A stretch of 64,000 nt of DNA from Occultella glacieicola. Its GTDB lineage: Bacteria; Actinomycetota; Actinomycetes; Actinomycetales; Beutenbergiaceae. The stretch spans positions 62,001-126,000 of the forward strand of contig NZ_SMNA01000005.1 in the NCBI RefSeq assembly GCF_004353825.1, written 5' to 3'. This document shows positions 1 through 64,000 of this stretch, piece by piece; within the stretch, counting starts at the first letter, position 1; every line of letters begins with the position of its first letter. The position numbers were made by a program, and so were the translations under genes. The notes beneath the pieces are model-generated. The model did no database searches. It was not told the origin of the DNA and worked only from the letters and a program-made list of their open reading frames with translations.

Positions 1-523
1 TCGTGAGCACCTCGCGGTAACGGCGCGACTCCAGCAACGGGGCCAACGCCGTCGTGATCGCCCGGGACCCGACCACGCAGAGCGCGACGGCGAGCGCGCC
101 GCCGACCAGGGCGGCCAGCAGCGTCGCTGGCTCGCGGACCCAGGCCAGCGCCATGCCGAGGGCGAGCGCGACCATGGCGAAGCCCGGCACCGAGGTCAGG
201 CCGGCCGCGGTCAGGCCGGCGAGCAGGCTGCGCCTGGGCACCCCGTAGGTGACGAGCCGCTGTGGGTCCAGCGTGGCGTCCACGCCGAAGGCGAACAGCG
301 GGACCACCCACCAGGCGAGCACGGTCACGGCCCCGACGATCGTGACCACGTCCGTGGTGATGTGCGGGTCCGCGCGGACCCCGACGACGGTGCCGAAGAC
401 GGCCATGACGACCAGGCCGGCCGCGTACAGGGCCGCGAGGATGAAGCCGATCAACTGCCAGACGCTGCGCTTGAAGCTGTTCGCCATCAGCGTCAGGCGC
501 AGCCTCACGAAGAGCGCAACCAT
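1..523 (-). CDS. ABC-2 type transporter permease (runs off window edge)
   Basis: Read manually from ATG at 523: MVALFVRLRLTLMANSFKRSVWQLIGFILAALYAAG..., multiple hydrophobic helices, 'DATLDP' segment; start overlaps the 3' end of the upstream ABC ATPase. Confidence 0.8.
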   Translation of the reverse strand, partial: MVALFVRLRLTLMANSFKRSVWQLIGFILAALYAAGLVVMAVFGTVVGVRADPHITTDVVTIVGAVTVLAWWVVPLFAFGVDATLDPQRLVTYGVPRRSLLAGLTAAGLTSVPGFAMVALALGMALAWVREPATLLAALVGGALAVALCVVGSRAITTALAPLLESRRYREVLT

Positions 524-1407
524 GCCAACCCCTCCGCGCTCTGCCGCCCGCCGACCAGGTCGACGAACCGGTCCTCCAGACTGGCCCCGGCCCGGACCTC
601 GTCGACCGTGCCCGCCGCGAGGATCCGCCCGGAGGCGATGATCGCGACGTGGTCGCACATGCGCTGCACCAGGTCCATCACGTGCGAGGAGACCACCACG
701 GTGCCGCCGCTGCGCACGTAGGACGCGAGGATGTCGCGGATGTTCGCCGCGGAGACCGGGTCGACGGCCTCGAACGGCTCGTCGAGCACGAGGATCGCCG
801 GCGCGTGGATCAGCGCGGACGCCAGGGCGACCTTCTTGGTCATGCCGGCGGAGTAGTCGACCACGAGCGTCTTCGCGTCCGCGGCCAGGTCGAGCGCGCG
901 CAGCAGGTCCGCGGTGCGCTCGGCGACGACGTCCCGGTCCATGCCGCGCAGGAGCCCGGCGTAGGTGATCAGCTGTTCGCCGGTGAGCCGGTCGAACAGA
1001 CGCACGCCGTCGGGCAGGACCCCGAGCCGGCGCTTGCCCGCGACCGGGTCGGACCAGAAGTCGGCGCCGTGGATGCTCACGGTGCCGAAGTCGGGGCGGA
1101 GCAGGCCGGTGGCCATCGACAGCATGGTGGTCTTCCCGGCGCCGTTCGGCCCGACGATCCCGTAGAAGGAGCCGCTCGGGACGTCGAGGTCGACGCCGGC
1201 GACGGCGGTCTTGTCACCGAACCGCTTCCACAGGCCGCGGATCGAGAACGCGGCGTTCGGGTCCGGAGGCGGCGGCGGTGCGGTGGGCTGCGGAGCGCCC
1301 TGGGGCTGGCCGGCGACCGGCCGCGGTGGCCGGAGCGCATCGGGCGCGGGTGGGGCGAAGGGGTCCAGGCGGGGCGGACCCGAGGGCGGCGGTTGCTGGG
1401 CGGACAT
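505..1407 (-). CDS. ABC transporter ATP-binding protein
   Basis: Walker A GPNGAGKTT, signature YSAGM, Walker B LVLDEP, H-loop SSH; TACGGT -10 six nt before the ATG. Confidence 0.93.
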   Translation of the reverse strand: MSAQQPPPSGPPRLDPFAPPAPDALRPPRPVAGQPQGAPQPTAPPPPPDPNAAFSIRGLWKRFGDKTAVAGVDLDVPSGSFYGIVGPNGAGKTTMLSMATGLLRPDFGTVSIHGADFWSDPVAGKRRLGVLPDGVRLFDRLTGEQLITYAGLLRGMDRDVVAERTADLLRALDLAADAKTLVVDYSAGMTKKVALASALIHAPAILVLDEPFEAVDPVSAANIRDILASYVRSGGTVVVSSHVMDLVQRMCDHVAIIASGRILAAGTVDEVRAGASLEDRFVDLVGGRQSAEGLAWLRSS

Positions 1408-1480
1408 GGCACCACCGTAGGCGGTGTCCGGGCCCGACGGCGGAGCGTGGGTTCGCCGTCAGCGCGTCAGTTCCGCGCAT

Positions 1481-1502
1481 TGTCGGTGACCGATGCGAGA
1501 GT
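1481..1502 (+). promoter_or_regulatory. PafBC/RecA-NDp-like DNA-damage promoter for rmuC
   Basis: TGTCGG-N10-GAGAGT, 7 nt before ATG 1510; consensus TGTCGG-N10-TANNNT with one mismatch. Confidence 0.6.
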
Positions 1503-1509
1503 GGAGGAC

Positions 1510-3207
1510 ATGGACGTCATCGGGGTTCTTCTGGCCGTCGCGGCGCTGTTCGCGGGCGTCGCCGCAGGGTGGTTCGCCGGCCGCGCGGGCGGTGCCGGAC
1601 TGCGCGAGCAGCTCGCCTCCGAACGCAGGTCCGCCGAGCAGCAGGTGACCACCCTGGAGCGCGCCCACACCGAGCGGGTCGGGGCCCTCGAGCGCAACGG
1701 GGCCGAGCAGGTCGCCGCGCTCGAGCGTGCCCAGGCGGCCCGGCTGGAGGACGAGCGGGCCGGCTTCGCCGAACGCCTCGCGGCCCAGCAGGAGCACTTC
1801 ACGCAGCGGCTCGAGCAGCAGGCCGAGGCCGCGCGCGAGCGGTTGGGCGCGGAACGCGCCGACGCCCAGGGCCGCCTCGAGACGGAGCGGGCGGCCGCCC
1901 GAGAACGGCTCGAGGCCGAGCAGGCCGCCACGAAGGAGCGTCTGGACGAGATGCGCGCGGATCAGAAGCGACTCTCGGACGACTTCGAGGCCCTGTCCCG
2001 CAAGGCCCTGGCCGCCAACACCCAGGCGTTCCTGGAGCAGGCCGAGGAACGGTTCAAGCGCGCCCAGCAGGCCGGGGACGCCGAACTGGCCAAGCGGGAG
2101 CAGGCGGTCAAGGCCCTCGTCGAACCGCTGAGCCGGACCCTCGGTGAGGTCAGGGCGGAGATGACCAGCGCGGAGAAGGCCCGCCTGGCCGCCCATTCCA
2201 CACTGGCCGAGCAGGTCAACCAGATGCGCACCTCCTCGGAGTCGCTGCGCACCGAGACCAGCCAGCTCGTCACGGCGCTGCGGGCACCGCAGGTGCGCGG
2301 CCGCTGGGGCGAGCTCCAGTTGCGCCGGGTCGTCGAGGCGGCCGGCATGGTCGAGCACGTGGACTTCGAGGAGCAGGAGACGGTCGCGACCGACGACGGC
2401 AACCTCCGCCCCGACCTCGTGGTGAAGCTGCCGGGCGGCAAGCAGGTGATCGTGGACGCGAAGGTGGCCTTCAGCGGCTACCTCGAGGCGATGGAGGCCA
2501 AGGACGACGCCGTCCGGACCAAGCGTCTGCAGGCGCACGCCCGGCACGTGCGCACCCACGTCGAGAGCCTCGGCGCGAAGGCGTACTGGGACCACTTCGA
2601 GAACACACCGGAGTTCGTGGTGATGTTCCTGCCGGCGGAGACGTTCCTCAATGCCGCCCTGGAGCAGGACCCCACGATCCTGGAGCACGCGTTCGAGCGG
2701 AACGTGGTGCTGGCCACCCCGGCCACGCTGGTCGCGCTACTGCGCACGGTCGCCTACACGTGGCGCCAGGAGATGCTTGCCGCCGAGGCGCAGCAGGTGT
2801 TCACCGTCGGCCGGGAACTGCACAAGCGGCTGGGAACCATGGGGCGGCACCTGGAGACGCTGTCCAAGCGGCTGAACTCGACCGTGGACGCGTTCAACAA
2901 GCTCAACTCCTCCCTGGACTCCCAGGTCATCACGCAGGCGCGCCGGTTCAGCGCCCTGCAGGGCCTCGAACCGGCCATGGATGTGCCGCCGCCGCTGGAG
3001 ATCCTGGCCGTGCCCGCGCAGAAGTCCGACGTCCACGGCCCGGAGATCACGAGCGGGCCGCGGCGCCGGCGCGGTTCGGCGGATGCGCGGGCCCGCGCCG
3101 AACGCGACCTCGTCCTGGGCTCCGGCTCGGACGATCTGCTCGACCTGTTCGAGTCCGACGGCGGTGACGAGTCCGACCGCGACACCAAGCGGGCCACGGG
3201 CACGTGA
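1510..3207 (+). CDS. rmuC: DNA recombination protein RmuC
   Basis: N-terminal TM helix, long coiled coil, RGRWGELQL, RPDLVVKLPGGKQVIVDAK nuclease-like motif, PEFVVMFLP; start at MDVIGV. Confidence 0.93.
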   Translation: MDVIGVLLAVAALFAGVAAGWFAGRAGGAGLREQLASERRSAEQQVTTLERAHTERVGALERNGAEQVAALERAQAARLEDERAGFAERLAAQQEHFTQRLEQQAEAARERLGAERADAQGRLETERAAARERLEAEQAATKERLDEMRADQKRLSDDFEALSRKALAANTQAFLEQAEERFKRAQQAGDAELAKREQAVKALVEPLSRTLGEVRAEMTSAEKARLAAHSTLAEQVNQMRTSSESLRTETSQLVTALRAPQVRGRWGELQLRRVVEAAGMVEHVDFEEQETVATDDGNLRPDLVVKLPGGKQVIVDAKVAFSGYLEAMEAKDDAVRTKRLQAHARHVRTHVESLGAKAYWDHFENTPEFVVMFLPAETFLNAALEQDPTILEHAFERNVVLATPATLVALLRTVAYTWRQEMLAAEAQQVFTVGRELHKRLGTMGRHLETLSKRLNSTVDAFNKLNSSLDSQVITQARRFSALQGLEPAMDVPPPLEILAVPAQKSDVHGPEITSGPRRRRGSADARARAERDLVLGSGSDDLLDLFESDGGDESDRDTKRATGT

Positions 3208-3307
3208 CGCGAGTGGTCCCGGCCGCACGCGCGGACGTGGCGCGGGTGGTCCGCGGGCGCCCACCGGCGATGACGACGATGTCCCCACGGTAGGGCACCC
3301 TAGGGGG

Positions 3308-4588
3308 ATGAGCGGTCCGACGAACGGCCCGGGCGACCTGCCCGCCAAGGCCCTGGAGACCACGGCCGAGCGGCCCTGGCCGGTGCGGCTCCTCGCTGCG
3401 AAGATCGCCGACTACGTGGACCGGATGGCGCCCGTCTGGGTCGAGGGTCAACTGGTCCAGGTGAACGCCCACAACGCCTCGGCCTCGGCCTACCTGACCC
3501 TGCGGGACACGGACGTGGACATGTCCTTGTCCGTGACCATGCTCAAGCGGCTCCTCGCCGCCCGCGGGGAGTCCATCACCGAGGGCGCCCACGTGGTGGT
3601 GCACGCCAAGCCGAGCTTCTGGACCAAGCGCGGCACGCTCAGCCTGCGTGCGAACGATATCCGGGCTCTCGGGCTCGGGGAGCTCCTGGCCCGGATCGAG
3701 CACCTCAAGCGGGTGCTCGCCGCCGAGGGGCTCTTCGACGCCGAGCGCAAGCGGCCCCTGCCGTTCCTGCCGGGGCGGGTCGGGTTGATCTGCGGCGCGA
3801 ACGCCAAGGCCAAGCACGACGTCCTCGTGAACGCCCGGGCCAGGTGGCCCCAGGTCCATTTCGAGATCCGGGAGGTCGCCGTGCAGGGCCCGCACTGCGT
3901 GCCCGAGGTCAGCCGCGCGATCGCGGACCTGGACGCCGATCCCGACGTCGAGGTGATCGTGATCGCCCGGGGTGGCGGCTCGGTCGAGGACCTCCTGCCG
4001 TTCTCCAACGAGGCGATGGTGCGCGCCGCCGCGAAGTGCGCGACGCCGCTGGTGTCCGCGATCGGCCACGAGACGGACGCCCCGCTGCTGGACCTGGTCG
4101 CCGATTACCGCGCCTCGACCCCCACCGATGCCGCGAAGCGGATCGTGCCCGACGTCACCCAGGAGCTGGCCCGGATCGCCCAGGCCCGGGAGCGGATGAC
4201 GAGCGCCCTGACCCGGCGGCTACGCACCGAGAGCGAGCGGCTGGCCGCGCTCCGGGACCGCCCGGTGCTCGCGGACCCGACGTCGATCGTCGGCCCGCGG
4301 CTGCACGCCCTGGAGCGGGCCCGTGCGGCCGGACGTGCCGCCGTCGGGCATCGACTCGACCGCGCCGACGCGGACCTGACGAACCTGCGGACGGCGCTGC
4401 GCACCCTGTCCCCGCAGGCGACGCTGGAACGGGGCTACGCCGTGCTGCGCACCGACGACGGCGCCGTGGTGCGCTCGCCTGCACAGGTCACGGTCGGTGA
4501 GGGCCTCTCCGCGCTGGTCGCCGGCGGCCGCCTGGGGGTCACGGTTCGGGACGTCGGTACGCGCACCGACGACGAGGTGGTTGGATGA
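3308..4588 (+). CDS. xseA: Exodeoxyribonuclease VII large subunit
   Basis: OB-fold N-terminus (VWVEGQ), [51 protein letters not shown]. Confidence 0.96.
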
Positions 4589-4872
4589 ACGCCGTGAACA
4601 CTCCGGATGTTGCGGAACTCAGCTACGAGCAGGCTCGGGACGAACTCGTCGAGGTGGTCGGTCGCCTCGAGTCCGGCGCCGCCAACCTCGAGGACTCCCT
4701 CGCGCTCTGGGAGCGTGGCGAGGCCCTCGCCGACCGCTGCCAACGGTGGCTCGACGCCGCCAGGGACCGGCTCGCGGCCGCGAAGGGGGACGTCACGGTC
4801 TCACTCGTGGAGCCCGACGCCGACGTCGTCGCGGACAGCCCGGCCGAGGCCGACGAGGACGCCGGCTCATGA
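4585..4872 (+). CDS. xseB: Exodeoxyribonuclease VII small subunit
   Basis: [36 protein letters not shown] overlap with xseA. Confidence 0.96.
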
Positions 4873-5792
4873 CGCACGCGCTGGTCATCGGGGAGGCCCT
4901 CGTCGACGTGGTCCACGCAGCCGACGGGACCGTGACCGAGCACCCGGGCGGCTCCCCGGCGAACGTCGCGCTCGGCCTGGCCCGACTCGGACGGGACGCC
5001 GAGCTGGCCACCTGGTTCTCCGACGACGCCCACGGCGCCCTGGTCCGCGACCACCTGACCGGCAACGGGGTACGCCTGGTGCCGCTGTCCGATCGCGCCG
5101 ACCGCACGTCGACCGCCGTCGCGACCCTCGACGCCGACGGCGCCGCGACCTACACGTTCGATCTCGACTGGCGGGTGCCCGAGGTGACGCTGGACGGCGA
5201 CCTGGTCGTGGTGCACGTCGGCTCGATCGGCGCCACCCTGCAGCCCGGCGGTGCCGCGGTCGCCGAACTCGTGGTGGCGGCCCGGGAGTTCGCCACGATC
5301 TCCTACGACCCGAACGCGCGGCCCTCGATCATGGGCACGGCAGCTCAGACGCTGCCCACGGTCACCGGGCTGGTCGCCGGTGCGGATCTGGTCAAGGTCT
5401 CCGACGAGGACGTCGCCTGGCTGCAGCCGGGCCGCGATCCGCAGGACGTGGTCCGGGCCTGGGCGGCCTCCGGTCCCGCCGTGGTCGTGCTGACCCGAGG
5501 CGGCGCCGGATCCTTCGCCGTCACCAGCACCGGCGTCGAGGTCACCCTCGATTCTCCCCGGGTGCAGGTGGTCGACACCGTCGGGGCCGGCGACTCCTAC
5601 ATGGGCGGGCTCATCGACGGGCTCTGGAGCGCCGACCTGCTCGGCGCCGACCGGCGCGAAGCCCTGCACGCCGTCGACGCCGACGCCCTCCGCGCCGTGA
5701 TGGGGCACGCGGCGGCGATCGCCGCGATCACCGTCTCCCGGGCCGGCGCCAGCCCTCCCACCCGCAGCGAACTCGAAAGTGGTGACCGATGA
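4869..5792 (+). CDS. PfkB-family carbohydrate kinase (fructokinase-like)
   Basis: [31 protein letters not shown] PfkB signature. Confidence 0.9.
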
Positions 5793-6448
5793 ACCGACGC
5801 CCCACCCCGGCCCAGGCCTGGGCCGAACTCATGGCCGGGAACACCCGCTTCGTCGACGGGCGGATGGAGCACCCGAGCCAGGGTGTGGACCGGCGCGCCG
5901 AGGTCTCCACGGAACAGCACCCGTTCGCGGTCCTGTTCGGGTGCTCGGACTCGCGGGTGGCGGCCGAGATCATCTTCGACCGCGGCCTCGGTGACATGTT
6001 CGTGGTCCGCACCGCCGGGCATGTGGTGGACACCACCGTGCTGGGGTCCATCGAGTACGGGGTGGACATCCTCGGCGCCCCGCTCGTGGTGGTGCTCGGC
6101 CACGACCACTGCGGCGCCGTCGGGGCGGCGAGCCACGCCCTCGCCACCGGGGAACTGCCGTCCGGCTTCGTGCGCGCGATCGTGGACCGGGTGATCCCGA
6201 GCCTGGTCACCCGCAGCGACCCGTCCTGGTCGCTCTCGGACTTCTTCCACGACGACAGTCGGACCATGCGGATCCCGGACGCGGACGAACTGCGCCGCGA
6301 GCACGTGCGAGCCACGGTCCGGATGCTGCAGAGCTACTCCGCGAGCCTGGCCGAGGCCGTGCGACAGGGCCGGTGCGCGATCGTCGGGGTCGAGTACACG
6401 CTCGCCGACGGCCGGGCCTCCGTGGTGGAGACCATCGGCAAGATCTGA
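5789..6448 (+). CDS. Beta-class carbonic anhydrase
   Basis: Zn ligands GCSDSRV and GHDHCGAV; FDRGLGDMFVVRTAG. Confidence 0.93.
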   Translation: MNRRPTPAQAWAELMAGNTRFVDGRMEHPSQGVDRRAEVSTEQHPFAVLFGCSDSRVAAEIIFDRGLGDMFVVRTAGHVVDTTVLGSIEYGVDILGAPLVVVLGHDHCGAVGAASHALATGELPSGFVRAIVDRVIPSLVTRSDPSWSLSDFFHDDSRTMRIPDADELRREHVRATVRMLQSYSASLAEAVRQGRCAIVGVEYTLADGRASVVETIGKI

Positions 6449-6457
6449 GCGTCCGGC

Positions 6458-7726
6458 TCAGGATGCGGCGGCGTCCTCGCGGGCCGCACGCTCCTTCGCC
6501 CGAGCGGTGGCACGCTGCCGGGCCTTGGCCGCGTCGGCGTCGATCGACGCGGCCTTGTCGTCGTCCCGGGTGAGGCTGTCCTGGCTCTCCGGGTCGAACA
6601 CGTGCACCGACGCTGGATCGAACCAGAGCGTGGCGGCGTCACCGTCCCGGATGCTGCTCAGGGAGTCCAGGGCCACCACCAGCTGGGTCCGCATGCCCTC
6701 CCCGTCGAGCTCCCGGTCGAGCTCCTCGAGCTGCTTCTGGACTGCCGGGTCGGTCTCGAACGGCACGTAGGCATACAGTTCGGACCCGAGCCACTCGGTG
6801 ACGTCCACGTCGGCGTCGAACGTGACGCCGTCGCCGCGTTTGTCCGAGCTGACCACGTCGGCGTCCTCGAAGGCGTCCGGGCGGATCCCGACGATAACCA
6901 GGTCACGGCTGCCGATCGCGGTCCGCAGGCGTTCGTCCATCGGGATCCGCGCGAACGGCACCACCAGGTGGTCGCCGTCCACGCGGCCGGGCAGGAAGTT
7001 CATCGGTGGCGAGCCGATGAACCCGGCCACGAACAGATTGACCGGCTGGTCGTAGAGTGCCCGCGGGCTGGCCACCTGCTGCAGGACTCCGCGGCGGAGC
7101 ACGGCCACCCGGTCGCCGAGCGTCATCGCCTCGGTCTGGTCGTGCGTGACGTACACCGTGGTGGTCGCGAGCCGGCGCTGTAGCCGGGCGATCTCGGTGC
7201 GCATCTGACCGCGGAGCTTGGCGTCCAGGTTGGACAGCGGCTCGTCGAACAGGAACGCCTGGGCCTGGCGCACGATCGCGCGGCCCATCGCGACCCGCTG
7301 GCGCTGTCCACCGGAGAGGTTGGCGGGCTTGCGGTCCAGGTGCTCGTCGAGCTCGAGCAGCGACGAGGCGTTGCGGACCCGGGAGTCGATCTCGGAGTCC
7401 GAGTACTGACCCTTCGTCAGCCGCAGCGGGAACGCGATGTTCTCGTACACGGTCAGGTGCGGGTAGAGCGCGTAGTTCTGGAACACCATCGCGAGGTCCC
7501 GGTTCCGCGGGGCGAGGTCGTTGACCCGCTTCCCGTCGATCTCGAGGTCACCGGACGTGATGTCCTCGAGGCCCACGATCATCCGCAACAGCGTCGACTT
7601 CCCGCAGCCGGAGGGACCGACCAGGATCACGAACTCGCCGTCGGCGATGTCCAGGCTCACGTCGTTCACGGCCGGGAACCCGTCGCCGTACTGCTTCACG
7701 ATGTGGTTCAAGGTGATCGACGCCAT
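6458..7726 (-). CDS. sugC: Sugar ABC transporter ATP-binding subunit (SugC/MalK type)
   Basis: [50 protein letters not shown]. Confidence 0.88.
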
Positions 7727-7762
7727 CTCCGATGTCTCCTTCTAGTCGTTCGCGTCAGGGCC

Positions 7763-8608
7763 TCAGCCCTTGACGGCTCCCTGGGTCAGTCCGGCCACGA
7801 TCTGTCGTTGGAAGAGCAGCACCAGCACGATCACCGGGACGGTCACCACCACGGCTGCCGCCGAGATGGCGCCGGTCGGATCCTCGAAGTAGGACTCGCC
7901 GGTGAAGAACGCGAGCGCCGCGGGTACCGGCCGCGCGGCACTGGTGGAGGTCAGCGAGATCCCGTACACGAAGTCGTTCCAGGCGATGAAGAACGCGATC
8001 AGCGCGGTCGTGAACACACCGGGCGCGGCCAGCGGGACGATCGCCTTGCGGAAGGCCTGCATCGGCGTGGCCCCGTCCACCTGGGCGGCCTGCTCCAGCT
8101 CCCACGGGATCTGCCGGAAGAACGCCGCGAGGGTCCACATCGAGATCGGCAGGGTCAGCGACAGGTACGGGATGATCAGCCCGGCCCAGGTGTCGTAGAG
8201 CCCGATCGAGCGCCAGATGTTGAACAGCGGCGTCACGATCGAGATCACCGGGAAGATCGAGACCCCCAGCGCCGTGGTCAGCACCAGCCGCTTGCCGGGG
8301 AAGTCCAGCCGGGCGATCGCGTACGCCGCCACGGTGGCCAGCACCACGGCGATGAGGGTCGCGATCAGCGAGATGCCGATGGAGTTGCGCAGCGCGGGCA
8401 GGAACAGGTCCCGGGCCGAACCGTCCGGGGCGAGGATCTGCGCGTAGTTCTCCCACGTCCACGTGGTCGGCAGGAACCTGCCGGAACTGAGGTCGCCCGG
8501 GAGCTTGAAGGAGGTGGCCAGGATGGACAGGACCGGGAACAGCGCGTAGACGAGCACGAGCACCGTGATGAGCACCCACCACAGTTTCTGGCGTCCGGTG
8601 AGAGCCAT
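7763..8608 (-). CDS. sugB: Sugar ABC transporter permease (SugB-like)
   Basis: EAA loop ELEQAAQVDGAT; C-terminal QRQIVAGLTQGAVKG; start MALTGRQK. Confidence 0.85.
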   Translation of the reverse strand: MALTGRQKLWWVLITVLVLVYALFPVLSILATSFKLPGDLSSGRFLPTTWTWENYAQILAPDGSARDLFLPALRNSIGISLIATLIAVVLATVAAYAIARLDFPGKRLVLTTALGVSIFPVISIVTPLFNIWRSIGLYDTWAGLIIPYLSLTLPISMWTLAAFFRQIPWELEQAAQVDGATPMQAFRKAIVPLAAPGVFTTALIAFFIAWNDFVYGISLTSTSAARPVPAALAFFTGESYFEDPTGAISAAAVVVTVPVIVLVLLFQRQIVAGLTQGAVKG

Positions 8609-9588
8609 CAGTTGCCTCCTCGCGCGCTGGAGAGGTCGACCTTGAAGAGTTTGATCGCCACGAAGCAGATCAGCACCACGGACAGGAACAGCAGCACCGA
8701 GACGGCGGACCCGAGCCCGATCTCCAGGCGCCCGATCGAGGTCCGGTAGGCGAGCAGCGAGAGCACCGTGGTGCCGTTCGCACCGTTCGTCATCACGAAG
8801 ACGTTGTCGAAGATGCGGAACGCGTCGAGCGCCCGGAACAGCACGGCCACCATGATCGCGGCCTTCATGTTCGGCACGATCACGCGCTTGAACACCTGCC
8901 AGGAGGTCGCGCCGTCGACCTTGGCGGCCTCCTCGAGCTCGCCCGGGACCTGGGCGAGGCCGGCCAGCAACAGCAGCGAGATGAAGGGCGTCGTCTTCCA
9001 GATCTCGGAGGCCATGATCACGAACAGGCTGGTGCCCTGGCTCGCGAACCAGTTCAGGTCCTCGCTGACCCCCGGGACCCAGTCGAACCAGGAGTTCACG
9101 TACCCGGAACTGATGTCGAACGCGTAGAACCAGGCGAACGCGGAGACCACCGTGATGATCCCGTAGGGCACCAGGATCGCGGTCCGCAGGATCCCGCGCA
9201 GGCTCTTGATGGCCCGGTGCATGACCAGGGCGAGGGCGAACCCGATCACGAGTTCGACCGCCACGGTCACCACCATGATGAACAACGTCACCCACATCGC
9301 GGACCAGAACACCGGGTCGCTGAGCACCACCGCGTAGTTGCCGAACCCGACGAACTCGTTGGCGTCCGGCGCGGTCAGCCGGATCCGGGAGAGGGAGTCG
9401 ATGAACGCCTGCACGATGGGGTAGAGCGTGACGGCGAGCATGACGATGAAGGCCGGCGCGGCGAGCAGGATTCCGAGCCGGGCCTCGGATCGGGCCCGGT
9501 CGCTCGCGCGTGGCCTTGCGCTCCTGCCGCGCCGGTCGGGCTTGTTGACGTCGGTCGCGGGCGCGGGCCCGCTCGCACTGTGACTCAC
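8608..9588 (-). CDS. sugA: Sugar ABC transporter permease (SugA-like)
   Basis: WKTTPFISLLLLAGL, EEAAKVDGAT, FRALDAFRIFD; GTG start overlapping the SBP stop. Confidence 0.85.
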   Translation of the reverse strand: MSHSASGPAPATDVNKPDRRGRSARPRASDRARSEARLGILLAAPAFIVMLAVTLYPIVQAFIDSLSRIRLTAPDANEFVGFGNYAVVLSDPVFWSAMWVTLFIMVVTVAVELVIGFALALVMHRAIKSLRGILRTAILVPYGIITVVSAFAWFYAFDISSGYVNSWFDWVPGVSEDLNWFASQGTSLFVIMASEIWKTTPFISLLLLAGLAQVPGELEEAAKVDGATSWQVFKRVIVPNMKAAIMVAVLFRALDAFRIFDNVFVMTNGANGTTVLSLLAYRTSIGRLEIGLGSAVSVLLFLSVVLICFVAIKLFKVDLSSARGGN

Positions 9589-10871
9589 AGCAGACGCTCC
9601 CCTCTCAGGACGGCGGTGATGAGTTCGGTGGCCGCCTCCGGAGTCGTGTCCGGGTCGACGCTGGAGACCGGGTGCCAGGTCTCCTGCAGACCGGTGCTGA
9701 TCTCGTTGTAGAGGGGGGTCTGCGGCCGGGGCACCGCCTGTTCGAGCGAGTCCCGGATGAGTTCGTACATCGGGAAGGTCGCCTGGACCTCGGGGTCCTC
9801 GTAGGCCTCGGTGTTCGAGGCGGGGTTCCCGTCGTTGACCATGTAGAACGCCTGGTGCTCGGGGGTGACGATGCACTGGGCGGCCTCGAACGCCAGGTCG
9901 GTGTGGTCGCTGAACGCACCGATGCCGAGGTTGATCCCGCCGACCGGCGGCGCGGAGTCCGTGCCCTCGGTGACCGCCGGGTAGAGCGCCCAGCCGAAGT
10001 CGTCGAGCACCGACTGGTCGATGAGGCCGTCCTCGACCGCCTGTTGCGTGGACGTCCACACGAACGGCCAGTTCACCATGAACGAGGCGTCGTCACCCTG
10101 GAACAGTTGCAGCGATGCGGACTCGTCGGCGGTGGGCAGGCCGGGACCGCCGAGACCCTCGCGACCGATCTGCCCCATGATCCGGGCCGCCTCACGTCCG
10201 GCGTCGGTCTCCAGGCCCAGCTCGGTGTCCTCCGCGCTCGCGCCCGGGTTCTCGATGATCTGCCCGCCGGCCGAGGTGATCAGGGCGTTGATCCAGACCG
10301 TGAGGGACTCCCCCTTGATCCCCTGCACCGCGAGATAGCGGTCCTGATCGGTAGCCACCTCGATCAACTGGTCCCAGGTGACCGGCTGCGACATGTCCAG
10401 CCCGGCCTCCTCGACCACCGACTCGCGGTACCAGAGCAGCTGGGTGTTGGCCCAGAACGGGATCGCGACGAGTTCGTCGTTCCAGGTCGCCGAGTCCAGC
10501 GAGCCCTGCACCACGTTCTGCGAGACGTCCTCGGCCACGTCCTCGGGGACCGGCGCGAGGAAGCCTGGCTCGGACAGCTCCGGGATGAACGGCGGATCCA
10601 GGCTCATCAGGTCGATCGACCTGTCCTCCGCGGCGAGGCGGCGCGCGAGCTGTTCCCGCTGGGCCGCGGCGTCACGCGGCAGCAGCACCGTCTCGATGGT
10701 GTAGGCGCCGTCCGCGGCCTCCGTGCATTCCGCCGCGATCTGCGCCTGGCCGCCGTTGTCGGAGTTGATGTACCAGTTCAGGGTGGGCGGCCCTTCGTCG
10801 GGCGCACACCCGGCGACCGTCACCGCGAGCGCGGCTCCGAGGGTCGCCGCGACCATTCGGTTTCGACGCAC
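9585..10871 (-). CDS. lpqY: Sugar-binding lipoprotein (LpqY-like, trehalose-type by similarity)
   Basis: Lipobox VAGC; QREQLARRLAAED, NTQLLWYR, FMVNWPFV, GGINLG; GGAGG RBS before GTG. Substrate is inferred, not shown. Confidence 0.7.
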   Translation of the reverse strand: MRRNRMVAATLGAALAVTVAGCAPDEGPPTLNWYINSDNGGQAQIAAECTEAADGAYTIETVLLPRDAAAQREQLARRLAAEDRSIDLMSLDPPFIPELSEPGFLAPVPEDVAEDVSQNVVQGSLDSATWNDELVAIPFWANTQLLWYRESVVEEAGLDMSQPVTWDQLIEVATDQDRYLAVQGIKGESLTVWINALITSAGGQIIENPGASAEDTELGLETDAGREAARIMGQIGREGLGGPGLPTADESASLQLFQGDDASFMVNWPFVWTSTQQAVEDGLIDQSVLDDFGWALYPAVTEGTDSAPPVGGINLGIGAFSDHTDLAFEAAQCIVTPEHQAFYMVNDGNPASNTEAYEDPEVQATFPMYELIRDSLEQAVPRPQTPLYNEISTGLQETWHPVSSVDPDTTPEAATELITAVLRGERLL

Positions 10872-11046
10872 CGGTCCTCCCAGAATCGCGTCTTCGCTGG
10901 ATCTTGGCGCCCAGCCAACACCCGATCGGTGCGGCGCGCACGTCGAGGGCCCGCACGCCCACCGACCGGCGGGCCGGACGCCACGGCCCGGGAACGCACG
11001 AGCCAGGCCGGCCCCTGGGGGCTCCGACCTGGCTCGCGGCGGGCGT

Positions 11047-12588
11047 TCAGTCCCGGAACGTCTCGATCTGCGCGCCGAGCTCGATCAGGCGCTCCTGCAG
11101 CTGCTCGTAGCCACGAGCGATGATGTCGACGCCGCGCAGGACGGAGGTCCCCTTCGCGGCGAGCATCGCGAGCAGGATCACGACGGCGGGGCGTAGCGCG
11201 GGCGGGCAGCTCACCTCCGCGCCGGACCAGTGGGTGGGGCCGGTGACGTCGAGACGGTGCGGGTCGAGCAGGCGCACGTCGGCGCCGAGCCGGTTCAGGT
11301 CGGTGAGGTGGATGGCCCGGCTGTCGTAGACCCAGTCGTGGATGAGGGTGTGACCGGATGCCGACGCTGCGATGACGGCGAAGAACGGCAGGTTGTCGAT
11401 GTTCAGGCCCGGGAACGGCATCGGGTGGATCTTGTCGATCGGGGCGTGCAGGTCGCTCGGGTGGACGGTGACGTCGACGAGGCGGGTCCGGCCGTTCGCG
11501 GCGGTGTACTCCTCCGAGACGGTGTAGCGCAGTCCCATCTCGGCGAGCGTCGCGAGCTCGATCTCCATGAACTCGATCGGCACCCGGGAGACCGTGATCT
11601 CCGAGTGCGTGACGATGCCGGCGGTGAGCAGGCTCATCGCCTCGACCGGGTCCTCCGACGGTGCGTAGTCCACGTCGACGTCGATCTCGGATCGGCCGTG
11701 CACCCGAAGGGTGGTGGTGCCGATACCGTCCACCCGGACCCCGAGGAGCTCGAGGTAGAAGCACAGGTCCTGGACCATGTAGTTCGGGCTGGCGTTGCGG
11801 ATGGTGGTGACGCCCGGGTGCCGCGCGGCGGCCATGATCGCGTTCTCGGTGACCGTGTCACCGCGCTCGGTGAGCACCACCTTGATGTCCTCGGGACGGT
11901 TCGGCTCCACGGTCGCGTGGTAGGCGCCCGAGGTGGCCACGACGTCCAGTCCGAACGGCCGCAGGGCGATCATGTGCGGCTCCACGGTGCGGGTGCCGAG
12001 GTCGCAGCCGCCCGCGTAGGGCAGGTCGAAGGTGGCCTCGGAGTTCAGCAGCGGACCGAGGAACATGATGATGCTGCGCGTGCGCCGGGCTGCGTCCGAG
12101 TCGATGCCGCTCAGGTCCAGTCGGGCCGGCGGCACGATGTCGAGGTCCCTACCGTCGGCGGACCAGGTGGCCTGGACCCCGATCGACCGGAGCACGTCGA
12201 CGATCCGGTCCACCTCGACGATCCGGGCGACGCCGCGCAGCCGGGTCCTTCCCCGGTTCAGGAGCGAGGCGCAGAGCAGGGCGACCGCGCCGTTCTTGGA
12301 CGACTTGACGGTGATCGTGCCCGAGAGCTGCTGGCCGCCGGTCACCCGCAGGTGCGAGGCCCGGGGAGCCCCGATCGAGAGCAGGTCCGCCTCCAGGGCC
12401 CGGTTGATCCGGGCGAGGAGCTCGACGGAGAGGTTCTGACTGCCCTGCTCGATGCGGGCGATGGCGCTCTGCGAGGTGTTCAGGCGCTCGGCGAGCTGGC
12501 TCTGGGTCAAGCCCTTGTTCTGCCGAGCCCCGCGGATCAGGGTGCCGATCTCGGCGACGGAGGTATCGGTCTCTTCAATCACGGTCAT
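11047..12588 (-). CDS. murA: XRE-family HTH fused to UDP-N-acetylglucosamine 1-carboxyvinyltransferase (MurA)
   Basis: N-terminal IRGARQNKGLTQSQLAERLNTSQSAIARIEQG (XRE HTH); then SKNGAVA, GGCDLGTR, PFPGLNID, IARGY MurA motifs. Confidence 0.88.
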   Translation of the reverse strand: MTVIEETDTSVAEIGTLIRGARQNKGLTQSQLAERLNTSQSAIARIEQGSQNLSVELLARINRALEADLLSIGAPRASHLRVTGGQQLSGTITVKSSKNGAVALLCASLLNRGRTRLRGVARIVEVDRIVDVLRSIGVQATWSADGRDLDIVPPARLDLSGIDSDAARRTRSIIMFLGPLLNSEATFDLPYAGGCDLGTRTVEPHMIALRPFGLDVVATSGAYHATVEPNRPEDIKVVLTERGDTVTENAIMAAARHPGVTTIRNASPNYMVQDLCFYLELLGVRVDGIGTTTLRVHGRSEIDVDVDYAPSEDPVEAMSLLTAGIVTHSEITVSRVPIEFMEIELATLAEMGLRYTVSEEYTAANGRTRLVDVTVHPSDLHAPIDKIHPMPFPGLNIDNLPFFAVIAASASGHTLIHDWVYDSRAIHLTDLNRLGADVRLLDPHRLDVTGPTHWSGAEVSCPPALRPAVVILLAMLAAKGTSVLRGVDIIARGYEQLQERLIELGAQIETFRD

Positions 12589-12592
12589 GCCG

Positions 12593-12622
12593 TCACGATA
12601 TCTCACATCTGAGATATCGCGA
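12593..12622. promoter_or_regulatory. Palindromic operator overlapping the -10 of the HTH-murA gene
   Basis: CGATATCTCA-catc-TGAGATATCG (12596-12619), perfect 10-bp arms; minus-strand TATCGT (12595-12600) 6 nt before ATG. Confidence 0.75.
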
Positions 12623-12705
12623 GGTTTCGTGAGATGGAACACAGCGCGTGTCGCGCGATCTTGCGCCGACCTCATGCGCAGTGCGCATGAGGTCGGCGAC
12701 GGAGC

Positions 12706-14133
12706 TCAGGCTTCGATGCCCTCCAGCAGCTCGGTGACGAGCGCCGCGACCGGGGATCGCTCGGACCGCGTCAGCGTCACGTGCGCGAACAGCGGGTGTC
12801 CCTTGAGCGCCTCGATCACGGCAGCGACGCCGTCGTGACGTCCCACCCTCAGGTTGTCCCGCTGGGCCACGTCGTGGGTGAGGACCACCCGCGAACTCTG
12901 CCCGATCCGGGACAGCACCGTGAGCAGGACGTTCCGCTCGAGCGACTGTGCCTCGTCCACGATCACGAACGCGTCGTGCAGCGACCGGCCGCGGATGTGG
13001 GTGAGCGGGAGCACCTCGAGCATGCCGCGGTCCATGACCTCCTCGACGACCTCCGAGGAGACCACCGCGCCGAGGGTGTCGAAGACGGCCTGGGCCCAGG
13101 GGTTCATCTTCTCGGCCTCGCTGCCGGGCAGGTAGCCGAGCTCCTGGCCGCCGACGGCGTACAGCGGCCGGAACACCATCACCTTCCGGTGCTCACGCCG
13201 TTCCAGGACGGCCTCCAGCCCGGCGCAGAGGGCCAGCGCGGACTTCCCCGTCCCCGCCCGGCCCCCGAGGGAGACGATGCCGATCTCCGGATCGAGGAGC
13301 AGGTCGATCGCGATCCGCTGCTCGGCACTGCGGCCGTGCATCCCGAAGACGTCCCGGTCGCCCCGGACCAACGAGATCTGCTTGTCCGGCGTCACCCGCC
13401 CGAGTGCCGATCCCCGCGGCGAGTGCAGCACCAGGCCGGTGTGGCAGGGCAGGTCCCGGACGCCGTCGCCGACCGCCAGCTCCGCGATGGTCAGGCGCTC
13501 CTCACCGAACAGGGTCGCCATCTCGGTCTCGGTGACCTGGGCCTCGGACATCCCCCGCCAGCCGGAGTCGACGGCGAGCTGGGCCCGGTACTCCTCGGCC
13601 CTGATGCCGACGGCGGACGCCTTGACCCGCATCGGCAGGTCCTTGGAGACGACCCGGACGTCAAGCCCCTCGGAGCGCAGGTTCGCCGCGACGGACAGGA
13701 TCCGCGTGTCGTTGTCGCCCAGGCGCAGGCCCGAGGGCAGGATCGACGGGTCCGAGTGGTTCAGCTCGACCCGGACCGTGCCGCCGGCCTCCCCCACCTC
13801 GATCGGTTCGTCGAGCTTGCCGTGCCGGACCCGCAGGTCGTCGAGGATGCGCAGGGCGCTGCGGGCGAAGTAGCCGAGCTCGGCGTGGTGGCGCTTGGCC
13901 TCCAGTTCGGTGACGACCACGATCGGCAGCACCACGTCGTGCTCGGCGAAGCGGTAGATCGCGCGGGGGTCGGAGAGCAACACCGAGGTGTCGAGGACGT
14001 ACGTGACGCGTGCGCCGTCGGCTGCCTGCGGGTCGGGCACCGGCAAGGGACCGTGGAGTCCCTCACCGCCCATCGATCTACCCGTTGCTGTGACATCGAT
14101 CGGATCGTCGAACGCGAGGGACTCACGGGTCAC
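12706..14133 (-). CDS. phoH2: PhoH2 (PIN domain + PhoH ATPase)
   Basis: PIN motif [19 protein letters not shown]; Walker [34 protein letters not shown] before GTG 14133. Confidence 0.93.
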
Positions 14134-14252
14134 TGGTAGCTCCTCCAGGTGAACCTGCTCCGCTGCGCACTGCCGCGCTGCGGGTGCGGGGTGAGGGCGG
14201 TCGGCCCGACGAGGGGCCGGCGGCCCCTCTCCCACCTGAGCGTGTGCTCCAT
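14130..14252 (-). CDS. Candidate 40-aa leader peptide/uORF upstream of phoH2
   Basis: GGGAGG RBS, ATG 14252, [40 protein letters not shown]; its TGA overlaps the phoH2 GTG (GTGA). Confidence 0.45.
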
Positions 14253-14509
14253 GGGCTGGCCTCCCGGTGGGTGGCCGGAGTGCCACCCAGTGATCACCAC
14301 GCTACGACCGTGCCGACGTCCGGAGTGGGATCGACGCGGCGTGGCGCGCGGATCGCGAAGAGTTCACCCGCCGGACACATTCCCCGCCCGCCCAAGAGGG
14401 CCTGGTGCCGTCAGGACAGCCCGCGCAAGGTTCTGCATCAACGGGTCCGGGTGCGGACGAGCACCGGATGCACGGCACCGGCCACGGAGCCCTGGCGGGG
14501 GCCGCCCGG

Positions 14510-15271
14510 TCAGCGCCCGAGGCGGCGCTCACGTTCGCCGTAGGAGCGCAGCGCCCGCAGGAAGTCCACCCGGCGGAAGTCCGGCCAGTAGGCCTCGCAG
14601 AAGTAGAACTCGCTGTGGGCACTCTGCCAGAGCAGGAAGCCGCCGAGCCGCTGCTCACCGGAGGTGCGGATGACCAGGTCCGGGTCCGGCTGGCCCTTCG
14701 TGTACAGGTGCTCGGCGATCTTCTCGACGGTGACCACGTCGGTGAGGTCCTCGAGCGGGCGGCCCTGCTCGGTGTACTCCTTGATCAGCGAGCGCACCGC
14801 GTTCGCGATCTCGTGCCGGCCGCCGTACCCGACGGCGATGTTGACGTGCACACCGTCGACGTCCTCGGTGAGGGCCTCGGCGGCCCGGAGCCGGTCGGCG
14901 ATCTCGGCCGGCAGCAGGTCCAGTTCGCCGACCATCCGCAGGCGCCAGCGCCTGGAGGTGGCGAGCTTCGCGACGGTGGCCGCAATGATCTCGAGGAGGT
15001 CGGTGATCTCGGCGGGATCGCGCCGGAGGTTGTCGGTGGAGAGCATCCACAACGTGACGACCCCCACCCCCACCTCCTCGCACCAGGTGAGCAGGTCGGT
15101 GATCCGGTCCGCCCCGGCCTGGTGCCCCTGGGCCGTCTCCAGTCCGACCGAGCGGGCCCAGCGGCGGTTCCCGTCCAGCATCACGCCGATGTGATGTGGA
15201 ACCGGTCGGCCGTGCATCTGGTTCGCGAGCCTGCGCTCGTAGATGCCGTACAGGAAGTTCGGTGGCCGCAT
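14510..15271 (-). CDS. cis-Prenyltransferase (UppS family; short-chain Z-isoprenyl diphosphate synthase-like)
   Basis: PHHIGVMLDGNRRWA, LSTDNL, VGYGGR, PDLVIRTSGEQRLGGFLLWQ. Confidence 0.92.
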   Translation of the reverse strand: MRPPNFLYGIYERRLANQMHGRPVPHHIGVMLDGNRRWARSVGLETAQGHQAGADRITDLLTWCEEVGVGVVTLWMLSTDNLRRDPAEITDLLEIIAATVAKLATSRRWRLRMVGELDLLPAEIADRLRAAEALTEDVDGVHVNIAVGYGGRHEIANAVRSLIKEYTEQGRPLEDLTDVVTVEKIAEHLYTKGQPDPDLVIRTSGEQRLGGFLLWQSAHSEFYFCEAYWPDFRRVDFLRALRSYGERERRLGR

Positions 15272-15372
15272 CTCGGTTTCCGCTCCTCCTCGCATGGGTG
15301 TACATCCGGCGGTGATCGCTCGCACCATCGGTGGGAACGGACACACGCTACAACTCTCAACCGATGCATGGA

Positions 15373-15404
15373 CCTACGCTTGCGTAACCTACGATGACGT
15401 AAGG
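15373..15404. promoter_or_regulatory. Tandem TACG-N4-CGTA palindromes between divergent prenyltransferase and trhA
   Basis: TACGcttgCGTA (15375-15386) and TACGatgaCGTA (15390-15401). Confidence 0.6.
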
Positions 15405-15455
15405 ACCATCGAACGGTGGCCCGAACCAGGCTGCTCCACGAATGTGAGGGTCCTC

Positions 15456-16172
15456 ATGGCACGCACCAGAACCCACCGGCCTCGGCCGGCGCCGGAGCCT
15501 GTGGCCCCCTCCACGAACCCGCTCATCACGGACGCGCCCGTCAAGCCACGGCTGCGCGGCTGGATCCACACCGTCATGGCCCCGGTCGCACTCGTGGTCG
15601 GGATCGTCCTGGTGGTCGGGTCCTCGACCCCGGCCGCCAAGCTCAGCACCGCCGTGTTCGCGCTGACCACCGTGGTCATGTTCGGCACCAGCGCGATCTA
15701 CCACCGCGGCACCTGGTCCCCGCGCGCCTTTGCGGTGCTCCGCCGGCTCGACCACTCGAACATCTTCGGCGTCATCGCCGGCACCTACACGCCGTTGGCC
15801 GTCCTGCTCCTTCCCCCGAGCACCGCGACCCTGCTGCTCTGGCTCGTCTGGGGCGGCGCCGTGGCCGGGCTGCTCGCCAGGGTCTTCTGGCTCGGTGCGC
15901 CCCGGTGGTTCTACGTCCCGGTCTACGTGGCCCTCGGCTGGGTCGCGGTCGGCTTCCTGCCGGCCTTCTGGGCCAACGGCGGGCCGGCCATCGCGCTTCT
16001 GGTGATCGCGGGCGGCCTCGGGTACACCCTCGGCGCCCTCGCGTACGGGTTCAAGCGCCCGAACCCCAGCCCCACCTGGTTCGGGTTCCACGAGGTCTTC
16101 CACACCGGCACGGTCATCGGCTACTCCTGCCACGCGATCGCGATCGCCCTGGCGGCGTTCTCGGCAGTCTGA
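15456..16172 (+). CDS. trhA: Hemolysin III / PAQR family membrane protein (TrhA)
   Basis: KPRLRGWIH, SAIYH, RRLDHSNIF..IAGTYTP, FGFHEVFH. Confidence 0.92.
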   Translation: MARTRTHRPRPAPEPVAPSTNPLITDAPVKPRLRGWIHTVMAPVALVVGIVLVVGSSTPAAKLSTAVFALTTVVMFGTSAIYHRGTWSPRAFAVLRRLDHSNIFGVIAGTYTPLAVLLLPPSTATLLLWLVWGGAVAGLLARVFWLGAPRWFYVPVYVALGWVAVGFLPAFWANGGPAIALLVIAGGLGYTLGALAYGFKRPNPSPTWFGFHEVFHTGTVIGYSCHAIAIALAAFSAV

Positions 16173-16227
16173 CCGGCCCCGCACTAGGCTGGACCCAGCA
16201 CGTCGCCGCGCCACGAGGGAGAGCCGC

Positions 16228-17217
16228 ATGGGCAAGCACGCTGAGTGGGACGAGGCGCCCGGGGAGCTGCTCCGCGCCGGCCGGGACTTCGTGCTCGCGG
16301 ACCTCGACCGGGACGCTACGCCCGGCTGGTCGGAGGGCAAGGCCGCCGCCGAGAAGGCCATGGCCGCCCGCGGTGAGGAACTGTCCGACCTCCAGGAACG
16401 CCTGTTCGCCGACGGTCGCACCGGTGGCGACCGGTCGGTCCTGCTCGTCCTGCAGGGGCTCGACACCGCCGGCAAGGGCGGCATCGTGCGGCACGTCCTC
16501 GGGATGCTCGATCCGCAGGGCGTCGCGCTCGCGTCGTTCGGAGTGCCCACCGCCGAGGAGCGCAAGCACCATCATCTGTGGCGGATCCGTCGTGCGCTTC
16601 CGCCGGCGGGCAAGATCGGTGTGTTCGACCGGTCCCACTACGAGCAGGTGCTCGTGGTCAAGGTCGACGGCCTGGAGCCGGCCGAGGAGAACGAGGGCCG
16701 CTACGCCGAGCTGAACAGGTTCGACCGGCAGGTGGTCAACGCGGGCACCACCCTCATCAAGGTCGCCCTGATGGTCTCCTACGAGGAACAGGGTGCCCGG
16801 CTCCGGGAACGGCTCGAACGCGACGACAAGCACTGGAAGTACAACCCGGGCGACGTCGACACCCGGCTCAAGTGGGACGAGTTCCAGGGCGCCTACCAGG
16901 AGATGTTCACGCGCACCTCCACCGAGGCAGCCCCCTGGTACGTGGTGCCGGCGGACCACAAGTGGTACGCCCGGATCGCCGTCACGGAACTGCTCTACCG
17001 GGCGCTGTCCGATCTCGACCTGTCCTGGCCGACGGCGGACTTCGATGTCGAGAAGGAGAAGGCGCGCCTCGCCGCCACCATGTCCGAGCCGGGTTACCAG
17101 GCCCACGAACACCAGGACACCGACGGCGGTCGGGGCGGCGGGGGCGGCGGGGGCACAGGCTCCAAGGAGAAGGACAAGAAAGGAAAGAAGGGAAAGAAGG
17201 GAAAGAAGAAGAAGTAG
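16228..17217 (+). CDS. ppk2: Polyphosphate kinase 2 family protein with Gly/Lys-rich C-terminal tail
   Basis: LQGLDTAGKGG Walker A, FDRSHYE Walker B, KHWKYNPGD, APWYVVPADHKWYAR. Confidence 0.92.
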   Translation: MGKHAEWDEAPGELLRAGRDFVLADLDRDATPGWSEGKAAAEKAMAARGEELSDLQERLFADGRTGGDRSVLLVLQGLDTAGKGGIVRHVLGMLDPQGVALASFGVPTAEERKHHHLWRIRRALPPAGKIGVFDRSHYEQVLVVKVDGLEPAEENEGRYAELNRFDRQVVNAGTTLIKVALMVSYEEQGARLRERLERDDKHWKYNPGDVDTRLKWDEFQGAYQEMFTRTSTEAAPWYVVPADHKWYARIAVTELLYRALSDLDLSWPTADFDVEKEKARLAATMSEPGYQAHEHQDTDGGRGGGGGGGTGSKEKDKKGKKGKKGKKKK

Positions 17218-17239
17218 CCCGCGCTCACCGGTCGTCCGG

Positions 17240-18052
17240 TCAGCCCGCGGGCACCACCCGGTAGCGGCGGTGCCGCAGGCTCGGAACCGTCTCGCGGACC
17301 CGGTTCACGACGGCGGGGTCCAGGTCCGCGCGCAAGGTCGCCGTGGTCTCGTCGCCGGTCTCGGCGATCGGTACGCCGAGCGGGTCGATGATCGCGCTGT
17401 GCCCGCTGCGGCCGTGTCCGCTCTGGCTCGCCAGGAGCAGATAACTCGTGTTCTCCAGCGCACGGGCCCGGGCCAGGGTCTGCAGCTGGGCCACCTTGCC
17501 CGGGCCCTCGGCCCAGGCCGCGATCACCACGAGGACGTGCGCGCCCGCATCGGCAAGGACCCGGAAGGCCTCCGGGAACCGGAGGTCGTAACACGTCGCG
17601 ACCCCGACCCGGAGCCCGCCGAGGTCGAGGACGAGCGTGTTCGCCGGGTCGGGATCGCCGGGCATGAGCACGTCGGACTCCCGAACCCCGAAGGCGTCGA
17701 ACAGGTGCACCTTGACGTACCGGCCGCGCACGGTGCCATCCGGACCGATCGCGACGGCGACGTTGCGCGCCCGGCCCTCCTCCGCCGTCGGGCCGGTCTC
17801 GGTGGTGCCGACCACGACGTGCACCGCCGCCGCCCGCGCGGCCTCGCACACGGCGCGCATGAAGGAGCCGTCCGCCGGCTGGGCCAGGTCCGGGCCGAGC
17901 CGGGGCGCCCAGCCGGACGTGTACTCGGGCAGGACCACGAGCTCCGCGCCGCGGCCGGCCGCGTCCGCGATCGCCGCGGTCGCCAGCCGCGCGTTGTGGT
18001 CGGCGTCCGCGGTCGCGCTCAGTTGCGCGACGGCGACCGGGAGGGTGGTCAT
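17240..18052 (-). CDS. Carbon-nitrogen hydrolase (nitrilase/Nit family amidase)
   Basis: Catalytic triad LPE, YVKVHLFDA, TCYDLRFPE; ARALEN. Confidence 0.9.
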   Translation of the reverse strand: MTTLPVAVAQLSATADADHNARLATAAIADAAGRGAELVVLPEYTSGWAPRLGPDLAQPADGSFMRAVCEAARAAAVHVVVGTTETGPTAEEGRARNVAVAIGPDGTVRGRYVKVHLFDAFGVRESDVLMPGDPDPANTLVLDLGGLRVGVATCYDLRFPEAFRVLADAGAHVLVVIAAWAEGPGKVAQLQTLARARALENTSYLLLASQSGHGRSGHSAIIDPLGVPIAETGDETTATLRADLDPAVVNRVRETVPSLRHRRYRVVPAG

Positions 18053-18345
18053 GGCCGGGTGCCGCCGGGCGGGTCGGTGGGGCTCACCGGGTCGCCGGAG
18101 CCGGTCGGGCCGGCAGGGTGGGCAGTGTCGGCAGTGTCGGCAGTGTCGGCACTGTCGGCAGTGTCCTCGGCGTCCGACCGGGCCTGCGCGGCGGCGTTCG
18201 TGCGCGCCCGGCGCATGTGCTTGCCGAGGCCGCGGGCCAGGAAGAACACGACCAGGGCCAGGAAGAAGAACACCGCGAACCCGCCGATGCCGGGGGTGAC
18301 CACGCTCGGGTCGGGCACGTCCTCGGCCAGCAGCGGCGCGATCAC
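18049..18345 (-). CDS. Small membrane protein
   Basis: [21 protein letters not shown] single TM; overlaps both neighbours by 4 nt. Confidence 0.75.
18121..18165. repeat. 9-bp tandem repeat x5 (in frame, ADT repeats)
   Basis: GGCAGTGTC x3, GGCACTGTC, GGCAGTGTC. Confidence 0.9.
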
Positions 18346-19220
18346 ACCTGCTCCCGGATGCCAGCGAACAGGTCGGTCTCGGGAACGCTCGTCACGACCC
18401 GGGACCGGACCAGCTCGAACTCCTCGAACGGCCAGGACTCCCGCTCGATCTCACGCGGCACGGCGAAGAAGAACCCGTCCGGATCGATCTGGGTCGCGTG
18501 CGCGAGCAGGGCCCGGTCGCGCTGGTCGAAGTAGTCGGCGCACTCGATCCTGGTGGTCACCTGGTCGGCGCGGTCGTCGCGGTCCTCCCAGCGCTCCAGC
18601 CACTCCGCGAACGGGGAGTCCTTACCGGCAGCCAGGACGGCCTCGTGGATGGCGACCACGCGGGACCGGGAGAAGCCGTGGTCGTAGTACAGCTTCGCGA
18701 TCTCCCAGGCCGGACCGGCGCTCGGGAACGCGTCCGGGTCCGCGGCCGCGTCGAACGCCGCGACCGAGACCCGGTGGGTCATGATGTGGTCGGGATGCGG
18801 GTAGCCGCCGTTCTCGTTGTACGTGGTCATCACGTGCGGCCGGAACTCCCGGACCACGCGCACCAGCGCCTCGGTGCTCACCTCGAGCGGTTCCAGCCCG
18901 AAGCACCCCGGCGGCAGCGGCGGCAGCGGGTCCCCCTCCGGCAGCCCGGAGTCGACGAAGCCGAGCCAGCGCTGCGAGATCCCGAGTTCGGCCGCCGCTG
19001 CGGCCATCTCCCGGCGTCGATAGCCCGGCATGTCCCGGAGCACCTCGGGGTCGTTCTCGAGACGCGGGTTCAGGATGTCGCCGCGCTCGCCGCCGGTGCA
19101 CGTCACGACGAGGACCTCGACGCCCTCGGCGGCGTACCGCGCCATGGTCGCCGCGCCCTTGCTCGATTCGTCGTCGGGGTGGGCGTGCACGGCCATGAGC
19201 CGCAGGTTCTGCGCAGCCAA
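18342..19220 (-). CDS. mca: Mycothiol S-conjugate amidase
   Basis: [45 protein letters not shown] start with GGAGG RBS. Confidence 0.95.
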
Positions 19221-19302
19221 GTGATCCTCCTGGGATCGGCGGGTGGGACAATGGGCACGACGACGCGCGCCGAACTCCGCGCGCGGGACTCCCAGTCTAA
19301 GG

Positions 19303-19743
19303 ATGGTACGCGTGGTGCAGGCACCGGCCCGGACCGAGCAGGACGCTACCGCGGCCCTGCTCGCGGACCGTTACGGCCGACGGACCGCCGGCGGTGGGCG
19401 ACGCCTGCGGGCACGGATCCTGATCGCGGCGCTGGCCGTGGCCGGGATCGCGGTCCTGGCCTGGATCGCCGTCGACATGTTCGCCCCGTCCGTGGAGAGC
19501 CGTGACGTCGGCTTCCACGTCGTGGACTCCGAGTCGGTGCGCGTGACCTTCGACGTCACGAAGCCGGCCGAGCGCAGCGCGGTGTGCACGCTGGAGGCCC
19601 TCAGTACCGGCTACGGGCAGGTGGGGCTGCTCCAGGTGGAGATCGGTCCGCAGGTTGCGGACACGGTCCGGATCACCGCCGAGGTCGCGACCAGCGAGGA
19701 GGCCACGACCGGCCTTGTCCGTGCGTGCACCTTCACCGACTGA
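19303..19743 (+). CDS. DUF4307-like membrane protein
   Basis: DRYG motif, one TM, V-x-[13 protein letters not shown], terminal C; position between mca and greA; start uncertain (19303-19315). Confidence 0.8.
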
Positions 19744-19778
19744 ACCTCACCCTCGGCACCTGAGCCGACGAACCCGCC

Positions 19779-21515
19779 TCAACCGAAGTTCGCCTCGAGC
19801 CACGCGGTCCAGCCCTCTGCGGTCAGGTCGGTGTCAGCGATCTCCATGGCGGTCCGGGGCAGGGACTCCCCGGTCTCGAGCGCCGTGTCGGAGAGGTCGA
19901 ACACGTCGATGCCGAGCGACTCCGCGTACGCATACATGCTGCCGCTGAGCGAATAGGCACAGCCGACGTCCTCGACGTCCTCGAAGTCCCGTTCGGACGG
20001 GAACGAACCGTCGAGGTCCTCCACGCAGTCCCTCAGCACGCGCCCCGTGTAGCTCAGCCGGGTGGCGTAGGTGCCGTGCCCCTGGAAGAGCGACTCGTTG
20101 TACGTGGCCCAGCCCTCGGTCACCGGGGACCCGGCGTACGCCGCCTCGGGGACGTTCACCTCGTGGATCGCGTGGATGAACTCGTGCGTGATCGTGTCCT
20201 GCGTGTCCGAGATGCCGTACGCCAGGCCGTTCGGGCCGACCGTGACGACGCCGCCCGCGGTGGTGTTCCAGCCGCCGGTGGCGATGTCCTCACCGATCCC
20301 GGGCCCCGGGAACGGACGCGACTGCGGGAACAGCGTGCCCGCCCGGTCCCCGGTCCAGCCGTCCAACTCGTCCGGGTTGATGAACCAGCTGTTGAAGGTG
20401 TCCATGTCCTCGCTGTAGAAGGAGAGGAAGCGCTGGGCGTTCGCCACACCGGTCTCGGTCTCGTACCGCTCGACGACCCACTGGGCGCTCTCCTCGGCGG
20501 GTTCCGCCACGGAATCGATCAGTGCGACCTCGTCGACGTAGCCGGCAACGACGGAATGCTCGGTGATCACCGCGTACAGCGGTTCGAGGTCCCACGGCGC
20601 CGGGTCCTCCTCGACCTCCCAGCCGGTGATCATCCCGCTCGCGCCGTCGTCGCTGACGGCGATCGTGGCGCGGTAGCCGTTCACCGGGGCGTACTCCCGG
20701 CCGGCATCCGGGTGGTCGGAATCGGCCGGGATCGCAGGGGAGCCGGCGGTCACGGCGCCGAGCTGGACACTCTGCACGGCCGTGTTGTCCCGGTAGCTGG
20801 AGTTCTGCAGGCCCTGCATCGAGAACACACCCCGGCTCCAGCCGAGGACGCCCATGTTGTCCCACCACAGCGACAGCGGCTCGACCGCGTCACCGCTGAC
20901 GTAGCGGAAGAAGGCGTCCCGGTCCCGGGCCGCGAGCGCCGCGTTGAGCTGCTCGCTCAGGTGGGTTCCGGTGAACCGGCCGTCGGCGTTCGTGTTCGGG
21001 CGTCCATACCCGTCGTCGGTGGGCATCTCGGCGGTGCCGGGGCCCGCCGTCGGCTCGGCGTTCCGGTCCTGGAGGTAGGCCAGTGAGGCCAGCACCACGA
21101 GCGCGACGACCAGGACGGCACCGAGGGCCATCACCCACCCGGGCGGCGGCCCGCCCCGCCGACGCGGGGGCGGTGGTGCCTGCGGTGGGAACCGGGGCGC
21201 AGGGTAGGCGGGCATCTCCCGGTACCGGTACCCGTAGGGCGGCATCTGCACCGGTGCCGGCGGAGCCGGCCGGGTCCCGCCCGGCGGTGACCAGCCACCG
21301 CTGGCCGCCGACGGGAGGGAACCGACCGGCTCGGCGACACGCCCGGCCGGCTCGGGGAAGTGGACGCCCGAACGCGGCGCCTGCGGGCCTTGGGCGTAGG
21401 GGCTCGGCGGCCACGCCTGCGGGTACACCGACGGTGCGGGATCCACGGTCGGCCCCGGGCTCCCGACACTGCCCGGACCGCCCGGACCGGCGGAGGACGG
21501 CGCTTCGTGACTCAT
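19779..21515 (-). CDS. Membrane-anchored putative zinc metallopeptidase with Pro-rich N-terminus
   Basis: Pro-rich N-terminus, one TM, acidic extracellular domain with THEFIH and TEGWATY. Confidence 0.6.
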   Translation of the reverse strand: MSHEAPSSAGPGGPGSVGSPGPTVDPAPSVYPQAWPPSPYAQGPQAPRSGVHFPEPAGRVAEPVGSLPSAASGGWSPPGGTRPAPPAPVQMPPYGYRYREMPAYPAPRFPPQAPPPPRRRGGPPPGWVMALGAVLVVALVVLASLAYLQDRNAEPTAGPGTAEMPTDDGYGRPNTNADGRFTGTHLSEQLNAALAARDRDAFFRYVSGDAVEPLSLWWDNMGVLGWSRGVFSMQGLQNSSYRDNTAVQSVQLGAVTAGSPAIPADSDHPDAGREYAPVNGYRATIAVSDDGASGMITGWEVEEDPAPWDLEPLYAVITEHSVVAGYVDEVALIDSVAEPAEESAQWVVERYETETGVANAQRFLSFYSEDMDTFNSWFINPDELDGWTGDRAGTLFPQSRPFPGPGIGEDIATGGWNTTAGGVVTVGPNGLAYGISDTQDTITHEFIHAIHEVNVPEAAYAGSPVTEGWATYNESLFQGHGTYATRLSYTGRVLRDCVEDLDGSFPSERDFEDVEDVGCAYSLSGSMYAYAESLGIDVFDLSDTALETGESLPRTAMEIADTDLTAEGWTAWLEANFG

Positions 21516-21658
21516 CGCGTCCCCTCTCGGTTCCCGGCTCGCGCACGGCTCTGATCGACCGCGGTCAGCCTATCGTGGGGGCTGCGGCGGACCGCCGACG
21601 ATGGCGACTTCGGGCATCGGCCGAACTATCCATTGGCCTCGCGATGGCCACCGGTAGG

Positions 21659-21664
21659 TATAAT
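21659..21664 (+). promoter_or_regulatory. Consensus -10 for greA
   Basis: TATAAT about 120 nt upstream of the greA GTG. Confidence 0.6.
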
Positions 21665-21785
21665 CGACCTTTTCCACCGCCCCGGTGCGGTCCGCAACGG
21701 TATCCAGCCCGGGCAATGGAGACTCGCCCGCTTGTGACCGATCGCGGTCACGCTCTGGGGCTCGACTGTAGATGAAGGAGGAACC

Positions 21786-22265
21786 GTGTCCGAAACCACG
21801 TGGCTGACGCAGGACAGTTACGACCGTCTCAAGGCCGAATACGACCACCTCGTGGGCGAGGGACGGACCGAGATCGCCGACAAGATCGAATCGGCTCGCG
21901 AGGAGGGCGACCTCAAGGAGAACGGTGGCTACCACGCCGCTCGCGAGGAGCAGGCGAAGCAGGAGGCCCGGATCCGCCAGCTCGACGAGCTGCTGCGCGG
22001 CGCCCAGGTCGGGGAGCCCCCGGCCGACGACGGCATCGTCGAGCCCGGCATGGTGGTCACGGCCACGGTCGGCGGCGAGAAGATGACCTTCCTCCTCGGT
22101 TCCCGCGAGGTCGCCGGCGACACCGATCTGGATGTCTACTCGGCCAGCTCGCCGCTCGGCAGCGCGATCCTCGGCCACAAGACCGGGGAGACCGTCGAGT
22201 ACAAGACCCCGAACGGCGCGACCGTCAAGGTGAAGATCACCAAGGCCAAGCCCTTCGCCGGCTGA
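21786..22265 (+). CDS. greA: Transcription elongation factor GreA
   Basis: AREEGDLKENGGYHAA, SPLGSAILG; AAGGAGG RBS. Confidence 0.97.
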   Translation: MSETTWLTQDSYDRLKAEYDHLVGEGRTEIADKIESAREEGDLKENGGYHAAREEQAKQEARIRQLDELLRGAQVGEPPADDGIVEPGMVVTATVGGEKMTFLLGSREVAGDTDLDVYSASSPLGSAILGHKTGETVEYKTPNGATVKVKITKAKPFAG

Positions 22266-22295
22266 TCCGCCACCGGGTCCGACCCGATCACGCCC

Positions 22296-22329
22296 GCTGC
22301 CCGCCAGACCATCCGGTCCGGCGGGCAGC
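22296..22329. terminator. Hairpin between convergent greA and ilvA
   Basis: GCTGCCCGCC...GGCGGGCAGC stem. Confidence 0.6.
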
Positions 22330-22359
22330 CGCGTTGTGCGGCCGCTGCCGGGTCCGGCG

Positions 22360-23568
22360 TCAGCCCTGCCGCACCCGGTAGCCGCGCTCGGTGAGCTCGC
22401 GCACCACATCGGTGCAGTGCTCGGGACCCTTGGTCTCACACTCGACGGCGATGTCCACCTCGTCGACCGCGAGGCCGGCCGCGGTGCGCACGTGCGCCAC
22501 GTCCAGGACGTTCGCGCCGAGGCCGGCCAGTTCCCGCAGGAGCCCGGCGAGGTGGCCCGGGGTGTCCTGGACCCGCACGTGGACCTGCAGGTACCTGCCG
22601 GCGGCCACCATGCCGTGCTGGAGCACCTTCATCAGGACCAGCGGGTCGATGTTGCCTCCGGAGAGGATCACGACGATCGGTCCCTCATGCGCGCCGGGCC
22701 GGGCCAGCAGGTCCGCGACGCCGGCCGCCCCGGACGGTTCCACCACGAGCTTGGCACGTTCGGCGAGCAGCAGCATCGCCCGGTTCAGGTCCTCCTCGCT
22801 GACCAGGTCGACCTGCCGCACCTCGCGGCGGACGATCTCGAGCGGGATCCGCCCGGGCTCGCCGATCGCGATCCCGTCCGCCATCGTCTTCATCGTGGCG
22901 AGCGCGACCGGGTGGCCGGCGCTGATGGAGCCCGGATACGCGGCCGCCCCCTCGGCCTGGACCCCCACCACTTCAATGTCGGTGCCGAGGACCCCGTGCA
23001 GGGCGGTCGCGACGCCGGCGAGCAGCCCGCCGCCGCCGGTGGGTACCAGCACGGTGCGCACCGACGGGACCTGCTCGGCGATCTCCAGGGCGATCGTGGC
23101 CTGACCGGTCACGATGTCTTCGTGATCGAACGGGTGGATGACCTCTCGGCCGGTCCGACCGGCCTCCGCCAGGGCTTCGACGAGCGCCTCCCCCACGGTG
23201 GCGCCGTGCAGGCGTACCTCGGCGCCGTAGCCGCGGGTCGCGGCGAGTTTCGGCAACGCCGCCCCGACGGGCATGTAGATCGTGGCCGGGATCCCGAGCA
23301 GGCGTGCGGCGAGGGCGACGCCCTGGGCGTGGTTGCCCGCGCTGGCCGCGAGCACCCCGGCGGCCTTCTGGTCCGGAGCCAGCCTGCTCATGCGGGTGTA
23401 GGCGCCTCGGATCTTGAAGGACCCACCGGTCTGCAGGTTCTCGCACTTCAACCAGACCTCGGTGCCCGCGATCGCGCTCAGCGCCCCGCTGTACTGGACC
23501 GGCGTCCGCTGGATCACCCCCTCGAGCTCGGCCGCGGCCCCGCGGATCCGCTCGAGGTCGACCGTCAC
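22360..23568 (-). CDS. ilvA: Threonine ammonia-lyase with C-terminal ACT domain
   Basis: KCENLQTGGSFKIRGA (PLP Lys), SAGNHAQG, GGGGL, SGGNID. Confidence 0.93.
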   Translation of the reverse strand: MTVDLERIRGAAAELEGVIQRTPVQYSGALSAIAGTEVWLKCENLQTGGSFKIRGAYTRMSRLAPDQKAAGVLAASAGNHAQGVALAARLLGIPATIYMPVGAALPKLAATRGYGAEVRLHGATVGEALVEALAEAGRTGREVIHPFDHEDIVTGQATIALEIAEQVPSVRTVLVPTGGGGLLAGVATALHGVLGTDIEVVGVQAEGAAAYPGSISAGHPVALATMKTMADGIAIGEPGRIPLEIVRREVRQVDLVSEEDLNRAMLLLAERAKLVVEPSGAAGVADLLARPGAHEGPIVVILSGGNIDPLVLMKVLQHGMVAAGRYLQVHVRVQDTPGHLAGLLRELAGLGANVLDVAHVRTAAGLAVDEVDIAVECETKGPEHCTDVVRELTERGYRVRQG

Positions 23569-23578
23569 CTGCCGCTCC

Positions 23579-24808
23579 TCATGTCGTCGCCGGCTCCTTG
23601 AGGAGGGCCGGATCGTCACGGGTCGGATGGTAGAGGAAGTTCATCACCGCGTTCACGACGGCGACGACCGGCACCGCGAAGAGTGCCCCGACGATCCCGC
23701 CGATCAGGGTGCCGGTCGCGACGGCGAGCAGCACCGCCACGGGGTGCAGCTTCAGGGCCCGGCTCATCAGCATCGGCTGGAACAGGTGGCTCTCGAGCTG
23801 CTGCACACCGAGCACGACGGCCAACATGATCAGGGCCCGGAACGGTCCCTGGTCCACGAGCGCGACCGCCACCGCGACGGCGCCGGTGAGCACCGCGCCG
23901 ACGATCGGGATGAACGAACCGAGGAAGACCAGCACCCCGAGAGGCAGGGCGAGCGGCACGCCGAGGAGCCAGGCACCCAGCCCGATGCCGACGCCGTCGA
24001 TGAACGCCACCACGATCTGGGTGCGTGCGTACACGCTCAGGCTGACCCAGCCCCGGATCCCGGCCCCGGAGACCCGGTCGCGGGCGACCCGCGGGAAGAG
24101 GCGCACGATCCAGCCCCAGATCGTCTCGCCCTCCTTCAGGAAGAAGAACAGGCAGAACATGGCGATCAGCGCCCCGGCGAGCACGTGCCCCACGGACGTG
24201 GTCACCGACACGGCGCCGGAGAGGATCGAGTCGATGTTCGAGGACAGCTGGTCCTGGAGCGTGGCGAGGTAGGAGTTGATGGTCTCCTCACTGAGACCGA
24301 GCGGCCCGGAACTCAGCCAGGCGATCCCGGTCTCGATCCCGTCCCAGGCGGTCTCGGCGAGGTCGGAGAACCCCCGCACGAGCGAGGTGCCGGCGAGCGT
24401 CAGCAGCCCTCCCAGCACCAGCACCACGAGCAGCAACGTCCCGACGACGGCCAGGACCCGCGGCAGCCCGACCCGCCGGTGCAGCCAGTTCGTCACCGGG
24501 GACAGCAGCGACGTCAGCAGGGCGGCCACCAACACCGGGATCACCACGGTCTTGACCTGGACCAGGGCGAAGGCGACCAGGGCGACCGCGGCCACGATGA
24601 CGATCAGGCGCCAGGACCAGGCGGCCGTCGCGGTCACCGCCGGCGGTACCGGACCGGTGTAGTTCTTCGTCACCGGCTTCCTCACGTCGGCCGGAGTGTC
24701 CCCGGCCGGGTCGTTCGACCCAGCGCCGTCGCCCGGCACCGCCGGGACGGATTCGGAGCCGTGCTCGACCGCAGGCTCGTCAGCAGCGCTGCGCTCATCG
24801 TTCGACAT
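23579..24808 (-). CDS. AI-2E family transporter
   Basis: Multi-TM; FIPIVGA, VQQLESHLFQP, LHPVAVLLAV..G. Confidence 0.9.
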   Translation of the reverse strand: MSNDERSAADEPAVEHGSESVPAVPGDGAGSNDPAGDTPADVRKPVTKNYTGPVPPAVTATAAWSWRLIVIVAAVALVAFALVQVKTVVIPVLVAALLTSLLSPVTNWLHRRVGLPRVLAVVGTLLLVVLVLGGLLTLAGTSLVRGFSDLAETAWDGIETGIAWLSSGPLGLSEETINSYLATLQDQLSSNIDSILSGAVSVTTSVGHVLAGALIAMFCLFFFLKEGETIWGWIVRLFPRVARDRVSGAGIRGWVSLSVYARTQIVVAFIDGVGIGLGAWLLGVPLALPLGVLVFLGSFIPIVGAVLTGAVAVAVALVDQGPFRALIMLAVVLGVQQLESHLFQPMLMSRALKLHPVAVLLAVATGTLIGGIVGALFAVPVVAVVNAVMNFLYHPTRDDPALLKEPATT

Positions 24809-24946
24809 GGTGTCCCTCCTGCGTTCCGGCCCTCAGACTACGGCCCGCGCAGCCGCACCGCCGACGTGCCGAAGCGCCGGTCACCGGGTGGGGGTACGGA
24901 CTACTCTGACGCCAACACTCGTCGACGAGGAAAGGCCCGGCCCCAC

Positions 24947-25924
24947 GTGGCAGACTCCGCCCACTCCGACAGGGTGCTGAGGTTCGCCTCCGCGCCATCC
25001 CTCGAGGCCCTTCCGGAGGCGATCGACGTCGACGCCGGGACGCCCCCGAACCCGCCCCAGGAGATCCAGCAGAAGTTCGTAGGGCTCTCCTACGAGGCCG
25101 CCTACAGCGAGGCCGAGACGTTCGTGAAGGTCGTCGACGAGATGGCCGTCAAGCACACCGGTTCCGGTGTCGGTGACGCGACGCGCATCATCGACTTCGG
25201 GTCCGGCTGGGGCCGGATCTCCCGGTTCCTGCTGGGCCGGAGCGCGCCGACCCACATCCACGCCCTCGACGTGGACCCGGAGATGACGACGCTGGTCAAT
25301 GTCACCCTGCCCGGGGTCAATGCCATGACCGTGGACCCCTTCCCGCCCACCGTGCTCGGTCGCGGGGCGTTCGACCTCGCGGTGGCCTTCAGCGTCTTCT
25401 CGCACCTGTCCGGGCCGGCGCACGAGGCGTGGGCGCTGGAGTTCGCGCGGCTGGTGCGGCCCGGCGGAGTCGCGGCGATCACGGTCCTGGACGGGGCGTT
25501 CATGGGCCAGGTGGCCGGTGCCCGGGCCGCCGTGGAGGCCGGCGAGGCGGACGAGTTCGCGACGTCGCTCGCGACGACGTTCGAGGACGTCGACGCGGCC
25601 CGCGCCGGCTTCGAACGGGGCGAGATCCAATACGCCGGCAGCGGTGGCGGCGAGGTGCGCACGGGCGACTACTACGGCTGGGCCGCGGCGCCTCCCGCGT
25701 ACGTCGAGCGGGTCTGGGGCGGCGCCGGCTTCCGGATCGTAGAGTGGGTGCCCGCGAACGTGCTGTTCCCGCAGGCCCTGGTCATCCTCGTCCGCGGCGA
25801 GGACTCGGGCGCGGAGCCGCGGCCGGTCACCGACCACGCGGCGGCGGCCCCGGTGGTGTCGCTGCCGCACCGGCTCCGCTCCCGGGCCGGTCGCCTGCTG
25901 CGCCGGGTGGGCCTGCGGAAGTAG
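24947..25924 (+). CDS. Class I SAM-dependent methyltransferase
   Basis: IIDFGSGWGRISR, ALDVD, FDLAVAFSVFSHL, LVRPGG; GTG start after GAGGAAAGG. Confidence 0.85.
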   Translation: MADSAHSDRVLRFASAPSLEALPEAIDVDAGTPPNPPQEIQQKFVGLSYEAAYSEAETFVKVVDEMAVKHTGSGVGDATRIIDFGSGWGRISRFLLGRSAPTHIHALDVDPEMTTLVNVTLPGVNAMTVDPFPPTVLGRGAFDLAVAFSVFSHLSGPAHEAWALEFARLVRPGGVAAITVLDGAFMGQVAGARAAVEAGEADEFATSLATTFEDVDAARAGFERGEIQYAGSGGGEVRTGDYYGWAAAPPAYVERVWGGAGFRIVEWVPANVLFPQALVILVRGEDSGAEPRPVTDHAAAAPVVSLPHRLRSRAGRLLRRVGLRK

Positions 25925-25946
25925 GCCGGAGGTAGGCACAGGACGT

Positions 25947-25991
25947 CGAACGGGCCCGTCCGGACCATCGAGGTCCGGGCGGGCCCGTTCG
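25947..25991. terminator. Long hairpin between convergent genes
   Basis: CGAACGGGCCCGTCCGGACC-atcga-GGTCCGGGCGGGCCCGTTCG. Confidence 0.75.
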
Positions 25992-26005
25992 CTGCCCCGG
26001 GGGCG

Positions 26006-26413
26006 TCAGGAGGCGCCGAGGATGTCCACCACGAACACGAGCGTGTCGGTGCCCTTGATGCCCGCGCGGGGCATCCCGTTCGGGCCGTAGCCGTCGTGCG
26101 GGGGGATCGAGACGAGCACGCGGGAGCCGATGGGCTGGCCGACGAGGGAGTTGTCCCACCCGGCGATGACCGCGCCGACGCCGATCGGGAACTGGATGGA
26201 GGACCCGCGGTCGTAGGAGTTGTCGAAGATGCCGCCGCCCCAGATCTGGCCGAGGTAGTTGACGTCGATCGTCTGGCCGGCCTCCACGAGCGGGCCGTCG
26301 CCCGGGCTGAGTACCTGGACGGCGAGCTCGGCGGGTGCGGCGTTCTCGGGAAAGCTCAGCGCCGGCTTGTCACCGAACGAGCCGGTGGCCGTGGGCAGGG
26401 TGGCGTCAGTCAT
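26006..26413 (-). CDS. FKBP-type peptidyl-prolyl cis-trans isomerase
   Basis: VNYLG, FDNSYDRG, VIAGW, IPPHDGYG, TLVFVVD. Confidence 0.93.
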   Translation of the reverse strand: MTDATLPTATGSFGDKPALSFPENAAPAELAVQVLSPGDGPLVEAGQTIDVNYLGQIWGGGIFDNSYDRGSSIQFPIGVGAVIAGWDNSLVGQPIGSRVLVSIPPHDGYGPNGMPRAGIKGTDTLVFVVDILGAS

Positions 26414-26494
26414 GGATCCTCTTTCGCAGTTTCGGTGTCGATGATCGAGATCAGCCTAAACGCCCGACGGCGCAGGTCGCCTGGGCGGGTGGCC

Positions 26495-27484
26495 TCATCC
26501 GAGGAGGCCGGAGAGCCAGCGCAGCTGGCGCTGCACCTGGTAGCCGCCGCCACCTTCGTGTCCGTTGTAGGGGTAGACCTCGATCTGCTTGTCGACGACC
26601 GAGCCCGCCGGGGCCAGGGCACCGTAGGCGTGGTAGGCGGCATAGACGGTCGACGGCGGACACACCTGGTCCATCAGCGCCACCGAGTACAGGGCGGGCG
26701 CCTGGGCCCGCTTCGCGAGGTTCACGCCGTCGAAGTAGGACAGGGTCTCCCAGACCCGGTCGGCCGACGTCCGGTGCACGGCGAGGTAGGCGGTGAGCTC
26801 GGCATAGGGCGTCGACCCCGTGATCTCGACGGCGCGGCGGAAGTGTTGCAGGAACGGCACGTCGATGAGCGCACCGGCGACGTCCGGGACCAGGGCCGCG
26901 GCCGCCGTCGCGATGCCCCCACCCTGGCTGCCACCGGAGACCACGACTCGAGCCGGGTCGACGCCGGGCAGGGTGCGGGCCGCATCGACGGCGCGGGCGG
27001 CGTCGGTGAACAGGCGCCGGTAGTAGTAGTCCGCCGGGTCACCGATGCCGCGGGTGAGGAACCCCGGGGTCGCCGGGCCACTGCCGACCGGGTCCGGGGT
27101 CTGGCCGCCGTCGCCGCGGTACCCCTGCCCACGGGTGTCCATCCGCAGGTACGCGTACCCGGCGGCCGGGAACAGGGACACCTCGTGGGCCAGGCCCCGC
27201 CCGCCGCTGTAGCCGAGGTAGTTCACGATGACGGGCAGGTCCTGCGCGACCCCTGCCGGCCGGGCGTACCAGGCCTTGATCGGGTGGCCGCCGAAACCCG
27301 GGAAGGTCACGTCGAAGACCTCGACGTGCCGCAGCCCGGAGTCCACCGGCGCCACCTCGACGGTCGCCGTGCTGGTGCGGGCCTGGGCCAGCGTGCCCGC
27401 CCAGAACTCGTCGAGATCCGCCGGTTCGGCGATCTCGGGACGGTAGTCGGCAAGCTGCGCGAGTGGCAGGTCGAAGAGCGGCAT
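26495..27484 (-). CDS. Acetyl xylan esterase / cephalosporin-C deacetylase (CE7)
   Basis: DTRGQG, GGSQGGG nucleophile, DQVCPPST, YNGHEGG; TACGGT -10 six nt before ATG. Confidence 0.92.
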   Translation of the reverse strand: MPLFDLPLAQLADYRPEIAEPADLDEFWAGTLAQARTSTATVEVAPVDSGLRHVEVFDVTFPGFGGHPIKAWYARPAGVAQDLPVIVNYLGYSGGRGLAHEVSLFPAAGYAYLRMDTRGQGYRGDGGQTPDPVGSGPATPGFLTRGIGDPADYYYRRLFTDAARAVDAARTLPGVDPARVVVSGGSQGGGIATAAAALVPDVAGALIDVPFLQHFRRAVEITGSTPYAELTAYLAVHRTSADRVWETLSYFDGVNLAKRAQAPALYSVALMDQVCPPSTVYAAYHAYGALAPAGSVVDKQIEVYPYNGHEGGGGYQVQRQLRWLSGLLG

Positions 27485-27522
27485 GCGCTTACCGTAGTGG
27501 TGCCCGTCACGACCGCCGGAAC

Positions 27523-27565
27523 GCGAACGGCGCGCCTCCCCGAGCCGGGGTGACGCGCCGTTCGC
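27523..27565 (-). terminator. Hairpin downstream of the BI-1/YccA gene
   Basis: GCGAACGGCGCG...CGCGCCGTTCGC stem. Confidence 0.7.
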
Positions 27566-27579
27566 CGACCAGGTCCTGA

Positions 27580-28476
27580 TCAGTCGCCGCGCAGGATCGC
27601 GAGGATCCGCAGGAACTCCAGGTAGAGCCACACGAGCGTGATCGTGATCCCGAACGCCGCGGACCAGGCCATCTTCGCCGGGGCGCCGTTCTGGATGCCC
27701 TTGCTGATCGAGTCGAAGTCCCAGATCAGGTTCATGGCGGCCAGGACCACCGCGAACAGGCCGATGACCAGGCCGAGCGGGATCCCCATGATCTCCACGC
27801 TGCGCAGGCCGAAGCCGTCCATCCCGCCGAACCACATCAGGCCGAGGTTGACCAGGGAGAACACCAGGTAGGAGGCTCCGGCGATGAGCAGGAACCGGGT
27901 GAACTTCGGGGTGACCCGGACCTTGCCGCTCTTGAACAGGGCGAGGGTCACGGCGAACGTGACGAACGTGGCGAGGACCGCCTGCACCACGATGCCGGGC
28001 CACATGGTCTCGAAGACCCCGGAGATCATCCCGAGGAACGCGCCCTCGAAGGCCGCGTAGGCGATGATCAGCGCCGGGCTCGGCTCGCGCTTGAACGCGT
28101 TGACGAGCCCGAGGACGAACCCGCCGATGAGGCCGATGAACATGACCGGCATGCGCATCTCGACCGGAACCGCGAACCAGGCCGCGACGGCCACGCCGAT
28201 GACGACGGCGAGCACGCCCGCCGTCTTCACGATCACGTCGTCGTAGGTGAGCCGGCCGGTCTGTGCCGGGCCGGCATCCGGGCCGTAGTAGGACTGCTCG
28301 ATCCCCGCGAACTGCGGGTCGTAACCCTGGGTCGCCGTCGCACCGTACGGCTGCTGGCCGTAACCGTGCTGGCCCGGCTGACCCGGGTATCCGGCCTGGC
28401 CGTACGGGTTCACCGGTGGTTGGTTGGGCTTGCTCTTACCGAACTCCGCGGAGTTCGTGAAGAAGGGGTTTGCCAT
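27580..28476 (-). CDS. Bax inhibitor-1/YccA family membrane protein
   Basis: LTYDDVIVKT, YAAFEG, C-terminal TLVWLYLEFLRIL. Confidence 0.9.
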   Translation of the reverse strand: MANPFFTNSAEFGKSKPNQPPVNPYGQAGYPGQPGQHGYGQQPYGATATQGYDPQFAGIEQSYYGPDAGPAQTGRLTYDDVIVKTAGVLAVVIGVAVAAWFAVPVEMRMPVMFIGLIGGFVLGLVNAFKREPSPALIIAYAAFEGAFLGMISGVFETMWPGIVVQAVLATFVTFAVTLALFKSGKVRVTPKFTRFLLIAGASYLVFSLVNLGLMWFGGMDGFGLRSVEIMGIPLGLVIGLFAVVLAAMNLIWDFDSISKGIQNGAPAKMAWSAAFGITITLVWLYLEFLRILAILRGD

Positions 28477-28604
28477 GCCTTGCCTCCGAAGGTCGCGCCA
28501 CCCGGTCGTCGCCGCCGGCCGGCGTGCGTGGGCCGTCATCTCCCATCCTAGGGGCACACCACCGGCGGGACGGCGGGAGATCCGAAGATGGTTCCACGCT
28601 GTAG

Positions 28605-28630
28605 AACGCGCACAACCGCAGCGGTGTTCC
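28605..28630 (-). promoter_or_regulatory. ECF sigma (SigE/SigH-type) promoter for the BI-1/YccA gene
   Basis: Minus strand GGAAC-N17-CGTT. Confidence 0.65.
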
Positions 28631-28779
28631 CGGTCTCCACCGATCGGATGAGAGCCTCACCCGAGGGGCCGAGGCCGGAGGCCGACAAGATCCGTCTGGC
28701 GCAGGTGGGCAGGGCACCGGCGAGGTCCTAGCGTTGGTGCCAGCACCACACACGTCGACCTGGAAGCGAGGCTGGCCCG

Positions 28780-29739
28780 ATGATCGAGGCCCACGGCCTG
28801 ACCAAGAAGTACGGCGACAAGACCGCCGTCAATGACATCTCCTTCACCGTCAATCCCGGCCGGGTGACCGGGTTCCTGGGACCCAACGGTGCCGGGAAGT
28901 CCACGACCATGCGGATGATCGTCGGCCTGGACCGGCCCACGCACGGTTCCGTGACCGTCAACGGCAAGCCCTACGTCCAGCACAAGGCCCCGTTGCGCGA
29001 GGTCGGGGCGCTGCTCGAGGCGAAGGCCGTGCACTCCGGCCGCAGCGCCACGAACCACCTGCGGGGACTCGCCGCGACCCACGGCATCTCCAAGGCCCGG
29101 GTCCAGGAGGTCATCGACATGACCGGCCTGGCCGCGGTGGCCGGCAAGCGCGTGGGCGGCTTCTCCCTCGGGATGGGCCAGCGTCTCGGGATCGCCGCGG
29201 CGATGCTCGGCGACCCGCGCACCCTGATCCTCGACGAGCCGGTCAACGGTCTCGACCCCGAGGGCGTGAAGTGGGTCCGCACGATGGTGCGCTACCTCGC
29301 CGACGAGGGTCGGACCGTGTTCCTCTCCTCGCACCTGATGAGCGAGATGGCGATCACCGCCGACGAGCTCATCGTGATCGGGCGCGGGCGCATCATCACC
29401 GCCGGGGCCGTGCAGGACGTGATCGACGCCGTGACCAAGTCGAGCGTGCGGGTCCGCTCCCCCCAGGCCGAGGATCTCGTGTCCCGGCTGCAGGGCGCGG
29501 ACGTCACCGTCACCTCCGTCGAACCGTCCCTGCTCGAGGTGCACGGACTGAGCGCCCAGCAGATCGGTGAGGCGGCCGCCGCCGGTGGGTTCGTCCTGCA
29601 CGAGCTGACCCCGCTGCGCGCCTCCCTCGAGGAGGCCTACATGACCCTGACCGCAGACGACGTGGAGTACCACTCCCACGGCGCCGGCGAGGAGACCGCT
29701 CCCGCCGTCGTCGCCGAGACCGAAGGGGCGAACCGATGA
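28780..29739 (+). CDS. ABC transporter ATP-binding protein (BcrA-like)
   Basis: GPNGAGKST, FSLGMGQRL, ILDEPVNGLDP, SSHLMSE. Confidence 0.93.
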   Translation: MIEAHGLTKKYGDKTAVNDISFTVNPGRVTGFLGPNGAGKSTTMRMIVGLDRPTHGSVTVNGKPYVQHKAPLREVGALLEAKAVHSGRSATNHLRGLAATHGISKARVQEVIDMTGLAAVAGKRVGGFSLGMGQRLGIAAAMLGDPRTLILDEPVNGLDPEGVKWVRTMVRYLADEGRTVFLSSHLMSEMAITADELIVIGRGRIITAGAVQDVIDAVTKSSVRVRSPQAEDLVSRLQGADVTVTSVEPSLLEVHGLSAQQIGEAAAAGGFVLHELTPLRASLEEAYMTLTADDVEYHSHGAGEETAPAVVAETEGANR

Positions 29740-30587
29740 CCGCCGCCACCGCCACCGTCGTGCCCGCGACCCCCACGGCCGCGAACGGCCACCACCTGAC
29801 CTTCGGGCGCATCCTGCGCTCGGAGTGGATCAAGTTCATCAGCCTGCGCTCGACCGTCTGGGTGGCGATCGTGACCGTCGCGGTCATGGTCGGCTTCAGC
29901 CTGCTGATGGGCTTCGGCATGACTCAGATCGTCCAGAACCCTGAGGCCATGGGAGGGGAGGCCAGCCTCGGAGGCACGGGCACCGTCATCGGCACCAGCG
30001 TGGCCGCGACCGGCTACTACTTCGGTCAGATCGTCGTGGCCGTTCTCGGCGTGCTGATCATCACCGGTGAGTACTCCACCGGGCAGATCAAGTCCACGCT
30101 CACGGCGGTGCCCACCCGGCTGCCGGTGATGGCCGCCAAGGGCGCCATCGTCGCGCTCACCTCCTTCGTGCTCGGCGCCGTCGGAGTGGCGATCTCGGTC
30201 CTGGTCACCACGCCGATGCTCTCCACCTACGACCTCCAGGTGGACCTGAGCGACTCCGCCAGCCTGCAGAGTCTGCTCGGCGTACCTCTGTACATGACCG
30301 CGATCGCCCTGTTCGCCTTCGGGATCGGCACGCTGCTGCGGCACGCTGCGGCCGGCATCGCGGCCGTCCTCGGGATGCTCCTGCTGCTGCCCATTCTCGG
30401 CACGATCCAGGTCCAGTGGATCCAGGACATCTCCCCGTACCTGTTGGGTGCGGCCGGCGAGCGGATCATCACCGGCGAGCAGGTCGGCGCGGTGCTGACC
30501 CCCTGGGAGGGCTTCGGAGTGCTCATGATCTGGGTGGTCGCCGCATTGGTGGCCGCCGCGGTGCTGCTGCGTAGGAGGGACGCCTGA
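29736..30587 (+). CDS. ABC-2 transporter permease
   Basis: SEWIKFISLRST, GEYSTGQI..TLTAVP.R, terminal RRDA. Confidence 0.9.
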   Translation: MTAATATVVPATPTAANGHHLTFGRILRSEWIKFISLRSTVWVAIVTVAVMVGFSLLMGFGMTQIVQNPEAMGGEASLGGTGTVIGTSVAATGYYFGQIVVAVLGVLIITGEYSTGQIKSTLTAVPTRLPVMAAKGAIVALTSFVLGAVGVAISVLVTTPMLSTYDLQVDLSDSASLQSLLGVPLYMTAIALFAFGIGTLLRHAAAGIAAVLGMLLLLPILGTIQVQWIQDISPYLLGAAGERIITGEQVGAVLTPWEGFGVLMIWVVAALVAAAVLLRRRDA

Positions 30588-30600
30588 GCACCGAGCGAGG

Positions 30601-30636
30601 GAAGGCGCCGGCGGGAGCGATCCCGCCGGCGCCTTC
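30601..30636 (+). terminator. Perfect 16-bp-stem hairpin after the permease
   Basis: GAAGGCGCCGGCGGGA-gcga-TCCCGCCGGCGCCTTC. Confidence 0.75.
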
Positions 30637-30652
30637 GGTTACGCCCGCGACC

Positions 30653-32026
30653 GTGGACGCTCCGTTCACCGAGCTGCATGCCCGCCGGCTCGGGCCGCTC
30701 CGGCGCTTCTTCGTGACCCACCCGGTTGCCATGGACTGGCTCCTGGTGGCCTGGTTCGTGATCCCGGGCCTGGTCACAGGGGCCTTCGTGGCCCAGTGGG
30801 CGTTGTACGGGGCGCTGGTCCTGGTGGGCGGCGCGACGCTGCTGTGGCGCCGGAGCCGGCCGCTGCTCTGCGTGGCGATCCTGACGGCGCTGAGCACGCT
30901 GAGCGTCGGCCTGACCGGTGGCACCGGCGGGTTCGAACTCGCGCTCGCGTTCGGGTGCTATGCGGTGGCCACCCTGCGCCCGCCGCGGGTCGCGTGGCTC
31001 ACCCTGATCTGCGTCAACGTGGCGACCTCCTCCGCACTGCTGCTCTGGAGCCGGCCCGAGGACCCCATGGAGATCGAGCCGGTCTCCGAGTTCCAGTTCG
31101 CCATCGTGAGCATGGTGCTGGTGGCCGGCTTCACCCTGGTCGGCCTCGCGATCGGTGCGAGCGTGCGGAGCCGGCGCGATCACCTGCAGCGGCTGCTCGA
31201 CCGGGCCAACCAGCTCGCGCTCGAGCGCGACCAGCGGGAACTGCTCGCCGCCGCCGCCGAGCGCACCCGGATCGCCCGGGAGATGCACGACGTCGTCGCG
31301 CACAGCCTGTCCGTCATGATCGCGCTCGCCGACGGCGCCGGCGCCAGCCTGAACAAGGCACCGGAGCGCAGCGCCGAGGCGCTGCGGGAGCTGTCCGGCA
31401 CCGGCCGGGCCGCCCTGGCGGACATGCGCCGCATCCTCGGCGTGCTCCGTGAGGACCCGATGGAACGGACCCCGGCCGAGCCATCGGATCCGTCCGGGAG
31501 GCCGGGAGCATCGGCCCCGGGTGCCGATCAGGCCGACCGAACCGCTCAGGCCGACCGAACCGCTCAGGCCGGTCAGGCCGGTCAGGCCGGTTCCGACCGC
31601 GACTCCGGTGCGCTGCCGATGGCCCCACAACCGGGCGCCCCCGCGCTGAGCGACCTGGTGGCGAGGTTCCGCGCCACCGGGCTGCCGGTGCACCTGACGT
31701 TCACCGGCCCGGCCCTCCCCGACGACGCCGGGCTGCAGCTGACCGTGTACCGGATCGTCCAGGAGGGCCTGACCAACGTGCTCCGGCACGCCCCGGGCGC
31801 CTCCTACATCTCGGCCACGATCGCGCGACGCGACAACGCGGTCACGGTCAGCGTGCGCAATGATGCCGGAAGCGGCCAGGCGGGACCGGCCGGCAGCGGC
31901 AAGGGGTTGGTCGGGATGCGCGAGCGTGCCGCCGTCTACGACGGGACCGTGGAAGCGGGCCCCGACGCGGGCGGCTGGCGGCTACGCGCCGTGCTGCACT
32001 TCGAGCGGAAGGACGAGGAGTCATGA
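30653..32026 (+). CDS. Sensor histidine kinase (HisKA_3)
   Basis: TM sensor, ERTRIAREMHDVVAHSLS, YRIVQEGLTNVLRH, GKGLVGMRER. Confidence 0.93.
   Translation: MDAPFTELHARRLGPLRRFFVTHPVAMDWLLVAWFVIPGLVTGAFVAQWALYGALVLVGGATLLWRRSRPLLCVAILTALSTLSVGLTGGTGGFELALAFGCYAVATLRPPRVAWLTLICVNVATSSALLLWSRPEDPMEIEPVSEFQFAIVSMVLVAGFTLVGLAIGASVRSRRDHLQRLLDRANQLALERDQRELLAAAAERTRIAREMHDVVAHSLSVMIALADGAGASLNKAPERSAEALRELSGTGRAALADMRRILGVLREDPMERTPAEPSDPSGRPGASAPGADQADRTAQADRTAQAGQAGQAGSDRDSGALPMAPQPGAPALSDLVARFRATGLPVHLTFTGPALPDDAGLQLTVYRIVQEGLTNVLRHAPGASYISATIARRDNAVTVSVRNDAGSGQAGPAGSGKGLVGMRERAAVYDGTVEAGPDAGGWRLRAVLHFERKDEES
31529..31591 (+). repeat. In-frame tandem repeats in the kinase linker
   Basis: CAGGCCGACCGAACCGCT x2 followed by CAGGCCGGT x3. 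Confidence 0.85.
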
Positions 32027-32712
32027 CGGGGATCTCGGTGCTGCTGGTCGACGACCAGTCGCTGCTGCGGATGGGGTTCCGCCTCGTCCTCGAGGCGGAG
32101 GACGACATCACGGTCGTCGGGGAGGCATCCGACGGCGCAGCCGGGGTCGGTATGACCCGCTCGCTCCGCCCGGACGTGGTGCTCATGGACGTCCGGATGC
32201 CGGGCGTGAACGGCATCGAGGCGACCACGACCATCGTCGCCGAGCACCCGGACACGAAAGTGATCATCCTCACCACGTTCGACCTCGACGAGTACGCGTT
32301 CGCGGGACTGCGCGCCGGTGCGAGTGGGTTCCTGCTCAAGGACACCGAGCCGGCCGAGCTCGTCGCCGCGATCCGAACCGTGGCCTCCGGGGACGCCGTG
32401 GTCTCCCCCCGGATCACGCGGCGAATGCTCGAGATGTTCGCCACCCAGATGCCGGAGGGGTCCGCCTCCGACTCCCCCACGGCCGCCGCCGGCGCCGCCG
32501 CCGGGCCCCTCTCGGAGCTCACCCATCGCGAACACGAGGTGCTCCTGGCCATCGCCGAGGGCCTGTCCAACGGGGAGATCGCCGAACGACTGTTCGTGTC
32601 GGAGGCGACAGTCAAGACTCATGTAGGTAAAGTGCTGGCGAAACTGGGGCTGCGCGATCGCGTCCAGGCAGTTGTCTACGCCTACGAGACCGGCTTGATC
32701 CGTCCCGCCTGA
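32023..32712 (+). CDS. NarL/LuxR-family response regulator
   Basis: LVDDQ, DVVLMDVRMP, GFLLKD, LTHREHEVL..ATVKTHV. Confidence 0.95.
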   Translation: MTGISVLLVDDQSLLRMGFRLVLEAEDDITVVGEASDGAAGVGMTRSLRPDVVLMDVRMPGVNGIEATTTIVAEHPDTKVIILTTFDLDEYAFAGLRAGASGFLLKDTEPAELVAAIRTVASGDAVVSPRITRRMLEMFATQMPEGSASDSPTAAAGAAAGPLSELTHREHEVLLAIAEGLSNGEIAERLFVSEATVKTHVGKVLAKLGLRDRVQAVVYAYETGLIRPA

Positions 32713-32746
32713 TCAGAAACCGAGTGGCAGTTGCGGAAGGACATCG

Positions 32747-33295
32747 ATGAGTGAGGAGTCCCGGCGGGGACCGGTGGGTGTGCGCGAGGCCGGTCCTGAG
32801 GACTCCGAGTTCCTTGTGGACATGCTCCTCGAGGCGTTCAACTGGAGCGGCGAGGAGCGGTTCACCCGCAAGCAGATCCTGAAGGACAAGTCGACCTCGC
32901 TGTATGTGGCCGGCTGGCAGCGGGCCGGGGACATCGGCGTGATCGCCGTCGACCTGGCCGGCCCAAGTGGCCTGCAGATACCGATCGGCGCCGCGTGGCT
33001 GCGTCAGTTCCCGGCCCGGAACCCCGGTTACGGCTTCGTCGCCGAGGACGTGCCGGAGTTGTCGATGGCGGTCGTGCCGCACCAGCGCGGCCGCGGCATC
33101 GGCACCGGTCTGGTCCGTTCCTTGATGAACCGGGCGCGGGACCAGGGCATCCGCAGGATCAGCCTGAGCGTCGAGGACGGCAACCCGGCGATGCGGCTGT
33201 ACTCCTCGCTCGGCTTCGTCGAGGTCGGACGCAACCAGAACGCCGCGACGATGGTGGTCTCGCTCGACTCCCCCGCTCAGGCCGTCGGGAAGTAG
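32747..33295 (+). CDS. GNAT-family N-acetyltransferase
   Basis: PELSMAVVPHQRGRGIG, SLSVEDGNPAMRLYSSLGF. Confidence 0.9.
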   Translation: MSEESRRGPVGVREAGPEDSEFLVDMLLEAFNWSGEERFTRKQILKDKSTSLYVAGWQRAGDIGVIAVDLAGPSGLQIPIGAAWLRQFPARNPGYGFVAEDVPELSMAVVPHQRGRGIGTGLVRSLMNRARDQGIRRISLSVEDGNPAMRLYSSLGFVEVGRNQNAATMVVSLDSPAQAVGK

Positions 33296-34194
33296 ACCAC
33301 CCGCGGGTCCTCGCCCAGGACCACGTCGAACCTGCCGATCACCTGGTTCGAGTCGCCCACGATGTACACGACGTGGGTATCACCGGCCCGCTCCTGCGGC
33401 AGTTCGAGCACGTAGTGACGGCCCGCGGCCGCGGCCACCGAGGCGAACACGGCCAGTTCGGTGTCGCTCGCGTTGACGCCTCCGCTGAACTGCTCGAGCG
33501 CCTCCCATTCCTCGTTCAGGGCCAGCCTCAGGAACCGGTCCACGGCCCCGGTCGGTGACCCCAGCCCGGCACCGGAGTCCCTGACCACGTCGGTGCCGTC
33601 ACGCTCGACGGCCCACACCGCCGTCAGCCCGTCCGCGCCCCAGCCGACCAGGAACTCGACCTCGGCCTCACGGGTGGCCCCGCCGCGTTGGGTGATGGTG
33701 GTGACCAGGTCGACGGTGGCGACCGGCCGGTCGTGCTCCGTGCCGACGACCGTGGCGTCGGTGACCTCGATGCGCACGCCGGTCGGCGTTCGCGGCGACT
33801 GCTCGGCGAGGTGGGCCAGTTCCGCGCCGGTCGCGGCCGCGAAGGCCTCCACCTGGCCGCCGAGGGAGAGTGCCTCGTCCAGTTCCGCGACGGCGACGGT
33901 GCCGGTGGCGTCCGCCGAGATGATGGTGGTCGCGTCGGGATCCCCGATCAGGAATGCGCCGTACAACTCCGTCAGCAGGGTCTGCAGGTCGGCGGCCGCG
34001 CCGTCCGGGTCGACGGCCGGGCTGGGCGCGGGGCCGAGCGTGACGGCCGGCGAGTTCGCGCAGCCGCTCAGTGTCGCGAGTGCGGCGAGCACCGCGGCGG
34101 CCAGGATCATGGGGACCGCGCGGCGCCCGCGGTGCGCGCCGATCCGCGTGGGGCGGCCCACAGTGCGGGAGTGCGACCTGCCCCTGCGACCCAT
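33277..34194 (-). CDS. Hypothetical lipoprotein
   Basis: Basic N-region, hydrophobic stretch and lipobox LSGC; start 34194 or 34110. Confidence 0.65.
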   Translation of the reverse strand: MGRRGRSHSRTVGRPTRIGAHRGRRAVPMILAAAVLAALATLSGCANSPAVTLGPAPSPAVDPDGAAADLQTLLTELYGAFLIGDPDATTIISADATGTVAVAELDEALSLGGQVEAFAAATGAELAHLAEQSPRTPTGVRIEVTDATVVGTEHDRPVATVDLVTTITQRGGATREAEVEFLVGWGADGLTAVWAVERDGTDVVRDSGAGLGSPTGAVDRFLRLALNEEWEALEQFSGGVNASDTELAVFASVAAAAGRHYVLELPQERAGDTHVVYIVGDSNQVIGRFDVVLGEDPRVVYFPTA

Positions 34195-34302
34195 CGGCGC
34201 TCTCCCCCATATGATCGGACGCGTCGCCGGCGGACGCGCGAGGCCAATGTAGTCCGTCCGTCGGCCGGTTCGAGACGACAGACAAGTTCCCGGGGGAGGT
34301 AC

Positions 34303-35823
34303 ATGACCGAGCAGCGGACTCCACCACCTCCCGAGATCCCCGGCTACGTGTACAAGTATCCGATCGGGCACGGCGGTTTCTCCGACGTCTACCTGTACGA
34401 GCAGCTCATGCCACGCCGGGACGTGGCGATCAAGGTGCTCCGAACCGACGCACTCACCGACGGCAGCCGACGCCAGTTCAGCGCCGAGGCCAATCTCATG
34501 GCCCGGCTGTCCAACCACACCAACATCGCCTCGATCTACTCCTCGGACGTGGACGGCGACGGCCAGCCGTACCTGGTGATGGAGTACTGCTCGGGTGGCA
34601 GCCTCGGGGAGCACTACCGGAACTTCCCGCTGTCGGTGAAGGACGTGCTGACGCTCGGGGTACGCCTGAGCGGCGCCCTCGAGGCGGCGCACCGCGCCGG
34701 GATCGTCCATCGCGACATCAAACCGGCGAACATCCTGCTGACCGAGTACGGCGTGCCGGTGCTCTCGGACTTCGGGATCTCCACGATCGACGAGGACTTC
34801 CCCGGCGCCACCGTCGCGCGGGCCCAGGTGTACGCCACGGTCGGCGGACCCTCCGTCGAGGCGTCGGACTCCATCGGGCTGAGCCTGCCCTGGGCAGCCC
34901 CCGAGACCCTCGCCGAGCCGCCCACGTCGGACACCCGCTCGGACCGGTACGCGCTCGCCGCCACGTTGTACTCGCTGTTGGAGGGCCGGTCCCCGCACGA
35001 GGTGCCGGGTGGCCCGAACGGAGCCTCGCACCTGACCGGGCGCATCACGACCGGTTTCGTGGCGCAGATGCAACGTCCCGACGTGCCCGGCTCACTGCGT
35101 GCGCTGCTGCGCCGCGGTCTGTCCTACGACCCGGACGCGCGCTTCGACAGTTCGATCGAGATGGGTCGGGCGTTGCAGGACGTGCAGCGCGAACTCGGCC
35201 ACGAGGTCACCCCGCTCGAGGTGCCGAAGGGAGCGACCCCGGCACCGGAGCCCCCGGACCCCGGTGAGACCCGGGTGCGGCCGCGAGCCAGGCACGAGGT
35301 GGTGCGGATGCCGGTGCCCGAGGGCCACCTGACGCTCGCGCCCGGCGAGGAAGTGCCGCCGCCCGGCCAGGCTCCGACCGGTCCCGGACCGCTCCCCACC
35401 CCACCGCGGCGCGAGTCCACACCGCCGCACCCGGCCGGCCGGGTGCCGTCGGCGGATCCGGTCGCACCGGTGGTGCCGCCGCCCCCGGCGGCCCCGTACG
35501 GCTACGGCGCACCGGGAGCCACGCCACCGGCCCAGCGCCCGCTCTACCAGCAACGGCCCGCACCCGGCCCACGGGGTTCGTTCGGGCAGTCCTCGGGCGA
35601 GTACCGCGGCGGGTTCGTCGGCGCCCCGTCCCGCGGGCGGGGCCGGATCGTGCTGGTCATCCTCGGCATCGTGCTGCTCGCCGCCGCGATCGCCCTCGCA
35701 TCCTGGTGGCTGAACCGGCCCGACGGCCAGGGCGGCTCCGACGGCGGCTCCCTCGACCACGTGATCGTCGCCCAGGAGGCCGGTCCCGGGCCCGCCGGAA
35801 GGGACGTCATCACCCGGGCGTGA
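34303..35823 (+). CDS. Hanks-type Ser/Thr protein kinase, membrane-anchored
   Basis: IGHGGFSDVY, VAIK, HRDIKPANIL, SDFG, WAAPE; Pro-rich linker and C-terminal TM. Confidence 0.93.
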   Translation: MTEQRTPPPPEIPGYVYKYPIGHGGFSDVYLYEQLMPRRDVAIKVLRTDALTDGSRRQFSAEANLMARLSNHTNIASIYSSDVDGDGQPYLVMEYCSGGSLGEHYRNFPLSVKDVLTLGVRLSGALEAAHRAGIVHRDIKPANILLTEYGVPVLSDFGISTIDEDFPGATVARAQVYATVGGPSVEASDSIGLSLPWAAPETLAEPPTSDTRSDRYALAATLYSLLEGRSPHEVPGGPNGASHLTGRITTGFVAQMQRPDVPGSLRALLRRGLSYDPDARFDSSIEMGRALQDVQRELGHEVTPLEVPKGATPAPEPPDPGETRVRPRARHEVVRMPVPEGHLTLAPGEEVPPPGQAPTGPGPLPTPPRRESTPPHPAGRVPSADPVAPVVPPPPAAPYGYGAPGATPPAQRPLYQQRPAPGPRGSFGQSSGEYRGGFVGAPSRGRGRIVLVILGIVLLAAAIALASWWLNRPDGQGGSDGGSLDHVIVAQEAGPGPAGRDVITRA

Positions 35824-35842
35824 GCCGCGGGGCCGCGCTGGG

Positions 35843-35916
35843 TGCCCCCACAGGGACTCGAACCCTGACTGTGCCGATTTTAAGTCGGCTGCCTCTGCCG
35901 ATTGGGCTATGGGGGC
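35843..35916 (-). tRNA. tRNA-Leu(UAA), short variable arm
   Basis: GCCCCCATAGCCCAATCGGCAGAGGCAGCCGACTTAAAATCGGCACAGTCAGGGTTCGAGTCCCTGTGGGGGCA; anticodon loop CTTAAAA; T-loop TTCGAGT. Confidence 0.93.
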
Positions 35917-36000
35917 CGACGGCTCACGCGAGTCTATCCGCGCGCCCGCGCGGTCCCCGGGGCCCGTCGGACGCGCGCTACCGGCCCTGCCGAAGCCCCG

Positions 36001-37389
36001 CTACTTGCCCGCCGGGGCCCGCTTCGCGGCACTCGCGGCCGCGGCCTCGAAGGCCTCCCGTGGGGTCTGTAGGCTGCCGAGGGCGACCATCTCGCGGTTG
36101 AACACCAGCGCCGCCGTCCAGTCCAGGACGATGCGGGCCTTGCGGTTCAGGGTCGGCATCGCCCACATGTGGTACGTGCGGTGCATGAACCAGGCCACCG
36201 GCCCCCGGAACTTGATCCCGAAGATCTGCGCGACGCCCTTGTACAGGCCGAGCGAGGCGACCGTGCCGATGTTCTTGTGCGAGTACTCCTCGAGCGGCAC
36301 GCCGGTGAGGTGACGCACGATGTTGTCGCCGAGGTGGCGGGACTGCCGGACGGCGTGCTGCGCGGTGGGAGCGCAGAACGTGCCGGGTTCACCGGTCGAG
36401 AGGTCCGGCACGGCCGCGTTGTCGCCCGCGGTCCAGGCGCCCTCGACCACGGTCCCGTCGGGGTTCGCAACCTGGAGCGTGGGCAGGGCCCGGACCCGCC
36501 CGGTCTCGTCGAGCGGGAGGTCGGAGCCGGTCAGGACCGGGTTCGCCTTCACCCCGGCGGTCCAGACGAGTGTGTCCGAGTCGAACTCGTCCCCGTCGGA
36601 GCACACGATGTGGTGGTCGACGGCGGAGTTCAGGAACGTGGCGAGCTTGATCTCGATGCCGCGCTTGCGCAGCTGCTCGAGCGCGTACCCGCCCAGTTCC
36701 TCGCCCAGCTCGGGCAGGATCCGGTGCGCGCCCTCGATGAGCACGAACCGCACGTCCTTCATCCGGATCGAGTCGAAGTCCTTGACGGCCTGGCGCACCA
36801 TGTCCTCGACCTCGGCGATCGCCTCGATCCCGGCGAACCCGCCACCGACGAAGGTGAACGTGAGCATCCGCCTGCGGGCCTCGGGGTCCCAGGTGGAGGC
36901 GGCGACGTCGAGCTTGTTCAGGACCCGGTTGCGCAGTGAGATGGCCTCCTCGATCTGCTTGAAGCCGATCCCGTTCTCGGCCAGGCCGGGGATCGGCAGC
37001 ACCCGGGCGACCGCCCCGAGCGCGACCACGACGTGGTCGTAGGAGACCTCGTAGGGTTCGCCCTCGGTGGGGTTGATGGTGGCGCGCCGGTTCGCGTGGT
37101 CGATGGCCGCCACGGAACCGGAGAGCAGCGTGCTGCCCCGGAGCAGACGTCGGTGCGGTGCGACCACGTGGCGTGGCTCGAGCGAGCCCGCCGCGGCCTC
37201 CGGCAGGAACGGCTGATAGGTCATGTACGGCCGCGGGTCCACCATCACGATGGCGGCCTCGCGCCGGCCGAGCCGTTTGCGGATCTGCATCGCCGTGTAC
37301 AGGCCCACGTAGCCGCCGCCCAGGATCAGGATCCTGGGAACCTTGCGGGTCCGGCCGGACGCGGACGTGAACGCGGGCATCGTGGTCAT
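36001..37389 (-). CDS. NAD(P)/FAD-dependent oxidoreductase (type II NADH dehydrogenase family)
   Basis: ILGGGYVG, YQPFLPEAAAG, VGGGFAGIE, WTAGV, PTAQHA. Confidence 0.9.
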   Translation of the reverse strand: MTTMPAFTSASGRTRKVPRILILGGGYVGLYTAMQIRKRLGRREAAIVMVDPRPYMTYQPFLPEAAAGSLEPRHVVAPHRRLLRGSTLLSGSVAAIDHANRRATINPTEGEPYEVSYDHVVVALGAVARVLPIPGLAENGIGFKQIEEAISLRNRVLNKLDVAASTWDPEARRRMLTFTFVGGGFAGIEAIAEVEDMVRQAVKDFDSIRMKDVRFVLIEGAHRILPELGEELGGYALEQLRKRGIEIKLATFLNSAVDHHIVCSDGDEFDSDTLVWTAGVKANPVLTGSDLPLDETGRVRALPTLQVANPDGTVVEGAWTAGDNAAVPDLSTGEPGTFCAPTAQHAVRQSRHLGDNIVRHLTGVPLEEYSHKNIGTVASLGLYKGVAQIFGIKFRGPVAWFMHRTYHMWAMPTLNRKARIVLDWTAALVFNREMVALGSLQTPREAFEAAAASAAKRAPAGK

Positions 37390-37398
37390 GCGATCACC

Positions 37399-38295
37399 TT
37401 AGAGCGGATGTCCCTCGCCGGCAGTGTGTGATTGCGCACGGGTGGCGCCGTCCCGACAGCGTGCCAGTACGTCGTCGAGCATGGCCTCGGTGAGCCGTCC
37501 GGTGAAGGTGTTCTGCTGGGAGACGTGGTAGCTGCCGACCACGGCGAGCTCGCGTCCGGTGACCGGGGTGGTCACCGCAACGGTGACCCCGTGCCCGAAC
37601 GCCGGTCGCGGTCTGGGGATCCCCCAGCCGAGCCGCGCCAGCGCCGCGAACGTGGCCTGCCAGGCGATCCCGCCGAGGGCGAGGATCGAGGTGAGACCGT
37701 CGGCGAGAAGGTCGAGCTCGCGGTGCAGCCACGGCGCGCAGGCGTGCTTCTCCTCGGGGATCGGCTTGTTGTCCGGCGGTGCGCAGCGCACGGTCGCGAC
37801 CATGCGTGCCCCGTGCAGCTCGAGCCCGTCCCCGGCGGCGACCGACGTGCCCTGGGTCGCGTAGCCCGCCCGGTGCAGGGCGGCGAAGATCCAGTCGCCG
37901 GACCGGTCGCCGGTGAACATCCGCCCGGTGCGGTTCGCCCCGTGCGCGGCCGGTGCCAACCCGACGATCAGTAGGGTCGGGTCCGGGTCACCGAAGCTCG
38001 CGGCCGGGCGACCCCAGTAGGGCTGGTCGGCGAACGCCCGGCGCTTCGTGCGGGCCACGTCCTCACGCCAGGACACCAGCCGGGGGCACGCGGAGCAGAC
38101 GCTGCTGCGGGCATCGACCTGGGCGAGGGTGGCCTGCTCGGCGAGCCGCGCGACCTCGGCGGGCGTGCCGGCCCGCGGGGTCCGCACCGTGGCCGGATCA
38201 CCCGGCCAGCCGGACCCGGGCGGGACCGGGGATACGAACGGCTCACCGGTGAGCGGGTGGGGCAGGGCGTCGCCCGCCCGCCCGGTGGTGCTCAC
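37399..38295 (-). CDS. Uracil-DNA glycosylase, family 5 (UdgB-like)
   Basis: CSACPRL Fe-S motif, GLAPAAHGANRTGRMFTGD, RCAPPDNKP, YHVSQQNTFTG. Confidence 0.92.
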   Translation of the reverse strand: MSTTGRAGDALPHPLTGEPFVSPVPPGSGWPGDPATVRTPRAGTPAEVARLAEQATLAQVDARSSVCSACPRLVSWREDVARTKRRAFADQPYWGRPAASFGDPDPTLLIVGLAPAAHGANRTGRMFTGDRSGDWIFAALHRAGYATQGTSVAAGDGLELHGARMVATVRCAPPDNKPIPEEKHACAPWLHRELDLLADGLTSILALGGIAWQATFAALARLGWGIPRPRPAFGHGVTVAVTTPVTGRELAVVGSYHVSQQNTFTGRLTEAMLDDVLARCRDGATRAQSHTAGEGHPL

Positions 38296-38311
38296 CGCTG
38301 TCTCGCCCAGC

Positions 38312-38797
38312 TCACGGTTCTCCGCCCTCCGGCTCCGTCACGTCCGCGACCTCGGCGGACAGCACGCGGATGGCGTCGTCGCCGGCCACGGTCGCGGCGA
38401 CTCCGAACGCCCCGCCGCCGATGGAGACCCGACGCCCGGCGACCCGCAGGTCGGCGATCACCGGCCACGCGGTGCTCGCACCGAACGGGGTGATCGTGCC
38501 GCGCTCGTACCCGGTGACCTCGAGGGCCTTCGAAGCGTCCGGCATCGAGAGCCGGTTCACGCCGAGCAGGGTGCGCAGCTTCGGCCACGAGATCGTGCGG
38601 TCACCGGGCACGAGCACGAACAGGTAGTCGCCCGAGCCCCGCCGCACCACCATGGTCTTGACGATGTCGCCCGGTCGGACGCCGCGAGCCTCGGCCGCCT
38701 CGGCGAGCGAGCCGACCCTGCCGTGGCTGGTCACCGTGAACGGGATGCCGGCGGCCTCGAGTGCCTCGATCGCCGGTGTGCGCGGGGTGTCCGTCAT
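38312..38797 (-). CDS. YbaK/EbsC family aminoacyl-tRNA deacylase
   Basis: IVKTMVV, TGYERGTITPFG, SIGGG; TACAGT -10 six nt before ATG. Confidence 0.88.
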   Translation of the reverse strand: MTDTPRTPAIEALEAAGIPFTVTSHGRVGSLAEAAEARGVRPGDIVKTMVVRRGSGDYLFVLVPGDRTISWPKLRTLLGVNRLSMPDASKALEVTGYERGTITPFGASTAWPVIADLRVAGRRVSIGGGAFGVAATVAGDDAIRVLSAEVADVTEPEGGEP

Positions 38798-39654
38798 CGG
38801 CTCACTGTATCCGCGTCCCCCGTCGCGGCCGGGCCGACGGCGTCCCGCACCTGCGCGAGGAGCACCTCGGCCCGGTCGATGGCTGCCGCCAGACCACGCG
38901 GGCCGACCTCGCCGAACAGGTGGTGGGCGCGGGTCGCGAAGTCCGGCGGTGCCCCGGGCAGCCGGCCCGCCGCCTCGATCGCGCCCTTCTCGTTGACGAG
39001 CCATCGTCCGGCGTGGGCGTGCAGCGCGTGGGCGCACAGGCCGAGCGCCCGGAACAGACAGCCGGCCACGTAGGTGGCGTCACCGCGCGAGGCACCCTTG
39101 CGGGCGCCGCCGAGGATGAAGCCGGCCTCCCACAACCCGGCGACGACGGCGCGGGTCAGGGCGGGCGGGTAGCGCCGGTACCGCTCGCGCAGCTCGGTCA
39201 GGACCCCGGTGGGGTCGGCGAGCACCCGGCCGAGCGCCACCTCACCCGGGTACGCGAGTTCCGGCACGCCGAGCGGGTGCCCGGCCTGGACGTGGAATGC
39301 GTGCCGCCCGGCCACGGCGCCGGCCCAGCAGTCCTCGACCCGGTCCAGGTCGCGGTAGATCCAGTCGACGGCGACGCCGTCGAGATCGAGCCAGCCTCCG
39401 CCGTCGACCCATGGACCCCAGCCACCGTGCTCGGTGACGTCGATCTCCCGGCCCGAGAGCCTGCCGGCCAGGTCGCGCAGCGACGCGATGTCGACCCGTG
39501 CCCGGCTCCCGCGGTAGTACAGGCCGAGGTCCACGTCGGAGTCGGCGCGATGCTCACCGCGGGCCCGGCTGCCGCCGAGGAGGACACCGATCACCCCGGG
39601 CACCGCGACCAGTTCGGTGGCGATCGTGCGCAGTCGCGGGTCGTCGAGAGCCAT
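38794..39654 (-). CDS. Pol-beta-type nucleotidyltransferase with helical C-terminal (DUF4037-like) domain
   Basis: LGGSRARGEHRADSDVDLGLYY, WGPWVDGGGW, VDWIYRD, NEKG. Confidence 0.82.
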   Translation of the reverse strand: MALDDPRLRTIATELVAVPGVIGVLLGGSRARGEHRADSDVDLGLYYRGSRARVDIASLRDLAGRLSGREIDVTEHGGWGPWVDGGGWLDLDGVAVDWIYRDLDRVEDCWAGAVAGRHAFHVQAGHPLGVPELAYPGEVALGRVLADPTGVLTELRERYRRYPPALTRAVVAGLWEAGFILGGARKGASRGDATYVAGCLFRALGLCAHALHAHAGRWLVNEKGAIEAAGRLPGAPPDFATRAHHLFGEVGPRGLAAAIDRAEVLLAQVRDAVGPAATGDADTVSR

Positions 39655-39721
39655 GGTCCTCATTGTCCGCACGGCGTCGACCCCGGCGCAGCCGGGCGCA
39701 CCCGTCGACGTAGCATGAGGC

Positions 39722-40327
39722 GTGCGCACGCCGAGCAAATGGGAACAGAAGGTCCAGCAGAACCCCGATCACTCGCACTGGTACGTGCAGCGGTTCCGCG
39801 CCATGGCCGCCCAGGGGGCCGATCTCGCCGGTGAGGCCCGGCTGATCGACGCCATGGCGAGCCGTGGTTCGAGGATCCTCGACGCCGGCTGCGGCCCGGG
39901 GCGGGTGGGGGCGTTCCTGGCCGACGCCGGTCACACGGTCGTCGGCGTGGACGTGGACCCGGTGCTCATCGAGGCCGCCGAGGCCGACCACCCGGGGCCG
40001 ACCTGGCTGGTCGGCGACCTCGCCGAGCTCGACCTCCCGACGGCGGGGGTCACCGAGGGCTTCGACGTGATCGTCTGCGCCGGGAACGTCATGACCTTCC
40101 TCGCCCCGGGCACGGAGGTCGAGGTCCTGCGCCGGTTCCGTGGACACCTGAACGACGGCGGACGCGCCGTGGTCGGGTTCGGCGCCGGGCGCGGGTACGA
40201 CTTCGAGACGTTCCGCACCGACGTCTCGACCGCCGGCCTGGCCGCCGACTCCCTGTTCTCCACCTGGGATCTGCGTCCCTTCACCACGGACTCGGACTTC
40301 ATCGTCGCGGTCCTGGCCCGCCGCTGA
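39722..40327 (+). CDS. Class I SAM-dependent methyltransferase
   Basis: ILDAGCGPGRVG, GVDVD, FDVIVCAGNV. Confidence 0.88.
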   Translation: MRTPSKWEQKVQQNPDHSHWYVQRFRAMAAQGADLAGEARLIDAMASRGSRILDAGCGPGRVGAFLADAGHTVVGVDVDPVLIEAAEADHPGPTWLVGDLAELDLPTAGVTEGFDVIVCAGNVMTFLAPGTEVEVLRRFRGHLNDGGRAVVGFGAGRGYDFETFRTDVSTAGLAADSLFSTWDLRPFTTDSDFIVAVLARR

Positions 40328-40438
40328 CCCTCGCCACCCGCCCCCACCCGGGCCCGGCACCCAGCCGAACGCGCTGTTTCCGCTGGTTGCCAACCGGTTG
40401 AAACGTTGTCACCGCGCGTTCGGCGGCCTCGCGGGGGG

Positions 40439-40801
40439 TCACTTGCCGGAGGCGGCCTCGATGACCTCGTCGAGAACCGCCCGGGACGACGCGAGCTGCG
40501 CGATCCTGGCTTCGATCCGGGCCCGCTCACCGAGCAGTGTCTCCACCAGGCTCGGCGTCGCGACGGCCGCCGGGCCGCCGTCGCTGTCCCGCATGCACGG
40601 CAGCACGTCCGCGATCGTGCGGCTGGACAGACCGGCCGCGAACAGCTCCTGGATGTGGATCACCCGATCGACCGCGCTCTCGGCGAACTCGCGGTGCCCG
40701 CCGGACGTGCGGTGAGCGTCGAGCAGGCCCTGCTCCTCGTAGTAGCGCAGCGACCGCTCGCTCACGGCGGTCCGACGCGCCAATTCTCCGATCCGCATCA
40801 T
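40439..40801 (-). CDS. MerR-family transcriptional regulator
   Basis: MRIGELARRTAVSERSLRYYEEQGLL; single Cys (LPC). Confidence 0.92.
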   Translation of the reverse strand: MMRIGELARRTAVSERSLRYYEEQGLLDAHRTSGGHREFAESAVDRVIHIQELFAAGLSSRTIADVLPCMRDSDGGPAAVATPSLVETLLGERARIEARIAQLASSRAVLDEVIEAASGK

Positions 40802-40844
40802 GTCCCCGATCTCCTGAACCTGACGGCGCCGAGGCCTCGAGCAC

Positions 40845-40876
40845 TTGAATCTGACATCAATGTGAGGTCCTACGGT
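40845..40876 (+). promoter_or_regulatory. MerR-type promoter with long spacer and dyad
   Basis: TTGAAT-N20-TACGGT; spacer holds CTGACAT-ca-ATGTGAG dyad; 6 nt to ATG 40883. Confidence 0.8.
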
Positions 40877-40882
40877 TCCGGC

Positions 40883-41974
40883 ATGTCGAACGACCTGCTC
40901 CTACGACCCTATTCCCGCGGCCGGCTGCAGCTGCCGAACCGGCTCGTGATGGCACCGATGACCCGCTACCGCGCCGCCGAGGACGGCACCCCACTGCCGA
41001 TCGTCGCCGACTACTACGCCCAGCGCGCGTCGGCTGGCCTGATCGTCAGCGAGGGGATCTACCCCGAGCGGCGCGGCCAGAGCGGGTGGCGGGTGCCGGG
41101 GCTGACGGACGCCGAGCATGTGGCCGGCTGGCGCCGGGTCACGGACGCGGTCCATGCCCACGGCGGACGGATCTGGGCCCAGCTCATGCACGGCGGCCGC
41201 AACGGGCATCCGCTCGCCGGCCTGGCCGGTGACCTGCCGCTCGCACCCAGTGCGGTGCCCGCCGCTGCGTCGGTGCACCTGCCGGACGGCACCAGGGCGG
41301 CCCCGGTGATGCCCCGGGTGATGACCGAGGCCGACATCGCGAGCACCGTTGCCGCGTACGCCCGCTCCGCCCGGCTCGCGATCGACGCCGGCTTCGACGG
41401 GGTCGAGTTGCACGGCGCCAACAACTACCTGATCCACCAGTTCCTCGCCGACAACACGAACCTGCGCACCGACGGATACGGCGGCCGACCACGGGAGCGG
41501 GCGCGGTTCGCGCTCGAGGTGACCTCCGCCGTCGCCCATGAGATCGGCGCGCACCGCACCGCCATCCGACTCTCCCCGGGCAACCCGCAGTTCGGGATCG
41601 TCGAGGCGGACCCGGGGCCCGTCTACCGGCCCCTCGTGGACCGGCTCGACCGCCTCGGCCTTGCCTACCTGCATCTGACCGAGGCCGATGACTACCCGGC
41701 GCTGGCGGACCTGCGTCCGCGCTGGCACGGCACCCTGATCGCGAACGTCGGCGAGAACCGCGACCAGACCACCCGGGACGCAGGCGAACAGGTGCTGCGG
41801 GCCGGTCTCGCGGACCTGGTCTCCTATGGCCGCGCGTTCCTGGCGAACCCGGACCTGCCGGCCCGGTTCGCGCTCCGGGCACCCCTGAACCCGATCGAGC
41901 AGGCGCACCTGTACACCCCGGGTGCCCGCGGATACCTGGACTACCCGGCCCTGGTCACGGAGGGGCTCAGCTAG
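40883..41974 (+). CDS. Old yellow enzyme family alkene reductase (NemA-like)
   Basis: NRLVMAPMTR, YYAQRAS, QLMHGGR, GFDGVELHGANNYL, GRAFLANPDL. Confidence 0.92.
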   Translation: MSNDLLLRPYSRGRLQLPNRLVMAPMTRYRAAEDGTPLPIVADYYAQRASAGLIVSEGIYPERRGQSGWRVPGLTDAEHVAGWRRVTDAVHAHGGRIWAQLMHGGRNGHPLAGLAGDLPLAPSAVPAAASVHLPDGTRAAPVMPRVMTEADIASTVAAYARSARLAIDAGFDGVELHGANNYLIHQFLADNTNLRTDGYGGRPRERARFALEVTSAVAHEIGAHRTAIRLSPGNPQFGIVEADPGPVYRPLVDRLDRLGLAYLHLTEADDYPALADLRPRWHGTLIANVGENRDQTTRDAGEQVLRAGLADLVSYGRAFLANPDLPARFALRAPLNPIEQAHLYTPGARGYLDYPALVTEGLS

Positions 41975-43001
41975 TGCCGGCACGCGCCGCGGCGCTCGGG
42001 ACCGGGCGCCGGCGCGCCGAGAACAGGGCGACCGCCACCCCGGCCACCACGAGCAGCGCGGCGACGGCGCTGGCCGGGGTCATCGCGCCGCCCGGGGCGA
42101 ACGCGTTGAGGATCTCCGCGGCGATCACCTGGCCCGCGATGGTGAGCAGGGCGAGGGTCAGCACGCCGTGGACGTGGACCAGGATGGCGGCCAGGAAGAT
42201 GAAGAGCAGACCGATCAGCCCGGCGAGGTACATCCACCACTGCGTCGGCCAGGCGTGGAAGCTCTCGCCGGGGGCGATCAGGGTGGCGCACAGGAACACG
42301 AGCACCACGGTGGTGGCGAGGGTGACATTGAGTGCGGTGGACGGGACCGGCCCGGCGATCTGCGCGACCCGGCCGTTGACCGCCTGCTGGAACGCATTTC
42401 CCGCCCCACCCAGGAACGGCAGCAGCACGAGGACGACGATCTCCCACGTCGGACCGCCGTCCGTGGCGATGCCGCCGACCGATGCGACGAACACGGCGGC
42501 GATCGCGGCCGAGGCGGCGACCACCCGGGCCGCGCTGAGCGGCTGGGGTCCACCGGGTGCCAACGAGGTTCGGTCCACGACCAGCGACGCCGTGGTCTGA
42601 CCCGCCACGGCGGCGACCGCGAACAGGGCGACCCCGATCACGCTCACCGCCAGGGCCTGACTGAGCACGAAGACACCGCCGACGCAGCCCCCGACGAACG
42701 TCCACCACGGGTACGCACCGGACCGGATCGAACGCACGAGCGTGGCCACGCCACGCCGGGCCGCCGGGACCAGGAGGGCGATGACCATGATGGTGAACAG
42801 CCCACCGAGCATGGACACCGTCGCGGCCATCCCCGCGGCCCGCAGCCCGGTGCCCAGCTCAGCTCGGAAGGTGCCCGTGATCTGTGCCTGCACGGACGTC
42901 AGCCCACCGGCGACGACCATGACCGGCACGCTCGCGACGCGCACCCAGCGGGGCATGGAGGCGAAGTCGACCCCGGGCGGACGCCCGCGACCGGGCGTCA
43001 T
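41967..43001 (-). CDS. DMT-family transporter (duplicated YdcZ-like domains)
   Basis: About 10 TM; PWWTFVGG, AGQTTASLVVD, WWMYLAG, AGQVIAA; ATGA overlap with ppx. Confidence 0.8.
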   Translation of the reverse strand: MTPGRGRPPGVDFASMPRWVRVASVPVMVVAGGLTSVQAQITGTFRAELGTGLRAAGMAATVSMLGGLFTIMVIALLVPAARRGVATLVRSIRSGAYPWWTFVGGCVGGVFVLSQALAVSVIGVALFAVAAVAGQTTASLVVDRTSLAPGGPQPLSAARVVAASAAIAAVFVASVGGIATDGGPTWEIVVLVLLPFLGGAGNAFQQAVNGRVAQIAGPVPSTALNVTLATTVVLVFLCATLIAPGESFHAWPTQWWMYLAGLIGLLFIFLAAILVHVHGVLTLALLTIAGQVIAAEILNAFAPGGAMTPASAVAALLVVAGVAVALFSARRRPVPSAAARAGTS

Positions 43002-43993
43002 TCGGCATCGCGTGACGGTCCGGTGGAGGTGCCGGCAGGGCCGGGCAGGGCAGCGGACAGGGCGATGCCGTCGAGGATGTCGTGCTCGCTCGCGCGCACG
43101 TGAATTAGGTGGCGGCCGGCCGCGGCTGCCTCGGCGACCACCCGGGTGATCACCTCGCACCAGACCAGCGCACCGGCGGCGATCACGTCCACCCGGCCGG
43201 GATGCAGGTAGGGCAGCGCGGCGCGCTCACCGCGGTCCATGGTCAGCAGGCTCCGGCAAGCGGCCAGGGCCGCGGCGACGGGCAGCTCGGCACCGTCGAT
43301 GCGTTCGGGGCGGTAGCGATCCAGCCGCAGCGCGTGCGCGGTGACCGTGGTCACCGACCCGGCCACGCCGACGAGGGTGGCCACCTCGCCCAACGGCACC
43401 CTGGCCGCGGCGGCGTCCAGGGCGGCCCGGGCGTCGGCGGAGGCAGCGTCGATCTGCGCCTGGGTGGGCGGGTCGTCGCGGAGGTGACGCTCGGTCAGAC
43501 GTACCGATCCGATGTCCATCGACACGGACGCCGTCGGGCTCTCCCGCCCGAGCACCAGCTCGGTGGAGCCGCCCCCGATGTCGACGACCAGGTACGGGCC
43601 GGGGGCCTGCGCCCCGATCCCGCTGAGCACGCCGGCGAAGGAGAGCGCGGCCTCCTCGGTCCCCGAGATCACCTCGGCGGGGACACCGAGCCGGGACCGA
43701 ACGCCGTCGAGGAACTCGTCCCGGTTGGCCGCGTCGCGGGTGGCGGAGGTGGCCACGAACCGGACCGCCTCGACCCCGCGGGCGCGGCATAGCTCGGCGT
43801 AGGCCTCGGTCGCGGCGAGGGTGCGCTCCAGCGCCACCGGGTCGAACCGGCCGGTGGCGTCCACGCCCTGCCCGAGCCGGACCATCTCCAGCCGGCGGTC
43901 CACCGGGGTCAGCGTCCGACCGTCCGGGGACCGGTCGGCGATCAGCAGCCGGATGGAGTTCGTTCCGCAGTCGATGGCAGCCACACGAGTCAC
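42998..43993 (-). CDS. ppx: Ppx/GppA-family exopolyphosphatase
   Basis: AAIDCGTNSIRL, ATSATRDA, ISGTEEA, DIGGGSTE, GSVRLTER. Confidence 0.93.
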   Translation of the reverse strand: MTRVAAIDCGTNSIRLLIADRSPDGRTLTPVDRRLEMVRLGQGVDATGRFDPVALERTLAATEAYAELCRARGVEAVRFVATSATRDAANRDEFLDGVRSRLGVPAEVISGTEEAALSFAGVLSGIGAQAPGPYLVVDIGGGSTELVLGRESPTASVSMDIGSVRLTERHLRDDPPTQAQIDAASADARAALDAAAARVPLGEVATLVGVAGSVTTVTAHALRLDRYRPERIDGAELPVAAALAACRSLLTMDRGERAALPYLHPGRVDVIAAGALVWCEVITRVVAEAAAAGRHLIHVRASEHDILDGIALSAALPGPAGTSTGPSRDAE

Positions 43994-44018
43994 CTGCACA
44001 GGATCCCACCTCCCGGGG

Positions 44019-44528
44019 TCAACAGGTGCAGCGGTCCGGTCTCCAGACATCGGCGATCAGCGCGAGTGCCTCGTCGCCGAGCGGGTTCACGCCCGGGCCG
44101 GCGGCGAGGGCGTGCGCCACGAGCACGTGCAGGCACTTCACCCGGATGGGCATGCCCCCGGCGGAGATGCCCTCGATCTCGGGCACCTCGCCGAGCTCGG
44201 CCCGCTGGGCCAGGTAGTGCTCGTGAGCGCGGGTGTGAGCGGCGGCGAGGTCCGGATCCTCGTCGAGCCGCTGCGACATCTCCCGCATCACGCCGCCGGC
44301 CTCGAGGGTGCTCACGGCCGCGACGGCGCCCGGGCTGGTCAGGTAGTACGTCGTCGGGAACGGTGTGCCGTCCTCGAGGCGTGGGGCGGTGCGGACCACG
44401 GTCGGGCGTGCGCAGACGCACCGGGCGGCCACGGCCACCACGCCACGGGCGGGTCGGCCGAGCTGCTCGGCGAGCACGGCCAGGTCCTCGGCGCTCACCG
44501 GGTCGGGAGTCACAGGCTCAGGGGTCAC
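44019..44528 (-). CDS. DUF501 family protein
   Basis: QLGR, PRLEDGTPFPTTYYLT, SAGGMP.RVKCLH, GVNPLGD. Confidence 0.92.
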   Translation of the reverse strand: MTPEPVTPDPVSAEDLAVLAEQLGRPARGVVAVAARCVCARPTVVRTAPRLEDGTPFPTTYYLTSPGAVAAVSTLEAGGVMREMSQRLDEDPDLAAAHTRAHEHYLAQRAELGEVPEIEGISAGGMPIRVKCLHVLVAHALAAGPGVNPLGDEALALIADVWRPDRCTC

Positions 44529-44547
44529 GGCACCATCATGACGGTTG

Positions 44548-45213
44548 TCAGTCGGAGACCTCGCCGGCCACCTGGACGGAGTCCCACACGGTCAGGTACC
44601 AGGGGCCGGTCGGAGGCACGCTCACGGGCCCGTCCTCGCCCGGGTCGGGGGCCGGTTCCTCGCCGGTGACCGTCTCCGGGTCCACCACCCGGTACGGGGT
44701 CTCCCCCGGCATCACGAAGCCGAGCCGGTCACGGGCCTGGGCCTGGACGTAGGCGTCGTCGTTCCACTGCTCGACGGCGCCGTTCAGGTCGGCGTTGCGC
44801 TGCTCCGCGGCGACGATCTGGGCGCTCAGCTCCCGGTGCCGCTCCTGCTGCGTGATGTAGGCGCGCAGGGTCGGGGCGAGGACGATGAAGGCCATCAGGA
44901 CCACCACGAACAGCACCAGCGTGCGCACGGTGATCTGTCGCGGCGCCTTGTGCGCCTCGGTGGTGGCGCCGCTGCGCTTCGCGGCACCGGCCCGCCGCGC
45001 CGCCGACGGCTTCGTGGCCGGCTTGGACGTCGGTTTCGACGTGGGCTTGCCAGCGCGCTTCGGGGCGGACTTCGCTCCGGTTCCCGACCCCGACGCCGTT
45101 GCGCGCGTCCCCGTGGCCCGCGCACCGCCGGTGGCGTGGCTCGAGGAGGACGGTCGCTTCGCCGTCGCCACCGACCCGCGGGCGCGCGGGGTTGCAGGGC
45201 GTCGGGGACTCAC
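44548..45213 (-). CDS. ftsB: Septum formation initiator FtsB/DivIC
   Basis: Basic N-tail, TM, coiled coil, DDAYVQAQARDRLGFVMPGE, PWY; start approximate. Confidence 0.85.
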   Translation of the reverse strand: MSPRRPATPRARGSVATAKRPSSSSHATGGARATGTRATASGSGTGAKSAPKRAGKPTSKPTSKPATKPSAARRAGAAKRSGATTEAHKAPRQITVRTLVLFVVVLMAFIVLAPTLRAYITQQERHRELSAQIVAAEQRNADLNGAVEQWNDDAYVQAQARDRLGFVMPGETPYRVVDPETVTGEEPAPDPGEDGPVSVPPTGPWYLTVWDSVQVAGEVSD

Positions 45214-45324
45214 TCCCTCATGTTCTCTCACGCCCCGGGGATTTCGGCGGAGCAGCAAGCCGTGAGTCGTGCCACGGCAGGCTAGACCTGCCCACCGACA
45301 AGCCGCCCCGGGGCTCGGCCCGCG

Positions 45325-45666
45325 GGGTGTGCGTCAGGTTTGTGGTGCCATCAGATGACGCACACCCACCTCGACCCTGGCACGCCGCACCCCAGGCCCC
45401 ACCCTCCTCCTCGCTCGCCCCAGGACCGCGACACCGTAACGGTGCGACAACGACGCGCCCGACACGTCGCGATCACACCACAAGGGACCAGAACGGGCGG
45501 GCACCGGCCGAGGGTGAAGCGGGGTGTGGCGCTGCGAGCGCGCACCACACCCCCCTATCGGGCCGAACGCACCCAGCGCCCACGACGGGTCTGATCGTGC
45601 ACAGCACGCCGGAGACACTCGCTGACCCGCACCAACGCGCTGACACCACATCCATGACGCACACCC
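45325..45666. mobile_element. Non-autonomous MITE-like element, 342 bp
   Basis: 26-bp imperfect TIRs (22/26) at 45325-45350 and 45641-45666; GCCCGCG directly repeated on both flanks (45318-45324, 45667-45673); no transposase. Confidence 0.65.
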
Positions 45667-45681
45667 GCCCGCGAACGCGAC

Positions 45682-45719
45682 GACGGCGGGCGCCCCCACG
45701 AAAGGGGACACCCGCCGTC
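45682..45719 (-). terminator. Hairpin downstream of eno
   Basis: GACGGCGGG..CCCC-loop-GGGG..CCCGCCGTC. Confidence 0.7.
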
Positions 45720-45761
45720 ATCCGTTCGGCCGGCACAGCCGGCACAGCCGGGCCTATCGGC

Positions 45762-47859
<2,098 letters not shown>

Positions 47860-47863
<4 letters not shown>

Positions 47864-48420
47864 CCGGCGACCGGGGCCTCGGGCGCGAGGATCCAGTCGG
47901 GGGTGACGGCGGCGATGCCGTTGGTCTCGGCGTCCCACTCGCCGTAGCGGGGACTCACCACGATCTCGGAGGAGGCCAGGCGCGCGTTCGCGTCGTCGAG
48001 CATGGCCTGGCCGTCGGGGCTCTGGCTGAGGTCGCCCTGCGCGAGGATCATCCGGGTCACCCGCAGGGTGTCCTCGGTGTAGTCGGCGACCGGGACGCCC
48101 TGGGCCGCCGCGGTGGCCTCGAGCACCTCCCGGGCCTGCTCGTCGGAGTAGGCGATCCCGTTCTCGGAGGTGACCTGCAGCAGATCCGGCGCCGCGATCA
48201 GCAACTGGAGCACCCGGGCGGGCTCGGGGTCCTCGGTCAGCATCGGGGAGATCTGCTCGTCGGTCGTGGCCAGCACGTTCTCCGTGATCCGGTTCCCGTC
48301 CACGACCGCGGCGGCGCCGGGGTTGATCGAGCAGGCGCTCAGGGCCAGGGCACCCACGGCCAACGATCCGGCGGTCTTGAGGAGGCGAGATGTTGTGACC
48401 ACCGAGGCGAAACCCTTCAC
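47860..48420 (-). CDS. Lipoprotein (SurA-N-like) upstream of mazG
   Basis: Lipobox LSAC, PGAAAVVDG..I, VSPRYGEW; start uncertain (48402-48450). Confidence 0.7.
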
Positions 48421-48534
48421 GTGCGAACAGAGGTAGACGAACCGGGCCATCGTATCCTCACCCCGCGCCGACTCCCCGCCGAGGGTGCCGAGATGGCAGC
48501 CAACACCGCACCCTCACCGAACGGGACCGGCCCC

Positions 48535-49506
48535 TCAGCGGTACTCGTGGGCCACGACCCTCTCGATCACGTCGACCGATTCCGGGAACAGGGTGGTCAG
48601 CAGCACGCGGTAGAACCGGGCGGTGTCCGCGCCGGTCGCGACCCGGGCGTTCGCGGTGGCGCCCGGGACGCCTGCCGTGCGGGTCACGACCGACCGGCCC
48701 TCGTGCTCGCCGTCGACGGTGATGGAGACGTCCGCCGGGACGGTCGCGATCACCGCGGGATCGAGCAGGAACGCGGCGGCCAGCGGGTCGTGCAGGTCGC
48801 AGGCCAGCCGCCCATGGGCGGCGAAGGCGACGTCGACGTAGGAACGGGTGATGGCGTGGATGAACCGGGACACCGGGGTGTCCAGGAGCCGCAGCAGTTC
48901 CCCGACGCCCGGCGCCAGGTCCGCCTGCCGGGTGGCGTCCAGGCCGACCATGATCAGGTCGGCGAACCCGGCGGAGAAGACCACATCGGCGGCCCGCGGG
49001 TCGTACCAGAGGTTGAACTCGGCCGACGGCGTCATGTTGCCGGCGCCCTCGGCCCCGCCCATCAGGACCACGGACGCGACGTTCTCCACGAACGCCGGGT
49101 CGGCCTCGACCGCCGCCGCGATGTTCGTGAGCGGACCGATCGGCAGCAGGGTCACCTCACCCGGGTGCGCGGCCGCGTGCGCGGTGAGGAAGTCGACGGC
49201 GGGGGTGTCCCGGGCGCGCATCGCCGCCGCGGTCCGGCCGAGACCGCCGAGCCCGTCGACGCCGTGCACGTCGGCACTGGGCTCGCGCCCGTCGGTGGAG
49301 GAGCGCCCGGCGCCCGGGTACACGGGCACGTCCGTGCGACCGGCGAGTTCCAGCACGGTCAGCGTATTCGCGGTGACCAGGTCGAGGTCGACGTTCCCGC
49401 CGACGGTGGTGACACCGTCGATCCGGACCGAGTCCGCCGCGCACAGCAGCAGCAACGCGATCGCGTCGTCGATCCCCGGGTCCGTGTCGATGATGATCCG
49501 CCGCAT
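48535..49506 (-). CDS. Nucleoside hydrolase (IU-NH family)
   Basis: IIDTDPGIDD, HGVDGLG, GPLTN, AEFN, LHDP; GGGAGG RBS. Confidence 0.93.
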   Translation of the reverse strand: MRRIIIDTDPGIDDAIALLLLCAADSVRIDGVTTVGGNVDLDLVTANTLTVLELAGRTDVPVYPGAGRSSTDGREPSADVHGVDGLGGLGRTAAAMRARDTPAVDFLTAHAAAHPGEVTLLPIGPLTNIAAAVEADPAFVENVASVVLMGGAEGAGNMTPSAEFNLWYDPRAADVVFSAGFADLIMVGLDATRQADLAPGVGELLRLLDTPVSRFIHAITRSYVDVAFAAHGRLACDLHDPLAAAFLLDPAVIATVPADVSITVDGEHEGRSVVTRTAGVPGATANARVATGADTARFYRVLLTTLFPESVDVIERVVAHEYR

Positions 49507-49564
49507 GAGGTGCCTCCCGGGCCGGTCCTGCGAAAGCCCCACCGTATCGGCCGGCGGACCCGAT

Positions 49565-49580
49565 TGGACGTTAGTGTCCA
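49565..49580. promoter_or_regulatory. Palindrome in the nucleoside hydrolase leader
   Basis: TGGAC-N6-GTCCA just downstream of minus-strand TAAGGT (49585-49590). Confidence 0.45.
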
Positions 49581-49604
49581 TCCCACCTTAAGATCGACCC
49601 GCTG

Positions 49605-49625
49605 TTAACGTCACACTGACCCTTA
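49605..49625. promoter_or_regulatory. NrtR box
   Basis: TTAACGTCACACTGACCCTTA: 21-bp site with GT-N7-AC core, upstream of nrtR-nadABC. Confidence 0.75.
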
Positions 49626-49647
49626 CTCATGGAGCGTGGAGGTGACC

Positions 49648-50379
49648 ATGACCCCGACCCTCGCGGTGTCCACGGTGATCTTCGCGCTGCGCCCCGACGA
49701 GCGCCGCTCCGCCCCGGCCGGCGCCCGGCCCCAACTCTGGCTGCCGCTCGTCGTGCGTCTGCGGGACCCGTTCGACGGGCACTGGGCCCTGCCGGGTGGG
49801 CCGCTGCGCGCGGACGAGGGGCTTGCCGACGCCGCCTCCCGGACCCTGCGGGAGACCACCGGGCTGCGCCCGAACTACCTGGAGCAGCTGTACGCGTTCG
49901 GCGACGCGGACCGGCCCGGCGCCGAGCACGGGCGGGTGGTCTCGGTCGTGTACTGGGCCATGATCGGCGCCGAGGAGGCGCACCTGGCCACCACCGGTCA
50001 GAACGTGCGCTGGCTCGCCGCGGACCGGCTGCCGGACCTCGCCTTCGACCACAACCGGATCGTGGAGTACGCACTCTGGCGGCTGCGCACGAAGGTCGAG
50101 TACTCCCGGATCGCCCACGCGTTCCTCGGCGAGACGTTCACCCTGCGCGAGCTGCGCGAGGTCCACGAGGTGGTCCTGCGCAAGGAGGTCGACCCGGCCA
50201 ACTTCCGCCGTCAGGTCGAGGCGAGCGGCGCCGTCGTCCCGACCGGTCAGGTCCGCACGGGCGGGCGGCACCGACCCGCCCAGCTGTACCGCTACGACAC
50301 CGCCATCGAGCCGGTCGATCTCGGCCCGCTGGCCCCCGAACCGCACCATCCCCCCACCTCCACCGAGGAGACCTCATGA
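49648..50379 (+). CDS. nrtR: NrtR (Nudix + winged HTH) NAD regulator
   Basis: WALPGG, YLEQLYAFG..R, LAFDH..I, FTLRELR, DPANFRR, RPAQLY. Confidence 0.92.
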   Translation: MTPTLAVSTVIFALRPDERRSAPAGARPQLWLPLVVRLRDPFDGHWALPGGPLRADEGLADAASRTLRETTGLRPNYLEQLYAFGDADRPGAEHGRVVSVVYWAMIGAEEAHLATTGQNVRWLAADRLPDLAFDHNRIVEYALWRLRTKVEYSRIAHAFLGETFTLRELREVHEVVLRKEVDPANFRRQVEASGAVVPTGQVRTGGRHRPAQLYRYDTAIEPVDLGPLAPEPHHPPTSTEETS

Positions 50380-51668
50380 GCACCATTGCTTCGGTCGACA
50401 CCACCATCGCGCTGATCGACGCCGGCCGGACCGCCGGCTCGACCTGCAGCCCGGACCTCGCCAGCGGCCCGTGGGCGTTCGACGCCAGTCCCGGCTACGG
50501 GCCGGGCGCGTCCCTTGCGGACCCGCCCCCCGCCGTCGCCCCCCGCCAGGGCGAACTGCCCAGGGCCTACCGCGAGGCGGACCCGGCCGACCTGGACGCG
50601 CGGGTGCGCGCCGCGAAGGCGACGCTGGGCGACCGGGTGGTCATCCTCGGCCACTTCTACCAGCGCGAGGAGGTCGTCACCCACGCGGACTTCGTGGGCG
50701 ACTCCTTCCAGCTCGCGAACGCCTCGCTGACCCGCCCGGACGCCGAGGCGATCGTGTTCTGCGGCGTGCACTTCATGGCCGAGACGGCCGACCTGCTCTC
50801 CGGTCCCGAGCAGGCCGTGATCCTGCCGAACCTCGCCGCCGGCTGCTCGATGGCGGACATGGCGGACATCGACCAGGTCGAGGAGTGCTGGGAGCAGCTC
50901 ACCGAGCTGTACGGCACCGAGCCCGACTCCAGCGGCAGGGTGCCGGTCATCCCGGTCACCTACATGAACTCCTCCGCCGCGCTGAAGGGCTTCTGCGGGC
51001 GCAACGGCGGCATCGTGTGCACGTCCTCGAACGCCGCCACGGTCCTCGAGTGGGCGTTCGAGCGCGGGCAGCGGGTGCTGTTCTTCCCGGACCAGCACCT
51101 CGGCCGCAACACCGCCAAGGCGATGGGCGTGCCGCTGACGGCGATGCCGATGTGGAACCCGAACAAGCCGCTCGGCGGCAACGACGAGCAGACCCTCGGT
51201 GACGCCCAGGTGATCCTGTGGCACGGCTTCTGCTCGGTGCACCGCCGGTTCACGGTCGCTCAGATCGAGCAGGCCCGCGCCGAGCACCCCGGCGTGCGCG
51301 TGATCGTGCACCCGGAGTGCCCGATGCCCGTGGTCGACGCCGCCGACGAGGCGGGCTCCACCGACTACATCCGCAAGGCGATCGACGCCGCCACCGAACC
51401 CACCACGTTCGCGATCGGCACCGAGGTGAACCTGGTCCAGCGCCTGGCCGCGCAGTACCCGCAGCACACGATCTTCTGCCTGGACCCGGTGGTCTGCCCG
51501 TGCTCCACGATGTACCGGATCCACCCCGGCTACCTGGCCTGGGTACTCGAGTCGCTGGTGGCCGGTGAGGTGCCGAACCGGATCACCGTGCCGGCGGACG
51601 TCGCCGACCCGGCCCGGGTGGCGCTCGAGCGGATGCTCGCCGCCAAGCCTCCCGTGGCGGGAGCCTGA
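50376..51668 (+). CDS. nadA: Quinolinate synthase
   Basis: LGHFYQ, GDSFQL, FCGVHFMAET, AGCSMA, YMNSSA, GFCSVH, HPEC, CSTM. Confidence 0.97.
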   Translation: MSTIASVDTTIALIDAGRTAGSTCSPDLASGPWAFDASPGYGPGASLADPPPAVAPRQGELPRAYREADPADLDARVRAAKATLGDRVVILGHFYQREEVVTHADFVGDSFQLANASLTRPDAEAIVFCGVHFMAETADLLSGPEQAVILPNLAAGCSMADMADIDQVEECWEQLTELYGTEPDSSGRVPVIPVTYMNSSAALKGFCGRNGGIVCTSSNAATVLEWAFERGQRVLFFPDQHLGRNTAKAMGVPLTAMPMWNPNKPLGGNDEQTLGDAQVILWHGFCSVHRRFTVAQIEQARAEHPGVRVIVHPECPMPVVDAADEAGSTDYIRKAIDAATEPTTFAIGTEVNLVQRLAAQYPQHTIFCLDPVVCPCSTMYRIHPGYLAWVLESLVAGEVPNRITVPADVADPARVALERMLAAKPPVAGA

Positions 51669-51669
51669 G

Positions 51670-53226
51670 ATGGCGCGGGTACTGGTCATCGGCTCCGGGA
51701 TCGCCGGGCTGGTCGCGGCCACCCGCATCCATGAGGAGGCGGCCCACACCCATGAGGTGGTGCTGGCCACCAAGGGCGATCTCGGGCTGAGCAACACCCG
51801 CTACGCCCAGGGCGGCATCGCCGCGGTGATGTTCGCGCAGGACGACGTCGAGGCGCACATCGCGGACACCCTGGTGGCGGGCGCCGGCCTGTGCGACCCC
51901 GAGGCCGTGCGGGTGCTGTGCGCCGAGGGCCCGGCCCGGATCCGGGACCTGGTGGCCGCGGGCGTCGAGTTCGACCGTGACACGACCGGCGAGTTCGCCC
52001 GGGGTCTGGAGGCGGCGCACTCGTTCCCGCGGGTGCTGCACGCGGGCGGGGACGCCACCGGCGCCCGGATCGAGGAGGCGCTGACGGCGCGGGCGCGCGC
52101 GAGCGCGGTGGCGATCCACGAACACACGTTCCTGACCGATCTGCTCCTCTCCGACGGCCGCGTGGTCGGGGCGCGCCTGCTCGACGGCGAGGCCGGCGTC
52201 CTCGAGGTCCGTGCGGACGCCGTGGTGCTCGCCACCGGGGGCGCCGGCCGGTTGTACCCGTACACGTCGAACCCCGCCGTGGCCACCGGCGACGGCCTCG
52301 CGGCCGCCGCGCGCGCCGGGGCAGCCCTGGCGGACCTGGAGTTCTACCAGTTCCACCCGACCACGCTCGCCCTGCCCGGGAACTTCCTGGTCTCCGAGGC
52401 CGTGCGCGGGGAGGGCGCGGTGCTGCGCGACGCCGACGGCGAGCGGTTCATGCTCGCCGTGCATCCCGGCGCCGAACTCGCTCCCCGGGACGTGGTGGCC
52501 CGGGCCGTGGCGGACCGGATGGCGGCGACGGGGGCGCCCGTGTACCTGGACGCCACGGCGTTCGGTGCGGACGTGCTCGCCCGCCGGTTCCCGAGCATCG
52601 ACGCCGCCGTGCATGGGGCCGGCCTGGACTGGGCGCGGGAGCCCGTGCCGATCACCCCGGCCGCGCACTACTGGATGGGCGGGGTGGTCACCGACCTGTG
52701 GGGCCGGAGTTCGCTGCCGGGGCTGTACGCCGTCGGCGAGGTCGCCCGGACCGGCGTGCACGGCGCGAACCGGCTCGCCTCGAACTCCCTCCTCGAGGGA
52801 GCGGTGTTCGCCCACCGGGCGGTGCGGGCCCTGGTCGATCCGGATGCCGCCGGGCCCTGGCCGACGAGGCCGCCCTCGGGCGCGTCCGAGCCGGCCGGGG
52901 AGCCACGCCCGAGGGGCGGGACCGCTCCGTTCTCCCGGGCCGCGGTCCAGGACGTGATGTGGGACGCCGTCGGGCTGCGCCGGGACGGCGCCGGGCTCGC
53001 CCGGGCCATCCGGACCCTCGACGGCTGGGCCGCCGACGCCCCGGCGCCGCACTCCCCCGCCGAGCACGAGGACGCGAACCTGCTCCTGCTGGCCCGGCTC
53101 ACGGCGCGGGCCGCGCTGGCCCGCCCGGCGTCGGTGGGCGCTCACTTCCGCACCGACTCCGGCGCTGCACCGGCGCTCACGCGGGCCGGCGCTGCCTCGG
53201 TCGAGGTGGCGGTGGGCGCATGCTGA
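51670..53226 (+). CDS. nadB: L-aspartate oxidase
   Basis: IGSGIAG, YAQGGIA, QFHPT, SEAVRGEG, AAHYWMGG, GVHGANRLASNSL. Confidence 0.96.
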   Translation: MARVLVIGSGIAGLVAATRIHEEAAHTHEVVLATKGDLGLSNTRYAQGGIAAVMFAQDDVEAHIADTLVAGAGLCDPEAVRVLCAEGPARIRDLVAAGVEFDRDTTGEFARGLEAAHSFPRVLHAGGDATGARIEEALTARARASAVAIHEHTFLTDLLLSDGRVVGARLLDGEAGVLEVRADAVVLATGGAGRLYPYTSNPAVATGDGLAAAARAGAALADLEFYQFHPTTLALPGNFLVSEAVRGEGAVLRDADGERFMLAVHPGAELAPRDVVARAVADRMAATGAPVYLDATAFGADVLARRFPSIDAAVHGAGLDWAREPVPITPAAHYWMGGVVTDLWGRSSLPGLYAVGEVARTGVHGANRLASNSLLEGAVFAHRAVRALVDPDAAGPWPTRPPSGASEPAGEPRPRGGTAPFSRAAVQDVMWDAVGLRRDGAGLARAIRTLDGWAADAPAPHSPAEHEDANLLLLARLTARAALARPASVGAHFRTDSGAAPALTRAGAASVEVAVGAC

Positions 53227-54071
53227 CCCCCGCCGCCATCGAGGCCACGGTGCGGGCCGCCCTGACCGAGGACGCACCCTGGGGAGACCTGACCTGCGCG
53301 GCGCTCGTGCCGCCGTCGGCCACCGCGACCGCGGAACTGGTGGCCCGCACCGATGGCGTGCTCGCCGGGGGCGAGGTGTTCGCGGCTGCGTTCACCCTCA
53401 CGGACGCCTCCGTTCGGGTCACGCTCGCCGAGCCCGACGGCGCCGCGTTCGTCGCGGGGGCGGTGCTCGCCCGGGTGGTCGGCCCGGCCGGCGCGGTGCT
53501 GCAGGCGGAACGGATCGGGCTGAACTTCGCCCAGCGGATGTCCGGGATCGCGACGGTCACGCGCGCCTACGTGGACGCCGTGGCCGGCACCGGCGTCAGG
53601 ATCGCGGACACCCGCAAGACCACGCCGGGGCTGCGCGCGTTCGAGCGGCACGCGGTGCGGGCCGGCGGCGGGCACAACCACCGGTTCTCGCTGTCGGACG
53701 CGGTCATGGTCAAGGACAACCACCTGGCGGTGCTGGTGAACTCCGGGGTCGGTGTCACGCAGGCGCTGCTGGCGGCCCGCGAGCGGCTGCCGCACACCAC
53801 CCACCTGGAGGTGGAGGTGGACCGGATCGACCAGCTCGACGCCGTTCTGGCGGCCGGGGTGGACACGATCATGCTCGACAACTTCACCCTGGACGACCTA
53901 CGCGAGGGGGTCGCGCGGATCGGCGGCCGGGCGCTCGTGGAGGCCAGCGGCAATGTGCGCCTGGACACCGTGCGGGCCATCGCGGAGACCGGCGTGGACG
54001 TGATCTCGGTCGGCGCACTGACCCACTCCTCTCCCGCCCTCGACCTCGGGCTCGACGTGAGCGTGCGCTGA
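53220..54071 (+). CDS. nadC: Nicotinate-nucleotide diphosphorylase (carboxylating)
   Basis: EDAPWGDLT, DTRKTTPG, NHRFSLSD, KDNH, EVEVD, MLDNF, ISVGALTHS. Confidence 0.97.
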   Translation: MLTPAAIEATVRAALTEDAPWGDLTCAALVPPSATATAELVARTDGVLAGGEVFAAAFTLTDASVRVTLAEPDGAAFVAGAVLARVVGPAGAVLQAERIGLNFAQRMSGIATVTRAYVDAVAGTGVRIADTRKTTPGLRAFERHAVRAGGGHNHRFSLSDAVMVKDNHLAVLVNSGVGVTQALLAARERLPHTTHLEVEVDRIDQLDAVLAAGVDTIMLDNFTLDDLREGVARIGGRALVEASGNVRLDTVRAIAETGVDVISVGALTHSSPALDLGLDVSVR

Positions 54072-55216
54072 TGCTGTACCTGGACGCGGCCGCGACCACC
54101 CCGATGCGCCGGGAGGCACTGGAGGCCATGTGGCCCTACCTCACCGGGGAGTTCGGGAACCCGTCAAGCCACCACACCGTCGGCGAGCGGGCCGCGGCCG
54201 CCCTCACCGACGCCCGGGCGCGGGTCGCCACGGTGCTCGGCTGCCGGCCGGGCGAGGTGGTGTTCACCTCCGGCGGCACCGAGGGCGCGAACCTCGCGGT
54301 CAAGGGGCTCGCGCTGGCGAACCCACGCGGACGGCACCTGGTGACCGCCGCGATCGAGCACGAGGCGGTGCTGGCCTCGGTCGCGTACCTGGAGCGGGTA
54401 CACGGGTTCTCCGTGACACAGGTGGCCGTGGACGACGCGGGCGCGGTGACCCCGCAGGCGCTTGCCGAGGCCCTGCGACCGGACACGACGCTGGTCTCCG
54501 TCGCGCTGGCGAACAACGAGATCGGCACCGTGCAGGAGATCGCGGCGCTCGCTGCGGTGGCTCGCGCGAACGGCGCCCTGTTCCACACCGACGCCGTCCA
54601 GGCGGCGGGGTGGTTGCCGGTCGGCGCCCGCGATCTCGGCGTGGATGCGCTCTCGATCTCGGGGCACAAGGTCGGTGCCGGCAAGGGCACCGGCGCCGTG
54701 TATCTGCGCGGGCGGCTGCCCGTGGAGCCGGTGCTGCACGGCGGCGGTCAGGAGCGTGAGCGCCGGTCCGGCACCGAGAACGTGCCCGGCGCCGTCGCCC
54801 TCGGGGTCGCGCTGTCCCTGGCCGAGGCGGAGCGGGCAGAACTGGCTCCCCGGTTGGCCGCGGCGCGGGAGACGTTCATCGCCCGGGTCCTGGAACTGGT
54901 GCCGACGGCGGTGCTCACGGGGCCGAGGTCGGCTCGCCTGCCGAACCACGCCTCGTTCTGCTTCCCGGGTACCAGCGGCGAGGCCGTGCTGCTGGAGTTG
55001 GAGCGTCTCGGTGTGGTCTCCTCGAGCGGGTCGGCCTGCGCGGCCGGGTCGGACGAGCCCTCGCACGTGCTGATCGCGATCGGGACGGCCCCCGAGGTGG
55101 CGCAGACCTCGGTCCGGTTCACGTTCGGGCGGGACGTCACGGAGGCGGACCTGGCCGGCGCCGCGGAGTCGGTAGGCGCGGCGGTCGCGAGCGTCGCGTC
55201 GGTGGGCACCGTGTGA
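54071..55216 (+). CDS. Cysteine desulfurase (NifS/IscS family)
   Basis: YLDAAATTP, FTSGGTE, HTDAVQA, SGHK, SSGSAC. Confidence 0.93.
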   Translation: MLYLDAAATTPMRREALEAMWPYLTGEFGNPSSHHTVGERAAAALTDARARVATVLGCRPGEVVFTSGGTEGANLAVKGLALANPRGRHLVTAAIEHEAVLASVAYLERVHGFSVTQVAVDDAGAVTPQALAEALRPDTTLVSVALANNEIGTVQEIAALAAVARANGALFHTDAVQAAGWLPVGARDLGVDALSISGHKVGAGKGTGAVYLRGRLPVEPVLHGGGQERERRSGTENVPGAVALGVALSLAEAERAELAPRLAAARETFIARVLELVPTAVLTGPRSARLPNHASFCFPGTSGEAVLLELERLGVVSSSGSACAAGSDEPSHVLIAIGTAPEVAQTSVRFTFGRDVTEADLAGAAESVGAAVASVASVGTV

Positions 55217-55273
55217 GATCACGCCCGTCACGCGGCGGGACGCCACCGTGGCCCGGCACGACGCCGACACTCG

Positions 55274-55303
55274 TTGACCACCTCGCTGCCGCGCGCGTAG
55301 CGT
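55274..55303 (+). promoter_or_regulatory. Sigma-70-type promoter
   Basis: TTGACC-N18-TAGCGT upstream of the DDN-like gene. Confidence 0.55.
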
Positions 55304-55343
55304 CGAGTCGTGGCCGGCAGACCCGTGCGAAGGGAGGCCGGTG

Positions 55344-55823
55344 ATGAGCGACCAGGCCAGACCCGCCGCGCCGCGACTGCCCCCGCGGTGGTTCATCCGC
55401 ACGTTCTGGGCCTGCCATCGGGCGCTGTTGCGCGTGAGCGGTGGCCGACTCGGGCTGCGCCGGCCGAAGCCGGGCCGGTACGGGATGCTCCGTCTGCACA
55501 CGGTCGGGCGGCGCAGCGGGAACCCGCACGCGGTGGTCCTGGCCTACCTCGAGGACGACGCGAACCTGTTCACGCTCGCGATGAACGGCTGGGCCGACCC
55601 GACTCCGTCCTGGTGGCTGAACTTGCGCGAGCGGCCGGAGACGACCGTGGATCTGGTCGGCGGCTCCCGCCGGATGCGTGCCCGCGCTGCTTCCGGTGCC
55701 GAACACCAGCGGCTCTGGGCCCGGTACGCCGAACTCGACAAGAACCTCGACGCGTTCGCGAGGCTGCGCTCGCGTCCGACCGACCTGGTGGTGCTCGAGC
55801 CCGTGGTGGGGGACGCCCCGTGA
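55344..55823 (+). CDS. Deazaflavin-dependent nitroreductase/quinone reductase family protein
   Basis: LHTVGRRSG, MNGWADPTPSWWLNL, VVLEP. Confidence 0.85.
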   Translation: MSDQARPAAPRLPPRWFIRTFWACHRALLRVSGGRLGLRRPKPGRYGMLRLHTVGRRSGNPHAVVLAYLEDDANLFTLAMNGWADPTPSWWLNLRERPETTVDLVGGSRRMRARAASGAEHQRLWARYAELDKNLDAFARLRSRPTDLVVLEPVVGDAP

Positions 55824-55870
55824 CCCGCCCGGCCTGCTGCGCCGGCGGTGTCGGCGATGCCGGGCCCCCC

Positions 55871-56269
55871 GTGCGGTGGAGCGCCTCATCGGGGTCGCCG
55901 CTGGAGCCCGAGATCGGGTTCTCCCGTGCCGTCCGGGTCGGCGCGCACGTCGCCGTCGCAGGCACCGCGCCGATCGGGCCCGACGGCGGCACGGTGGGTC
56001 ACGGGGATGTCGGCGCCCAGCTCCGGCGGTGCCTCGAGGTCTCGATCGAGGCGCTCGCCGTCGTCGGTGCCCTCCCCGAGGACGTGATCCGGACCCGGAT
56101 CATGCTGACCGACATCACCCGCTGGCGCGAGGCCGCCGCCGTGCACGGCGAGTTCTTCGCCTGGATCCGCCCGGTGACGACGTTCGTGGAGGTGTCGGGC
56201 TTCATCGACCCGGACTGGCTCGTCGAGACCGAGGTGGACGCGGCGGTCGGCGAGGACGCGGGGCCCTGA
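55871..56269 (+). CDS. RidA/YjgF family protein
   Basis: SSGSPLEPEIGFSRAVRVG, VIRTR, IRPVTT, LVETE; start 55820 or 55871. Confidence 0.88.
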   Translation: MRWSASSGSPLEPEIGFSRAVRVGAHVAVAGTAPIGPDGGTVGHGDVGAQLRRCLEVSIEALAVVGALPEDVIRTRIMLTDITRWREAAAVHGEFFAWIRPVTTFVEVSGFIDPDWLVETEVDAAVGEDAGP

Positions 56270-56316
56270 CCCCGGAGCGCCCGTGACGAGCGATCGGCTG
56301 CAATACCCTCGGGGTC

Positions 56317-57318
56317 ATGACCGGGCAGGACGGCGACCGAGAGACGGGCCGGGCAACGATCTACGACGTGGCCCGGCTCGCCGGCGTGAGCCATCAGACG
56401 GTCGCCAGGTTCCTGAACGGCGAGGGTGGTATCCGGCCGTACAACAAGGTGAAGGTCGAGGCGGCGCTGACGGAGTTGCGCTACCGCCCGAACATGACCG
56501 CGCGCTCCCTGGCCACGAAGCGTACGTTCCGGATCGGGGCGCTGGGCTACGAGATCGCCGGGCACAACCCCGGCCGGGTGCTGCAGGCCGCCAGCGACGC
56601 CGCCCGCGAGCTCGGCTATGTGGTCGAGGTGATGGGACTCGATCCACTCGATCCCGGCCAGCTCGCGGACGGCGTGGAGACGTTGATCCGTCACGGCGTG
56701 GAGGGGCTGCTGATCACCTCCCCCACCGTCGGAATCGCCGAGGAACTCAGCGGACTGCGCATCGACGTCCCGGTCCTGGTCGACGGCGCCCGGGAGACGG
56801 ACGAGTTGCAACGCCGCGGCACGCTGCTCGCCCTGAACCACCTGCACGCGCTCGGCCATCGGCGGATCGCGCACCTCGCCGGTCCTTCGCAATGGACCGC
56901 GGCGCACCTGCGCCGGGAGACCTACGAGTCCTTCATGACCGAACACGCCGGGGCCTCGCTCGTCTGGGAGGGCGACTGGGAGTCCCGGTCCGGATACACC
57001 CGGGCGGAGCGGGTCGTCAACGACGGCTCGATCACGGCCGTGTTCGCCGCCAATGACCGCATCGCCCTCGGCGCTCTGCTCCGTTTCCACGAGCTCGGTG
57101 TCCGCGTGCCCGATGACATCAGCATCGTGGGCTTCGACGACATGCACGAGTCCGAGTTCTTCCACCCGCCGTTGACCACGGTGCGCCAGCACGTCGACGC
57201 CGGCGGCCGAACCAGCGCCGCCCGCCTCATCGCGATGATCGAGGGCCGCCCGTCGGAGTACCCCTATCCCGAACCGGACCTCGTCGTCCGCGCCTCCACG
57301 GGCCGGGCCAACACCTGA
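56317..57318 (+). CDS. LacI-family transcriptional regulator
   Basis: TIYDVARLAGVSHQTV, YRPNMTARSL, AANDRIALG, VGFDD, PLTTV. Confidence 0.94.
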   Translation: MTGQDGDRETGRATIYDVARLAGVSHQTVARFLNGEGGIRPYNKVKVEAALTELRYRPNMTARSLATKRTFRIGALGYEIAGHNPGRVLQAASDAARELGYVVEVMGLDPLDPGQLADGVETLIRHGVEGLLITSPTVGIAEELSGLRIDVPVLVDGARETDELQRRGTLLALNHLHALGHRRIAHLAGPSQWTAAHLRRETYESFMTEHAGASLVWEGDWESRSGYTRAERVVNDGSITAVFAANDRIALGALLRFHELGVRVPDDISIVGFDDMHESEFFHPPLTTVRQHVDAGGRTSAARLIAMIEGRPSEYPYPEPDLVVRASTGRANT

Positions 57319-57321
57319 GGG

Positions 57322-57382
57322 TTGCGCACTCCGGAACCACCTGTCTACAGTGGCGGCACCCAAAACGTTACCGGTAACGTTT
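57322..57382 (+). promoter_or_regulatory. Promoter plus LacI-type operator for the ABC importer
   Basis: TTGCGC-N18-TACAGT, then perfect 20-bp palindrome AAACGTTACCGGTAACGTTT (57363-57382) with central CG. Confidence 0.85.
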
Positions 57383-57422
57383 GGCTCGGAACCTCAGGTG
57401 TCAGCACGAAGGAGTGGTGTAC

Positions 57423-58712
57423 ATGTCAACGCGACGAACACGTCTCGGCGCCCTTGCAGGCGTCCTCTCGGCCTCGGCCCTGGTCTTGGCCGGGTGCTCG
57501 GGATCGCCGACCGACGATGGCCCGGTGGTCCTGGAGTACTGGTCCTGGGCACCGAACATCGAGCAGGTGGTGGCCGTCTGGAACGAGGCGAACCCGGACA
57601 TCCAGGTCGAGGTCAACACCGCCGTCGCCGGCGCCGAGATCACGGCCAAACTCCTTGCCGCGGCCGAGGCCGGCAACCTCCCGGACGTCTCGAACACGAC
57701 GTACGACAACCTGCCGACCCTGATCATCAACGACATCGCGGCGGACGTCTCCGACGTCATGGGCGACCGCGAGTCCGAGACGGCCGGGCCGGCCTGGGAT
57801 CTCACCACCTTCGGTGGCTCGAACTACGCCGTTCCACAGGGGACCTCCCCGCAGATGCTCTTCTACCGCACGGACGTGTTCGCCGCGCACGGCCTTGAGG
57901 CCCCGACCACCTGGGACGAGTACGCGCAGGCCGCGCGCACCATCCACGCCGCGGACCCGGACACCTATCTGGCGACCTTCCCGGCCAACGACGCGCAGTT
58001 GTTCGCGGCCCTCAGCCAGCAGGCCGGCGCGCAGTGGTGGTCCCAGGACGGAGATGCCTGGTCGGTCGACATCGCCGATGACGCCAGCGGGCAGGTCGCG
58101 GACTACTGGCAGGGGCTTGTCGAGGAGGGCGTGGTGGCCACCATGAAGACCTACACGCCCGAATGGCAGGCGGCCCTCGCCGACGGCACCCTCGTGAGCT
58201 GGCTCGGCGCGGTCTGGACCCCGCCGCTGATCGAGCAGAACGCCCCCGAGACTGCGGGACTGTGGCAGGCCGTGGCGCTGCCCCAGTGGACCCCGGAGGC
58301 ACCGGCGGCGGGCGTGATGGGAGGGTCCGGGACGATCGTCACCACTCAGTCCGCGCATCCCGACGAGGCCCGCGAGTTCGCCCTCTGGTTGAACACCTCC
58401 GACGAGGCGCTCGAGGCCTACATCCAGTACGCGAACATCTGGCCCGCGGCGCTCAGCGGTCGCGAGTTCGACGGGCTCGGCGAGCCGCCGACCTTCTTGG
58501 CGAACCAGCCGGACTTCTACGAGCTCGCGGCGCAGATCGACGAGTACACGGTCGAGGTGACGTGGGGCCCGAACGTCGCGGCCGGGTTCGACACGTTCAA
58601 CAACGCGTTCAGCGACGCCATCGCGAACGGGACTTCGTTCCGGGACGCCCTCGACGTCGTCGAGACGGCCGTCGTCACCGACCTCGAGACGCTCGGGTAC
58701 ACGATCGAATGA
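57423..58712 (+). CDS. Carbohydrate ABC transporter substrate-binding lipoprotein
   Basis: Lipobox LAGC, YWSWAP, FYRTDVF, PTTWDEY, GGSG. Confidence 0.92.
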   Translation: MSTRRTRLGALAGVLSASALVLAGCSGSPTDDGPVVLEYWSWAPNIEQVVAVWNEANPDIQVEVNTAVAGAEITAKLLAAAEAGNLPDVSNTTYDNLPTLIINDIAADVSDVMGDRESETAGPAWDLTTFGGSNYAVPQGTSPQMLFYRTDVFAAHGLEAPTTWDEYAQAARTIHAADPDTYLATFPANDAQLFAALSQQAGAQWWSQDGDAWSVDIADDASGQVADYWQGLVEEGVVATMKTYTPEWQAALADGTLVSWLGAVWTPPLIEQNAPETAGLWQAVALPQWTPEAPAAGVMGGSGTIVTTQSAHPDEAREFALWLNTSDEALEAYIQYANIWPAALSGREFDGLGEPPTFLANQPDFYELAAQIDEYTVEVTWGPNVAAGFDTFNNAFSDAIANGTSFRDALDVVETAVVTDLETLGYTIE

Positions 58713-59629
58713 CCGGCCGACGCGAAATCGCCGCTCGGCGCCAACTCGTTCCGTACGCGTTCCTGGCGCCGGCCCTCATCCTCGCGACCGCCCTGCTGAC
58801 GATCCCGATCGGCTACGCCGTCTGGCGGAGCCTGCACGCCACGAGGATCACCGGCGGCGGCCTCGGCGTCGCCGAGGAGGTCTTCGTCGGGTTCGCGAAC
58901 TACGCCCGGGTGCTCGGCCGGGCCGACCTGTTGCCCTCATTCGGCCGGCTCGCGGGGTTCGCGGCGATCTTCGTGCCGACGGCGATGCTGCTCGCGCTCG
59001 TGTTCGCACTGTTGCTGGACAACGCCTCCAGCCGGCTGACCAGGTTCTCCCGCATCTCGATCTTCGTGCCGTACGCGGTGCCGGGGGTGATCGCCGCGCT
59101 CATGTGGGGCTTCATGTACCTGCCTGGGGTGAGCCCGTTCCACGACGCGGCTGCGGCGCTCGGCCTGCCCCAGCCCGACTTCCTCGGGCACTCCGGCATC
59201 ATCGCCTCGATCGCGAACATCGCGATCTGGGGTGCGGTCGGGTTCAACATGGTGATCCTGTACACCGCCCTGCGCGGGCTGCCGAGCGAGCTGTACGACG
59301 CGGCCCGCATCGACGGGTGCAGCGAGTGGCAGCTGGCGCTTCGGATCAAGGTTCCACTGGTGGTCCCCGGCCTGATCCTGACCGGCATGTTCACCGTGAT
59401 CGGCGCACTCCAGGTGTTCAGCGAACCCAACACGATGGTGACGCTCTCGACCGCGATCGGCTCCGACTGGGTGCCGATGATGGTGGTCTACCGGGACGCC
59501 TTCATCACGAACGACCTCTACGGGGCGTCTGCCCTCGCCGTCATCATCACCGTCGTCACGCTGGCAGCGTCGTTCCTGCTCCTGGGTATCGCCCAGCGTC
59601 GAGCCTTCGGATCGGAGGGCCGCTCATGA
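58709..59629 (+). CDS. Carbohydrate ABC transporter permease
   Basis: FVGFANY, PYAVPGVI, ELYDAARIDG, LQVFSEP. Confidence 0.92.
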   Translation: MTGRREIAARRQLVPYAFLAPALILATALLTIPIGYAVWRSLHATRITGGGLGVAEEVFVGFANYARVLGRADLLPSFGRLAGFAAIFVPTAMLLALVFALLLDNASSRLTRFSRISIFVPYAVPGVIAALMWGFMYLPGVSPFHDAAAALGLPQPDFLGHSGIIASIANIAIWGAVGFNMVILYTALRGLPSELYDAARIDGCSEWQLALRIKVPLVVPGLILTGMFTVIGALQVFSEPNTMVTLSTAIGSDWVPMMVVYRDAFITNDLYGASALAVIITVVTLAASFLLLGIAQRRAFGSEGRS

Positions 59630-60522
59630 GCGCCACGCAGGCGCGCACCCGGACCCGCACCGAGGCCGGGCCCGGGACACGTCGGCGGCCGTCGTCGGGG
59701 ATCCTTCCGACTGCCGTCCTCCTGATCGGAGCGGCGTACTGCCTGTTGCCCGTGTACTGGCTGATCTCGGCGGCCACGAAGCGGCCCGACGAACTGTTCT
59801 CGACCTTCTCCCTCGCACCGAGCTTCAACGGTGGCTTCCTCGACAACCTCGTGGGCCTGTCCCAGTACGCCGGCGGCGCGTTCTGGCAGTGGTGCCTCAA
59901 CAGCGTGATCTACGCCGGCGGCGGCGCGGTGGCCGCGACCGCCGTGGCGGCCCTTGCCGGGTTCGCGCTCGCCAAGTACGAGTTCCCCGGCAAGCGACTC
60001 GTGTTCGGGTACCTGCTCGTCGGAGTCCTGGTCCCCGGGGTGATCGTGGCCATCCCCCAGTACCTGCTGTTGTCCCAGCTCGGGCTGGCCGGCACCCGGT
60101 GGTCGATCCTGTTGCCCGCGATGATCAGCCCGTTCAGCATCTACCTGACCCGGGTGTTCACCGCAGGTGCGGTCTCCGACGAGGTGATCGAGTCGGCCCG
60201 CCTGGACGGCGCCCGCGAGTTCCGCCTGTTCCGGTCCGTGGCGCTGCCGATGATGGTGCCGGGGCTGATCACCGTGTTCCTGCTGCAGTTCGTGGGGATC
60301 TGGAACAACTTCCTGCTCCCGTTCATCATGGTCACCCGCAGCGACATGATGCCGCTCACGGTCGGCTTCTACTCGATGATGAACCAGGGCTCGGACCAGA
60401 CCAACGTGTACAGCTTCGTCATCATGGGCTGCCTGCTCGCAGTCGTACCTCTCATCGCGCTCTTCCTGTTCCTCCAGCGCTACTGGCGCCTGGATCTGAT
60501 CAGCGGTTCCCTCAAGGGCTGA
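59626..60522 (+). CDS. Carbohydrate ABC transporter permease
   Basis: EVIESARLDGA, WNNFLLP, LQRYWRLDLISGSLKG. Confidence 0.92.
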   Translation: MSATQARTRTRTEAGPGTRRRPSSGILPTAVLLIGAAYCLLPVYWLISAATKRPDELFSTFSLAPSFNGGFLDNLVGLSQYAGGAFWQWCLNSVIYAGGGAVAATAVAALAGFALAKYEFPGKRLVFGYLLVGVLVPGVIVAIPQYLLLSQLGLAGTRWSILLPAMISPFSIYLTRVFTAGAVSDEVIESARLDGAREFRLFRSVALPMMVPGLITVFLLQFVGIWNNFLLPFIMVTRSDMMPLTVGFYSMMNQGSDQTNVYSFVIMGCLLAVVPLIALFLFLQRYWRLDLISGSLKG

Positions 60523-60549
60523 CCTCAGCCCCATCCCGAAAGGATCTTC

Positions 60550-61482
60550 GTGCCCACACCTCTGCCCGACGGCGCCTGGCCCGTCATGCTGACCCCGTTC
60601 CGCGCCGACCGCTCGATCGACTGGGAACAGGTCGAGGCGTACGCCGACTGGCTCGTGGACCTGGGATCGGCCGGGGTGTTCACGGTGGCCCTGTCCAGTG
60701 AGATGTACGACCTCACTCCCGTGGAGCGCCTCGAGCTCGCGGGCCGGGTCGTCGGGGCCGTCGACGGTCGGGTGCCGGTGATCGCGTCCGCTGTCGGCGG
60801 CTCCGTCGACGAGATCGCCGAGTCCGCCGCAGGGCTCGCCGAGGCGGGCGTGACGGCGGCCGTGCTGGTCAGCCCGCTGCTGGCCACCCCGGACGAGCCG
60901 GACTCGGAGTGGATCCGGACCGCCGAGCAGATCCTCGACCGGGTGCCGGGCCTGGACTTCGGGGTCTACGAGTGCCCGGTCCCGTACAAGCGCCTGCTGA
61001 CCCTCGAGACCGTGCGGTGGATGTCCGGAACCGGCCGGTTCACGTTCTTCAAGGACACCAGCCACCGCGCGGACGTCATGGCCGCCCGGATCGACGTCCT
61101 GGCCGGTTCGCCCCTGCGCCACTACAACGCCGAGATCTCCTCCCTGGTCGAGAGCCTGGGTGCGGGTGGGGCCGGCTTCAGCGGCTACGCGGCGAACATC
61201 TATCCCGAGCTCGTCGCCTGGCTCTGCGCGAACCACGCCACGGCCCCGCAGGAGGAGGTCGCCACCGTGCAGCAGGTGCTGAGCATTGCCGAGCACAGCA
61301 TCAACGCGCGCTACCCGTCCTCGGCGAAGTTCTTCCTGGCGCACAGTTCGCGGTTGACCATGTCCAGTGTGAGCCGGTGGAAGCCAGAAGGCATCGGGCC
61401 CCACGAGGGGCAGCCCCTGATCGATCTGGCCCGTTACCTCGAGGGAGCCGGGCTGCCTGCGCTCACCCCAGGCCGCCGATGA
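60550..61482 (+). CDS. Dihydrodipicolinate synthase-like (class I aldolase/lyase) protein
   Basis: WPVMLTPF, SSEM, YECPVPY, FKDTS (Schiff-base Lys). Confidence 0.85.
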   Translation: MPTPLPDGAWPVMLTPFRADRSIDWEQVEAYADWLVDLGSAGVFTVALSSEMYDLTPVERLELAGRVVGAVDGRVPVIASAVGGSVDEIAESAAGLAEAGVTAAVLVSPLLATPDEPDSEWIRTAEQILDRVPGLDFGVYECPVPYKRLLTLETVRWMSGTGRFTFFKDTSHRADVMAARIDVLAGSPLRHYNAEISSLVESLGAGGAGFSGYAANIYPELVAWLCANHATAPQEEVATVQQVLSIAEHSINARYPSSAKFFLAHSSRLTMSSVSRWKPEGIGPHEGQPLIDLARYLEGAGLPALTPGRR

Positions 61483-61537
61483 GGCCCGCCGGCCACTGAT
61501 TCCGGCCAATGGGGCAGTGCGGCCTGGCGCGATCGCG

Positions 61538-64000
61538 CTAGGACGAGCTCGCCACCTTCGCGGCAGCGGCCACAGTCGCTCCCGGTGCCAGCACCGCGTC
61601 GATCAACTCGCTCACCCAGGTGATCAGCTGCTCGTCCCGCAACGGGGTGCCGCCGACGCGGGACGTCGTCGGGGCCGGCACCAGCGCAGTGCGCACGGCC
61701 GGCTTGAGGATGGTCCCGGGGTAGAGCCGCTTGAGCCGCATCCCGGCGGACTCGGCCAGGTCTACCGGTGCGAACCGGATGTACTTGCCCTGCGAGGTCA
61801 TGTCCGCGAGACCCGCGGCGCGAGCCTTGACCCGCAGTGAGGCGACGGCGAACAACCGCTCGACCGGCTCCGGCACCGGGCCGTACCGGTCCACGAGCTC
61901 CTCCCGGACGGCGTCGATCGCCGCGGCGTCAGCGGCCTTCGCGATCTTCGTGTAGGCCTCCAGCCGGAGCCGTTCGTGCGCGATGTACTCATGCGGCAGG
62001 TGCGCGTCGATCGGCAGTTCCACCTTCAGCTCGGGCAGCTCCTCGGGCACCTCGCCGCGGAAGTTCGCCACCGCCTCGGAGACCATCCGCACGTACAGGT
62101 CGAAGCCGACGCCCGCGATGTGCCCGGACTGCTCCCCGCCGAGCAGGTTCCCGGCGCCGCGGATCTCCAGGTCCTTCATGGCGATGGCGGTGCCGGAGCC
62201 GAGGTCGGTGTGCGCGGCGATGGTCTGCAGCCGGTCGTGCGCGGTCTCGGTGAGCGGGCGTTCCGGGGGGTAGAGGAAGTACGCGTAGGCGCGCTCGCGA
62301 CCCCGGCCGACGCGGCCGCGGAGTTGGTGCAGCTGGGACAGGCCGAGCACGTCCGCGCGCTCGACGATCAGGGTGTTCGCGTTCGAGATGTCCAGGCCGG
62401 TCTCCACGATGGTGGTGCAGACGAGGACGTCGAACCTCTTCTCCCAGAAGTCCATGATGACCCGCTCGAGCTGGTGCTCGCCCATCTTTCCGTGGGCGAC
62501 GGCGATCCTCGCGTCTGGCACCAGTTCGGCGAGTCGCGAGGCGGTGCGGTCGATCGACTCGACCCGGTTGTGCACGTAGAAGACCTGCCCCTCGCGCAGC
62601 AGTTCCCGTCGGACCGCGGCGGCGATCTGCTTCTCCGCGTAGGCGCCCACGAACGTCAGCACCGGGTGCCGCTCCTCCGGCGGGGTGGCCAGGGTGGACA
62701 TCTCCCGGATCCCGGTGACCGCCATCTCCAACGTCCGCGGGATCGGCGTGGCGCTCATGGCGAGCACGTCCACATTCGTGCGGAGCTGCTTGAGGGTCTC
62801 CTTGTGCTCGACCCCGAACCGCTGCTCCTCGTCCACCACGACCAGGCCCAGGTCCTTGAACCGGACCTCGCCGGTGAGCAGCCGGTGGGTGCCGATGACC
62901 ACGTCCACGCTGCCGTCGGCGATGCCCTCCTTCACGGCGCGGGCCTCGGCGTCGCTCTGGAACCGGGACAGGCCCTTGACCACCACGGGGAACCCGGCGT
63001 ACCGCTCGGAGAACGTGTCGAAGTGCTGCTGCACGAGCAGCGTGGTGGGCACCAGTACGGCCACCTGCTTGCCGTCCTGGACCGCCTTGAACGCGGCCCG
63101 GACGGCGATCTCGGTCTTGCCGTAGCCGACGTCCCCGCTGATCAGCCGGTCCATCGGGGTGGGCTTCTCCATGTCCGCCTTCACCTCGTCGATGGTGACC
63201 ACCTGGTCGGGGGTCTCGACGAACGCGAACGCATCCTCCAGCTCACGCTGCCACGGGGTGTCCGGGGCGAACGGGTGCCCCTTCGTGGCCATCCGGGCCG
63301 AGTACAGCCGGATCAGCTCGCCGGCGATCTCCTTGATCGCCTTGCGGGCCCGGCCCTTCGTCTTGGCCCAGTCCGAGCCACCCATCTTGTTCACCGACGG
63401 CGACTCGCCACCGGTGTACTTGGTCACCTGGTCGAGGGCGTCGCTCGGCACGTACAGCCGGTCGCCGGGCTGGCCGCGCTTCGACGGCGCGTACTCGATG
63501 ACCAGGTACTCGCGGGTGGCGGCGGAGCGCCCGGTGCCAATGGTCCGCTGGATCAGTTCCACGAACTTCCCGACGCCATGCTGCTCGTGCACCACGTAGT
63601 CGCCCGGGCGCAGCGCGAGCGGGTCGACGACGTTGCGCCGCTTCGACGGCATCCGGCGCATGTCCCGGGTGGAGGTGCCGGCCCGGCCGGTCAGGTCCGC
63701 CTCGGTGAACACAGCCAGTTTGAGCGGTTCCGAGACGAAGCCGCGGCCGAGGCTGGCGGTGGTGACGAGGACGACGCCGGTGGGCGGCAGGTCCGGGTCC
63801 TCACCCGGGCGGGCGTCGCCCTGGGCCGGTTCGACGGCGGAGACGAGCCGGGCGGGCACGTCACCGTCGAGGAGCTGCTCCACCATCCGGCGGGCCGGCC
63901 CCGGGCCTTCGGTCACGAGCACGAGGCGCCAGCCGGCGGCGGTGAGGTCACGCAGGTCCGCCACGGCCCGCGCAGTCTCGCCACGGTAGACGTCGACGTC
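61538..64000 (-). CDS. mfd: Transcription-repair coupling factor (5' part outside window)
   Basis: [59 protein letters not shown] domain. Confidence 0.98.

Follow-up and report, generated by a model that had tools for sequence, protein, structure and literature searches.

The window analysed here, a stretch of 64,000 nucleotides from Occultella glacieicola in whose numbering the plain positions below are given, carries a gene for a protein in which an XRE-type helix-turn-helix (HTH) is joined to a MurA body, together with a palindrome over the promoter of this gene (Table 1). MurA, the target of fosfomycin, catalyses the first committed step in the making of peptidoglycan. A preliminary description, made from the sequence alone, had proposed an in-frame fusion of an XRE HTH with a full enolpyruvyl-transferase domain, and Pfam matches to both parts agreed with it: HTH_3 matched residues 18-66 (E 4.9e-12, 46.1 bits, cut-off 23), HTH_31 matched residues 13-68 (45.6 bits, cut-off 27), and EPSP_synthase matched residues 82-501 (E 1.2e-40), covering profile positions 1-417 of 417. 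The AlphaFold2 model of the fusion, with a pLDDT mostly above 85, places the HTH helices at residues 11-24, 29-35, 40-47 and 55-65, and seven residues around or within the predicted recognition helix (T38, S39, Q40, S41, A42, R45 and E47) were invariant in 38 aligned family members. As the pLDDT falls below 50 at residues 71-76, the HTH is modelled as tethered to the enzyme body rather than docked on it. A close paralogue of the HTH was not found in this genome, where the best match was 47% identical over 53 residues (C18:406217-406375).

A longer reading frame is possible from an ATG at 12675. We took the ATG at 12588 as the start because the alternative one lies inside the upstream hairpin, and because orthologues start 6-8 nt past the -10 hexamer. 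The gene looks monocistronic, with a hairpin right after its stop codon. The inverted repeat next to the upstream PIN-PhoH gene folds as RNA with -37.9 kcal/mol (z -5.26), and the simple scan for sigma-70 promoters and terminators, run over 12300-13000, gave no consensus terminator there and nothing else in that region. No -35 element could be recognised in the fusion promoter, and an Rfam search of 10700-13000 gave no match.

Table 1. Features of the HTH-MurA locus (window positions)
Feature	Position	Strand	Remarks
HTH-MurA coding sequence, 513 aa + stop	11047..12588	-	open reading frame; start ATG 12588-12586
XRE-type HTH, residues 13-68	12385..12552	-	Pfam HTH_3, HTH_31; recognition helix about 40-47
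Flexible linker, residues 69-78	12355..12384	-	pLDDT <50 at residues 71-76, AlphaFold2 model
MurA (enolpyruvyl transferase) body, residues 79-511	11056..12354	-	NF006873, TIGR01072 and 5ujs matches
Codon of Cys195, counterpart of the MurA catalytic or fosfomycin-target cysteine	12004..12006	-	GGC on GGC of 5ujs; family-invariant
Codon of Ala464	11197..11199	-	Asp of DLRA in canonical MurA; family motif CPPALRPA invariant
Operator palindrome	12593..12622	.	core ATCTCA-N4-TGAGAT 12600-12615, -27 to -12 (A of ATG +1)
-10 hexamer TATCGT (TAnnnT)	12595..12600	-	first base common with right operator arm
Extra ATCTCA half-site	12630..12635	-	present here, not conserved
Perfect 17-bp inverted repeat	12664..12698	-	adjoins stop of upstream PIN-PhoH gene; terminator-like, without U tract
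Hairpin directly past fusion stop codon	10992..11048	-	RNA fold -47.1 kcal/mol, z -3.13

The palindrome consists of two 13-nt arms (12593-12605 and 12610-12622), which are 92% complementary and separated by a gap of 4 nt, and its inner 10-nt arms, CGATATCTCA and TGAGATATCG, are perfect complements. The hexamer TATCGT (12600-12595) is separated from the ATG (12588-12586) by 6 nt; thus, both the palindrome over the promoter and the -10 sequence 6 nt ahead of the ATG are present as first described. The preliminary description had suggested a search of the genome for further copies of ATCTCA-N4-TGAGAT, and in the 5,339,675 bases (71.4% G+C) the site at the fusion gene turned out to be the sole perfect copy, as compared with 0.015 expected from base composition, and thus exceeds chance expectation. 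With a matrix built from 59 distinct orthologue sites, by which ten genome positions exceeded 10 bits, the operator scored 39.0 bits and the next best site 18.1 bits. Clearly, the operator is the sole good site of its kind in this genome.

Catalytic motifs and distribution of the MurA body

The nearest solved relative of the MurA body is the MurA of PDB 5ujs (E 4.9e-51, residues 77-509 aligned), and this alignment, the Pfam match and the model all show that the whole body has the two-domain enolpyruvyl-transferase fold. The alignment showed the motifs SKN, RTRS, GGC..G.R, NID, SRA and ARGYE in the fusion, and residues K98, N99, R171, C195, R200, D398, R424, R466 and R492, all of them family-invariant, aligned to MurA motifs; we take them to be the counterparts of E. 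coli K22, N23, R91, C115, R120, D305, R331, R371 and R397. The Asp of the DLRA motif is not kept, as the fusion reads ALRP with Ala464 at this place, which presumably corresponds to E. coli D369. The motifs listed in the preliminary description, ALRP included, were thus all recovered. As compared with canonical MurA (TIGR01072; PDB 5ujs and 1uae), the fusion has the same fold across the whole body and the Lys-Asn, Arg, Cys, Asp and Arg motifs in common, but it adds the N-terminal HTH, carries Ala in place of the DLRA Asp, and shares about 31% identity with the canonical MurA of actinobacteria. It scored 285 bits with the murA equivalog model TIGR01072, under the cut-off of 392.7, and 298.4 bits with the subfamily model NF006873, barely over the cut-off of 297.

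A second, canonical murA, for which a search had been recommended, is present in this genome and scored 434.9 bits; therefore, this organism need not depend on the fusion for MurA activity. Neither the scan for perfect sites nor that with the matrix found an operator of the fusion type at this canonical gene. In other genomes the situation varies. In all five Nocardioidaceae genomes examined the fusion is the sole MurA-family match (301-310 bits, as opposed to 19-49 bits for the next one), and so it is in four genomes, each of them 100% complete, out of 17 others that bear the fusion, while the remaining 13 of the 17 have a canonical murA beside it. Altogether, 9 of the 22 fusion-bearing genomes examined have no MurA homologue besides the fusion, and the orthologues in these nine are 70-72% identical to the present protein.

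These data bear on the role of the MurA body, which the preliminary description had cast as a sensor. If the body did not catalyse and served only as a ligand module for the HTH, responding to UDP-GlcNAc, PEP or UDP-MurNAc, the enzymatic work would be left to a canonical murA such as the one found here and in 13 of the 17 genomes mentioned above, and the score below the equivalog cut-off, the invariant Ala at the DLRA position and the presence of invariant motifs peculiar to the family would fit. We consider such a role unlikely, since it would leave nine genomes with so similar an orthologue as their only MurA homologue, and since every other recognisable catalytic residue is invariant. The sensor function as originally worded is therefore not supported, and DNA binding that responds to UDP-GlcNAc, PEP, UDP-MurNAc or a fosfomycin adduct would be a hypothetical addition. 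Because the fusion stands as sole MurA homologue in these genomes, it is most likely, judging from sequence comparison, a working MurA enzyme and not a mere sensor, and the present protein is probably a catalytically active MurA paralogue, that is, a UDP-GlcNAc enolpyruvyl transferase.

Conservation of the operator and candidate further targets

The preliminary description made its proposal depend on conservation of the palindrome upstream of orthologues, and such conservation was found: 79 of 81 orthologue loci, from Cellulomonas, Geodermatophilus, Streptomyces, Nocardioides, Kribbella and Pseudonocardiaceae, keep the operator at 10 or more of its 12 positions. The best match within 300 nt upstream was 12/12 in 58 loci, 11/12 in 14, 10/12 in 7, 9/12 in one and 6/12 in one; one of the two loci below 10/12 (L013) has a spacer shorter by 1 nt. 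A TAnnnT hexamer follows directly after the operator, at the same exact place, in 79 of 79 orthologue operators, and the first in-frame start codon lies 6-8 nt past the hexamer in 75 of them (6 nt in 32, 7 nt in 38 and 8 nt in 5). In an even sample of the class the fusion was present in 14 of 121 genomes, and in 12 of these a site with no more than one mismatch to ATCTCANNNNTGAGATA precedes the fusion's first aligned residue by about 50 nt or less; the remaining two (G009 and G026) have no operator at this threshold. The palindrome is thus linked to, and conserved with, the fusion gene and keeps a fixed register to the -10 hexamer and the start codon. The further half-site noted at 12630 is indeed present, but an extra exact half-site within 150 nt upstream was seen in just 8 of the 79 loci, at varying positions.

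The proposal that the protein binds this operator gains support from the conserved site, its fixed register, the transcription start site of an orthologue (see below) and the invariant recognition helix, all of which point to such binding. Both the HTH and the operator are near-invariant in the sample, so that co-variation tying one to the other is absent. The palindrome might instead be the site of another regulator, with the fused HTH binding elsewhere or nowhere, given that a divergent MarR/EamA gene pair in a fusion-less genome has a very similar palindrome, ATCTCAACGTTGAGATA, and that a MarR-linked element, TATCTYGATRTCGAGATA, has the same ATCTC/GAGAT cores. However, the operator follows the fusion across orders, in the proportions given above, and does not recur elsewhere in this genome, canonical murA included, and XRE regulators, according to PMC12565409, commonly have self-sites at their promoters, which makes another regulator very unlikely.

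In this genome an element with the same ATCTC...GAGAT cores and spacing as the operator (ATCTCG-N4-CGAGAT) lies upstream of two genes, the aconitase gene acn (G000:C5:68641) and tam (G000:C16:528109). All 28 Streptomyces loci that reach as far as the start of acn have the element at this gene, which there runs divergently to the fusion gene, and in a 9.4-Mb Streptomyces genome ATCTCRNNNNYGAGAT occurs at two sites only, the fusion's own and that of acn. Control of acn, tam and other TCA-cycle genes by the fusion through ATCTYG-N4-CGAGAT would be in line with these observations; nevertheless, we hold it to be highly improbable and rejected the fusion as their regulator. The acn element is present in eight genomes that lack the fusion (G111, G047, G064, G093, G016, G050, G065 and G052), and for G111 and G047 it was confirmed that they have only canonical MurA, their closest HTH relatives being 30-35% identical. 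Moreover, a MarR-family gene starts beside the element in six loci, all 59 distinct own sites have A at position 6, where the acn/tam element has G, and no acn or tam site is among the ten genome positions that exceed 10 bits with the own-site matrix. In other loci the acn-type element adjoins sdhC, sucC, icd and mdh, and the acn/tam palindrome seems to be part of a different regulon, one of TCA-cycle genes linked to MarR. In two of five further genera (Geodermatophilus and a Pseudonocardiaceae MAG) the element was not seen within 450 nt of acn.

Several other candidate sites were discarded. The pattern ATCTYGATRTCGAGA is present in 101 of 301 genomes of the class, with 0 hits for the control, but we did not accept the count as an acn signal: just 3 of the 30 loci listed adjoin acn, many hits are in coding DNA, in which ATC, GAC and GAG are frequent words, and a reversed pattern does not make a fair control. 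Further exact copies of ATCTCRNNNNYGAGAT in Kribbella and Nocardioides fall inside long open frames in G+C-rich DNA and look like chance occurrences, and a second perfect site, upstream of cbiM in one Streptomyces genome, was not seen elsewhere. Genome scans found no second target of the fusion.

Leaderless transcription, dimerisation and a model of autoregulation

At this locus the -10 hexamer stands 6 nt from the ATG, a spacing that would fit a leaderless start, and transcription start data come from the S. coelicolor orthologue. In the data of PMC4895711, murA2 (SCO5998) occupies 6573186-6574715 on the - strand, and TSS-3016, at 6574715, is its first base and is flagged as leaderless. As this start site falls on the start codon, the SCO5998 transcript is leaderless. 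Because its length of 1530 nt and the divergent aconitase neighbour common to Streptomyces loci match, we regard SCO5998 as the probable orthologue of the fusion. The fusions of the Streptomyces loci (murA2 is sven5810 in S. venezuelae) are 69-71% identical to the present one and alike in length. The available parts of three papers call Streptomyces MurA2 a second UDP-GlcNAc transferase with a predicted DmdR1 site (PMC12161575), show a BldM-WhiI footprint on murA2 (PMC4125116) and assign it a SigB-dependent upstream promoter (PMC8346170); in these parts it figures as a target gene only, and neither the HTH domain nor a self-operator is mentioned. With the BldM-WhiI and SigB inputs, autoregulation would be one layer among several in Streptomyces.

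A homodimer of the fusion was predicted for residues 8-507 with a score of 0.55, the best of three controls scoring 0.00; in calibration 20 of 30 proteins solved as pairs, and 1 of 23 solved as single chains, scored this high, counts that are approximate here as the prediction used a custom alignment. Contact agreement between runs was at least 93%, and the partner pLDDT at least 84. The predicted interface is formed by the MurA body (residues 203-207, 238-242, 264-268, 291-293, 342-350, 384-394, 417-419 and 442-444), and the prediction concerns this body and is silent on the HTH heads. Dimerisation through the MurA body is thus predicted, although the score may stem from likeness to MurA crystal packings rather than from a dimer in solution.

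We propose, with a probability of roughly three in four, that the fusion is a bifunctional trigger enzyme, a MurA with its own HTH that would act as a dimer on its own leaderless promoter in negative autoregulation. The XRE HTH would be held on a flexible linker at the N-terminus of the MurA paralogue, and dimerisation through the MurA body would bring two HTH heads to the two half-sites of ATCTCA-N4-TGAGAT. As the operator spans roughly -30 to -5 of the promoter and has one base in common with the -10 hexamer, the bound dimer would block RNA polymerase before a leaderless mRNA is made, and the concentration of the enzyme would limit its own synthesis. Several parts of the scheme are ones that we infer: that the fusion binds DNA through its own HTH, that it represses and does not activate, that the enzyme is active in this organism, and any effect of substrates or of UDP-MurNAc on binding. 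Some XRE-family proteins are transcription activators, and together with the lack of a recognisable -35 element this might suggest that the fusion activates its own promoter; yet an operator that reaches the -10 hexamer, to about -5, normally excludes RNA polymerase, and activation is quite unlikely.

Under the autoregulation model, the MurA body might tentatively be seen as an allosteric switch as well as an enzyme. Because the predicted dimer interface draws on both enzyme lobes, closure on substrate could re-set the distance or angle of the two HTH heads, and locking by UDP-MurNAc and PEP, the 'dormant complex' known in other MurA enzymes, could do likewise.

Trigger enzymes include BirA, the E. 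coli biotin protein ligase and bio-operon repressor, as well as NadR and PutA. As in the BirA type, an enzyme and a DNA-binding domain are found here on a single polypeptide, and the operator lies at a promoter that serves the same pathway; the proposed scheme agrees with BirA, NadR and PutA in that one protein is both pathway enzyme and DNA-binding repressor of a pathway gene, and that it works as a dimer at a palindrome covering the promoter. In contrast to them, the fusion has an XRE HTH instead of a winged helix or ribbon-helix-helix, and the enzyme also differs; the corepressor of BirA is known, and the target of the fusion is apparently its own gene only. The HTH itself matches restriction-modification C proteins (PDB 3clc) and ClgR (PDB 3f51) with E values of 7e-4 to 3e-4. 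Like the fusion, autoregulated XRE/Cro-CI repressors have palindromic self-operators whose half-sites are centred about 10 bp from each other, but they are small and dimerise via the HTH, whereas the fusion, which also differs from canonical MurA in this respect, is predicted to dimerise via an enzyme body of 430 residues.

To our knowledge, the known control of MurA is post-translational, by proteolysis and kinase signalling in Firmicutes, PASTA-kinase among these, and by product inhibition. Our literature searches on MurA/HTH fusions and the operator found no account of DNA binding by the fusion or of either palindrome, which suggests that a self-repressing MurA with a DNA-binding domain is a design without description in the literature searched. 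New in the present analysis are the fusion as the sole MurA homologue of nine genomes, the predicted homodimer of the MurA body, and the finding of no second target. As model streptomycetes possess the fusion (SCO5998), and as the Nocardioides and Aeromicrobium genomes searched have no other MurA homologue, it is directly testable with standard genetics and EMSA. If the model is true, it would account for the invariant palindrome at Streptomyces 'murA2' promoters, which the available parts of PMC4125116, PMC8346170 and PMC12161575 do not mention, and a large metabolic enzyme would join the short list of trigger enzymes. Should the switch also operate, entry into the pathway would be governed mainly by the fusion in Nocardioidaceae, where it is the sole MurA homologue in the genomes searched. 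A MurA with a DNA-binding head on its own leaderless promoter would represent a new and very compact means of keeping the flux into cell-wall synthesis constant.

Architecture of the HTH–MurA fusion gene and its surroundings

The fusion of an XRE HTH with a MurA body is a real and strongly conserved feature. Such a junction with a full enolpyruvyl-transferase domain had been claimed in the preliminary description of this DNA, and was confirmed by Pfam: HTH_3 (residues 18–66, E 4.9e-12) and HTH_31 (residues 13–68) matched the N-terminal part, and the EPSP_synthase/MurA fold was present at full length (residues 82–501, E 1.2e-40). Among the NCBIfam models, the body scored barely above the cut-off of the MurA subfamily NF006873 (298.4 vs. 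297 bits), and under that of the murA equivalog TIGR01072 (285 vs. 392.7 bits). The best solved relative was 5ujs, a MurA (E 4.9e-51, residues 77–509), and the closest named relative of the protein, with 97% identity, came from Occultella.

An alternative longer frame from ATG 12675 would open inside the perfect 17-bp hairpin that follows the PIN-PhoH stop, and thus 12588 was taken as the start. As strong hairpins (−37.9 and −47.1 kcal/mol) stand on either flank of the gene, it looks monocistronic. No operator-like site was seen at the cell-envelope genes near the fusion in a genome scan with the own-site matrix.

Features of the window around the fusion gene
Feature	Position	Strand	Remarks
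Sugar-type ABC transporter operon, downstream of fusion	6458-10871	-	solute-binding protein, two permeases, MalK-like ATPase
Fusion CDS	ATG 12588 to stop 11047	-	513 residues; ORF reading
-10 hexamer TATCGT	12600-12595	-
Operator dyad arms	12593-12605 and 12610-12622		13 nt, 92% complementary, 10-nt arms perfect
Operator core ATCTCA-N4-TGAGAT	12600-12615
Perfect 17-bp inverted repeat, without U tract, directly after PIN-PhoH	12664-12698		-37.9 kcal/mol
PIN-PhoH (PhoH2-like) fusion, upstream gene	12706-14286	-
Undecaprenyl-diphosphate-synthase-family gene, upstream	14510-15346	-
C-N hydrolase, upstream	17240-18052	-
PIG-L (MshB/Mca-like) deacetylase, upstream	18342-19220	-

The putative operator palindrome and a predicted leaderless promoter

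A palindrome lying over the -10 hexamer, 6 nt before the fusion ATG, had also been described, and the sequence bears this out: the first base of the hexamer is the last T of the operator core. No -35 element was recognisable in the fusion promoter. The rarity ascribed to the dyad held for the whole genome (5.34 Mb, 71.4% G+C), in which the core occurs once vs. 0.015 times expected. A matrix built from 59 distinct orthologue sites gave the own operator 39.0 bits and the runner-up in the genome, which adjoins an unrelated XRE gene, 18.1 bits.

The palindrome proved to be conserved upstream of orthologues. From 598 matched stretches, 595 relatives were confirmed, and the best 80 loci were kept (69–82% identity; Serinibacter, Oerskovia, Cellulomonas, Geodermatophilus, Streptomyces, Nocardioides, Kribbella, Pseudonocardiaceae and others). 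When the 300 nt preceding the HTH were searched for the best core match in these best 80 of 595 loci and the window, at least 10 of 12 core positions matched in 79 of the 81 loci (12/12 in 58, 11/12 in 14, 10/12 in 7, 9/12 in 1 and 6/12 in 1). In the 6/12 locus, L013, the arms are unchanged and the spacer is 1 nt shorter. The final T of the right arm opens a TAnnnT hexamer in 79/79 loci with a core of at least 10/12, and the first in-frame start followed it after 6 nt in 32 loci, 7 in 38, 8 in 5 and another distance in 4. Judged from sequence, such a geometry fits leaderless transcription.

The published start site of the Streptomyces orthologue agrees with this geometry: TSS-3016 of S. coelicolor, at 6574715, coincides with the first base of the gene SCO5998 (murA2), which is flagged leaderless in supplement files 4 and 5 of Jeong et al. 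2016 (PMC4895711). On two grounds, a matching length (1530 nt) and the divergent orientation to the aconitase gene SCO5999 next to it (PMC12161575), we took SCO5998 to be the fusion; this arrangement of fusion gene and aconitase gene (acn) is common to the Streptomyces loci of our sample. Upstream of Streptomyces murA2, a BldM-WhiI footprint (PMC4125116) and a SigB-dependent promoter (PMC8346170) were reported, and a DmdR1 site was predicted between murA2 and acn (PMC12161575); in the accessible parts of these three papers, murA2 is treated solely as a target gene. A literature search on the subject, the genes and the palindromes themselves, with most subscription journals outside its coverage, returned no account of the murA2 HTH domain, self-binding, its own operator or the acn/tam palindrome described below. 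As far as could be searched, the fusion is annotated in databases yet undescribed in the literature.

Ownership of the operator and a look-alike palindrome

The support for the operator being the fusion protein's own site is indirect but consistent. When the class was sampled evenly, the fusion turned up in 14 of 121 genomes, representing 9 of 88 genera. Just upstream of the fusion gene, 12 of the 14 had a site differing from ATCTCANNNNTGAGATA at no more than one position; no such site was seen there in the other two, G009 and G026. One-mismatch matches also occurred in 36 of the 107 fusion-less genomes, mostly small and low in G+C, and therefore the weight rests only on exact sites and on position. 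No variation was seen in the family at residues T38, S39, Q40, S41, A42, R45 and E47, which lie in or next to the predicted recognition helix, or at operator positions A1, T4, C5, A6, G12, A13 and T16 and the A after the core. As both are invariant, co-variation of HTH and operator was absent in the sample. The regulon appears to be confined to the fusion gene itself.

In one Streptomyces genome, a perfect second ATCTCA-N4-TGAGATA site (locus L156, G034:C8:367900-371100, around locus position 1595) is intergenic, upstream of a cbiM-type cobalt transporter gene. In a fusion-less genome (locus L157, G008:C42:35500-38700), ATCTCAACGTTGAGATA and a second copy, AACGTTGAGATA, lie between a MarR gene and the divergent gene of an EamA transporter, indicating that near-identical palindromes serve unrelated regulators. 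The nearest HTH paralogue of the fusion in the O. glacieicola genome, G000 (G000:C18:406217-406375), shares 47% identity with it over 53 residues. Related palindromes of the ATATCA or ATGTCA type lie beside this paralogue, near C18:406394 and C18:407467; it is probably an independent small XRE regulator acting on an operator of its own.

A look-alike, TATCTCGATGTCGAGA, lies upstream of acn in O. glacieicola (G000:C5:68641-68656; L129/L110), and a second copy directly upstream of the trans-aconitate 2-methyltransferase gene tam (G000:C16:528109-528123; L128:1610-1624), matched by NF010703 with 310.8 bits vs. a cut-off of 320. The element on these two promoters, (G)TATCTYGATRTCGAGATA(C), is a conserved palindrome, also noted in loci L093, L096, L097, L111-L115, L121 and L137-L155. 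It precedes acn in 28/28 Streptomyces loci that include the acn start, and in 3 of 5 other genera tested. Of 20 further sites chosen from single-match genomes, 8 preceded acn, 2 lay immediately before tam, and 2 lay before an amidase gene followed by tam; elsewhere in Actinomycetes it precedes sdhC (2 loci), sucC, monomeric icd and mdh. Regulation of acn and tam by the fusion through this element is made unlikely by its presence at acn in 8 genomes without the fusion (in 2 of them, a check showed only canonical MurA and no close HTH relative), and by a MarR-family gene starting beside it in 6 loci (47 flanking ORFs scanned). A MarR-type regulator of TCA-cycle genes, apparently autoregulated and with no connection to the fusion, probably uses the look-alike as its operator. 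One family of the class sample (f34: G098, G220, G268, G283, G252, G143 and others) has 4 to 11 copies of ATCTCGATRTCGAGA per genome, most genomes having 0 to 2; this count could stem from expansion of a regulon, from a repeat element or from coding bias. Genomes flagged as unpublished (G268, G029 and G020) were counted both in this tally and in that of the one-mismatch sites, and no specific claim depends on them.

Probable enzymatic function and a proposed model of autoregulation

The MurA catalytic motifs previously recognised, with ALRP in place of DLRA, were upheld by alignment: K98 N99 (Lys-Asn), R171, C195, R200, D398, R424, R466 and R492 are kept and invariant in the family, presumably corresponding to the E. 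coli MurA residues whose numbers had been attached to them, and an Ala, invariant as part of CPPALRPA, replaces the Asp of DLRA. A second, canonical murA was found in the genome (434.9 bits), and it likewise carries the Cys. In 5/5 Nocardioidaceae genomes (4 Nocardioides, 1 Aeromicrobium), the fusion was the sole MurA-family match (301–310 bits), the next matches being AroA-like (19–49 bits). Among 17 additional genomes with the fusion, it was likewise alone in 4, each of them 100% complete, and accompanied by a canonical MurA above the cut-off in 13. As bacteria with peptidoglycan need a MurA, the fusion is most likely a working MurA where it is the only homologue, and since the fusion studied here is 70–72% identical to such orthologues, it is probably active in O. 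glacieicola too. The preliminary description had proposed the MurA domain as a sensor; the sole-MurA genomes shift the reading to an enzyme that would also bind DNA.

In the AlphaFold2 model (mean pLDDT 86.6), a low-confidence linker (residues 71–76, pLDDT <50) joins an HTH of four helices to a confidently modelled MurA body. A homodimer prediction with two copies of residues 8–507 passed with a score of 0.55 vs. 0.00 for the best of 3 controls, a mark attained by 20/30 proteins solved as pairs and 1/23 single chains, although this calibration is rough here as a custom alignment was used. Contact agreement between runs was at least 93%, and partner pLDDT at least 84. The predicted interface lies in the MurA body (residues 203–207, 238–242, 264–268, 291–293, 342–350, 384–394, 417–419 and 442–444) and overlaps family-invariant stretches, e.g., LTERGDTVTEN and HPMPFPGLNIDN. 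Because many crystal structures of MurA enzymes contain several chains, the predicted homodimer may partly reflect likeness to those crystals and is not proof of a dimer in solution.

In the proposed mechanism, the enzyme bodies would hold the dimer together, and each of its tethered HTH heads would sit on one of the two half-sites, which are spaced by one helical turn. The bound dimer would cover about -30 to -5 of its own promoter and block RNA polymerase, resulting in negative autoregulation of the leaderless fusion gene. Ligand control of DNA binding is plausible, as the predicted interface uses both lobes of the enzyme, which close on substrates. The fusion is most plausibly a trigger enzyme, namely a probably active MurA that represses its own gene.
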